From contig OX597816.1 of the NCBI GenBank assembly GCA_951406725.2, forward strand, positions 103,540,001 through 103,604,000: 64,000 bases of DNA, in the 5' to 3' direction. This DNA comes from Octopus vulgaris (taxonomy: Eukaryota). The first letter of the stretch is position 1. Each line of letters starts with the position of its first letter. Below, piece by piece: positions 1 through 64,000 of the stretch. The translations under genes were made by a program, and so were the position numbers. The notes under the pieces were generated by a model that saw only the letters and a program-made list of their open reading frames with translations, was not told where the DNA came from and made no database searches.

Positions 1-13772: not shown

Positions 13773-14307
13773 TACAGACAGACAGACACACATACATACA
13801 TACATACATACATAATACATACATACATACATACATATATACATAATACATACATACATACATAATACATACATACATACATACATAATACATACATACA
13901 TACATACATACACACACACATACATACCGACATTAATTGTGCTTCCAGTGTAGGGATTAAATTTCATCATATGGCCAATATTTTTAACAAAGAAGCGCCT
14001 TCATCAATTAACTTGCTTTTTGTTTCAAATTTCTCTTTCAGCATGGCTGCAATATTTTTCATTCTATTTTTGTAAGATTTTCACATTAGAACTGAATTAA
14101 ATTGCTATGTTATGTATCATCATTTCCAACTTTCTTCTTCTTATGATGATGATGATGATGATGATGTCGATGGTGGTGGTCATCATTGTGATCGTCTTCA
14201 TCATTACTGTTGTCACTGCTGCTGTTGTCATCATCATCATTATCAGCAGCAGTATCAGCAGCAACAGCTATACCCCAACATTATCAACAACAAAAATAAC
14301 AATAGCA

Positions 14308-14319
<12 letters not shown>

Positions 14320-14360
<41 letters not shown>
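14320..14360. repeat. (ACT)n microsatellite within a trinucleotide-rich tract (14143-14360)
   Basis: Directly visible. Confidence 0.9.
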
Positions 14361-14384
14361 ACAAACAACTGAAGTTAGTTATGA

Positions 14385-14815
14385 TTCCAAATTTTGGCAC
14401 AAAGCCAGCAATTTCAGGTTGGGGGTAAGTGGATTGCATTGATCCCCAGTACTCAACTGGTACTTATTTTATTAACCCCCAAAAGGATGAAAGATAAAGT
14501 TGACTTTGGCAGTATTTGAGCTCAGAACACGGAGACAGATGAAATGCCGCTAAACATTTTGCCTGGCGTGGTAACGATTCTTTTCTACTCTAGGCACAAG
14601 GTCCGAAAGTTTGGGAGAGGGGGGGAGCAATCATGTGTTTATGTTCCTATAACTTAGTGGTTCAGAAAAAGAGACTGATAGAATAAGTACAGTGCCTTAC
14701 AAAAGAATAATAAGTCCTGGGGTCAATTTGTTCAACTAAAATTCTTCAAGGCAGTGCCTCAGCATAGCTGTAGTCTAATGACTGGAACAAATAAAAGATT
14801 AAAGATAAAAGATAA
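14385..14815. mobile_element. Adjacent SINE fragments: family B (-) then family A 3' half (+)
   Basis: Family B aaggatgaaagataaagttgac; family A gatagaataagtac...aagtcctggggtc. Confidence 0.75.
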
Positions 14816-15899
14816 TACTTGTATAAGTATGTCTTCCATTCACCACTTCCTAATGAACACACATCATCTGATACTGATGACAATACTATTTCACAGCACT
14901 CCATTTTCAGCTATAAAATAAATTCCAATATATATTACCATAAACTAGAATCATGCTTCCACAATATCTTACTATCAGCAACATGGATCAAATTGATAGG
15001 TTGCTAAGTCAGGTCTCTCTTGGGTGCTACTGGTAACATGTAACCAAGTACAACCTGTCGCATGGTAGGGTTGTCAGCGACTAAACTGGCAACCCAATCA
15101 AACTTGCTTGGTAAGGAGAGTGATTGTTGGACACCCTGCGGGACGAAAAATAAGACCTGTCAAAGGGTGGAAGAATTACTGTGTAGTCAACAGCCAGCTC
15201 AACAAGCACATTGTCATGGTGAAGTGCTTGTGTGCTCCATTGGCTCGGAGAGCTATGCTGAAGGGAGAGAAATCTTCAGGCAGGTCTTACCAGGCCAGAC
15301 AGATTGAAGGGTAGGAAACAGACCTAACTGTGTGATAGACTTAATATCTCATCAAGTTTAATACCACTACCTGTTGAGTGTCTTAGTGGAGTTTACTCTT
15401 TTGTAAGTATTTGGGCTAGATCTCTGCTTTGTGGCTATCGGCCTTCTTCTTCCAAGTAGTCTTGAAGATCCTGTGAATGGTCATTGACACTGCCTTCTGT
15501 CTTGAGTAAAAAATAGAAAGAAAACACCATTAGAATTTTTCTATCATAATATTAGTATGTTAATTGTAAAATAGATGCAATATATTTCATTTTCCACTCT
15601 GAAGTAAATCAACGAATCACCAGATGACAGATCATACAATATGGTTCCTGAACAGACTGAACAACACAGCCTAGTGGAAGGGAAGACAAATACAGTAAGG
15701 TGCTACTAAATGTTGAATTTGCAAGATTTTTTTTTTGTTATAGGTCAGTGAGTTCATGCAGAGTTGGTGGAGGTTATTCAGAAACAACAACAACAACTTG
15801 TACTACAAAGACATAGACAAAAACAGATTGAATTTTCAGTTTTGTTGAGTTGGTTTCAGTTTTGATGGGGAAAAATCATTTCAATAGTATGAGTATTTC

Positions 15900-16100
15900 A
15901 AAGGTGGTTAGCTGGCAGAAGTGCTAGTATGCCAGGCAAAATGCTTCACGGCATTTTTCCCTGTCTTTACCTTCTGAGTTCAAACACTACCAAGGTCGAC
16001 TTTTATCTTTCATCCTTTTTGGAGCTGATAGAAATAAGTACCAGTTGAGTATTAGAGTTGATACCCTACAAGAAATTGCTGACCTTGAAACAGGATTTGA
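15900..16100 (+). mobile_element. SINE family B
   Basis: agctggcagaagtgctag...ttctgagttcaaa...ctttcatcc...aagtaccagttg. Confidence 0.75.
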
Positions 16101-17785
16101 ATTCAACATAATGAGTCTTCAAACATTGGATGTTATTACTAAAACTTTAATCTTGATCATCTTTGTAGTTATACTAAAATAGAATACAACTGTAGCATGA
16201 AAAGATCCATTTTTGCAGATGATACCACTGTGCACTAATTAACAGTACATTAAATGCAGCAGTTGTTTTCAAATGAAGAGAGAGTGTTTTATAGTTCAAA
16301 ACATCTTTCATTACAATTGAAGCCATACAGTGCATTTTAAATTTGAGATTGCTTTATCTCTTGTGCGGAATTAAACTTGATATGGCTTGTTGGCTGTTTC
16401 AATCTATTGCATCATAATCAATGTGCTGCTGGGTAAACTGCTCCAAAACATAATACATCTAGTATATAACAAACTTAACAATATGTACTTTTTGCAAATA
16501 CATAAATATTATTCATTCTTTTATTTGCTTCAGTCATCAGACTGCAGTTAAATGGGGACACTGCCCTGGAGGATTTAGTTATTCAGATTTTTAACCTCCG
16601 TGCTCATTTACAAGTCTGGTACTTTTTCTATTAGTTTCTTTTCACTGAACTACTGAGTTACAGGGATATAAATGAAGTATCATGGGTTGTCTAGCAATGG
16701 GAAGCAGAAACAAAGATGTTTGCACACACACACATACACACAAACATGCACACACACATACTCACACGCGTGCACACACACACACACATGCATATGTACA
16801 TATATACAATAGGCTTGAACAGTCTCTGTCAACCAAATTCACTCACAAGATAATAATTTGCACAGGGCTATAGTAGGAGATTCTTGTCCAAAATGACGTG
16901 GATTTTGAGACTGAGCCCACAAGCATATGATTTTGGAACCGACCCCAAAACCACTTGGTTATGAAGTAAATATTTTGACCACACCACTATGTCTGACACT
17001 ATCAAACATGGTCTAATATAAATGTTTCTATAGGATGAAAATGGACCTCTGACTGTTAAAGGATATAAAATACATATTTTTAAAATCATGCTGGGTGGAA
17101 ATGCATAACTCTTTCAGTCTATTCTAGCTTGAAGTGACAAGAGAAAACTGTGTATTTTGGATTTTTTTTTTTTTTTTTTTTTTGTGGCTTAGTCAGACGT
17201 AGGAAGGTAATACCTGCAACTTTTTGTAGGTCTCAAAGTTTAGGGAGAGAAAAAGTGTTGGGTGTTGGTATTAAGTAGGGGAACGGATTCAGTCTCACAT
17301 GAAATGCTATTCCTCAATTACAGGGTTGCTGCGAAAATAAAAGATGTACAAGATAGGGAATTTTACAAGGTCCTTAAGTTAATGGATCAAGTTAAAGAAA
17401 TAGTTGTAGGCAGTGAAGAAGTGTCTCTGGGTACTCTGAAGATTACAAGAAGATGAATATAAAAGAAGTGAACCAGAGGATTGGATAAGGTGAAGTCTTC
17501 AACTTTGAATTAGATGAAACCTTTTATCATTAGAAGCAACAGTTTTTTTACCTCTAAATACATAAACATGATAGTTTTACAAGAACTCCCTTCATATGAA
17601 TTGTTTCATTGATAAACTATACATGTCTGTCACTCACAACTGACCATCCTGGCAATTCATTACTTTCATTTCATGGTTACCTTGCAGCAGTCTAATCAAC
17701 TACTTCAGGTGCATCCAATGTTATTCTGAATTCAAGTACAGTCTGATGTATTAAATGTTACATGCATAAAAGTATTATTGAATTA

Positions 17786-18140
17786 TTGTTATATTTCAGG
17801 ATGGTCATTTTTTTTTTTTGCCAAATAAATGCATGCATTATATATTTATTCTTCACTTCTTTATCATTGTTCTTATTTTATCTTATGTCCATTGCTGGAA
17901 ATTTTTATCATACATCTGTGACCTCTTCACTGATCCTTTCCATCCACATGTATCCTCTTCCTCAGCTTAGTCCATTCTCTTATCTCCGAACAATAGACAT
18001 AAAATGAAATAAGGACAATAATATATGAGTGCAAAATGAATATGCAGTGCGTGTGCTTCTTTGAGAAGAAAAAAAAAATTACCATCCCGAAATATAACAA
18101 TATCTGTTTCAACACATGATTTTGCATCAGGAATCTTGCA
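17786..18140. mobile_element. Foldback element with nested inverted repeats
   Basis: attgttatatttcaggatggtcatttttttt pairs with aaaaaaaattaccatcccgaaatataacaat (ending near 18101); inner arms cattgttcttattttatcttatgtccattg / caatagacataaaatgaaataaggacaata. Confidence 0.75.
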
Positions 18141-19789
18141 AAACAAATCCATAAATGTATCACTGAATTCTCCTTAACCTATTATTTTGTAATTATGCAA
18201 ATTATAGATGCCAAAAATCATTGTATCTCTTTTTCTACTTATACTAATCTCTGTCTACTGATCAAAGTAGGCTCAAGGGGACTATGCTTCATATATGCGG
18301 ATTGATAAAGCAGAAACATGTCAATTAATATCTCTTTTTCTTCTAACAATGATGCTGTGCATGTGTTTATTTGATATGAAAACCCAATTTTCTGTGAAAT
18401 TAATAAATTTTCCTGAAATCATTTCCATTACGGTTTTGCTAGCTTTCTCAAGCTAAAAGATAAGTTTCTGTTCATTAGAAAATTTTTACATATGACATTC
18501 AGCACACACCCTAATTCACACCTATCTGAATTATCTAAATTCATGTCATAGGCCCATTTGAGTAATTTCCATTAGCTCACATTTTGTGAAATTCTCGGAG
18601 TTTGCCAGTCTATTAAAAGTCTCATTTCTTTTCACACATGACTTAAGATACCAGACTACCTATTTTCTATCTAATTCTTTGTTATATACGAAGAAAACTT
18701 AGTGGTGGTGGTGGTGGTCACCATGAGGAGGAGGAGTGGTTCTTAGAAATAACAAATACCAAACCCTATAAAGAATTATTAATGTAATTCCAACACCACA
18801 TCTCTATATTATTCTTCTTTTGTCATGGTGTTGGAAATGTCTGAAACACTTAAGACCATCTTAATTGTATTAAACATGGCAAGTTGCCTGCCCTCTTTTC
18901 AGCCTTCACACCCCACTTAGTTTTCAAACTTATTCTGTAGTTCTTCAGCAGGTTATGTAATGAGAACATGGTCATCAACTTATATAGACTTTCAAGGACA
19001 GTCATCTATATTGGTAATTCCATGTAGAGTTGCATAATCTAACAACTGCATACAGTTCTTCCCTGTATAATGAACTCTATAATGATACCTTCAATTATTT
19101 CCTTAACTTGATCCATTAACTTAAGGACTTTGTAAAATTCCTTATCTTGTATATCTCCTTTTATCTTAGCAGCAATCCTATAATTGAAGAAAGCATTTTA
19201 TTTGAGACTGAATTAATTCTCCTGTTTAACACCATCACTTGACCCTTGGGTTCATTTTTTGAAGTCCTATATGTTCAAGTGTTTGAACAAGATCTCCATT
19301 CCAAGAACACTTCAGTATTTAGATGCACTGATTCCTATTGCACAAATCCATGAATCAGAGTTTCCTTCTCCTTTTCTTTCATTAATCTTTCCTTCTGCTT
19401 TTCTAACTAATCTTTTCTTTTCCTTTTCTATCTGTGGTAGCCGTATATCTATTCTACAGTAAAGCAACTGTTCCTGTCCCTTTGTCATAAAGTAACATCT
19501 CATTGCCTTGCATAAAGCCACAGCCCTCAATACTACATGAGGTACTTGGTGACTTCATTAGTGCTGGTGCCACATGGAAAGCACCCTATACATTGCTGTT
19601 AGGAAGGGTATCTGCACATAGAAACCATGTCAAAGCTGACATTGGAACTTGATGCAGTTCTCTGGCTTGTCAGCTGCTTGATAAACTGTTCAGCTGATGC
19701 TAGCATGGAAAATGGATGTTAAACAATGATGATGATGATGATTATGATACCAAGAAAAAATGCAAATGAATAAGATCCAGTGGTTGGAA

Positions 19790-20490
19790 AATATGGCTGT
19801 GCTGAGAAAATTAGATCAGCAGCTGCAAAAGGTGCCATCAGTGTATTACCTCCCAATGTAATGTAATGTTGCTAAAACAATATACAATGTCATGCAAAAA
19901 AGATTGTACTGAGACAAATGTAAAGAATCTCTCTGTTATTAAATCCATACATTAAAATCAACATGAAGAATATTTGTAGAATATTCCTATCAAAACATTT
20001 ACAGGCCAAATATCATTGCCTGGGACAGACAAATAAAAAGTAGGACCAATGGAATATATTGGAGAGTATGTCCCATAGAATATGTTCCAGAGATATGTCT
20101 AGAGATCAGCTGCTCTGCTGATGTGAATATCTCTTTGAAAATCAAAGAGAAAGAAGATAACTACAGACAACTGCTTTGAAATCTTCAGCTTCTGCACCCA
20201 GATTATAAATTCACATTTGTACCAATAATAATTGGTACACTTGATTTCGTGAGTAAATGCCTAAGTGAGAATCAGGAAAAGATAGGCTTTTCAGACAAAG
20301 AAATCAATCAGCTAATATGCACATTACAAATGCAGTTTGTAAGAGAAACGATAAAAATATGCAAGACTTTTTTCAAGTTCAAAATGTGACATTGTTTTTG
20401 TTATCTACATTCCACTGATAAAGCTTTGTATCTTTGTTAGAAGCCAGCTCCTTTCTTACAGGAAGACAATAAATAATTAAAAATAGAACT
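19790..20490 (+). mobile_element. R4/Dong-like RLE non-LTR retrotransposon 3' fragment
   Basis: LEISCSADVNISLKIKEKEDNYRQLL*NLQLLHPDYKFTFVPIIIGTLDFVSKCL...IKICKTFFKFKM* (stop ends 20389); runs into (CA)n. Confidence 0.75.
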
Positions 20491-21349
20491 GCACACACAC
20501 ACACACACACTTGCATACATGCAAACAAACAAGGAAGGTTAAATATATATTAGTTTATTGAAGATATTGACTGATATGTAACATCAGGAACACCAGTGAA
20601 AAATTTGAGCATATAGGTTGATTTGCGGGTAAAAAGTGAAGAAAAATGTGAAAATATTGAATATTATGAAGGTGATACAAGGAAGACTTAGTGCATGTGG
20701 AGTAAAGTGAAATTGCAAACAGTCAACCCCTGTCAGCATGACGATGATGATGATATGAACAATAAAACGATGATTTTTAACGGAAAAACTTTTACTAAAA
20801 CAATGTATTTAAAATTTTTTTTTCTGTTTTCTTGAGCTACTAAGATATTTTTCATACCCAAATATTCACAAACAACATATTTCTATAATAAATGAAAATG
20901 TCACTAAATAACAATATACATGCGCTATTTAGAAAAATTAAAAAATCTCAATTATATAAAATAATTCATTTCAAAAAGAGAAAACCAAGAAAAAAAATAA
21001 TAAGTTGACCGTAGCTGCTTTAATTCCCAAAGAAAAATTTTCTTTTTCATTTCAATAAAATTTCCTTAAAATGTTTCTATATAAAGCAACATATTTCTCA
21101 ATGTCTAGACCAATGTTTTTCAACCGGGATGCTGCTGCCAGCGCCTGGAGGTGTCACAAGATGGTCAGATTTAGTACATTAACCACTAATAGTAGTAACA
21201 ATAATAATTAATAATAGTAATAATAAAATGAAGCTTTGACACATGAAAGAATTTTATTTCAAAAATAATCCGAAAAGACCGCAGAAAAAAAAACAATTAT
21301 AATTAAGGATTTGATGTATATGACTTTGGGTTTTCGTCATTGAAAATTA

Positions 21350-24300
21350 GATAGAATAACATTAGTTGCGATTATATAAGTTACTACAGCTGGTGACAAG
21401 AAATGTCAGTCAAGTTGTTGTAATCAAGTAGTCTACCGTTTGTTGTGGTAGTAGTATCATTGACAGCCACTGTGTGGCACTAGTACCTTAAAACAGCCAA
21501 TCAAAATCTTTTATTTAGGACGGCGCTAATATTATTCAATATGGTCGATTGTCATTTACTGCTAAATGACACCAGGAATGTATTTATATAGTAATTTTCC
21601 TAATTGAGTAGTTTTTACCTGACATGTGGTGTTGTCAGACAACGACTCTCTACTACACTGATACCAATATTAACGAATGTTGTCAACCGGTGTTTTATTA
21701 AATACTTTCCATGAAATATGAATTCCATTTAAATGCATGCGACAATTCCCGTATTGAAAAAATGACAGTTCACATGAATTTTTGGATAATAAAAAATTAT
21801 ATATTAAAGATTTATACAATAAGGTGACCAAATCAATATGTCATTAATCCATTTATAAATCGATTTATATTATTTAACTGTTTGCGTTGTATTACGCATC
21901 TTCCGCTTTCTAGATGGCAAAGTTCTACGAGACGTGGCAGCGTTAATGTATTTGTTGCTTCTGACAAATTATAATTTAGAAATTCGAGGTAAAAATTATA
22001 AAACAAAATAACTTCAGCTAAATTCACAACTCTTCTCATTCGACGTTTGTATCTTTTTATAAAAAAAAAAGAACAAACTCCAATTCAGTTTTATTCCTGC
22101 TACTGATAATGAACATTTAAAAAAAACAAAGGTTATGTTTATAAAACTACGATTGTTTAAATCCACTTTCAAATGCTTATACAAACTAAAATCATTCCAA
22201 AATCAATATAATTAAATCTAACTTTTGATTACATATATGTAAATATAACATTTCAGAATATATTTGTATATCGATCATTAACAAGTGTGCAGGTGCGTTT
22301 TCCATCTGCACTCTTCGACTGTAGACTTGGACATTTCCGAGCATTGCTGCATAAAGAAATAAGCTCCTGATTTCAAAATATGTGCGTGCATAGGTGCACG
22401 CACAATGTGGACGCACGTATGTGTATGCATGTGTATAGAAGCGTGCAGACATGCAACCTCTTGCATACGGACAAACGCGTGTTCAACCAGACACAGCACG
22501 TGTTTACTGGGGCAGACAAAATTAGTAAATAACAAAGAATAAAAACAAATCGTTCAGTTAAGGGAAGGTGATTTATTCGGATAATATTTTATGAAAATTA
22601 AGCTCTTTTAGATAAGAGAAAATCCGGGCGATGTAGATTTCGTAAATGGAAATATTCTTTGTGATTTGACACAATAAAGACATTAACTGTTCAGGTAGCT
22701 CACCTACATTATAACACATCTTTAACTATCAACTGCCAGGTTATCGAGACAGGAAATTTCGTTCATTTCTCCATTTAGGAAGCTGTACTTTACATCTGTC
22801 ATCATTTAGAATCAGCTATTCAGAATTCCAAAACGTGCAACAGTCGGGCTTATCAGTACCAATCGCTTGAAATTTATATTTTGACCATTTTGCATTAGTA
22901 GCATGGTCCGTGCACTGCATATATTCATCCGTAGTAATCTCTTCTTTTCTTCAATAGTTTTCGTTCTGTATTTGTCTATTAGTTGCACTATAACGGTAGC
23001 TGTCTTCACCATTTATTTATTTTTTATTTGGTCTGGTTAAGAGGTAAAACGGGCATCAGTCGGTCTGTCATTCATTTACTTCGAAGAAGCATCAGCTTGC
23101 TGAATATTGTAGACTAGTAGAGCGAGAGCGAAAGAAAAAGAGATGGAGAGAGGGGAAAAGAGAAAAACACGGAAAGAGAGGAAGAAGAAATTACGCTTGT
23201 AAAGCAGGCACTGCAATGCTATCCTGTTAGTCTTTTTGTTTTCCTTCTGCTCACAGGTTTTCTGACTGGCTTCGCTGTTGTCTTCCGTGTTATTTGTTAG
23301 TGATGATGATAATGATGCTGGCACTGCAGAGGAATTAGTGACCAACAGCGACACACAGCACAGCGGCTGCTCTTTGGATCACCGTAAAGAATGAAATAGC
23401 CAGGAGCTGTCTCTAACTCGCTGTTTATATGTAAAAAAATACCCAAACAAATCGTTAAACAGTTTCCATTCCATATTCACTACTGCTATTCAACTATTTA
23501 TTTATCAATCTATTTAACTAACAGTTTCTCCCGACTCGCTGTAGCGTTAGTAATAGGTGTGTTTCGACATAAAACTCCTCTAAGCTGTCTCTCACATCCT
23601 CCCATTCCTCTTTCTCTTTCCGTCTCTCTCTTTCTTTCCATCTCTATCCGAGAATTTTCACTTTTTTATGTTACTTTCTTCTTCATCTAGACTCTGTTTA
23701 CCATTAGTGGTTTGTACTAACCCGACCATACAGACATCAAGCTGGAAATGTGTTATTTCTTCCATCAATGATAGCAAGCTTTTATCTAAAATTCCAAAAT
23801 ACGCACTGAATACCCTCGATTTCTACAAACAAATGGGCTTCATTCGTTGTTAGACGAAAATATTCACTCAACGCTCATTAGAATGCTATACATATACAAA
23901 TGAAGGTTGCATTAACGAAAAATATCGAGCGTTCAATCAGTCATTTTTCTATTCCGCTAAAAGTGTTTATTTTTAAATCGAACAGTTTCCAAATGGAATG
24001 ATTTATCCGAAAGGTATTCACCCTTTCAACACATCCAACATTTCAACAGTATTAATTATCTTTACCTCATTATACACCTTGATGCTTTCTCCATCTTTCT
24101 TTTAAATCTATATCAACAACCACACACACGCACCAACATAGACATACGCTTGCATTGGAGCATTTCGTGCAATATATGCATATATACAACCAAAGAAATC
24201 GTTATAGACGACGTATGTATATAGATATAAATTTGTACATGTATCACAATATATGTCTACCAGGTAGACGTATGCCTGTACAGGCACATACCACAACACC

Positions 24301-24825
24301 TCATTCGAAGTTAAAACGGAACCTGCACTCCTAGGTTTTTAAAAATTATTTAAACAAAAAGGTGAAAAGAAATAAAACAAAAAAAGTAATAATTAAACTA
24401 AAAACAAGTGGCTAATAAATTAGAAAGATATACAGCCGTCGTTAAGCTTGCTCAGGGAGTGTACGTAATATAATTGTACATACATATATAGATCGATATA
24501 TATATATATAATTTTAATATCGATATCTACCTATAACTTCATGACATAATTATAATTGCAATCTAGCCTGCTGTGTTCCAATATTTTCTGCTCTAGTGTC
24601 ATTCATTTACACCCAAATAGACAACATTCGTTATGTTAGCGCTTATGGCACCAGTTGTCGCCTTGCAGAGGCCACTTACTTGGGTATCTTAAGAAAAAAA
24701 CAGAGAAGTAAAGAATAAGGAGGACTGTCATTATATTGGAAGATAACTGCAAAGCAAAAATTATTCTCCAAAAATCATTCAGCCTGGCGTCGTCTGGAGA
24801 GAGCGCTGCTTTAAAGGAAGAAAAT
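21350..24825 (+). promoter_or_regulatory. TE-poor, CpG-retaining region: probable promoter/5'UTR region of the downstream gene
   Basis: No recognisable SINE/LINE for about 4 kb, more CpG than the flanks, a CCAAT box (agccaatca near 21496), candidate acceptors ttccttctgctcacag (ends 23255) and ttttctgctctag (ends 24596). Exact transcription start not determinable. Confidence 0.45.
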
Positions 24826-24942
24826 ATGTCCCACCGTTACAGTAAAAGGACAGAATCTTTACCCAATACCCTGTCAGGGGCCATGTTTGGAAATGGGCAA
24901 CATTCGCAAGAGGAAAATCCTAATTATCTTGTTTACAAAAAG
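24826..24942 (+). CDS. RGS7: Probable first coding exon of an R7-family regulator of G-protein signalling (RGS7/EGL-10-like): MSHRYSKRTESLPNTLSGAMFGNGQHSQEENPNYLVYKK
   Basis: First in-frame ATG after TAA at 24709; ends at a strong phase-0 donor AAG|gtaagg; EENPNYLVYKK resembles the RGS7 pre-DEP motif DESPNMLVYRK as I recall it. The next (DEP) exon was not found in the window. Confidence 0.65.
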
Positions 24943-25910
24943 GTAAGGTTACGTCTCTTCTATTACTCCTTCTTTAAAGAAACGTTGAGGAAGTACGGGG
25001 TGGCTAATCAGGGACAGAAAGAGAAAGTGAAAGTTTGAAAAGTAACAAAGGCTGCATGGTGGTAGTACCGTGCACATTTTCCATTCTTATGTCTAAGACT
25101 TTCTCTCCGAAATTCCTCGTTCTATGATTCCCCCGCCTCGTATATAAATGTATAGTGCAGAGTTGTATTTATGCATTCAGGCATGTTGCAAGCTCATTTT
25201 CAAGGTTTTCTGCAGGACTTACAATATTATAAACGACTCCATTCCACTTGTTGTGAAGAATGAAGATTTTTATAAGAGAAATTTTAGTTATTGCATGTTT
25301 ATTTCATTTAATTCCTCTGCTGCTTTGTTATCTATTTGCTATACATCGAAGAAATGGAATAATGAAGAATTTATTAGAAAGCGTACCTTATTGGGGAGGA
25401 AAAAAATGGAATGAAAGAAATGAGTTTGATTTATCTGAATTATTTAGCGTGCTTTTTTCCCCCCCAATTAATATTCATTTATTTACTCGTCTTCGTGTAC
25501 GGTATCCCCTCTCTCTATCTTTTCCTTTGAGTATCATTAGCTACAGATTTGTTCACACGATGACACTTAGATTTTATTATTTGTACATTTATATATTTTG
25601 AGGTGTCTATAAATGTATTACTGTTCGGAAGAATTGTGTATGTTTTTGCTCTTAAATTCAGAGTCAACATACATACGTACACACATAGATACATACGTAC
25701 GTACGCACGTACCTACGTATATACAGATATACATATATGTCTGTATAAGAATGTATAACGGTATGTAAATAATACATTGATATATGTTCATATAGTGTTC
25801 TGTCTCTCTCACTCTCTCTCTTTATATATATATAAGGGGTAAGAAGATGAGATTGATATACTGAGAAGCAGAGATATTGTGCATGTACAATCTACGTATG
25901 AATCTCTGTT

Positions 25911-25946
<36 letters not shown>

Positions 25947-26254
25947 CGGGAATATATAAGAGTATCTCTCTGTGCACGTATAGTTATACGCATACTTATA
26001 TATGTGTGTGTGAGTGTGAATATATATATATATATGTATATTATATATTTTATATATACATGTGCGTGCGCGCGTATAAATATATATATATACACACATG
26101 TATATATTATATATGTGTGTAGGTATGATATATGTATATACAACTTATATATGTATACATATATATATATGTATGTATGTGTGTGTGAGAGTGTATGTGT
26201 ATATATATGTGAGTATGTTTGTATGTATGTATGTATGTATGTATATGAGTGAAA

Positions 26255-26960
26255 TAAACATTAGAGTTGCTTTGACCCTCACAGAAACTGCAGGAGCTGC
26301 TTAGAGTTTCTGGAAGCTCTTCTAAAACCACTGCAATCTTGAAAATCATTCCATATCTTGGGGTCACAAACGTTTTGCCCCTTAGTCTGTACTCTTTACC
26401 CGAGTTGGGCTGTGAAGACGGAAAATAATCTTCACCTGAAGAATGGTTCCACCTGCGGTCTCTTATCAACTGTAGCTACATTGATCTTGTTTCAGCTGCT
26501 GTGCTTGCCTCCCTGGTGGCTTTTTTCAGCTGTCTGGGTTTCAGACCTCTCTTCTGCAGGAACTATTACACCATTGCACAAGGAAAAATGAGGCTGCGTG
26601 CCATCCCTTGAGAAGGGCCCTCACTGCCCAAGTTGTGGTATTTGTTTTTTTATCTGATGGGAAATATCGAGTTGGTCCTACCAAATCACTGTGAATTAAA
26701 ACCAAGATTATTGCATTTTGTTCTTCTGGAGAGCAAAAACATAACTACTTAGAGTGATGTTACCTCTACTTCCTTTGAGGAGGTGAATCTATGGTTCATG
26801 TCTATGAGCATCTCTTGGTTTGAGGCTGAATGCAAAATAGAAAGCTGGTTCCCTGCTATAGTTTTCATTTTGGGAGCTTTGTTGTCTTCCCTTAGGAATC
26901 TGATAAAACTTTGGTGGTACTGGCTAGCGTTAGTTAGCATTCATTCTTTGTAGATGACAC
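26255..26960 (-). mobile_element. HERO/NeSL-like RLE non-LTR retrotransposon 3' relic
   Basis: Degenerate minus-strand pieces EMLIDMNHRFTSSKEVEVTSL and QLKKATREASTAAETRSM*LQLIRDRRW resemble HERO-type RLE C-termini; the 3' end runs into (CATA)n. Confidence 0.5.
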
Positions 26961-27049
26961 ATACCTACATATATATTATATATAATATCAATTTCATTTG
27001 GTTGGTCATGTGTTCACATGATATATAAATATCATTCTCAAAATAAATA

Positions 27050-27380
27050 TCAAATGGAAACTGTAGTTGATATACCTGTGCCGGTGGCACGTAAAAAGCA
27101 CCATCCGAACGTGGCCGATGCCTGTGCCGGTTGCACATAAAAAGCACCAACCGATCGTGGCCGCTGCCAGCCTGCCCTGGCACCTGTGCCGGTGGCACGT
27201 AAAAAGCACTCACTACACTCATGGAGTGGTTGGCGTTAGGAAGGGTATCCAGCTGTAGAAACACTGCCAGATCAGACTGGAAGCTGGTGCAGCCTCCTGG
27301 CTTCCCAGACCCTGGTCGAACAGTCCACCCCGTGCTAGCACGGAAAACAGACGGTAAACGATGATGATGATGATGATGAT
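27050..27380 (+). mobile_element. SINE family C, young copy with three gtgccggtggcacgtaaaaagcac modules
   Basis: gagtggttggcgttaggaagggtatccagctgtagaaac...gtaaacgatgatgatg; near-identical to 36898-37263. Confidence 0.85.
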
Positions 27381-27391
27381 ATATATATATA

Positions 27392-27422
<31 letters not shown>

Positions 27423-27581
27423 GTATGTACACACACACATATATATAATCTATTCTACATGCATATATATGTTGTTTATATACAAAGAGTATATAAGTGT
27501 GTATATATATGTATATATATATGTATATCTATTTCTCTCTCTCTCTCTATATATATATATACATATACATACATTTATATG

Positions 27582-27612
<31 letters not shown>

Positions 27613-27614
27613 GA

Positions 27615-27664
<50 letters not shown>

Positions 27665-27683
27665 ATATGTATCTACCTATCTA

Positions 27684-27718
<35 letters not shown>

Positions 27719-27856
27719 ATCATCATTATCAGCATCATTTAATATCCATTCTCCTTGCTGGCATGGGTTGGAGACTTTGACCAGGGATGGTAAGCTGGAA
27801 GGCTGCACCAGACTCTATTCTGATTTGGCATGGTTTTCTACAGCTAGATGCTCTTC

Positions 27857-27891
<35 letters not shown>

Positions 27892-28008
27892 GGTCCCGGG
27901 TTGATTCGGGGTTAACCACAGTAAATAAGGTACTCAATACATAGCAGAGTAAAATTAATTCTCTGTCCTGTAGTCCTGTTCTAGTCCTGTAGAAGCTCCT
28001 TCTATATA

Positions 28009-28036
<28 letters not shown>

Positions 28037-28040
<4 letters not shown>

Positions 28041-28266
28041 GCTTTATTTAAAAGCAGCAGAAAATTCAACAAAACCTATTACTCTGAGTTTCACGTTCGG
28101 GAACGGGAAACTCAGAGTAACAGGACTGTCCGATGAACGGGAACTTGAATCTCAGAGTAACAGGTTTTCTTGAATTTTCTGCTGCTTTTAAATAAAGCAT
28201 ATTACTCTACCACTGGTATTTGAGTACTCTTTTTTCCACCTTGTTTCACATTTATGTGTTTACTCC

Positions 28267-28268
<2 letters not shown>
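28037..28268 (+). mobile_element. Penelope-like pLTR relic with 62-bp inverted repeat and decayed minimal hammerhead
   Basis: Arms 28037-28098 and 28141-28202 are reverse complements; ctgt-ccgatga-acgggaactt-gaat-c-tcaga-gta-acag at 28126-28163; flanked by (TA)n. Confidence 0.65.
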
Positions 28269-28309
<41 letters not shown>

Positions 28310-28427
28310 GCCAGTTGAAACATGATTACAATGGCAGTGCCCCAGCATGGCCAGAGCCTCATGGCTAAAACATACTAAGGAATAAAAGAATATATACATA
28401 TCTATCTATCTATATATATATATTATA

Positions 28428-28502
<75 letters not shown>

Positions 28503-28503
<1 letters not shown>

Positions 28504-28739
28504 TTTTATTCTTTTACTTGTTTCATTCATTTTGACTGCGGCCATGCTTGAGCACCACATTTTGTTGAGCAAATCGACCCCAGGACTTATTCTTTGTAAG
28601 CCTAGTACTTATCGTATCGGTCTCTTTTGCTGAATTGCTAAGTTACGGGGATGTAAACACGCCAGCATCGATTGTCAAGCGATGTTGTGGGGGACAAACA
28701 CAAACATATACACACACATACACACACACACGCATATAA

Positions 28740-28775
<36 letters not shown>

Positions 28776-28824
28776 CCCATGTGGTTGGTAAGCAAGCTAC
28801 TTACAACACAGCCACTCCTGCACC
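28503..28824 (-). mobile_element. SINE family A, internally deleted
   Basis: Head ggtgcaggagtggctgtgttgtaag and full 3' half; central part missing. Confidence 0.85.
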
Positions 28825-28829
28825 TATAG

Positions 28830-28911
28830 AAAAATATGGAATGCTTCATGAATTTGTGTGCCATCCTTGCGCAGGGCCATGCTAATCTTCTCTGTATTGT
28901 TCCACTGTTAG
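28830..28911 (-). pseudogene. U6: U6 snRNA-derived copy lacking the U6 5' stem-loop
   Basis: Minus strand CTAACAGTGGAACAATACAGAGAAGATTAGCATGGCCCTGCGCAAGGATGGCACACAAATTCATGAAGCATTCCATATTTTT contains the ACAGAGA box and the U6 3' region; several CpG-decay substitutions. Confidence 0.9.
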
Positions 28912-29032
28912 AACATTTACCGCCATATGCCTCTATATGTTTATATATACATATATTTATATATATATGTGCATATATATATATATATATATATATACAT
29001 TTATATATACACACATATATATATCTATACGA

Positions 29033-29104
<72 letters not shown>

Positions 29105-29568
29105 GTATATGATATAAACAAATAGAGATTTGACCCATCTGTATGGGTAACACTGTGAATAAAGCTTCATATGAACATCAACCTTTATATGTATGTGTAT
29201 TTCAAGTGATTTAATATAAATCAACTAAATACGCATAACTGCTACATAAAATGATGCTAAGACACTTATCCAGCAGAACGCATGTCAGAATGGGTTCCAG
29301 TGTAAAAAGTACTTAGATAAATTTTGAAGCTGTAGAATTCTCCATTTGTCCTTCTGATATCTTGATTTTATACATACACGTATATACAGACAACACACAC
29401 ATGCACACATACACACACACAGACATGCACACACACATATCTATTTATGTTCAAAATTGAAGTGGGGATTAGGTGAGGATTAATAGAAATGATAATTATA
29501 AAGGGAACACCACTCATCAGCCGTAGAAATCAAAATCAGTATAGTTTCAGTGAGCTGATAGACAGTGA

Positions 29569-29617
<49 letters not shown>

Positions 29618-29657
29618 CTCATGCATATATGTAATATATATATGTGTGTGTGTGTGT

Positions 29658-29688
<31 letters not shown>

Positions 29689-30044
29689 AACATATATATG
29701 CATGTATATTCTTATATTGTCCCTCCCATGCCAGCATGGAAAGCGTATGTTAAATGATGATGATATGTATGTGTGTAAGTGTATATATACAAGTGTACAT
29801 GTATCTGTGTGTATGTATGTGTTTGTGTGTCTTTGTGTTTGTTCCTCACCACTATGTGACAGTCAGTGTTGGTGTGTTTACATCCCCATAACTTAGTGGT
29901 TTGGTCAAAGAGATCAAGAGAATAAGTATTAGGCTTTAAAAAAGTATATAACCATTCTTCAAGGTGGTACCCCAGCATGTTTGCAGTCTAATCATTGAAA
30001 CACATAAAACAATATATATATATATATTCATTTGTTTCATAATG

Positions 30045-30128
30045 TCTACCTCTGATGAGTGCAGGGTTACATAATTGGAATGTTACCTAACAATCTGTTG
30101 AACCCCATGTGCGAAACCAAGTGTAAGA
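30045..30128 (+). ncRNA. Decayed hammerhead ribozyme motif in a short insert within (TA)n
   Basis: CTGATGA 30052-30058; stem II gtgca-gggtt/aaccc-ca-tgtgc; GAAA 30113-30116; C-caagt-GTA; stem I only about 2 bp. Confidence 0.5.
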
Positions 30129-30179
30129 TCTGCTGTAATGGCTATATAATGCTATACACCTTGATTAATATGTAATACA

Positions 30180-30220
<41 letters not shown>

Positions 30221-30743
30221 TTATGATACATTTCTGTGTGTGTGAAAATATGTATAAAACACTCCAGCTAGTCAGCTTTCATAAGATAGTATGGTTTCAT
30301 AATATTTTCTCTGCTTTCTCAAACTTTTATGTGTCTTGTGTAGTTCTGATCAGTCTTTGACATCTTGATATACTCTATTCTTGACCCAAGAGCGTATTAA
30401 ATATAACAGCTAGAAGAAGTGAGTGCTGCACTCTTCTGACTGATACTCATTACAGTTGAGCTGGAAAGAGGAATGTAACCTATAGTGCCTTCCTTCAGGA
30501 CATATCACACTACACTGTCTAGGAACTGAACCCATCAGCTTATGACCATGAGCTGAACTCCATATCCACTTTGCCATCTGATTTTACAGATGTGTATGTA
30601 TTTATATATATATATGTATATATCTTTATAAAAATGTTTGTATAAATTTATATGAATATATAGATCTATATTCATATACATATGTATATTATATATGATA
30701 TGTATATGTGTGTGTGTGTGTGTATATATATTTGTACTTACAC

Positions 30744-30783
<40 letters not shown>

Positions 30784-30807
30784 ATATATATGTATGTATG
30801 TATTTGA

Positions 30808-30855
<48 letters not shown>

Positions 30856-30928
30856 ATATTATTATGTGTATATATATACACACAGAGACACAGACACATA
30901 TATACATCTATACACAAATACACTTACG

Positions 30929-30979
<51 letters not shown>

Positions 30980-31334
30980 GTATATATGGAATTTGTTAAG
31001 GCAGATTTTCTACAGGTGTCTTCCTGTTGCCAATCCTCTCCTATTTCCGAGCAAGGTTGTATTTTCTTATAGTTTGACATGTGTTTTTATGGAAAACCGA
31101 AAACGAACAACCTTGCTTGTATAAAATTGATGCTCACAACCATCAGGTAATGTCTTGAGAAGGATACATGCTAAGACACATATGCATGCACATGCAAGCA
31201 CGCATATGCATGCGTGTGTTTCATTGTCATTAATCATCACCATCATCTTCAACGTCATTTAATGTTGCTTACCATACTCCCATGTGAGGACACATTATAT
31301 TTATATATATGTATAAGCTTGTGTATACATGTAT

Positions 31335-31983
31335 ATTTGTGTCTATGTTTGTCCCGCTCACCACTGCTTCACAACCAGTGTTGGTATGTTTACATCCCAG
31401 TAACTTAGTGGTTTAGCAAAAGAGATTGATAGAATAAGTACAAGGCTTTAAAAGAAAATAAGTACTGGAATCGATTAGTTTGACCACAAATTCCTTGAAG
31501 TGGCACCCCAGTCTGATGACCACAGTCTAATGACTGGAAGAAATAAAAGATAAAGGATATATATGCATAGGAGCAAGCATGACTGTATGGATGAAGCTTG
31601 CTTCCCAGCCATATGGTTCTGTGTGGCACCTTGCGCAAGTGTCTTCTTCTATAGCCTTGGGTTGACCAAAGCCTTGTGATGGTAGATGGAAACTGAAAAA
31701 AGCCCATTGTGTGTGTGTGTATATATACATGTGTGTGCACGTGTGTGTGTGTGTATCTATGTGTGTGTGTCTTTGTGTCTGTGTTTATCCTCCCATTACT
31801 GCTGATAACAGGTGTTGGTGTATTTATGTTCCCATAACATAGTGGTTTGGCAAAAGAGACCAATATAATTTGTACCAGGCTTAAAAAAAAAGTCCTGGAG
31901 TCGGTGTGTTTCACTTAAACCTTTTGAGGTGATGCTCTAGCATGGGTGCAGTCGAATGACAAACAAATAAAAGAGTAAAAGAG
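31335..31983 (+). mobile_element. Two adjacent SINE family A copies (3' half plus near full length)
   Basis: gtggcaccttgcgcaagtgtcttc and repeated gatagaataagtac-type 3' halves. Confidence 0.8.
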
Positions 31984-32509
31984 TATAATATATATAATAA
32001 TATAAATGAGTTAAGTATGTGACATGCTTTTGAATAACAAGAACAAATAAGGTTATATTAAATATACAAGATAAATTCTTGATTTTTAAAAAAATTATTT
32101 CCATTTTTAGAGCTAGTTGAATTATTGCTTAATGGTATTTGGGATCAACCTCAGATGAAAAGGGGAAATAATTTTGAAATTCATAAGTTCTCCACACCTG
32201 ATATCATTAAAGAGAAGATAATCTACTCATTTGGAGATGAAGTGGACCTGTGAGTATCTGTTTGGAGGAGGAGGAAGTGAAGGAAAGGAAATAGGAATAG
32301 GTCAGGGAGGAGGAGGAGGAGGTGATAAAGGACAATAGTAGGGATACATTGTGAAGTGTAGGGGGATAAGTGTTATCATTTACAACCTCTGAGTATGTAG
32401 CACTGCAGAAGATTGATTGAGGAATAGGTGTTTGTTGTGAGTGGGAGGCTTGATATGGTCTTATTTTTGCAGAGGTTTATGGATATTATGAAGCACAACA
32501 TATCACCAT

Positions 32510-33000
32510 TCATCTCTATCTCTTGCCGTCTCCTTCAAGAGCCTCAACACTTTAAGGTCAGTCTTCACTACATCATCTCATGTCTTTCTGGGTCTCCTTC
32601 TTCCACTGGCTCTGTCCCTGTTTGGCAATCTCTACTTCTTTATATAGCTGTCCTTATCCATCCACATCACACAACAATACCAGCACAGTCTTCTCTCTTG
32701 TACACCACATCTGATGCCTCTTATGTCCAGTTTTTCTCTCAATCCATTTGTACTTTGCACATCTAGCAAAGTATTTCTTTGTTTTCTTTGCATGACCGCT
32801 GCATTTACAGCCCAAGTTTCACAACCATTTGCACTGCTGTTTGTACAAACATATTGTACAATCTACCTTTCACTATGAAAGAGACCTCTTGTTACCAACA
32901 GAGATAATAGTTCTCTGAACATTCTCCAGCCAGTTCTTATTCTAGCTACTGTACTTTTAGCACATACCCTAGCACTGCTAATCATATCTCCTGAGTAACA
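32510..33000 (-). mobile_element. RTE LINE 3' fragment, degenerate
   Basis: Homologous to 1990-2490. Confidence 0.75.
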
Positions 33001-35435
33001 TATGTGCATATTTGTATATGTGTATATATATATGCATGTTTACATGTATATGTATGTCTTCGCCACCCACATTTTACATCGGTTACACTCCTGAGCCCCC
33101 AAATTATTTTTCCTCCACCACCGTACATCTCTTCCTCTTTCTCCTCCCCTCACCTTCTCACATTCTCTTTCATTCTTCCCCTGTCTATTGCAACAGAATC
33201 ATTAGCATGTTGTGCAAAATGCATTTTGTTCATCGTTATGTTCTGAGTTCAAATCCCGCCGAAGTCAACTTTGCTTTTCAGCTTTTGGGGTCAATAAAAT
33301 AAGTACCAGTTGAACTCTGGGGTCAAGGTAACTAACTTATCTCCTCCCCCGAAATTGCTGGCCTGTGACAAAATTTGAAACCATTATTACTTATTATTAA
33401 GGTAGCAAGCTCTCTAACTATTTCTCACTCTCACCATATACACTCTTGTAATCTCCATTCACCCTCACTTCTGTTTTCCTGTTCCTGCTCACTTCTACTC
33501 ACCTGATATCTTGATGTTACCAACTGACAGCTCATCACTTTTTCTCTCTTTCCATCTCCAATCTGGCCACTTCCTCTCCCTCTCCTCCATAATTTAAGTA
33601 GCTGTGTAGCTCCTCTATAGCAAGAAACCTGTTCTCTTCTGACCCTTAACTTCTCATCTCATAGCACAAAGTAGCCTCCCTCTTGGCATGTAGCTTAGTG
33701 GTGTTAAGGTATTGAACTCATGATTATAAGATTATGGTTTTGATTCCTGGACCAGGTGACACGTGTTCTTGAGCAAGACACTTCATTTGACATTGCTCCA
33801 GTCAGCTCAGCTGGCACAATTGAGTAATCCTGTGATGGACCAGCATTCCCTCCAGGTGCAGAATACATATGCCACGAAACCAGGAAACCGGCACTTATGA
33901 GTCACCATGGCTCGAGAACGTAACTTTACCTTTATCTCTCTCTCTATTGCAACCCCCACTCAGTCAGTCAAGGAGGCTGCATAGCAACCTCACTAGTGCT
34001 GGTGACATGGAAGAAAGCGTCCAGTACATACTGTGAAATGGTTGAGGGTAGGAAAGTCACCCAAATATAGAAATCATGCCAAAGTTGACATTGGAACATG
34101 ATGTAGTGTTTGAACTTGTTGCATCCTGTCAAACTATCCAATACCTGCCAGTTTGGAACATAGTTGTTAAATGATGATGATGATGATGAGTAAATGATGA
34201 TACACGTCTAGGTATATATTTATATGTATATTTGTTATGTGTATATTTATATATATATTTGTTAATGTATGTATGTATATTTTTCGAAGGTGCATGTGAA
34301 GGTACATGGCTCTGTGGCTAGAGCATTTGGGATCACAATTGTGAGGTAATGTGTTCAATTCCCAGACTGTGCTGTATGTTGTGTTCTTGAGCAAGACACT
34401 TAGTTTTATGTTGCTCCAGTTTCCTCAGCTGCAGAGATGAGTTGCAGTGACACTGATGTTAAGCTGTATTAGCTTTGCCTTTCCCTTGGGTAACATCGGT
34501 AGCATGTAGAGGGTAGGCTGGTATGCATAGGCAATGACTGGTCTTTCATATACAATCTTGCCCAGACTTCATTTCATGCTGCTCCAGTTCAGCCAGCTGG
34601 TAAAAATGAGCATTCCTGCAATGGACCAGCATCTTATCCAGTGGGTGGAATATATAAGCTACAAAAGCTGGGAAACCAGCTTTATGTTCCTCTGGTTTGA
34701 GAAGGATCTTTCATCCTTTTCATATATATATATATATATATATATGAATATATATAACAGATTTGGCATTATTTTTATGGCTGGATGCCCTTCTTAATGC
34801 CAACTGCTTTACTGAGTGTGCTGGATGCTTTTTACTGGACACCAGCACCACCATGGTCCCCAAGTAACTTGCAAGACAGAGACCCTTCAACTGAGAAGGG
34901 GAGTGGTATTGAGAGAGGTAGCTTTGTGCCCACGTGATGGGAAGTTAAACTATGATAAAGTGACAGAAACAAGTGCTTTGTTGTAGAGAGGATAAATGGC
35001 TATCTCAGTTGGAGAGAAAAAGAGACAGAGGGAGAAATAAGATGGTATTGAAGATATGCCAGGGTGTACCCTCATCATACAAAGAGGTGAATCTAAGTGG
35101 AATCGTACAGAAGACTGAGCAGGGTGAATGAGCAGAGAGTTAATGAATGTATGAAAGGTGAGTGGGGAAGAGAGGAGGAGAAGGGATATGCAGTGAGTGG
35201 TGAACACAAGTATTTATATAGAGAGAGACATTCATATTCACATATATATATAGAGACATATCATTATGTATATATTTATATACATATATACTTATATATA
35301 TATACTGAGACATTACAACGTAGCATAGAATGTCTTGCTGAATTTATTCTGCCAACAGATGTTTGGAGGTCAACTCCAATTTGAACTTTTTCCCTTCTGG
35401 GATCAATAAAAATGTATTAATATAGGAACCACAAA

Positions 35436-35662
35436 AAGGCAGTGAGCTGGCAGAAACGTTAGAACACCGGGCAAAATGCTTAGTGGTATTTCATCTGTCT
35501 TTATGTTCTAAGTTCAAATTCTGCTGAGGTTGATTTTGCCCTTCATCCTTTGTGTATGTGTGGGGTGTGTCAATAAATTAAGTACCAGTTGCATACTGGG
35601 TTCGATCTAATCCACTGGCCCCCTCCCCAAAAATTTTGGGCCTTGTGCCTAGAGCAGAAAAG
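35436..35662 (+). mobile_element. SINE family B with 17-bp target-site duplication
   Basis: Flanked by aatataggaa(c/t)cacaaa at 35419-35435 and 35663-35679. Confidence 0.9.
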
Positions 35663-35907
35663 AATATAGGAATCACAAAGACAATGATCAAACCAGATAT
35701 TTTCCAGTATATGTTCAAGCTTTTATCATTCATGATTCAAATTCCACCAAGTCCAGCTTGGTTTAATACCAGCACTAGGGATCTAGGATGCCCTTAGCAG
35801 AATGCACTCTATTGCAAACATTTAAGCTATGTCTCCAATTTGCGGATATCTACCAGCCTCAAAGACTCTGTGAAAGGTCAAAGGCACTGAATGAATAATA
35901 ATAATAA

Positions 35908-36125
35908 GATGGCGATGAGCTGGCAGAAACGTTAGCATGCTGGGCGAAATGCTTAGCAGTATTTTGTCTGTTTTTACGTTCTGAGTTCAAATTCCTCCGA
36001 GGTCGACTTTGGCTTTCATCCTTTCAGGATCGATAAATTAAGTACCAGTTGCGTGCGCTGGGATCGATCTAATTGACTGGCCCTCTCCCCCAAAATTTCA
36101 GATCTTGTGCCTAGAGTAGAAAAGA
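35908..36125 (+). mobile_element. SINE family B, full length
   Basis: ggcgatgagctggcagaaacgttagc...gaggtcgactttggctttcatcctttcaggatcgataaattaagtaccag...gtgcctagagtagaaaag; aataataataaga on both sides. Confidence 0.9.
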
Positions 36126-36663
36126 ATAATAATAAGAACAACAACAATCCAGTGTTCCACTACCTTCAGTAATGCATTGTGTGACCACTATTCCAGTTGA
36201 GCACTATGCTCATGCATTGTGACTCATCTGTCTGCATGAACAAATTAATCCATTTGCTGGTGGTTTGTGTCAGTAGGCACTGTTGATGGTTCTTCCACTG
36301 CATGGTTTGTTTTCAATACTAATTTATCCTTTAAATATTGTCCATCTGTTCACAGTGTTCTTGTCAATAGTATCATTTCTGTAAACAACGTGTAGCCTTC
36401 TGTCAATGTCAGACTATGCACCCATCATTCATCAAGAACTCATTGCTTCTTCTTGGACCTCATTATTTTCCTGCAATGTGAATTGAACAAGAAGAAGAAT
36501 TATTGTAGAAGGGTTACTCAACCAACATGTCAAATAGACATCCTTTGTCTATTAATGGAAATGATATACATATAATGTATTAAATATATAAAATATACAT
36601 CTATACATGCATATACATATAATACCTCTAATATGCTATATATAACACACACATACACATACA

Positions 36664-36887
36664 TACAACAGGGTGCTGAAAAATTCTTGGCTTTAAGGGT
36701 ATCAGGAAAGGCCTGGCTGGAGGCTCAGCCTCCCGATTTCTTTTACTGGGCTTAGAAAAACTGAAGGATTGCTGCAATATGTATGCGAATCTGAGAGGGG
36801 AATATGTTGAATAAAATCATCATTAACTGATCTTCCTGTGTTTTCTTTTACCCAAAAGCTAGGAACATTTCAGCACCCACTTATGTA
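36664..36887 (+). mobile_element. Non-autonomous mariner element (MITE)
   Basis: About 24-bp TIRs gggtgctgaaaaattcttggcttt / aaagctaggaacatttcagcaccc; interior retains a mariner C-terminus (WLEAQPPDFF...LRGEYVE*). Confidence 0.8.
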
Positions 36888-36897
36888 TGTGTGTGTG

Positions 36898-37263
36898 TGG
36901 AAATTGCAGATGTGTTACCAGTGCCGGTGGCATGTAAGAGAACCTTCCGTTTCGCGACCGTTGCCAGCACCGCCCCGTTTTGTGTCCGTTGCCAGCCTCG
37001 CCTGGCCCTTGTGCCGGTGGCACATAAAAAGCACCATCCGTCCGTGGCCGTTTGCCAGCTCTGTCTGGCACCTGTGCGGGTGGCACGTAAAAAGCACCCA
37101 CTACACTCACGGAGTGGTTGGCGTTAGGAAGGGCATCCAGCCGTAGAAACACTGCCAGATTTGACTGGGCCTGATGAAGCCTTCTGGCTTCAGACCCCAG
37201 TAGAACCGTCCAACCCATGCTAGCATGGAAAACGGACGCTAAACGACGACGATGATGATGATG
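36898..37263 (+). mobile_element. SINE family C, young copy
   Basis: Repeated gtgccggtggcac modules, ggaagggcatccagccgtagaaac, ccaacccatgctagcatggaaaacggacgctaaacgacgacgatgatg tail. Confidence 0.85.
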
Positions 37264-40066
37264 AGACAACAAATTCTCAATATAAAATAGTGTACTTTTA
37301 AACACAAAAGAAAACTACCTTTAATAGGTCATTTTTACATGCTATATATATATATATATGTGTGTGTGTGAATGTGCATGTTGATTAGAAATGTGTGTTG
37401 AACATATTTATAAATTCCAGGTGTTATTCTAAACAAACCATTTATAAATGCATTTTCACTACATTACCTAATATTGATATGTGAATCACTAACACTTCTT
37501 ATCTTGTTGTTATCACTCTCTGTTGAAAAGCCATGCTTAATTACATTTGTGTGTTTCTTTGTCAAATGTATTTGTGTATATATGTCAATGGAACACTATT
37601 GATATTCAATGGAAACATTTTAGTCCCAGGACATTTCTTTGTGTATATGTTTGTACTTATTTATATACTGAAGAGCTTATATTATCACAATGACAATATT
37701 ATCATAAGTAATGTGATACCTGGATTTTAACTCAAAGTTATTTATTTTAGTTGGCTTAATTTAATAGTAACATTGTGTAAATTTTGTCTTTGATTTATAA
37801 GTAAGAGTGCTTGTTTTCAGATTTTTTGTTTTGAGTTCAAGTTATAAAGATTTTTCAGGTTTGTTTCTTAATCTCCTATCTTTATGAACCTGATAAAAAC
37901 TTTGCAGATTAGCATATCTTAACATTTCTTTAGGAACTTCCATTTACATGTTGCTTGGTGCAGCAAGAACCCATTGAATAATGTATTCCAGGATACACTA
38001 AATTTAAATAAAGATCTGGGACAGTTATGACTGGAAGACTTTTGATCTTAGTTCTACTTAGTCAGGGTTGATTTGGGGACAAGCATCAATGATGCAATTT
38101 CCACTTACAGTTGGATATCCTTACTGAAAAATATAATAGCAATGCATGGATGAAAGCCAATGCTTAGCAAGCTTCAGACTGCTTACTGTTAGTCATCAAA
38201 TTGCTCTTTAGTTTGACTAAAGCACTGATTTGGGGTATTTCTTGGTAGTTTCACTAAAACTGAAGAATGTTTTGTACATTTTTAAATCCAGAAATTATCT
38301 TCTGACAAAGTCCCTCATGACTTGCACAGAAAGACAGCACGGTATTTTTGATATGATTTAGACTTAAAGCTTATAAAACTGTCAGGACAGTGATTTATCA
38401 ATTTGGGCATTGCTGTTCTCCATTACTTGAGTCATGTTTAACACAGCCTTATATATTTTTTGCTTCAATCCACTAAAATTTGTCCTTGGTCTTCTGTTAG
38501 AAATCCACCTGAAACCACTCTTTTTAAAGATTTTAAATTAAAACCTCAACCGAATTGCTGTTTAACTATCCTTATATATTTTGTAAAGAATTTTTGTTGT
38601 TTTGATTTATGAATAAAGAATAATGTTATTTTTAAAAAGCCCACCATATTCTTGAATATTTTACAAACTAACTGGAATGCAGAGCCAATGCATTCTTGTT
38701 CAAAATATGATCTACAGGGGTTAATTTAAAAAAGTTAATAAACCTAAGAGATCATGATCCAAACATATGCACTGATATGCGATCCTGTTTGGAAATTGCC
38801 AAGTTCATATCTTTTATCTTGTTTCAATCATTAGACTGCAGCCATGTTTAGAAAAACTTCATTTCCTTCAAATCAGGAACTGAAGATAATATTTATCTTC
38901 TGTTCCTTGTTTATTTTCATCAAAGCTTTTTAAGATTAACAATTTTTTTAATGATTATTTATTTGACCTTATAATAGTCAAATTCTTCATAATCTCTGTT
39001 GTTGCATACTCAACAGAATTTGTGCAAAAGCCAATAATTCACTGATAGTATCACTGACTAGAGATCCATGTTTCCAAGCTGATGACCTAATATTGGTCAA
39101 TAAAAAAATTTCAACCTTCTATGTTTGATAAAATAAGTAGAAGTTGGATTAAGTATTGAATATTATAGCAGTGGATTCCTTTATTTAATGACATTATCAA
39201 CAAAATATGCTATAGTGTATTGAAAAGGGAAGTTTATTTTTCTTTATCAAACGCTGATTATTGATTTCATTTTCATGTGATGAGGAAAGTGTCCATTGAG
39301 TTTGTGAAACCTCTCCTGCTGAAGGAAAAGGTTAGGTAGAGTCAACTGAATAAGGTTAATGGTGATAATGTTCAACTTTGAGTGCTTAAATGTTGAGAGA
39401 TTTTGTAAAGTCATACACAGAAAAGGAGTTTCAAATGTACTTAGTTTTGAAAGTAAATAATTTAACAAAATATGTAGTAAAAAAATCTGGATTAATAGTT
39501 CTGAAAGATGCATCACAATAAACTTCTGCATCATCAGGTGTTAAAAATATAACTTAAGATTTTAGAAAATTCACACTAATAGTTGAGTATCTTGAAAAAT
39601 ATATTATTCATAATTTTGTTATACATGTGTATGATTAATAAAAAAAAATGTGAAGTAATAGTTTTGTATATTTTTGTGAATGTTTAAATATCAAGTGTTC
39701 AGAAGGGCATCTTACCTTAAGAATCATGCCAAAGAAGACAGTAGTGCTTGGCTCAGTCCACTGGCTATCCAGCTCCTGTCAAACCATCCATGTCATGTCC
39801 ACATTGAAGGTGGATGCTAAATGATGAGGATGATGATGATGATAGCAAATTTTTGAAATAATTTTCATGTGAAGTGGGCCAGTAAGCTTTTGCTTGACCA
39901 CCAGTGAGCCACTAAATCAGAAATACTGAGAGTCACTAGTCTATGTTAAAAGGATAGTGGACACACTTGAAGTGACAAGAATAGAAAAGTCTGTCTAAAG
40001 TAGTGGTGGTCATATAAAATTAGTTGAAAGTTCAGGAGATCAGAGATCATTATAGTTGCAGTCAGG

Positions 40067-40131
<65 letters not shown>

Positions 40132-41029
40132 ACAGTTTTCAATGTAAGCAAATTGTTGAAGTGTGAGTGATAGCTTTCTTATTAGCCTATTTTGGTTATT
40201 ATTTAGATGGGAGAGCATGGGTACCATTTCAAATCAAATGCTTGAGTAGCACTTCATTGTAAGGTTAATAATGTATATAGGATTAACAGATGCTCGAAGC
40301 TAAATTATCTGGTTCTAAAGAAGTATAATCTCTATGACACAACTTTGTGGATGTTTTGTATGTATGGCTACATTGAGAAACATTTATAAGAAACGAAATT
40401 GTCTTAGCTACGTGTTATTCCTAATTAATGTGGGTATAATGTTGTGAGTTAGTTGTTGATTTTGAATTTATATTCTTTTTCATTATATTTTTTTTCCTGG
40501 GTAAATTTATGCTGAAATTGTTATTTTGACATTTCACAAATTGATATTTCATGGACATTTGTAATTTTACTGTCAAGCTTCCTTCATAAGTTCCTTGTTC
40601 AGTAACATGGTTTGTTGTAAAGAGCTAGACATTTAATAATTCCCCATTCTGTTTTAGGTAACTGATGATTACATTTCTCTAAAGATCAGTTAATTTTATA
40701 TTTTAAAAACAATTGTCGTCTCTTCTGTTTCATTAACATTTTCAAGATAGATCAAGGATATTGAAATTTATTTGTAAAAATTCTTAATAGTTATACAAAT
40801 GTTTTACTATTCTTCTCAATATATTTTATATGCCTGCCTGATTTGTTTCAACCAAAATACTATTTTATTACTATTTTTTTAAATTTCAAGATTTATCCAT
40901 TCAATAATATCAATTTTAGTAAAAGGTCATTAGTAGTAGTTAACATTTATTATTAGGTAACACACATTCAAGTATAGACATGCACACACACACACACAAT
41001 GGGATTCCAATTGTTATATAGGTCAAAGT

Positions 41030-41515
41030 TGTACAACACTCTCTTGTAGGCTCACCATGCATTCAATATAAGGAGCAACTCTTTTGGACAGTCTCCTTGT
41101 TTAAGTTGGTGGATGCTGCCATAATCCTTGCTGTCAGTTCATCTTTGATGTTTTGTTGGTCTCTTACTCAACTGTGCCCCACACGTAATAATCAAGGGGG
41201 TTGCAGTCTGGGGAGTCAGGTGGCCAGGTTTTAGGGGTGATGTGGTTGCAGAAATTATCTGACAGCCATAATTGGGTTCTCTTGCTTGTGTGGCATGGTG
41301 CAGAGTCCTGTTGCCAGACATAGGGATTCTAGCAGCCACCCTCTTGACCCAGGGCAGCTCTACCTCTACCAGGCACTTGATGTAGGCCTCTGTGTCGAAT
41401 GGGAAGCCATGTGGGAAGATAAATGGAGGCATAACATTGCCATCATTAGTAATCAGTCCAAACACCATGATATTGATTTTTATCACTTTTGGTACACACC
41501 CTCACATTGACACCC
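41030..41515 (-). mobile_element. Tc1/mariner transposase relic, DD37D (maT-type)
   Basis: IMVFGLITNDGNVMPPFIFP... and, after a frameshift, YVWQQDSAPCHTSKRTQLWLSDNFCNHITPKTWPPDSPDCNPLDYYVWG, with 37 residues between the second and third Asp. Confidence 0.85.
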
Positions 41516-42209
41516 AAACACTATGAAATGTTCACAGTTTGTTGGTTCCTCGTCAGGGAAACGTTGTTGTGTTGCATTTGTTAAATAATTGTAAACCGTA
41601 ACCCTCCCCCTTTCGGAGAAGGGGCTTTGGTTATTGTTTAAAAATTGAATTGTGCCCCTGTTTGGGGAAATTGACAATATTTTCACCGTCTTTACGGAAG
41701 CATTTTTGTTAAAATGCCTTCGATAGAAGAAAGTCCAAAAATGAATTTCGCTGCAGCCGTACACTTCTATACAGGAGGGAGGACAAGATCCAATTGATCG
41801 AAATTGCAAGAGACAGGCCTACAATTCCAGTCTGTTATATATTTTGAGTATTGTTATCACTAGCGATATCAAGATATAACTTTGTATTTTGTATTTTATG
41901 TGTAGATGTATATATATATATATAGATGTACATGTAATATGTACACATATATATATACACATATATATATACACATATATACTTGCATAATATATCTACC
42001 CATACACACATGCACTCACACACACACACACACACACATACATAGGGGCAGGTGTGGCTGTGTGGTAACAAACTACGTTCCAAACACATGGTCCTGGGTT
42101 CAGTCCCACTGTGTGGTGACTTGGCATGTGTCTTTTGCTGTAGCTTCAGACCAACAAAAGCCTTCTCAGTGGATTTTGTACATATGCACAGGCATACATA
42201 CATGTATAA

Positions 42210-42756
42210 ACATGCTTCTGATCTCAGAGATGCTGTCCTTCGCTCACCTCTATTTCTATCTGTTCATCATCAAACCACCAGCCTCATCTTCTATATCCAA
42301 CGTACATGACACATCTACCCTCTCACTGTTAAAGTTTACATAAGCGACAACACGATCGCAACATACACTTTGGAAACTAAGCAACAGATCATTTTATACA
42401 ACAACAAATTTATAACACAGCATGAAGTTTTGTAACAGCACATCCGCTGCCGTTCGTGGAAAACGAAGAGACCCTATTCACCTGCAAACGTTTTACACCG
42501 CCTTCCACGGCTATCAAATTCCTACAATTATGAGAACAATAACTTGGCTCTTTTCAAGGCAACCTTGCATTCAATTCTTACACCATTCTACGAGGGAGTA
42601 GGAACCCCTTTACACGGCTTTCTTTACACTTACAAATACATTAATTCGCCGTAAACTTATATCAATATTTGCCTGAATAATCATCATAATTCAGTGCAAT
42701 CATTAACAGTACTTTCAAGCAATTCAGCCCCGAGCATCGCCGGGCAATTCTGCTAG
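42210..42756 (+). mobile_element. Helitron-like element 3' end
   Basis: GC-rich hairpin cccg-agcatcgc-cggg (42729-42744), then CTAG (42753-42756) 8 nt later, followed by T; 5' boundary uncertain. Confidence 0.55.
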
Positions 42757-42900
42757 TGTATATATATATATATGCGTATATATATATGCTGCAATTTTTG
42801 CAACTTGTAATAAAGCCTGTCTTTGTATGAAACAATTGTACTAAAAACTAATCCATTCTTGTTGCTTCTTTCTCGTATATATATATATATATATATATAT

Positions 42901-43311
42901 TCTCTTTCTCTTTTCTCTTTTACTTGTTTCAGTCATTTGACTGTGGCCATGCTGGAGCACCGCCTTTAGTCAAGCAAATCGACCCCGGGACTTATTCTTT
43001 GTAAGCCCAGTACTTATACTATCGGTCTCTTTTGCCGAACCGCTAAGTGACGGGGACGTAAACACACCAGCATCGGTTGTCAAGCAATGGTAGGGGGACA
43101 AACACAGACACACAAACACACACACACATACATATATATACATATATACGACAGGCTTCTTTCAGTTTCCGTCTACTCAATCCACTCACAAGGCATTGGT
43201 CGGCCCAGGGCTGTAGCAGAAGACACTTGCCCAAGATGCCACGCAGTGGGACTGAACCCGGAACCATGTTGTTGGTTAGCAAGCTACTTACCACATAGCC
43301 ACTCCTGCACC
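42901..43311 (-). mobile_element. tRNA-derived SINE family A, full length (CORE-like centre, internal TA/TG tract)
   Basis: A box tggctatgtggt, B box ggttcagtccc, gtggcatcttgggcaagtgtctt, 3' gactgaaacaagtaaaag. Confidence 0.9.
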
Positions 43312-43457
43312 TATATATATGCGTATATATATGTATATATATGTGTGTGTATATATATATATATATGCGTATATATATATATATGTGTGTGTGTATATAT
43401 ATATATGCGTATATATATATATGTGTGTGTGTGTGTATGTATATATATATGTATGTG

Positions 43458-43534
<77 letters not shown>

Positions 43535-43758
43535 ATATGTCCTTCTGTCCAACATTCGCCATGATAGACCACTAGCCACTACACATTCTTTATTTTCTCT
43601 CCTTGTTTCCTTCTGTGCTCCTTTCTGTGGAAGAGTGTAGGCTCGAAATGTTAAAGACTTTTTCACTTCCCAAGCATTATACTAATACATTTGTTTGTTG
43701 TCTACACCACCTGTCTTCGTCTTTTGTTTTTTTTGTGAATTCTCCCTATATACATATA

Positions 43759-43809
<51 letters not shown>

Positions 43810-44079
43810 ATATAGGTTATAAGAGATAATGGCATCAATAAGACCCAAAGGTGTCAGGTAGTGCTGAGTAAGTGCTATGGATAGACCATAGGTAAGCTCC
43901 ATGTTTGGTGATTATGCGAATAAGGAGTCCAACGTAGGTCATATATCAGCATGTATATATATGACATATATTTATCTCATTCTGAAAAAAAAATTTTCTA
44001 TATATTTATATGTATACATATATATACATGTATATAAATAAATGAAAGAATGGAGTCGAACGAAGATGTTAACAAAATT

Positions 44080-44172
44080 CCTTTACTCTCGACATATGTT
44101 TCGAAGACAACATGGTTTCATTCCAAAGGAATAAAGGGTGCACTATGCAATCTTCTCATCAGGAAAGAAAGG
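44080..44172 (-). ncRNA. Minimal type-I hammerhead ribozyme (Penelope-like)
   Basis: cctttctttc-CTGATGA-gaaga...tcttc-GAAA-C-atat-GTC-gagag(t)aaagg; predicted cut between 44091 and 44090. Confidence 0.85.
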
Positions 44173-44910
44173 GAGCGTCTCTTGACAACAAGACAAACAA
44201 AAATTTCGATGACTGCCTACATGGTAAACAAAACGATAATGAGTGTTTTTAAAAAAACTGTTAGAAGAATTGACGTCAAAGATAGATAGTAGGAAGAGAA
44301 GGGTTAAAGGAATAATAGGTAGGGAACAAGTGGAGAGGGAAGGGTACGTTGATTGAAAGAATGTTTGAAGGCTTAGGAAAGAATTTCGCTATTGAAGTGG
44401 AGTGCACGTTAAGCTAATTGTTCAAACCACAGTGACTATCGTTATCATTTATATGAGTAGAAAGTATGTTTCTGCCAGTGTTTACATTTGTATGATTTTT
44501 CTATGAGTGTGTTTACAAGGGGAACCTTATATATACATATATATACATATATACATATATATATATGTGTGTATTGTATATATGTATGTATGTATATATA
44601 TATATGTATGTATATATATATGTATGTATGTATATATATATATATGTATATATGTATATATATATGTATATATGTATGTATGTATATATGTATGTATATA
44701 TGTATATATATATATATATGTATATATATAGATATATATTTATATATATATATATTTATATATAATATAAATATAAGAGAGTGGTCACTATATGGCTCAC
44801 TCTAGCACCAGTTAATCCAAAAGGTTTCAACCACAGAAATACATGTTTCCCATGAAAGTCAGTACGATTGTTAGCTCACACGGACAGGGCAAATAAAAAA
44901 TAACAAAATA

Positions 44911-45006
44911 CAGATTATCTTGGGACAATTGTTTCGCTATTAATGAATTAAATGTAATTTTACTTACAATAAAATCCACTTGTAGCTCTTCAGCCAAGAC
45001 TATCTG
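44911..45006 (-). ncRNA. Minimal type-I hammerhead ribozyme, left tandem copy
   Basis: cagat-ag-tcttgg-CTGAAGA-gcta-(43 nt)-tagc-GAAA-C-aatt-GTC-ccaaga-ta-atctg; predicted cut 44924/44923. Confidence 0.9.
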
Positions 45007-45444
45007 GATGAAATCCACTCAATCACACGCCAGATTTTACCATAACGATAAATACGCGTGTGGTTCAATTGATTACATCCGACGTTATAATTCAAATGCC
45101 CCAACTAACAGCGCGCCAAACTTTCACGGAAAACAAATACAGCATTTAGAAATAAATGCAGCATAATTATAATTAATTAATAAGGGTGAGAGAATTAGAT
45201 ACTAATTTAATAGTATATCTATTCAACACCAAGTGGCCTAGTGCTCCGAGAAACCTGGATTATTATAATATTTTATAATATATTATAATATTTTTACAAA
45301 ATAAATATAAGAGAGTGGTCACTATATGGCTCACTCTAGCACCAGTTAATCCAAAAGGTTTCAACCACAGAAATACATGTTTCCCATGAAAGTCAGTACG
45401 ATTGTTAGCTCACACGGACAGGGCAAATAAAAAATAACAAAATA

Positions 45445-45540
45445 CAGATTATCTTGGGACAATTGTTTCGCTATTAATGAATTAAATGTAATTTTACTTA
45501 CAATAAAATCCACTTGTAGCTCTTCAGCCAAGACTATCTG
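45445..45540 (-). ncRNA. Minimal type-I hammerhead ribozyme, right tandem copy
   Basis: Identical to 44911-45006; predicted cut 45458/45457. Confidence 0.9.
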
Positions 45541-45646
45541 GATGAAATCCACTCAATCACACGCCAGATTTTACCATAACGATAAATACGCGTGTGGTTC
45601 AATTGATTACATCCGACGTTATAATTCCCCTTATTAATTAATTATA

Positions 45647-45648
45647 TT

Positions 45649-45679
<31 letters not shown>

Positions 45680-45692
45680 ATATATAGATATA

Positions 45693-45747
<55 letters not shown>

Positions 45748-45900
45748 ATATATATGTATGTATATATATATGTATGTATATATATATGTATGTATATATA
45801 TATGTATGTATATATATATGTATGTATATATATATGTATGTATATATATATGTATGTATATATATATGTATGTATATATATATGTATATATATATATATG

Positions 45901-45952
<52 letters not shown>

Positions 45953-45960
45953 CATACATA

Positions 45961-46019
<59 letters not shown>

Positions 46020-46072
46020 ATATATATCTGTATATATATATATATATATATACATACACACATATATATATC

Positions 46073-46107
<35 letters not shown>

Positions 46108-46114
46108 ATATATA

Positions 46115-46146
<32 letters not shown>
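45647..46146. repeat. (TA)n/(TATG)n compound microsatellite (one of many between 25.8 and 51.1 kb)
   Basis: Directly visible. Confidence 0.95.
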
Positions 46147-46149
<3 letters not shown>

Positions 46150-46154
46150 TATGT

Positions 46155-46480
46155 GAAGGTACATGGCTCAGTGGTTAGAGCGTTGAGCTTACAAGCATGA
46201 GATTGTGATTTGGAATCCCGAACCTGGATGTGTGTTGTGTTCTTTAGCAAGGCATTTTATTCTATGTTGCTCCAGTTCACTCAGCTGTAGAAATGAGTTG
46301 CGATGTCACAGGTGCCAAGCTGTAATGGTCTTTGCCTTGGATAACACTGGTGGCATGGAGAGAGGAGGCTGGTATGCATGGGCGACTGTTGATCTTCCAT
46401 AAACAACCTTGCCCGGACTTGTGTCTGGGAGGGCAACTTTCTAGGTGCAACCCCATGGGAAGTCATGATTGAAAGGTCTC
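46155..46480 (+). mobile_element. SINE family D
   Basis: gaaggtacatggctcagtggttagagc...; homologous to 13006-13320. Confidence 0.85.
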
Positions 46481-46492
46481 AGCATATATGTA

Positions 46493-46558
<66 letters not shown>

Positions 46559-46920
46559 ATATATATGTATATATATATATATATTATTATATATATGTAT
46601 ATATATATATGTGTATATATATGTATATATATATGTATATATATATGTATATATATATATGTATATATATATGTATATATGTATATATATATATGTATAT
46701 ATATATGTATATATGTATATATATATATGTATATATATGTATATATATATGTATATTTATATGTATACACGGTTTAAGTAATTGAGATTCAAGTGAATTC
46801 TAATGAATTCACATGAATATGGTCCTTAACTAGAATGCACCGGAAATCTATATGGTGTTAACCATACGACAAGTGGGGTGATTACAAATAGGAAAAAAGC
46901 AACAAGAATGGATTAAAATA

Positions 46921-47004
46921 TCGGTACAATTGTTTCGTACGAGGACATCTTTAATAAGCTACAAAAAATGCAGTAAATATAGATGGCTCGTACTCGTCAG
47001 CCGA
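46921..47004 (-). ncRNA. Minimal type-I hammerhead ribozyme
   Basis: tcgg-CTGACGA-gtacgag-c-catct...agatg-tc-ctcgtac-GAAA-C-aatt-GTA-ccga. Confidence 0.88.
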
Positions 47005-48350
47005 AAAAACATCAGAGATTCCAAAACATCAAAAGGGGTAGATACAAATGAGAGTGTAGGTTTAACTGCATTGAAGAAAGTTTGATTCCTGGAGATCCGA
47101 TGTATATATGTATATATTTATATATTTATATATACATATGTGTGTATATATATATATATATATGTACACACATACACATGTATATGCATACATATATACA
47201 TACACATATTCACATGCTTGCATATATTGGTGAATTGGTAAAGTTGTTGGAATGTTGGACAGAATAACTTACCATACTTCCTCCTACTCTCTCTCTCTCT
47301 CTGCTTGTCTTCCATGAAAGAGGGAAAACCCTTGACTAAGCATATGCCTTGAAATGGAAAGTTTTGAGTGCAGATCCATAATTTCATAAGAGATAGAGAA
47401 GCCTCAGATTCCATCAGAACATTAGCTATGATATAATGATATAACTTTCGTTTCTCATTTTTTCTCTGATATTTTTCTTTTTATATTATATGTATCTATG
47501 AGGTTATAATGTCATTTTTTGTCCTTGTATGATGATATGTTCTGCTTAGTCACTGGAATTGCATTGTCCCCAAGAGACTGCAATTCTTTTGGTTTAAAGA
47601 AAAAAGAAAATATCTAGCAATCTTTATTCTGGCTCAAAACACCACTTTACTTTTTGCATCTTAGTGTTGTTGGAAAATGACATTTAGAGAGAGAACGGTT
47701 AGATAGTTTCCTCTGAAGTTCTTCTTCCTGCTGTTGAAAATTTCTGATAAAAAAATTATATCTACCTGCCTGCCTGCCTGTCTGTTCATCTAGCCATCCA
47801 TCCATTCAGTCATCCAACAACCAATCAATCAGTCAAATACAAGAGCAAGTAAAAAAGCATGTACTTAATACATATAATACAGTTTATAAAATTTGTTCCA
47901 GCCTGAGCTATTCTGCTTCCCTATTCTAACTTTTATATGTCACAGTGAAACCTGGAAACATGATATTCTTAATAGTAATGGAATTGGAGGAAAGTCTGAG
48001 CTTTGGTACTTCGTTTTTGCATCTGGTTTGCAAGATTCTTTATGTGAATTCATGTATAGGAAATTTGGTGGATAGGAATTATTCAGCAGCCTATTATGTA
48101 CATATGTATGTGTATGTGCTTATATATATATATATTAAACTTTTACTGGGTAAAGGTTGACAGTGACTTTGCAGTTTCAACTTTCTTGCCTCCTTCAGAC
48201 TTCAAAGTCAGTATCAACCTGTTCTTTGTAAAAGTTTAATAAACATGAACTCTACTAAAAGTATTGACTAATCCTTCAGTTAAATGTTAAGTTGTTTTTA
48301 TACATAACTTGACATAAAAATAACTATTAACTTTTAATACATATATCTAT

Positions 48351-48517
48351 GTAGGAGAGGCTGTGTGGTAAGTAGCTTCCTTACGAACCACATGGTTCCG
48401 GGTTCAGTCTCACTATGTGGCACCTTGGGGAAGTGTCTTCTACTATAGCCTCGGGCCAACCAAAGCCTTGTGAGTGGATTTGGTAGACGGAAACTGAAAG
48501 AAGCCCGTGTATATATG

Positions 48518-48548
<31 letters not shown>

Positions 48549-48749
48549 TTGTGTGTCTGTGTTTGTCCTCCTAACATCACTTGACAACTGATGCTGGTAT
48601 GTTTACGTCCCCGTAACTTAGCGGTTTGGCAAAAGAGACCAATAGCATAAGTACTAGGCTTACAAAGAATAAGTCCTGGGGTTGATTTGCTTGACTAAAG
48701 GCGGTGCTCTAGCATGGCCACAGTCAAATGACTGAAACAAGTAAAAGAG
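48351..48749 (+). mobile_element. SINE family A, full length
   Basis: Reverse-complement homologue of 42901-43311. Confidence 0.9.
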
Positions 48750-49680
48750 TGTGTGTGTGTGTTATCGGGTAGCTATTATTTTTCACCGAGTTGTATACTA
48801 TTTGTGAGTACTCTTAACTGTGATGTAGCTGAGCAACCTTAATTGAAATAGCTTACAAATCTCCATCATATCACTCCCTCTCACCTTAACCCTTTAGTAT
48901 TTAAATTGACCATATTTTGCTTCTTTTACATTTAAATTGGCCAGATCCAACATCTTACATATACCCTACAATGTCTTTCTAAAAATAAACTACCGCATCA
49001 AAATTTTGAAGCTATAAGATTAATTCAAAACAATGTGAATAAATAAGTATTACGTTTGACAGAATAATCTGAATGCTAAAAGGTTAAGAGGTGAAAGACA
49101 TAGAAGATAATGTTGTCTTTTAGGCACACAACCTGAAAGAAGAAATGGGATGAGTAATTACAGCTGGAAGGATTTTGGTCATAGGGTTGCTCCGTTAGGT
49201 CAAATCTGAGGCTAAGCAACAACAGCAGTGTACTATCTGATATAGTCTCCCTGTTATCAGTGTAACCTATTGGTTTATGGATTTTGGAGAGCATCCCCTA
49301 TTCATGTTTTAAAAGAACTAGTATATAGACAATTTTGGGGAGATGATGTTTTGGGAATAGAGAATGTGAGGGAATATAAGTGATTCTGTATATATGTATG
49401 TAAGAATGTCTTTGTGTGTTTGGTGTCTGTACATCTGTGAGTAAACAGTAGTAAAAAAAAAGAAAGAGGATTATTAAAAGAAAAGAAAAAAAATAATTGT
49501 TGTAAGCAGATTATATGAAGAAAGTAATATAAAGTTGCAGATCAAGTAAATATGCTATATCACAGATGTTAAAAATATCAGCTTGTATATATGTATGCGT
49601 TTATATATATATATATATGTATATACATATGAAAATGAGATGACAAAGGAATAATAGATAAATTGCACTTTATATTCAAG

Positions 49681-49759
49681 GCTTCGATGAAGCTATAAAG
49701 TATTACTCAGGCACTCAACTATAAGTCCACTGCATCTTATAGCAGAAACAGCTGGAAGC
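49681..49759 (+). ncRNA. Decayed hammerhead motif
   Basis: gct-tcgatga-a-gctataa...ttatagc-a-GAAA-C-agct-GGA-agc: core and cleavage triplet mutated, palindromic loop III retained. Confidence 0.5.
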
Positions 49760-49934
49760 TAATGAAGTTCATATGATAATCGTTTATTCCTTTGTTCTCT
49801 CATTTTCTTACTACAGCTCTGTACTCGACTAACGCTTTGTTTTGAAGCATACGTATACTGAGTTCTACACCAGGTTATTAGCCTCACAAAGCTTCTGTGA
49901 AATATATATATATGCATGTGTGTGTGTGTGTGTA

Positions 49935-49966
<32 letters not shown>

Positions 49967-49975
49967 GTTATGTTG

Positions 49976-50083
49976 TATTTGCCTGAGGAAACACAACTAG
50001 ATCTCATTTTGCAAACAAACAGTTGCATAATTAAATACCTGTATTCTTGAAGAATTAGTGTGTTGAAACAATTGTAGCAAATA
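49976..50083 (+). ncRNA. Minimal type-I hammerhead ribozyme
   Basis: tatttgc-CTGAGGA-aacaca...tgtgtt-GAAA-C-aatt-GTA-gcaaata; 7-bp stem I; predicted cut after 50076. Confidence 0.85.
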
Positions 50084-50134
50084 ATAAACAAATGTCCAAC
50101 TGTATTCCCTCTTCTTGACTCCAATTTCTCCAAT

Positions 50135-50250
<116 letters not shown>

Positions 50251-50253
50251 CAT

Positions 50254-50288
<35 letters not shown>

Positions 50289-50451
50289 CATGCACACACA
50301 CTTATTAAAGTTATTAGAATTGTTTAACCATCAACTTATCAGAGTCCTGACTGAGCAGGTTTCTTGTTACACATGTTACAAACATAACTGTCCACTCTTT
50401 CTTTCAGTCATTGAGTAACTAAGGTTATGTTATCTATTGCATTGTCCTTTT

Positions 50452-50925
50452 TCACTGCCTTGTTTCACTACCTTGTAGCATGGCAGTTTGTACACAGGCA
50501 TCATACAGTCTGCCTTTCACTCTGAGCAAGAGGCTTTTTGTTACCAGCAGAGGTAGGAACTCTCTGAACTTTGCCCAGCCTATTCTTATTCTAGCAGCTA
50601 CACTCTCAGAGAAGCCACCCCTGCTACTGACTTGGTCACATAGGTAACAGAAGCTATTGACTACTGGCAGAAACGTTAGCACTCTGGGCGAAATGCTTAG
50701 CAGTATTTCATCTGCTGTTACATTCTGAGTTCAAATTCCGACGAGGTTGACTTTGCCTTTCATCCTTTAGGGGTCGATAAATGAAGTACCAGTTACACAC
50801 TGGGATTGATGCAATCGACTTAATCTCTTTGTCTGTTTGTCCCCTCTATGTTTAGGCCCTTGTGGGCAATAAAGAAAAAAGAAACTATTGACTACTTTTA
50901 GTTTTCCCTCTGGTATGTGATGGAA
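50452..50925 (-). mobile_element. RTE fragment interrupted by a family B SINE (about 50664-50880, +)
   Basis: SESVAARIRIGWAKFREFLPLL; TSD ctattgactact at 50654-50665 and 50885-50896. Confidence 0.85.
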
Positions 50926-50940
50926 TATATAAACATATAT

Positions 50941-51021
50941 ATCTATCTATCAATCTACCTACCTACCTACCTACCTACCTACCTACCTACCTACCTATCT
51001 ATCTATCTATCTATTTATCTG

Positions 51022-51110
<89 letters not shown>

Positions 51111-51131
51111 ATATATATATATATATATATA
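50941..51131. repeat. (ATCT)n/(ACCT)n/(TA)n microsatellite
   Basis: Directly visible. Confidence 0.95.
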
Positions 51132-54100
51132 TCTTTTGAAGATCAAGCAAATAAAGTACCAATCAAATACTGGGGTTAATTTAATCAAATCTACCCTCCA
51201 TGTGGTGTTTGGACTTCTACCAATGCTAGAAATCAATATAAACAAAGAATTTTGAACATAATGATTCTGAAATCTGCTGTGGAAAGTATTTATTCATGCT
51301 CAAAGCTGACTAACACTAAATAATTTACATTTTGTGTTTTATTGAGATTTCTTAGACACCAGTGTTCAATTCAGTTTGTTATTGATATTATTACTGATGA
51401 AAGGAAATGATAGAGATTTCAAAATATATTTTGGTGTCTAATGGTTAAACCTTTCTTTTTCTTTTAATGTTAAAATCATAAATTGATGTTATTTAGTTCA
51501 TAGGTGAGCCCTATTTGAACAAACCTGTTATCAGAGGTGTTCCTGTCTTGGCCCTCCTATCATTATTATTTCAGACATAGTGTATCATAGGATAAATCAA
51601 TTGTGCACTTCCCAATTTTAAGATGGTAGGTAACAATTGGAAGGAAATTCAGTTGCTATTTCTTGCTTATTGGTTCTTGTTAAATTGTATTTGTTAGTCT
51701 CTCCGTACATTATACATTACTGTTTATTCATCATCATTATCATCATCATCAGCAGCAGCAGCACTGTTGATATCAATATGTCTGTCTCATAACTATTGCT
51801 AGTTGTTATGCTATCTAAATTTTATTTTGTTAGTTTGTGTTTAATGTTAGTAGCTAAACAATTTAATTTATAAACCAGGTCTGCCACTGAATAATAGAAA
51901 TTATACAAACTAATATTATATATTTTACACCCCTACTTGAAATGTTTATCAGTAGGTCAGACTTGTACATCTGACATAGTCTATCAATGCATTTTACAGA
52001 TTCCACACTTAACTTTCTTTGCAATGGTTCTACTAGTTGTTATTCTAAGCCATATTCTTGTTATCAGTCCAAAAAAAATAGGTCATTTAGGATTTCATTT
52101 CCAAATTGTATCCACTTCTAACTTAAACTAATTTGTTCCAACCTTAATGTCTAACTCGCTTTCATTTCCAACTCTTTTTTTTTTTATCCTTTAAACATAA
52201 TACTCCTCACAGGAAGCACACAAACTTGAAACTCAAATCTTTCATGTTTTATTCATACTGACATTTAATTACTTAATGTGACTAATATATATAACGACAG
52301 ACTTCGAGTAAATTGCATTTATTCACAGATATGATATAGTAGTCGAATAGAGGAAAAGTTTATGGCTTAGCAATTTAGTTGTGAATTTGGAACATTTGAT
52401 AATGACAACATAATTTCATTAGATTCTACTGTTATTATGCACTAATTTAGAAGTTGGGCATTAAAATATCATGACAACAGCTAAGTCAGTAAGATGTTAA
52501 TTTCCAAATATCTTATTTATATTGTGTTTCTTTTTTGCTCATTTAATAGTCCCTTCCAGCTACTCAAAATATTCAGTGATTTCATGAAAATAAAATCTTG
52601 CAATTCGTTAACCCTTTACATTCAAATGAGTTTGTCAAATGCAATGCTTGTTTATTCACATTGTTTTGAATCATTCATGCAATAGTCTGTAGCTTCGAGA
52701 TTTTAATAATGTGATTGTTTAAATTTATAGTAACATTGTAGGGTAAGGTATGAAAGACCTGATCTGGCTGGTTTGAACATAAAACAAGTAGAATGTTTTG
52801 GCTGAATATGGCTGGTTTAAATGCTAAAGGGTTAAATATTCATCAAAAATCTCTTTCATCATGTAAACATTAAGTTCATCTCGGGGAATTATTCTTTGAT
52901 TAACAAAGATGAAAATTCAACATGAATTAACATGCCTATTAACCCTATACAACCATTCTTCTGAATTTATTGCAATAAATAATATAAGTATGTTGACTAC
53001 ATACATTTTGATTCCTTGACAATCAAAGCTCATGATTATTCAGATCATATAAAAACGTTAAATATACTCTATCAATGCACAGAAAGAAAATAAAGAAAAA
53101 AATTCACCAAACAAAATAAATTATTAAACGATATTTTTACCCATATATAATTGATTATTTATACCTGTACTAATTAATTAAACCTGTACATCTGAAACTT
53201 TATTTGGTAGTTTGGCGAGAAGTCAATGTTAAAAGATCTGTTGGATTGCATTGAGTTATTGACAGGCAATTGCTTACAGTGTACAGTGTTGTAATTTATT
53301 GGTTCATAACCATCACAAGTACATACACATACACACACATATCTATATGAATGTGCGTGTGTGTGTGTAAATCTTTTCTCCATTGTGCATGGTTGATAAG
53401 AATAGAGCACTCAGAAACAACTCATTAATAGTGATCTGTTAAGTAGTATCTGTGAAAATTACAGGCTGTTTCTAGCTATCTATTAATCATCACTCAAAAC
53501 ACAGTGGATGAGAAACATTTGGTAATTTATTGATAAGATTTTAGAATTGATTTGTTAAATAACTAAGTACATTAACTAATATTAATAAAGTAATACTACA
53601 TTATTCAATCAATATATATTAAAGACTTTACTGAAGGTAAATTATATCCAACTCTTAGTTTAGAAAAAAAATTATAAAAAGACCATTAAAACAAGTGAAA
53701 ATTTTTAATGGATGAATAAAGTATAACATTGACCAAATTTGTGTACTTTGTGCTATTTAGTTTTATACTTAATAGTTGACTTTTTCTTTCATCACTCTTT
53801 GAGTGTTCTGTGGTAAGCCAATGTATATAGTTTTTAAATGATTTCTCTGTTTTAATTCCTTGCTGAAACTACTTCACTAAAGCTGATCATTCCTTTAAAA
53901 ATTAGTATAAACATCGTAAATACTCAATTTCACTTTTATCAATCAAATATCTAAAATTTCCATCTCTTCTGATTTTTTTTCCTGTTTTTCAAGAATCTCA
54001 TAAACTGCATTTCATTGATTTTTTTTTTTTTTTTTTTCAAAATTTAGAATCAATAAAACAACAGATGTATAGGCTATAATTCATGTCAAGAGTTTTTATT

Positions 54101-55289
54101 TTTACTCTTTCATTTCACCTTAATTTTTGTATATCAGCCTGATATCAGGATGGGTTTTTGAAAACCAGACACTTGCATAAATTATTGGAAGAAATATCTC
54201 AGAACAGGATATTCCATATAATTCCAACCACTGAAGCGAAGACACAAATACTTTCCAGTTAGAAAGATTAAGTAGAATTCTATGATTGATGCAAAAATAC
54301 GTAATACTATTAACAGTAAGGCTTAACCCTATCAAGTTACACTATCTCTTATAGTTTATAGATATTTATCAGTGAAATTTTAAACAAGGAAGATTATAGT
54401 ATAGTGTTGCATATATTCATCATTTGTTAAACTAAATTTTCAGTTTAAATTCTTTTCCCAAAAAGAAATTTAAAATATTTAGTTTTATTAATTAATTGTT
54501 AGGTAATATTCCATTATGGTATTATGGCTAAATTTTGATGCTAAAGGTTATGTATGTTCTTTGGATGTTTTAATGTCATAGCTGGAATGGTTTCAATGAA
54601 AAACTATTTATAATATTTTCTCTATTTAATGAAAGCTGCTGGAAACAATAGGCATTGTTTTATAACAAACATAATTTGTTTTTAGGACTGTTTTAAATGC
54701 AAATATGATTTTGATGGATTAGTTTTCTTCCTAATGCAGATGATTCTATAAGACAGTAAGCCTGAAGCCAGTATTCTAGCTAGGAGAAATGTGTATTGTC
54801 CAAATACATAAATCAATGTCTGTGTCAGACTTAAACTCAGAAGTTGTGCATTTGGAACCCTAGCCATTCACTTCCTGCAAAGGGAGATGAGATAATTAAA
54901 TTGATAAGCCAAAATTCACTGGACACAGTCTAACTACAAATAATCATTGAAAGTGCAGTTGGTGAGTGGTTCTATTTTGGATGCTGACAAAATAAATGTT
55001 TAGAATATGAGAGAAATGGTATGTAGTAGATGAAATATTTGATTAATTGATTGGTCTGGGGGTGTTACGCCTCTTAGCAACAGCACGTTTCTCACTGTAA
55101 AAGGACTATTTAGTCATAGGAGTACCCACAGAATGATGCTTGTGAATTACTCAGATGGTTCACTAGATGTGTTTGTAAGAAATGTCTGGTAGCTGGAATG
55201 AGGGAGTTTGTGGGCTGTTGTTTTTTTGTGGTCAGGAGGTGCTTCTTTTTTCATATACATAAACAAAATGTATGAAGCACGTATAAGAT

Positions 55290-55710
55290 ATCTGAAGTCA
55301 CATTATTGTGAGATTTGGGAACTGATTGTGAAAGATCAGTAGAAGCTGGGGAGGAATGAGTTAGGTGTGATCCATTGGATGTGTAACATTAAAGCATAGG
55401 CCATTTGGAACAAAAGAAAGCTGTGAGAGAGCAGCTGGGGATTAATGGCATCAACTGATATATGAAAGAGAGACAGCTATGTTTGTATAGACACCTGAAA
55501 CAAATAGATGATGAACATTGTGTGAAAATGTGTCATATGTAGACAGTGGTAGGTATCAATATTAGAAGATCAGAGAAAACATGGAAAGAAGTTGTTACAT
55601 CAAAAGCTCCTGTATCTCATTGTTGTTAAAAGATGCTGATGAGTGATGATATGCTGTATTGCATACGGATCTGATTGATGCTAGTGTTGCAGAACAGATG
55701 CTAAAATGAT
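55290..55710 (+). mobile_element. Highly decayed RTE 3' end
   Basis: Remnants such as ccattggatgtgtaacatt, gatgaacattgtgtgaaaatgtgtc and gatatgctgta match the other RTE copies. Confidence 0.55.
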
Positions 55711-56545
55711 GTTCACGATAGTAATGATAATTCCAAAATGACCTAAATGTACAAGAGTAGTGTGAATTCTGAATGGTTTTTGAGGATTATAATTTAAAGG
55801 TGGTCATGAGTTGCCATAAAGCTATTATATTAATTTTACTTAGTATTTCTATTGAACTTTTGGAATTGCTCATACCACCTGACATGCAATAATTTATCAT
55901 ACTACAAAATTTTTATATTTGTGAAAATTGAATAATAATCAGTTACAACATGGTTATTTTTATGCTTAGAATTTTTGTGAAGTGGATATTTCAAAGCATC
56001 TGTCTGTTTTGGGAGACTGTGTATTAGTATTCGGAAGCTTGCTTTCCAAGTTGCAAGACTGAGCAAAGATTTTATGAAAGGCTAACAGTTGCCCATTCAA
56101 ACTAACTGGGTTTTCCTCATGTATCAGCTGTACCATTATACATGCAAATGGCAAAATTGTGTTCCACGTCTACCATATGTCATATTAAGTTAAGATTTCC
56201 AGTTGAATAATAAAAGAACTGAAAATTATTTCCATTGGCAGATTACATTGGCTGGAGTCAAACCTTAGATGCAAACATTGTATGGTACTTATTATATGTT
56301 GAAAACAATACTTAAGTTTTTAGGTCAAATATCATTGTATATTGGTTTTGCTCTGGAAGAAAGGGTTGTACTAATAACCTTTCCAGGCTCTCCAGTGAGA
56401 CTGGCACAATTAATGTTTCTCTTAAGCATTTACAAGTCAACAGCTACAGGAAAAAATTGAGAAATGAAAGAATTTCAGTGAGATGACAGCATTCAGGGAG
56501 GTGGTGGAGCATTGGGTGTCATGGTTAGTGCAGTGCCTGAATACA

Positions 56546-56654
56546 GTATATTTGTTGAGAGGAGAACAGACTCTTGAGGATAATCAGGAGTGCTTGAATT
56601 GTATATTTGTTGAAAGGAGAACAGACTCTTAAGGATAATCAGGAGTGCTTGAAT
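56546..56654. repeat. 55-bp tandem duplication (2 copies)
   Basis: gtatatttgttga(g/a)aggagaacagactctt(g/a)aggataatcaggagtgcttgaat twice. Confidence 0.9.
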
Positions 56655-56820
56655 AGACATGAAATTAGTCAGTTCTGAAGAGCAAGGCACAGAGAGAAGC
56701 TTGCATGTTCATAAGTTAGACATTGTCCTACTAAGAAGGGATTTCAATATCTATAAGTACTTCCACTTCAAACAAGTAATCTTTAAAAATATCAGAGATT
56801 CCTTTTACTCATTGGTCACT

Positions 56821-57060
56821 ATCATCATCATCATCATCATCATCATCATTGTTTAACGTCCGCTTTCTATGCTAGCATGGGTTGGACGATTTGACTTAGG
56901 TCTGGTGAACCAGATGGCTGCACCAGGCTCCAATCTGATCTGGCAGAATTTCTACAGCTGGATGCCCTTCCTAGCGCCAACCACTCTGAGAGTGTAGTGG
57001 GTGCTTTTACATGCCACTGGCACGAGGGCCATTTAGGTGGTACTGGCAATGGCCATGCTC
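56821..57060 (-). mobile_element. SINE family C
   Basis: catcat tail, gtttaacgtccgctttc, ggatgcccttcctagcgccaaccact. Confidence 0.85.
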
Positions 57061-57652
57061 AAAACCAAATCACACAGACTTTTTAGATACCTTTTATTTG
57101 GCTTCATTGTTACATCCTATAATACACAGATCAACTTTGCTGCTACACCTTATGAAGTGCCAGGCAAAGTACTGGCATTTGCAAATAATCAGCTAAAAAC
57201 CCTCAAAAGCAGTGTCTCAGCATGGCTACACAATCCAATATCTGAAATTTGTAAAAGAACACATTCAAGAATATAAACACAAAATTCATTTATACATTAG
57301 GTTGTTACATATTTATTTATTTATTCCCGTAATATTTTGGTATTTTAGACCTTTAGTTAATAGATCTTTTTTTTTTTTGATATTAGCCACTGGTTATCTC
57401 TTTAAGATGCTGTTACCTTGCCATAAATGGTAGCTCCAATAGCAATGGGATAAATGTGCCAAAGCTAACTAACTGCAGTCGTAAGAGTAAAATCAATAAT
57501 CTCTGTCTCCAAGTGGATTAGTTCAGCTCAATTATACAGATAATAGGGTATAATCCAACAAGCGGCCTTAGAGATTAAATAATGTTGCAACAGTATCTCT
57601 GAATTGAAACTATTCATTGTACAAACAAGAAAAACAAATAATGCTCTACATT

Positions 57653-57695
<43 letters not shown>

Positions 57696-57727
57696 CATGT
57701 TTGTGTATATACTTGCATACATTCATT

Positions 57728-57767
<40 letters not shown>

Positions 57768-57819
57768 CATCCATCCATACATATATACATACGTATATAT
57801 ATATTTATATATATATATA

Positions 57820-58178
57820 TCATCATCATCGTTTAACGTCCGCTTTCAATGCAAGCATGGGTTGGACGATTTGATTGAGGACTGGTGAACCAGATGGCTG
57901 CACCGGGCTCCAAACTGATCGGGCAGAGTTTCTACAGCTGGATGCTCTTCCTAATGCCAACCACTCTAAGAGTGTAGATGGTGCTTTTATGTGTCACTGG
58001 CATTTTTACGTGCCACCGGCATGGAAGCTAGTCAGCTCCTCTGGCAACGAACACGCTCGCATGGTGCTCTTAGCGCTCCACTGGCACGGGTGCCAGTCAT
58101 CGAATTTGATTCGATTTCGATTTCACTTGTCTCAATAGGTCTTCATAAGCAGAGTTTAGTGTCTAATGAAGGAAAGGC
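57820..58178 (-). mobile_element. SINE family C
   Basis: Same motifs as 56821-57060. Confidence 0.85.
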
Positions 58179-58601
58179 AATATATATATATATATATATC
58201 ATAGTTTTATGGCCATTTTTTTGTATGCTTACATGGGAATGAACAGATCTCTGACACTATGTCTCACTACTTGTTGTGGTTCTTAGTCCCCATTGAATTA
58301 ACCTATATTAATTAATTTCTAAATAAGATTCAATTGGTTTGTGATGCTGTGGAAAAGAGATACATCTATCCTCTCTCCTAACCTATTAGCATGTTGTCTT
58401 TTTATGCAGAAGATATTACTCTCAATGTTGCATGATATCATTACTTTTGCCACTGTCCCACCGTACAACACTTGGAAAATTTCATCATTGAGAGCTAGGT
58501 GTCACATAGTACCAGTGGCAAGATACAGACCAGTGTTCCTTTTGGTGAAAGGTTGGTTGTTGGCTGGTTAGTTTATTGGTTTCCCCCGCTCTTATATTAA
58601 T

Positions 58602-59105
58602 CCTTTTTACTAAAGGCACAAGGTCTGAAATTTGTTGGGGAGGGGAGTAGTTGATTACATCATTCCCAGTATTTTACTGATACTGAATTTATCAACACCA
58701 AAAGAATGAAAGGCAAAGTCAACCTTGGCAGAATTTGAACTCAGAATATAGTGACAGACGAAATACTGCTAAGCATTTCACTTGGCGTGCTAACAATTCT
58801 GCCAGCTTGCTATCTTCACCTTATATTAATTTTGATAACTTGACAGAATTTGAACTCAGAACGTAAAGGATTAACACTAAACATTGCAAAGCATTTAGTT
58901 TAGGACCAGCGTTTCTGTTAACTCATTAATCCTTAGGATCTTAATATTGGTTTCAAATTTTGGCACAAAGTTGGCAATTTTTAGGAGGTGTTAAGTCGAT
59001 TACATTGACCCCAGTGCTCACTGGTACTTATTTTATCAACCCCAAAGGATGAAAGGCAAAGTTGACCTCAGTGGAATTTGAACTCAGAATGTAAAGACAG
59101 ATGAC
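58602..59105 (-). mobile_element. Cluster of family B SINEs
   Basis: First copy flanked by TSD cttatattaat (58591-58601, 58820-58830); second copy about 58945-59105. Confidence 0.8.
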
Positions 59106-62100
59106 TTAGGTGTTTTATTATGTAAATGCCTTGCAGTATCAAGTTACAACCTGCTATATTTTGACTCCTGAAATCAACTTTGCTTTTCATTTTCAGTCAA
59201 TTATATCATCCTAATCTACAATACTTTCTTCTAAAACTTGTGGTCTTATGCCAGTGTTAGAGAGCAATACTAATTCATGTATTACATACTTTCTGAGTTT
59301 AAATGCTATTTGCAATGACTGGTTTGTTTTTCATTCCACAAAGCTTAATACCAGTAATAAACTTACATAGATTATGCTCTTGATATGAAATATTAAGAGA
59401 GTAAGAAATTCTATGCCATTTAACTACTCATAGTTTTTTGATTTTTGTATATAACATGCATGACAGTAACATTTGTGAATTTGCTCCAAGCAGTCTTATG
59501 ATCAAGCAGTCTTATGATCAGATGCATTCCAGTAATGACCACTCTGTCTTTGTTTTCACATATGGTGTATCTAGGACTACATTATCCAACATGTCTCACA
59601 GTAGGATACAATCTGAGGCTGATTTGGCTAGTCTTTCCCACATGGCAGGCTATCACGTTAAGGCACCCTCATTGAATCAGTTGTTGTAAAGCATCAGTGA
59701 GTAGGTGAGGGTGTAAAGCCAGTATTCTTTCTTTTTTTAATGCTAGAATATGTAAAAGACATTTTAAGTGAAAAGTTTTGATCATTTCACTTGACTAACT
59801 TGTGTCCTGATTACCTTTTGTGTCATTTTTATAAAGAACCGCTCTGTAGTCCTGAAATTCTATTGTTTAGTATGTTTTTCTGTTAATTATAACCAGCAAG
59901 GAAATATTGAATCAGTCTCTTAGACACCTGTACTATTTTCTTATCCATTAGCTACTAGCAGTGTATAAAATCATTTCTATTGAATGTATCTACTAAATTA
60001 CTTGTCTCCTTATTTTTACTCTTTATGAGAGGAAAAGTTCTATAGCAAAATTGGGAACATTTGCCATTAAAAGCCCTGTTTTTTTATATTGCTTATTGAT
60101 TAAAATGTTGAACAAAGTTTGAACAGCTATTTGAATTTTGTTAGGCATAATGTTCATCACTACCATTTAAGAAACCATCTTTTGATGTATATCTCTTGTG
60201 GAACGATATTGATTTTATAAGCTAACTTGATTAATTAGCTGCAATTGTTGTTTCTTATTAAAATGTCTCATGGTAGATTTGGCAATGAAATTTTTATGTT
60301 TTTCTGGATGTTTTATAATAGATGAAATTAAATTTATTTAAGGAAATTTGCAAAAACTACTTCAAAAGAAAGGATTTCAGAAAAAAATAAAGTAAAATGG
60401 ATTTATGTTTATAGAATTTAAAGAAGTCAATCAACTTTCTCGTATAAATCTACCTGAAATTTTGTCCAAGTTGTACTTAGGCATTTTCCCAAGCATTCAT
60501 TGTTCTAATTTGTGAGTCCAATTTTATTCTAATCAGTTAAATTTCTGAAAATTCGTCCACTTGCCTTTCCTGTGTATGCCCATCCATCTTCCTCAAATCA
60601 ATGTAATTATTTTCTCTTCTCCTTCTTATTGATTTTCCATCTTTGAAAACAACATCCCGTTTCCTTATAAGTGTGTTATCTTAATGAAAGTCAATGACTG
60701 TCTTGTGAAATCACCATTGTCCTGTCCACAGTAATCTCTCTCTTCCAAGATAGAAGAATTATATTGTCAGAAAAGAAGTAAGACATGTGACAAATGGGTA
60801 CAGGCTACACTTAGTATGATATTTGTTATTTGAAATAAAACAGCAATACAAATTGCTAGTCATTATTTCAGTGGAGAAATAATATGGATTGTTTGTCTGA
60901 AGATGGTATTTGAATGTAAATCTATTGAGAGCATTTAATTTCTTCTAACAAGTTTACATTTTGAAACCATTTCATTAAGCCGAGCTAATAAAGGAGCCTC
61001 TACATAATTGTTAACCTTGCTAGAAACAACTGCCTTATCTCCTTCAAATCAAACCTTTCCAACTTAAAGAGAGAAGATATTGGATAATGTTCTACATCGC
61101 CCCCAAAAGATGGGTAGATTATATTCAAAACACCTTTAATGGCATTCTTTTCTTCTTACTGGCTTTGTCCATTTACGTTGTGTATCCATTGTAGCGCAAC
61201 TGTCTCTTCTCGTAGAAGTATTTGTTATCAACCATTATTGCTCACTTTACTTTTCTGATTTTCATAAAAATCAAATCCAATGAATTATACTCAGTTAATT
61301 TCTCTTTAGCTCCTAGAAGTCTTCTGCATCCAATGTGAATGACTCACTACCATATAACATGTCTCCTTAGATATACTTCATACCATACAGCCTAATCTTT
61401 GAATGATGAAAGAAACCACTTACTTTTAACAGAAGTAATAGTTCCCTAAACATCTACTTCTTTCTTCATCTAGCCGGGCAACTTGCCAAGACCAATAAAT
61501 CATGTTGGTCTTTTGATACCTGAATGTCTCATCTGTCATCTGCTCATGCTTTGACTACTGATGACAGCAATGGTTCACTAACTGAAATGGTTGATCCTAG
61601 CTGTTGCCATTTTGTTGAGTATTCATCCTCTCAGCATCTATTGATAGTCACCTTTAACTCACTAGGTTCATCTGCTGAAATAGTTCACATTCACCATGCT
61701 GCATCCGATGATTTCAATTTGGTTACTGGATGCTAGGTCTTGCCAAAGAGCCACCTGCGATTTGGTCTGAGGCTATTCATTCCCATATTCATAGGTGACC
61801 TCTAATTACATGCTGATTAACCTATGGCTGGGACCCTGACAAGTGCTACTATTCTGGGTCAGAGTTGAACTGGGAACAACAGTGGCTAAGACATGGTTCC
61901 ACACTCCTCAAAGCCTTGGAGCTCTCAATGCTGGGCTCCACCACTGGATGCAGCTTAAAGTCATATTTAGGACACTCCTTTCTTACTGTAGCTATTATAC
62001 TTTCATTATATCCATCTCTGTACTAATGATAGCACTTAGATGTGGAGAATTCATATTTCTGAAAAGTCATATGAGCAGTAAAGGTACATAATTTCATGTG

Positions 62101-63123
62101 TGATCTTGCTGTGATCTTCCTGTGCTGCTAATTCATCTAGAGTCATGTTTCTTCTCTGTACATATAAAAATTTTACTGCACTATTTTATGTACCCATTAT
62201 TTGAACTGAGTTAAAAAACACTGAATTCCTATCAACCCCTCTCTTACATACTGAACAAAACTTTCGACCTAGATGGCAGTGGGTTATTGGATTCCCTGTT
62301 GTTGATCATTACTTTGGTGTTTCTCATGTTTATCATTAGGCTTTTAGGCTCCTGAAAATATCATCAGATTTTGGAGTTTATTCTACAATGCTTCAATAGA
62401 TTCTGAAACCACAACAGATAAACATACCAATAGACATCCAGTTCTGAAATTCTCTTTTATTGCCTTAAGTACCATGTGAATAGGAGTAGAATTTTGTGCT
62501 TAAGACAATAAATGAATGAATCCAAATGACTGACTGTATTGACCTATACTAATTATGCCAGCAGAAACATAATACATAAATGTAATAAGTTTTAAATAAG
62601 TTTTGCTGACTATATTTCAATAATCACTGATTGCTTCCATCATCAAGGATATAACTTCACTGAAATATCTCATTAATTAATTAATATATTAATTCTTTTT
62701 TTTTGTCTGTCTTCTACAGTAGCTTACTACTTCAGGGACATAAACTTACTGACTCTTATCCATCACTCTCCCTTTCAGATATTGTGCATATGTATCTATC
62801 TATTTACCCATCTGTCTCTTTATCTATTTAACTATCTGTCTGAATGCTTGTATATCTGTTTGAGTACATAGATAGGGAAGTATGTGCTGTTTTGTGCCCC
62901 AATGTATTACCTAGTGTATATATGAATTTGTGTCTATCTGTGTGCATGTGTGTGTGTGTACAAGGCTGTGTGCATGTGTGTGTTTGCATATATCTATATG
63001 TATTCGCTTTTATGTCTATTTTTCCTTGATAGCATGGGTTAGATGACTATATTCACAAACATACACATGCATGACTACACACTTGCACATATTTGTACAC
63101 TCATACATGCTTTCTCTCTCTCT

Positions 63124-63163
<40 letters not shown>

Positions 63164-63544
63164 CACCCACACACACACATGCAAAAATACACACATACAC
63201 ACACACGTTTTGATTATTATACTTAATGTTGTTACAGCTGAGATAGTGATTCACTCTCAAAATGTTATTTCTGTTATTGGCTGTCCAGTCACTTAACAGT
63301 AATGACTAATTTATTCAAGAAATTTATTAAAATTCCAAATTTAGTTTCTGATATGGAATTTTAAGAAATTTTTCTTTTTACAGTTGCATTGTTGAAGATT
63401 GCTATCTAAAACCCACTTTTGCTGATAAATTTACTTTTGTTTTATTATCAACCTGCAGAACCATTAGCATGCCAGGCAAAATACTTAGCAGTATTTTGTC
63501 TGTCTTTACATTCTGAGTTCAAATTCTGCTGAGGTCGATCAGGT

Positions 63545-64000
63545 ATCGAAGGTCAGATTTGTAACAGTGTAGACCTAGATGAGATGCAGTTTGGCTTTGT
63601 GTTCCAAAGAGGTACCATAGATGCAGCCTTTCTTGGGAAGCAGCTGCAAGGAAAGTATTTGGCTAAAGGTTGATCACTATTCTTGGCATTCGTTGACTTG
63701 GAGAAGGTGTTTGACAGGGTAACATGTTAAGTAATTTCATGATCACTGAGAAAATGAGATGTAGACAGATGGCTTGTGAATGCAGTATGAGCAATCTACA
63801 AAGAAGCAGCAAGTAAAGTTGAAGTCAATAATGATTTCAATGATGAGCTTGATGTGAGGTTAGGACTCCAACAATGTTCAGTCCTTAGTTCTATCCTATT
63901 CATGTGAGTCCTACATGCCATCACAGTCTTTGAGGATTCCTATGTGCTAATGATCTAGTTCTTACAGCTCAATCTGTATAAGAAATTAAAGGGAAAATTC
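63545..64000 (+). mobile_element. RTE LINE RT region, degenerate, running off the window
   Basis: LDEMQFGFVFQRGTIDAAF...LFLAFVDLEKVFDRV and GLQQCSVLSSILF (RT motifs), with stops. Confidence 0.85.

What the first reader, a model, noticed from the sequence alone, without database searches (positions are those of the whole stretch)
42788..50130. Hot-spot of sequence-unrelated hammerhead cassettes nested in (TA)n microsatellites
Seen: within about 7.3 kb there are five intact hammerhead motifs from four families with different stems and cores (CUGAUGA, CUGAAGA, CUGACGA, CUGAGGA), plus three decayed or half motifs. All intact ones share a one-pair C-G helix III closed by a palindromic tetraloop (AUAU or AAUU) and a long helix/loop II (over 40 nt). 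Each insert is bounded by TA repeats. Pairing is kept while sequence differs, which argues against chance. Inference: several Penelope-like families target (TA)n, and the same tract has been hit repeatedly.
Basis: partly seen in the sequence, partly recalled or inferred. Interest (0 to 1): 0.75.

Follow-up and report, generated by a model that had tools for sequence, protein, structure and literature searches.

The report
Clustered ribozyme-tipped Penelope retrotransposon ends
Seven jumping-gene fragments sit side by side in TA repeats here, four of them carrying intact hammerhead RNA motifs that are predicted to cut only in pairs; most are clipped ends of a known kind of retrotransposon that inserts into TA repeats, so the pile-up is likely an extreme but ordinary result of that preference.

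Summary
Observation real: five intact type I hammerheads from four families (A-D; two of the five are tandem copies of B), each with a one-pair helix III, a palindromic loop and a 51-75-nt folded helix II; shuffles give 0.075 per window. The pattern occurs 13,876 times genome-wide (control 40). A and C (D from one copy) are 5'-truncated ends of Hydra-type Penelope-like elements (RT plus C-terminal GIY-YIG), known to target (TA)n and known in octopus. B is a young, non-coding 534-bp tandem retrozyme with the same insertion footprint. With a half motif, a decayed motif and a tail-only insert there are seven insertions in 7.3 kb against 0.25 per 10 kb at random: a real local excess, but within what TA-rich stretches could give by chance in 2.8 Gb. 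Not found in print: the long helix II as the norm in this clade, and an octopus subclade (family A) that lost the CxCX5C linker credited with TA targeting yet still ends in TA. Cleavage is untested and copy ends show no footprint of it. The scan found this system before on other DNA of this genome.

The parts
42788..42875 (+). Family E: 5'-truncated Penelope-type end with the 3' half of a long-arm hammerhead (loop AAUU), ending in TA
   Evidence: 98.9% to intact copy L202
43815..44000 (-). Family G: tail-only two-armed insert (long arm on -, 43815-43950; short inverted arm on +, about 43967-43998); its hammerhead is not included in this copy
44033..44527 (-). Family A: 3' end of a Hydra-type element (last codons of the ORF, 3' UTR, hammerhead), ends at the short 3' end
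44091..44162 (-). Hammerhead A (CUGAUGA; helix II domain 53 nt; loop AUAU; predicted cut after GUC at 44091)
44767..45647 (-). Family B: non-coding 534-bp tandem unit (about 1.6 copies) plus an inverted arm of about 20 bp (+45628-45647) carrying the long 3' end; retrozyme type
44924..44993 (-). Hammerhead B1 (CUGAAGA; 51 nt; AAUU)
45458..45527 (-). Hammerhead B2, identical to B1
46768..47103 (-). Family C: 3' end of a Hydra-type element with CxCX5C linker; ends at the long 3' end (+155)
46925..47000 (-). Hammerhead C (CUGACGA; 57 nt; AAUU)
49630..49902 (+). Family H: old two-armed insert with a decayed long-arm hammerhead (49684-49756, loop AGCU, core and cut triplet mutated)
49966..50135 (+). 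Family D: 170-bp old 3' end with hammerhead D (49983-50076; CUGAGGA; 75 nt; AAUU)
43747..47202 (.). Compound TA-rich tract (runs at 43747-43814, 44528-44775, 45643-46146, 46484-46767, 47103-47202) that holds G, A, B, C and one SINE-like repeat (46147-46483; label recalled)

Best explanation
The cluster is seven separate insertions into TA repeats: clipped 3' ends of Hydra-type Penelope-like retrotransposons plus one non-coding tandem passenger (B) that likely uses their enzymes. Likely mechanism: the element's GIY-YIG nuclease nicks (TA)n on both strands; its reverse transcriptase starts inside the RNA at one of two fixed sites downstream of the hammerhead, copies back through the uncut or re-joined ribozyme, and usually stops early, which leaves short hammerhead-bearing stubs, often as two head-to-head arms with one short and one long end. 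The hammerhead is predicted to be silent alone and to cut as a pair through an 8-bp palindromic helix III. Every insertion leaves TA on both sides, so a long TA-rich stretch stays a target and collects families of different ages. Shown: motifs, family links, fixed TA junctions, paired ends. Inferred: nicking, priming, dimer cleavage, B's use of these enzymes.
For: ORFs upstream of A and C ends: YRDD, DKT, C-terminal nuclease without CCHH, CxxC-E...N-CxH; the same motifs stand in Hydra-1_Obim as printed in the supplement of PMC8557442 (compared by eye). The nuclease model matches I-TevI (Z 8.9, rmsd 2.6, 89 aligned) and T4 EndoII (Z 8.7, rmsd 3.0, 112 aligned). (TA)5 lies within 200 nt downstream in 30 of 30 C copies and within 221 nt in 27 of 30 A copies, against 15% (200 nt) and 25% (400 nt) at random points (partners of inverted pairs are counted as copies). 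Inverted pairs carry one short and one long end in 18 of 18 C, 12 of 14 A and 4 of 4 B loci; the tail recurs as the 5' UTR before the ATG, as in the two-start model of PMC11167929. Pairs changed on both sides: 9 of 18 in the C/E group, 4 of 24 in the A group. The loop is AAUU, AUAU, AGCU or ACGU in different families. A double hammerhead is 9-11 kcal/mol below two monomers. B: no ORF above 89 codons, 99% identical dispersed arrays, same two-end footprint.
Against: No cleavage data, and no footprint of cutting: only 2 of 88 A and 0 of 62 C 5' ends lie within 8 nt of the cut (biased, as most loci were chosen for holding the ribozyme), and 5 of 8 upstream repeats of long copies start before the cut (one weak 37-nt hit left out). 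RNAalifold alone did not recover the hammerhead fold for A or D, and D shows no compensatory pair; for A, 74 of 500 shuffles reach 4 covarying pairs. No Pfam RT hit; GIY-YIG only below cut-off (19.1 against 22.6 bits) for one C copy. No tree against reference clades. RWK reads RWL, and A lacks the linker. D is tied to a nuclease by 1 of 25 loci only, frameshifted; E, G and H were not traced to an ORF; no autonomous partner of B was found. TA content did not predict insert number in 80 random stretches (rho 0.04 and 0.10).
Confidence: 0.85

Rival explanations
1. A true hot spot: something about this locus (Z-DNA or cruciform-prone long TA runs, open germ-line chromatin, or feedback from earlier insertions) draws insertions far beyond its share of TA.
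For: 7 inserts from 7 families in 7.3 kb; 20 in 800 kb of random DNA (max 2 per 10 kb); 1 in 200 kb of flank. Scaled to TA content, about 0.1 such stretch is expected per genome if my library is complete. The window's other TA-rich zone (25-35 kb, 22 TA blocks) has 0 strict motifs.
Against: With a broader descriptor (15 hits in 800 kb, some by chance) about 5 stretches with four or more motifs are expected per genome; about 6 with seven inserts if the library misses half the families. No excess clustering among the first 100 genome hits (3 mixed neighbours against 1.9 expected). The stretch was chosen for being extreme.
Confidence: 0.25
2. The hammerheads are no longer catalytic here; the conserved fold serves as a binding or positioning signal for the RT-nuclease, and the template is plain read-through RNA.
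For: Copies read through the cut site. In PMC11167929 ribozyme-dead RNA still served as template in vitro. The long helix II is kept across unrelated families.
Against: All catalytic core letters, the cut triplet and a palindromic helix III are kept across families that share 37-50% identity; the same paper found protein-assisted cleavage.
Confidence: 0.15
3. B arrays grew by local DNA tandem duplication (satellite-like) from one orphan Penelope end and are not retrotransposed as units.
For: Tandem arrays; this route is discussed in bioRxiv 10.64898/2026.07.22.740005 (passage); no autonomous partner found.
Against: Arrays are dispersed on many chromosomes at 99% identity, two-armed, with fixed ends at about +157 and +286 joined to TA and ragged 5' ends.
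Confidence: 0.07
4. Chance motifs in AT-rich repeat DNA.
For: None beyond the loose spacer of the pattern.
Against: 13,876 against 40 and 2,873 against 2 for reversed patterns; 5 against 0.075 in shuffles.
Confidence: 0.01

Closest known systems
Hydra clade of C-terminal EN+ Penelope-like elements, including Hydra-1_Obim of Octopus bimaculoides (Craig et al. 2021, PMC8557442; passages, section 11, supplement part 2 and search passages read)
   Same: Single ORF with RT and C-terminal GIY-YIG, DKT, no CCHH, CxxC and CxH around E and N, hammerhead in the 3' repeat, insertion into (TA)n, tandem and inverted 5'-truncated arms; CxCX5C linker in C and D.
   Different: Helix II domain 51-75 nt here, at most about 24 nt in the 26 Hydra rows of its File S2; helix III a perfect 8-nt palindrome; tail 120-160 nt against 30-40; ORFs up to 908 aa with long Asn-rich inserts; the A subclade has RWL and no linker cysteines. 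Long loop II has a precedent in that file (Selaginella PLE-X1, marked as deviating).
Metazoan non-LTR retrozymes (Cervera and de la Pena 2020, PMC7229834, passages read; Li, Clavereau and Pollet 2026, bioRxiv 10.64898/2026.07.22.740005, part 1 of 5 and passages read)
   Same: Family B: non-coding tandem units, one type I hammerhead each, low GC (33%); one-pair helix III with palindromic tetraloop as in axolotl HHR_Amex1.
   Different: 534-nt unit (published about 170-400 nt), long helix II, and a Penelope-type two-armed, TA-joined footprint that points to the mobilising enzymes. Circles untested.
Penelope hammerheads and dimer model (Cervera and de la Pena 2014, PMC4209133; parts 1-2 of 4 and passages read)
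   Same: Type I motif in the terminal repeats, mostly as truncated single copies or opposite-strand pairs; palindromic loop III; predicted dimer activity.
   Different: Their 'larger' helix II is 6-8 bp; here it is a multi-segment hairpin.
Poseidon PAc of Anolis (Frangieh et al. 2024, PMC11167929; parts 1-2 of 4 read)
   Same: Both strands of AT-rich DNA cut and extended, two internal RT start sites that define the tail.
   Different: Other clade; there the start sites lie inside the ORF, here in the 5' UTR and 120-160 nt apart.

Membership tests
Type I hammerhead ribozyme | Core CUGANGA...GAAA...UH with helices I, II, III | tested here: met
   5 of 5 motifs; pairs counted on alignments
Type I hammerhead ribozyme | Compensatory changes in the stems | tested here: met
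   C/E group 9 of 18 pairs; A group 4 of 24 (weak); D none
Type I hammerhead ribozyme | Match to an Rfam hammerhead model | tested here: not met
   0 hits at gathering score in 6 loci, none at E<=10 on the B insert; probably due to the long helix II (inference)
Type I hammerhead ribozyme | Self-cleavage | not testable with these tools
   Energy model only; no footprint in copy ends
Hydra-clade PLE | RT followed by C-terminal GIY-YIG in one ORF | tested here: met
   A subclade and C; D from one broken copy
Hydra-clade PLE | DKG changed to DKT | tested here: met
   8 of 8 A-subclade ORFs; the C ORF fetched does not reach this region
Hydra-clade PLE | No CCHH; CxxC and CxH beside E and N | tested here: met
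   alignment A4: C125, C128, E131, N144, H155 invariant in 9 of 9
Hydra-clade PLE | N-terminal RWK motif | tested here: inconclusive
   RWL at that place in the 6 ORFs that reach it; RW[KR] in 0 of 9
Hydra-clade PLE | CxCX5C linker before the nuclease (families C, D) | tested here: met
Hydra-clade PLE | CxCX5C linker before the nuclease (family A subclade) | tested here: not met
   0 of 8 long ORFs, 0 of 20 distinct A copies with any Cys there; A is therefore filed as a derived Hydra-like subclade
Hydra-clade PLE | Insertion into (TA)n | tested here: met
Hydra-clade PLE | RT groups with Hydra in a phylogeny | not tested
   Only motif comparison by eye with the supplement text
Non-LTR retrozyme (family B) | Non-coding tandem units, each with a type I hammerhead | tested here: met
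Non-LTR retrozyme (family B) | Expressed as linear and circular monomers | tested here: inconclusive
   Only contigs of runs not on record as RNA were available
Naiad PLE | N-terminal nuclease, no canonical hammerhead | tested here: not met
   Nuclease is C-terminal in A and C; G and H not traced to an ORF

The most novel reading that the evidence does not exclude
An octopus-specific, recently active Hydra-like subclade (family A and relatives, many long intact ORFs) has replaced the zinc-finger linker thought to guide Penelope elements to (TA)n by a conserved cysteine-free segment and still lands in (TA)n, so targeting does not need that finger; and the long helix II shared by tens of families is a functional module (protein grip or dimer switch) of a hammerhead class that standard models miss, with the palindromic loop acting as a pairing code between families.
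Probability: 0.45. Interest if true: 0.55.

Novelty: new variant of a known kind. Interest (0 to 1): 0.36.

Why it matters
The broad picture is published: Hydra elements, their hammerheads, their (TA)n preference and their presence in octopus. What this adds is testable detail. (1) A natural knockout of the linker hypothesis: families with and without CxCX5C in one genome, both TA-joined, both with long ORFs that could be expressed. (2) More than 16,000 long-arm hammerheads that Rfam misses. (3) A retrozyme whose ends carry the Penelope footprint, which supports the proposed but unshown link between animal retrozymes and Penelope enzymes. (4) A near-strict short-end/long-end rule in inverted pairs, which fits two primers per insertion. 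The cluster itself matters little.

Tried and rejected
Rfam: microsatellite-driven miRNA hits and a U6 copy only. Pfam and PDB sequence searches of the ORFs: nothing above cut-off. Foldseek: no match at E<=0.001, though the top six rows were GIY-YIG enzymes; the linker part of the model has pLDDT under 50, so the model says nothing about it. RNAalifold gave other folds for A and D. Pile-up of 5' ends at the cut site: not seen. Regional enrichment: 0 intact motifs in 200 kb of flank. Genome-wide clustering: not seen in the first 100 hits; family letters there were assigned by eye. Autonomous partner of B: only short patches of similarity in the loci held. Expression: no RNA holder listed; contigs of 4 runs whose kind is a guess cover the B unit, and one 565-nt contig (534+31) runs through the unit junction, which a tandem array and a circle would both give; not used as evidence. 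A host gene around the cluster: no convincing ORF in the window; exons not tested. Literature: searches showed no paper on long-helix-II octopus hammerheads or linker-less Hydra elements; subscription papers (for example Lunse et al. on dimeric Penelope hammerheads, recalled, not read) and the supplements of the bioRxiv paper and of PMC4209133 and PMC7229834 were not seen and may bear on this. Some long ORF copies listed were not fetched (8 of the 20 chosen were).
Full report
Setting. The window is G000:C3:103,540,001-103,604,000 of a 2.80-Gb genome in 227 contigs. The closest named proteins to the elements studied are labelled Octopus sinensis, so the host is most likely an octopus (inference).

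1. Observation. A hammerhead descriptor finds 5 motifs in the window, all between 44091 and 50076; 200 dinucleotide shuffles give 0.075 on average, never more than 1. Each has the full core, a helix I of 4-7 contiguous pairs, one C-G pair in helix III around AUAU or AAUU, and a helix II domain of 51-75 nt that folds as an interrupted hairpin. Representatives of A, B, C and D are 37-50% identical. The two B motifs are identical and 534 bp apart in one tandem insert. Two further motifs are confirmed: the half motif E and the decayed motif H, whose relatives have an intact core and an AGCU loop. Insert G is a tail without its hammerhead. Rfam does not report these motifs.

2. Genome-wide picture. 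The pattern CTGANGA N45-75 GAAACAWWTGTH has 13,876 matches against 40 for the reversed control; with an AGCT loop, 2,873 against 2; a fourth palindrome, ACGT, occurs in two long copies. With the loop left free, 133 of 152 distinct motifs in my loci are palindromic, but these loci were mostly fetched with palindromic patterns, and some random hits have other loops. Named structures hold in 93% and 90% of cells in the A and C/E alignments; 4 of 24 and 9 of 18 pairs change on both sides, and slid controls pair 28-51%. These are related sequences, so the shuffle counts are not probabilities. RNAalifold on its own recovered helices I and II only for C/E.

3. What the families are. Longer copies of A and C continue upstream into an ORF with the RT motif YRDD and a C-terminal nuclease. 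Eight long ORFs of the A subclade (778-908 aa) all have DKT and YRDD. The nuclease keeps Y, YxG, R, H, E and N and has CxxC and CxH but no CCHH; its model (mean pLDDT 68.8) matches I-TevI and T4 EndoII best (Z 8.9 and 8.7). These are the marks of the Hydra clade in section 11 of PMC8557442, whose supplement lists Hydra-1_Obim from Octopus bimaculoides with a (TA)n preference. D is linked to such a nuclease in 1 of 25 loci. E resembles C (67%). G and H were not traced to an ORF. B has no ORF above 89 codons, forms dispersed arrays at 99% identity, and fits the definition of a non-LTR retrozyme (papers).

4. Insertion footprint. In copies picked by the ribozyme alone, (TA)5 follows within 200 nt in 30 of 30 C copies and within 221 nt in 27 of 30 A copies; a mixed set gives 14 of 30 within 200 and 25 of 30 within 400; random points give 15% and 25%. 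The 5' side is ragged (TA within 200 nt in 8 of 30 C, 4 of 30 A). Each family has two fixed 3' ends, about +34/+155 (C), +55/+210 (A) and +157/+286 (B) from the predicted cut, and inverted pairs have one of each in 18 of 18, 12 of 14 and 4 of 4 loci. G, B and H show this two-armed form in the window. The tail recurs as the 5' UTR of the ORF. This matches the tail found at only one end (PMC8557442) and the two internal RT starts with both strands cut (PMC11167929), with a longer tail here. Copies read through the cut site: 2 of 88 A and 0 of 62 C 5' ends are within 8 nt of it (biased sample), and 5 of 8 upstream repeats begin before it. The template is therefore uncut or re-joined RNA; sequence cannot tell which.

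5. Ribozyme. Closing helix III in a monomer costs 0.3-1.0 kcal/mol, whereas a double hammerhead with an 8-bp palindromic helix III lies 9-11 kcal/mol below two monomers. That agrees with the dimer model in PMC4209133 and the axolotl motif in PMC7229834. B offers two motifs on one strand. Cutting is untested.

6. Hot spot. A library of 37 ends finds 7 inserts in the window, all within 42783-50133, 20 in 80 evenly spaced 10-kb stretches (61 with none, 18 with one, 1 with two) and 1 in 200 kb of flank. The area has 842 bp of TA runs per 10 kb against a mean of 252; 1 of 80 random stretches has more. Expected numbers of such clusters per genome range from about 0.003-0.03 (uniform rate) through 0.1 (scaled to TA) to 5-6 (broad descriptor, or a library missing half the families). 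Among the first 100 genome hits, 81 insertions, mixed-family neighbours within 6 kb number 3 against 1.9 expected. TA content did not predict insert number in the random set, and the window's other TA-rich zone has no strict motif. G, A, B and C share one compound TA tract; E, H and D do not. Identities to other copies (B 99%, C 96-99%, A 93-99%, G 89-93%, D 84-89%, H 79-88%) show hits at different times.

7. What differs from print. (a) Helix II: at most about 24 nt in the 26 Hydra rows of File S2, though two Selaginella elements there have long loops. (b) Linker: C and D have CxCX5C; 0 of 8 long A-subclade ORFs have it, 0 of 20 distinct A copies have any cysteine there, and all share a conserved cysteine-free segment. 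Of the best 150 relatives in a 1.84-billion-protein library, 91 have CxCX5C; the cysteine-free segment is in 2, both labelled Octopus sinensis, with a degenerate form in one unnamed protein (43 of the 150 could not be scored by my position test, and 10 scored proteins have at most one cysteine, apparently from broken N-termini). Five of the eight ORFs had a downstream hammerhead in the stretch fetched, with TA at +208 to +218. PMC8557442 ties the linker to (TA)n targeting, while noting that Chlamys elements target microsatellites without it. The A subclade is thus a natural test, not a wholly new idea.

8. Earlier scan notes. Notes on other DNA of this genome reached the same reading: Hydra ends, retrozyme passengers, long stems, and the short/long rule. 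They are unchecked and are not counted as support; their estimates of 50,000-100,000 motifs led me to recompute the background (about 52,000). The summaries shown did not mention the linker loss.

Verdict. A real feature; a new variant of a known kind; interest 0.36.

Noticed in passing
window 30045-30130 (+): Another long-arm hammerhead-like motif between TA runs (full core, 5-nt loop III, helix I only 2 contiguous pairs), missed by the descriptor.
   Followed up: no
window 28040-28270: Inverted-repeat insert between TA runs that looks like a two-armed Penelope-type insertion.
   Followed up: no
window 28830-28928 (-): U6 snRNA copy (79.9 bits) wedged between a SINE-like piece and a TA tract; probably a retrocopy.
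   Followed up: no
G000, many places; L361: Many copies with 899-aa open frames and identical scores: a very young linker-less family with an ACGU loop, a good candidate for biochemistry.
   Followed up: partly
P0001, P0005, P0151: Public databases name fragments of these element ORFs as Octopus sinensis host proteins ('dyrk1', 'DDB_G0288805-like'), likely because of the Asn-rich inserts.
   Followed up: partly
L229, 121-nt tail of family C: The tail between the two 3' ends folds strongly in C (z -4.1) and B (-2.5) but not A (-0.1).
   Followed up: partly
L219: A different long-arm hammerhead family shares about 70 nt with the B unit (83%) and a similar 3' tail; a lead to B's origin.
   Followed up: no
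L309, L314 upstream of the G match: Family G carries a short-helix-II hammerhead with the same AGCU palindrome as long-arm family H.
   Followed up: partly
L008/L113, L265, L207, L101: Other loci where hammerheads of two different families lie within 1-2 kb.
   Followed up: partly
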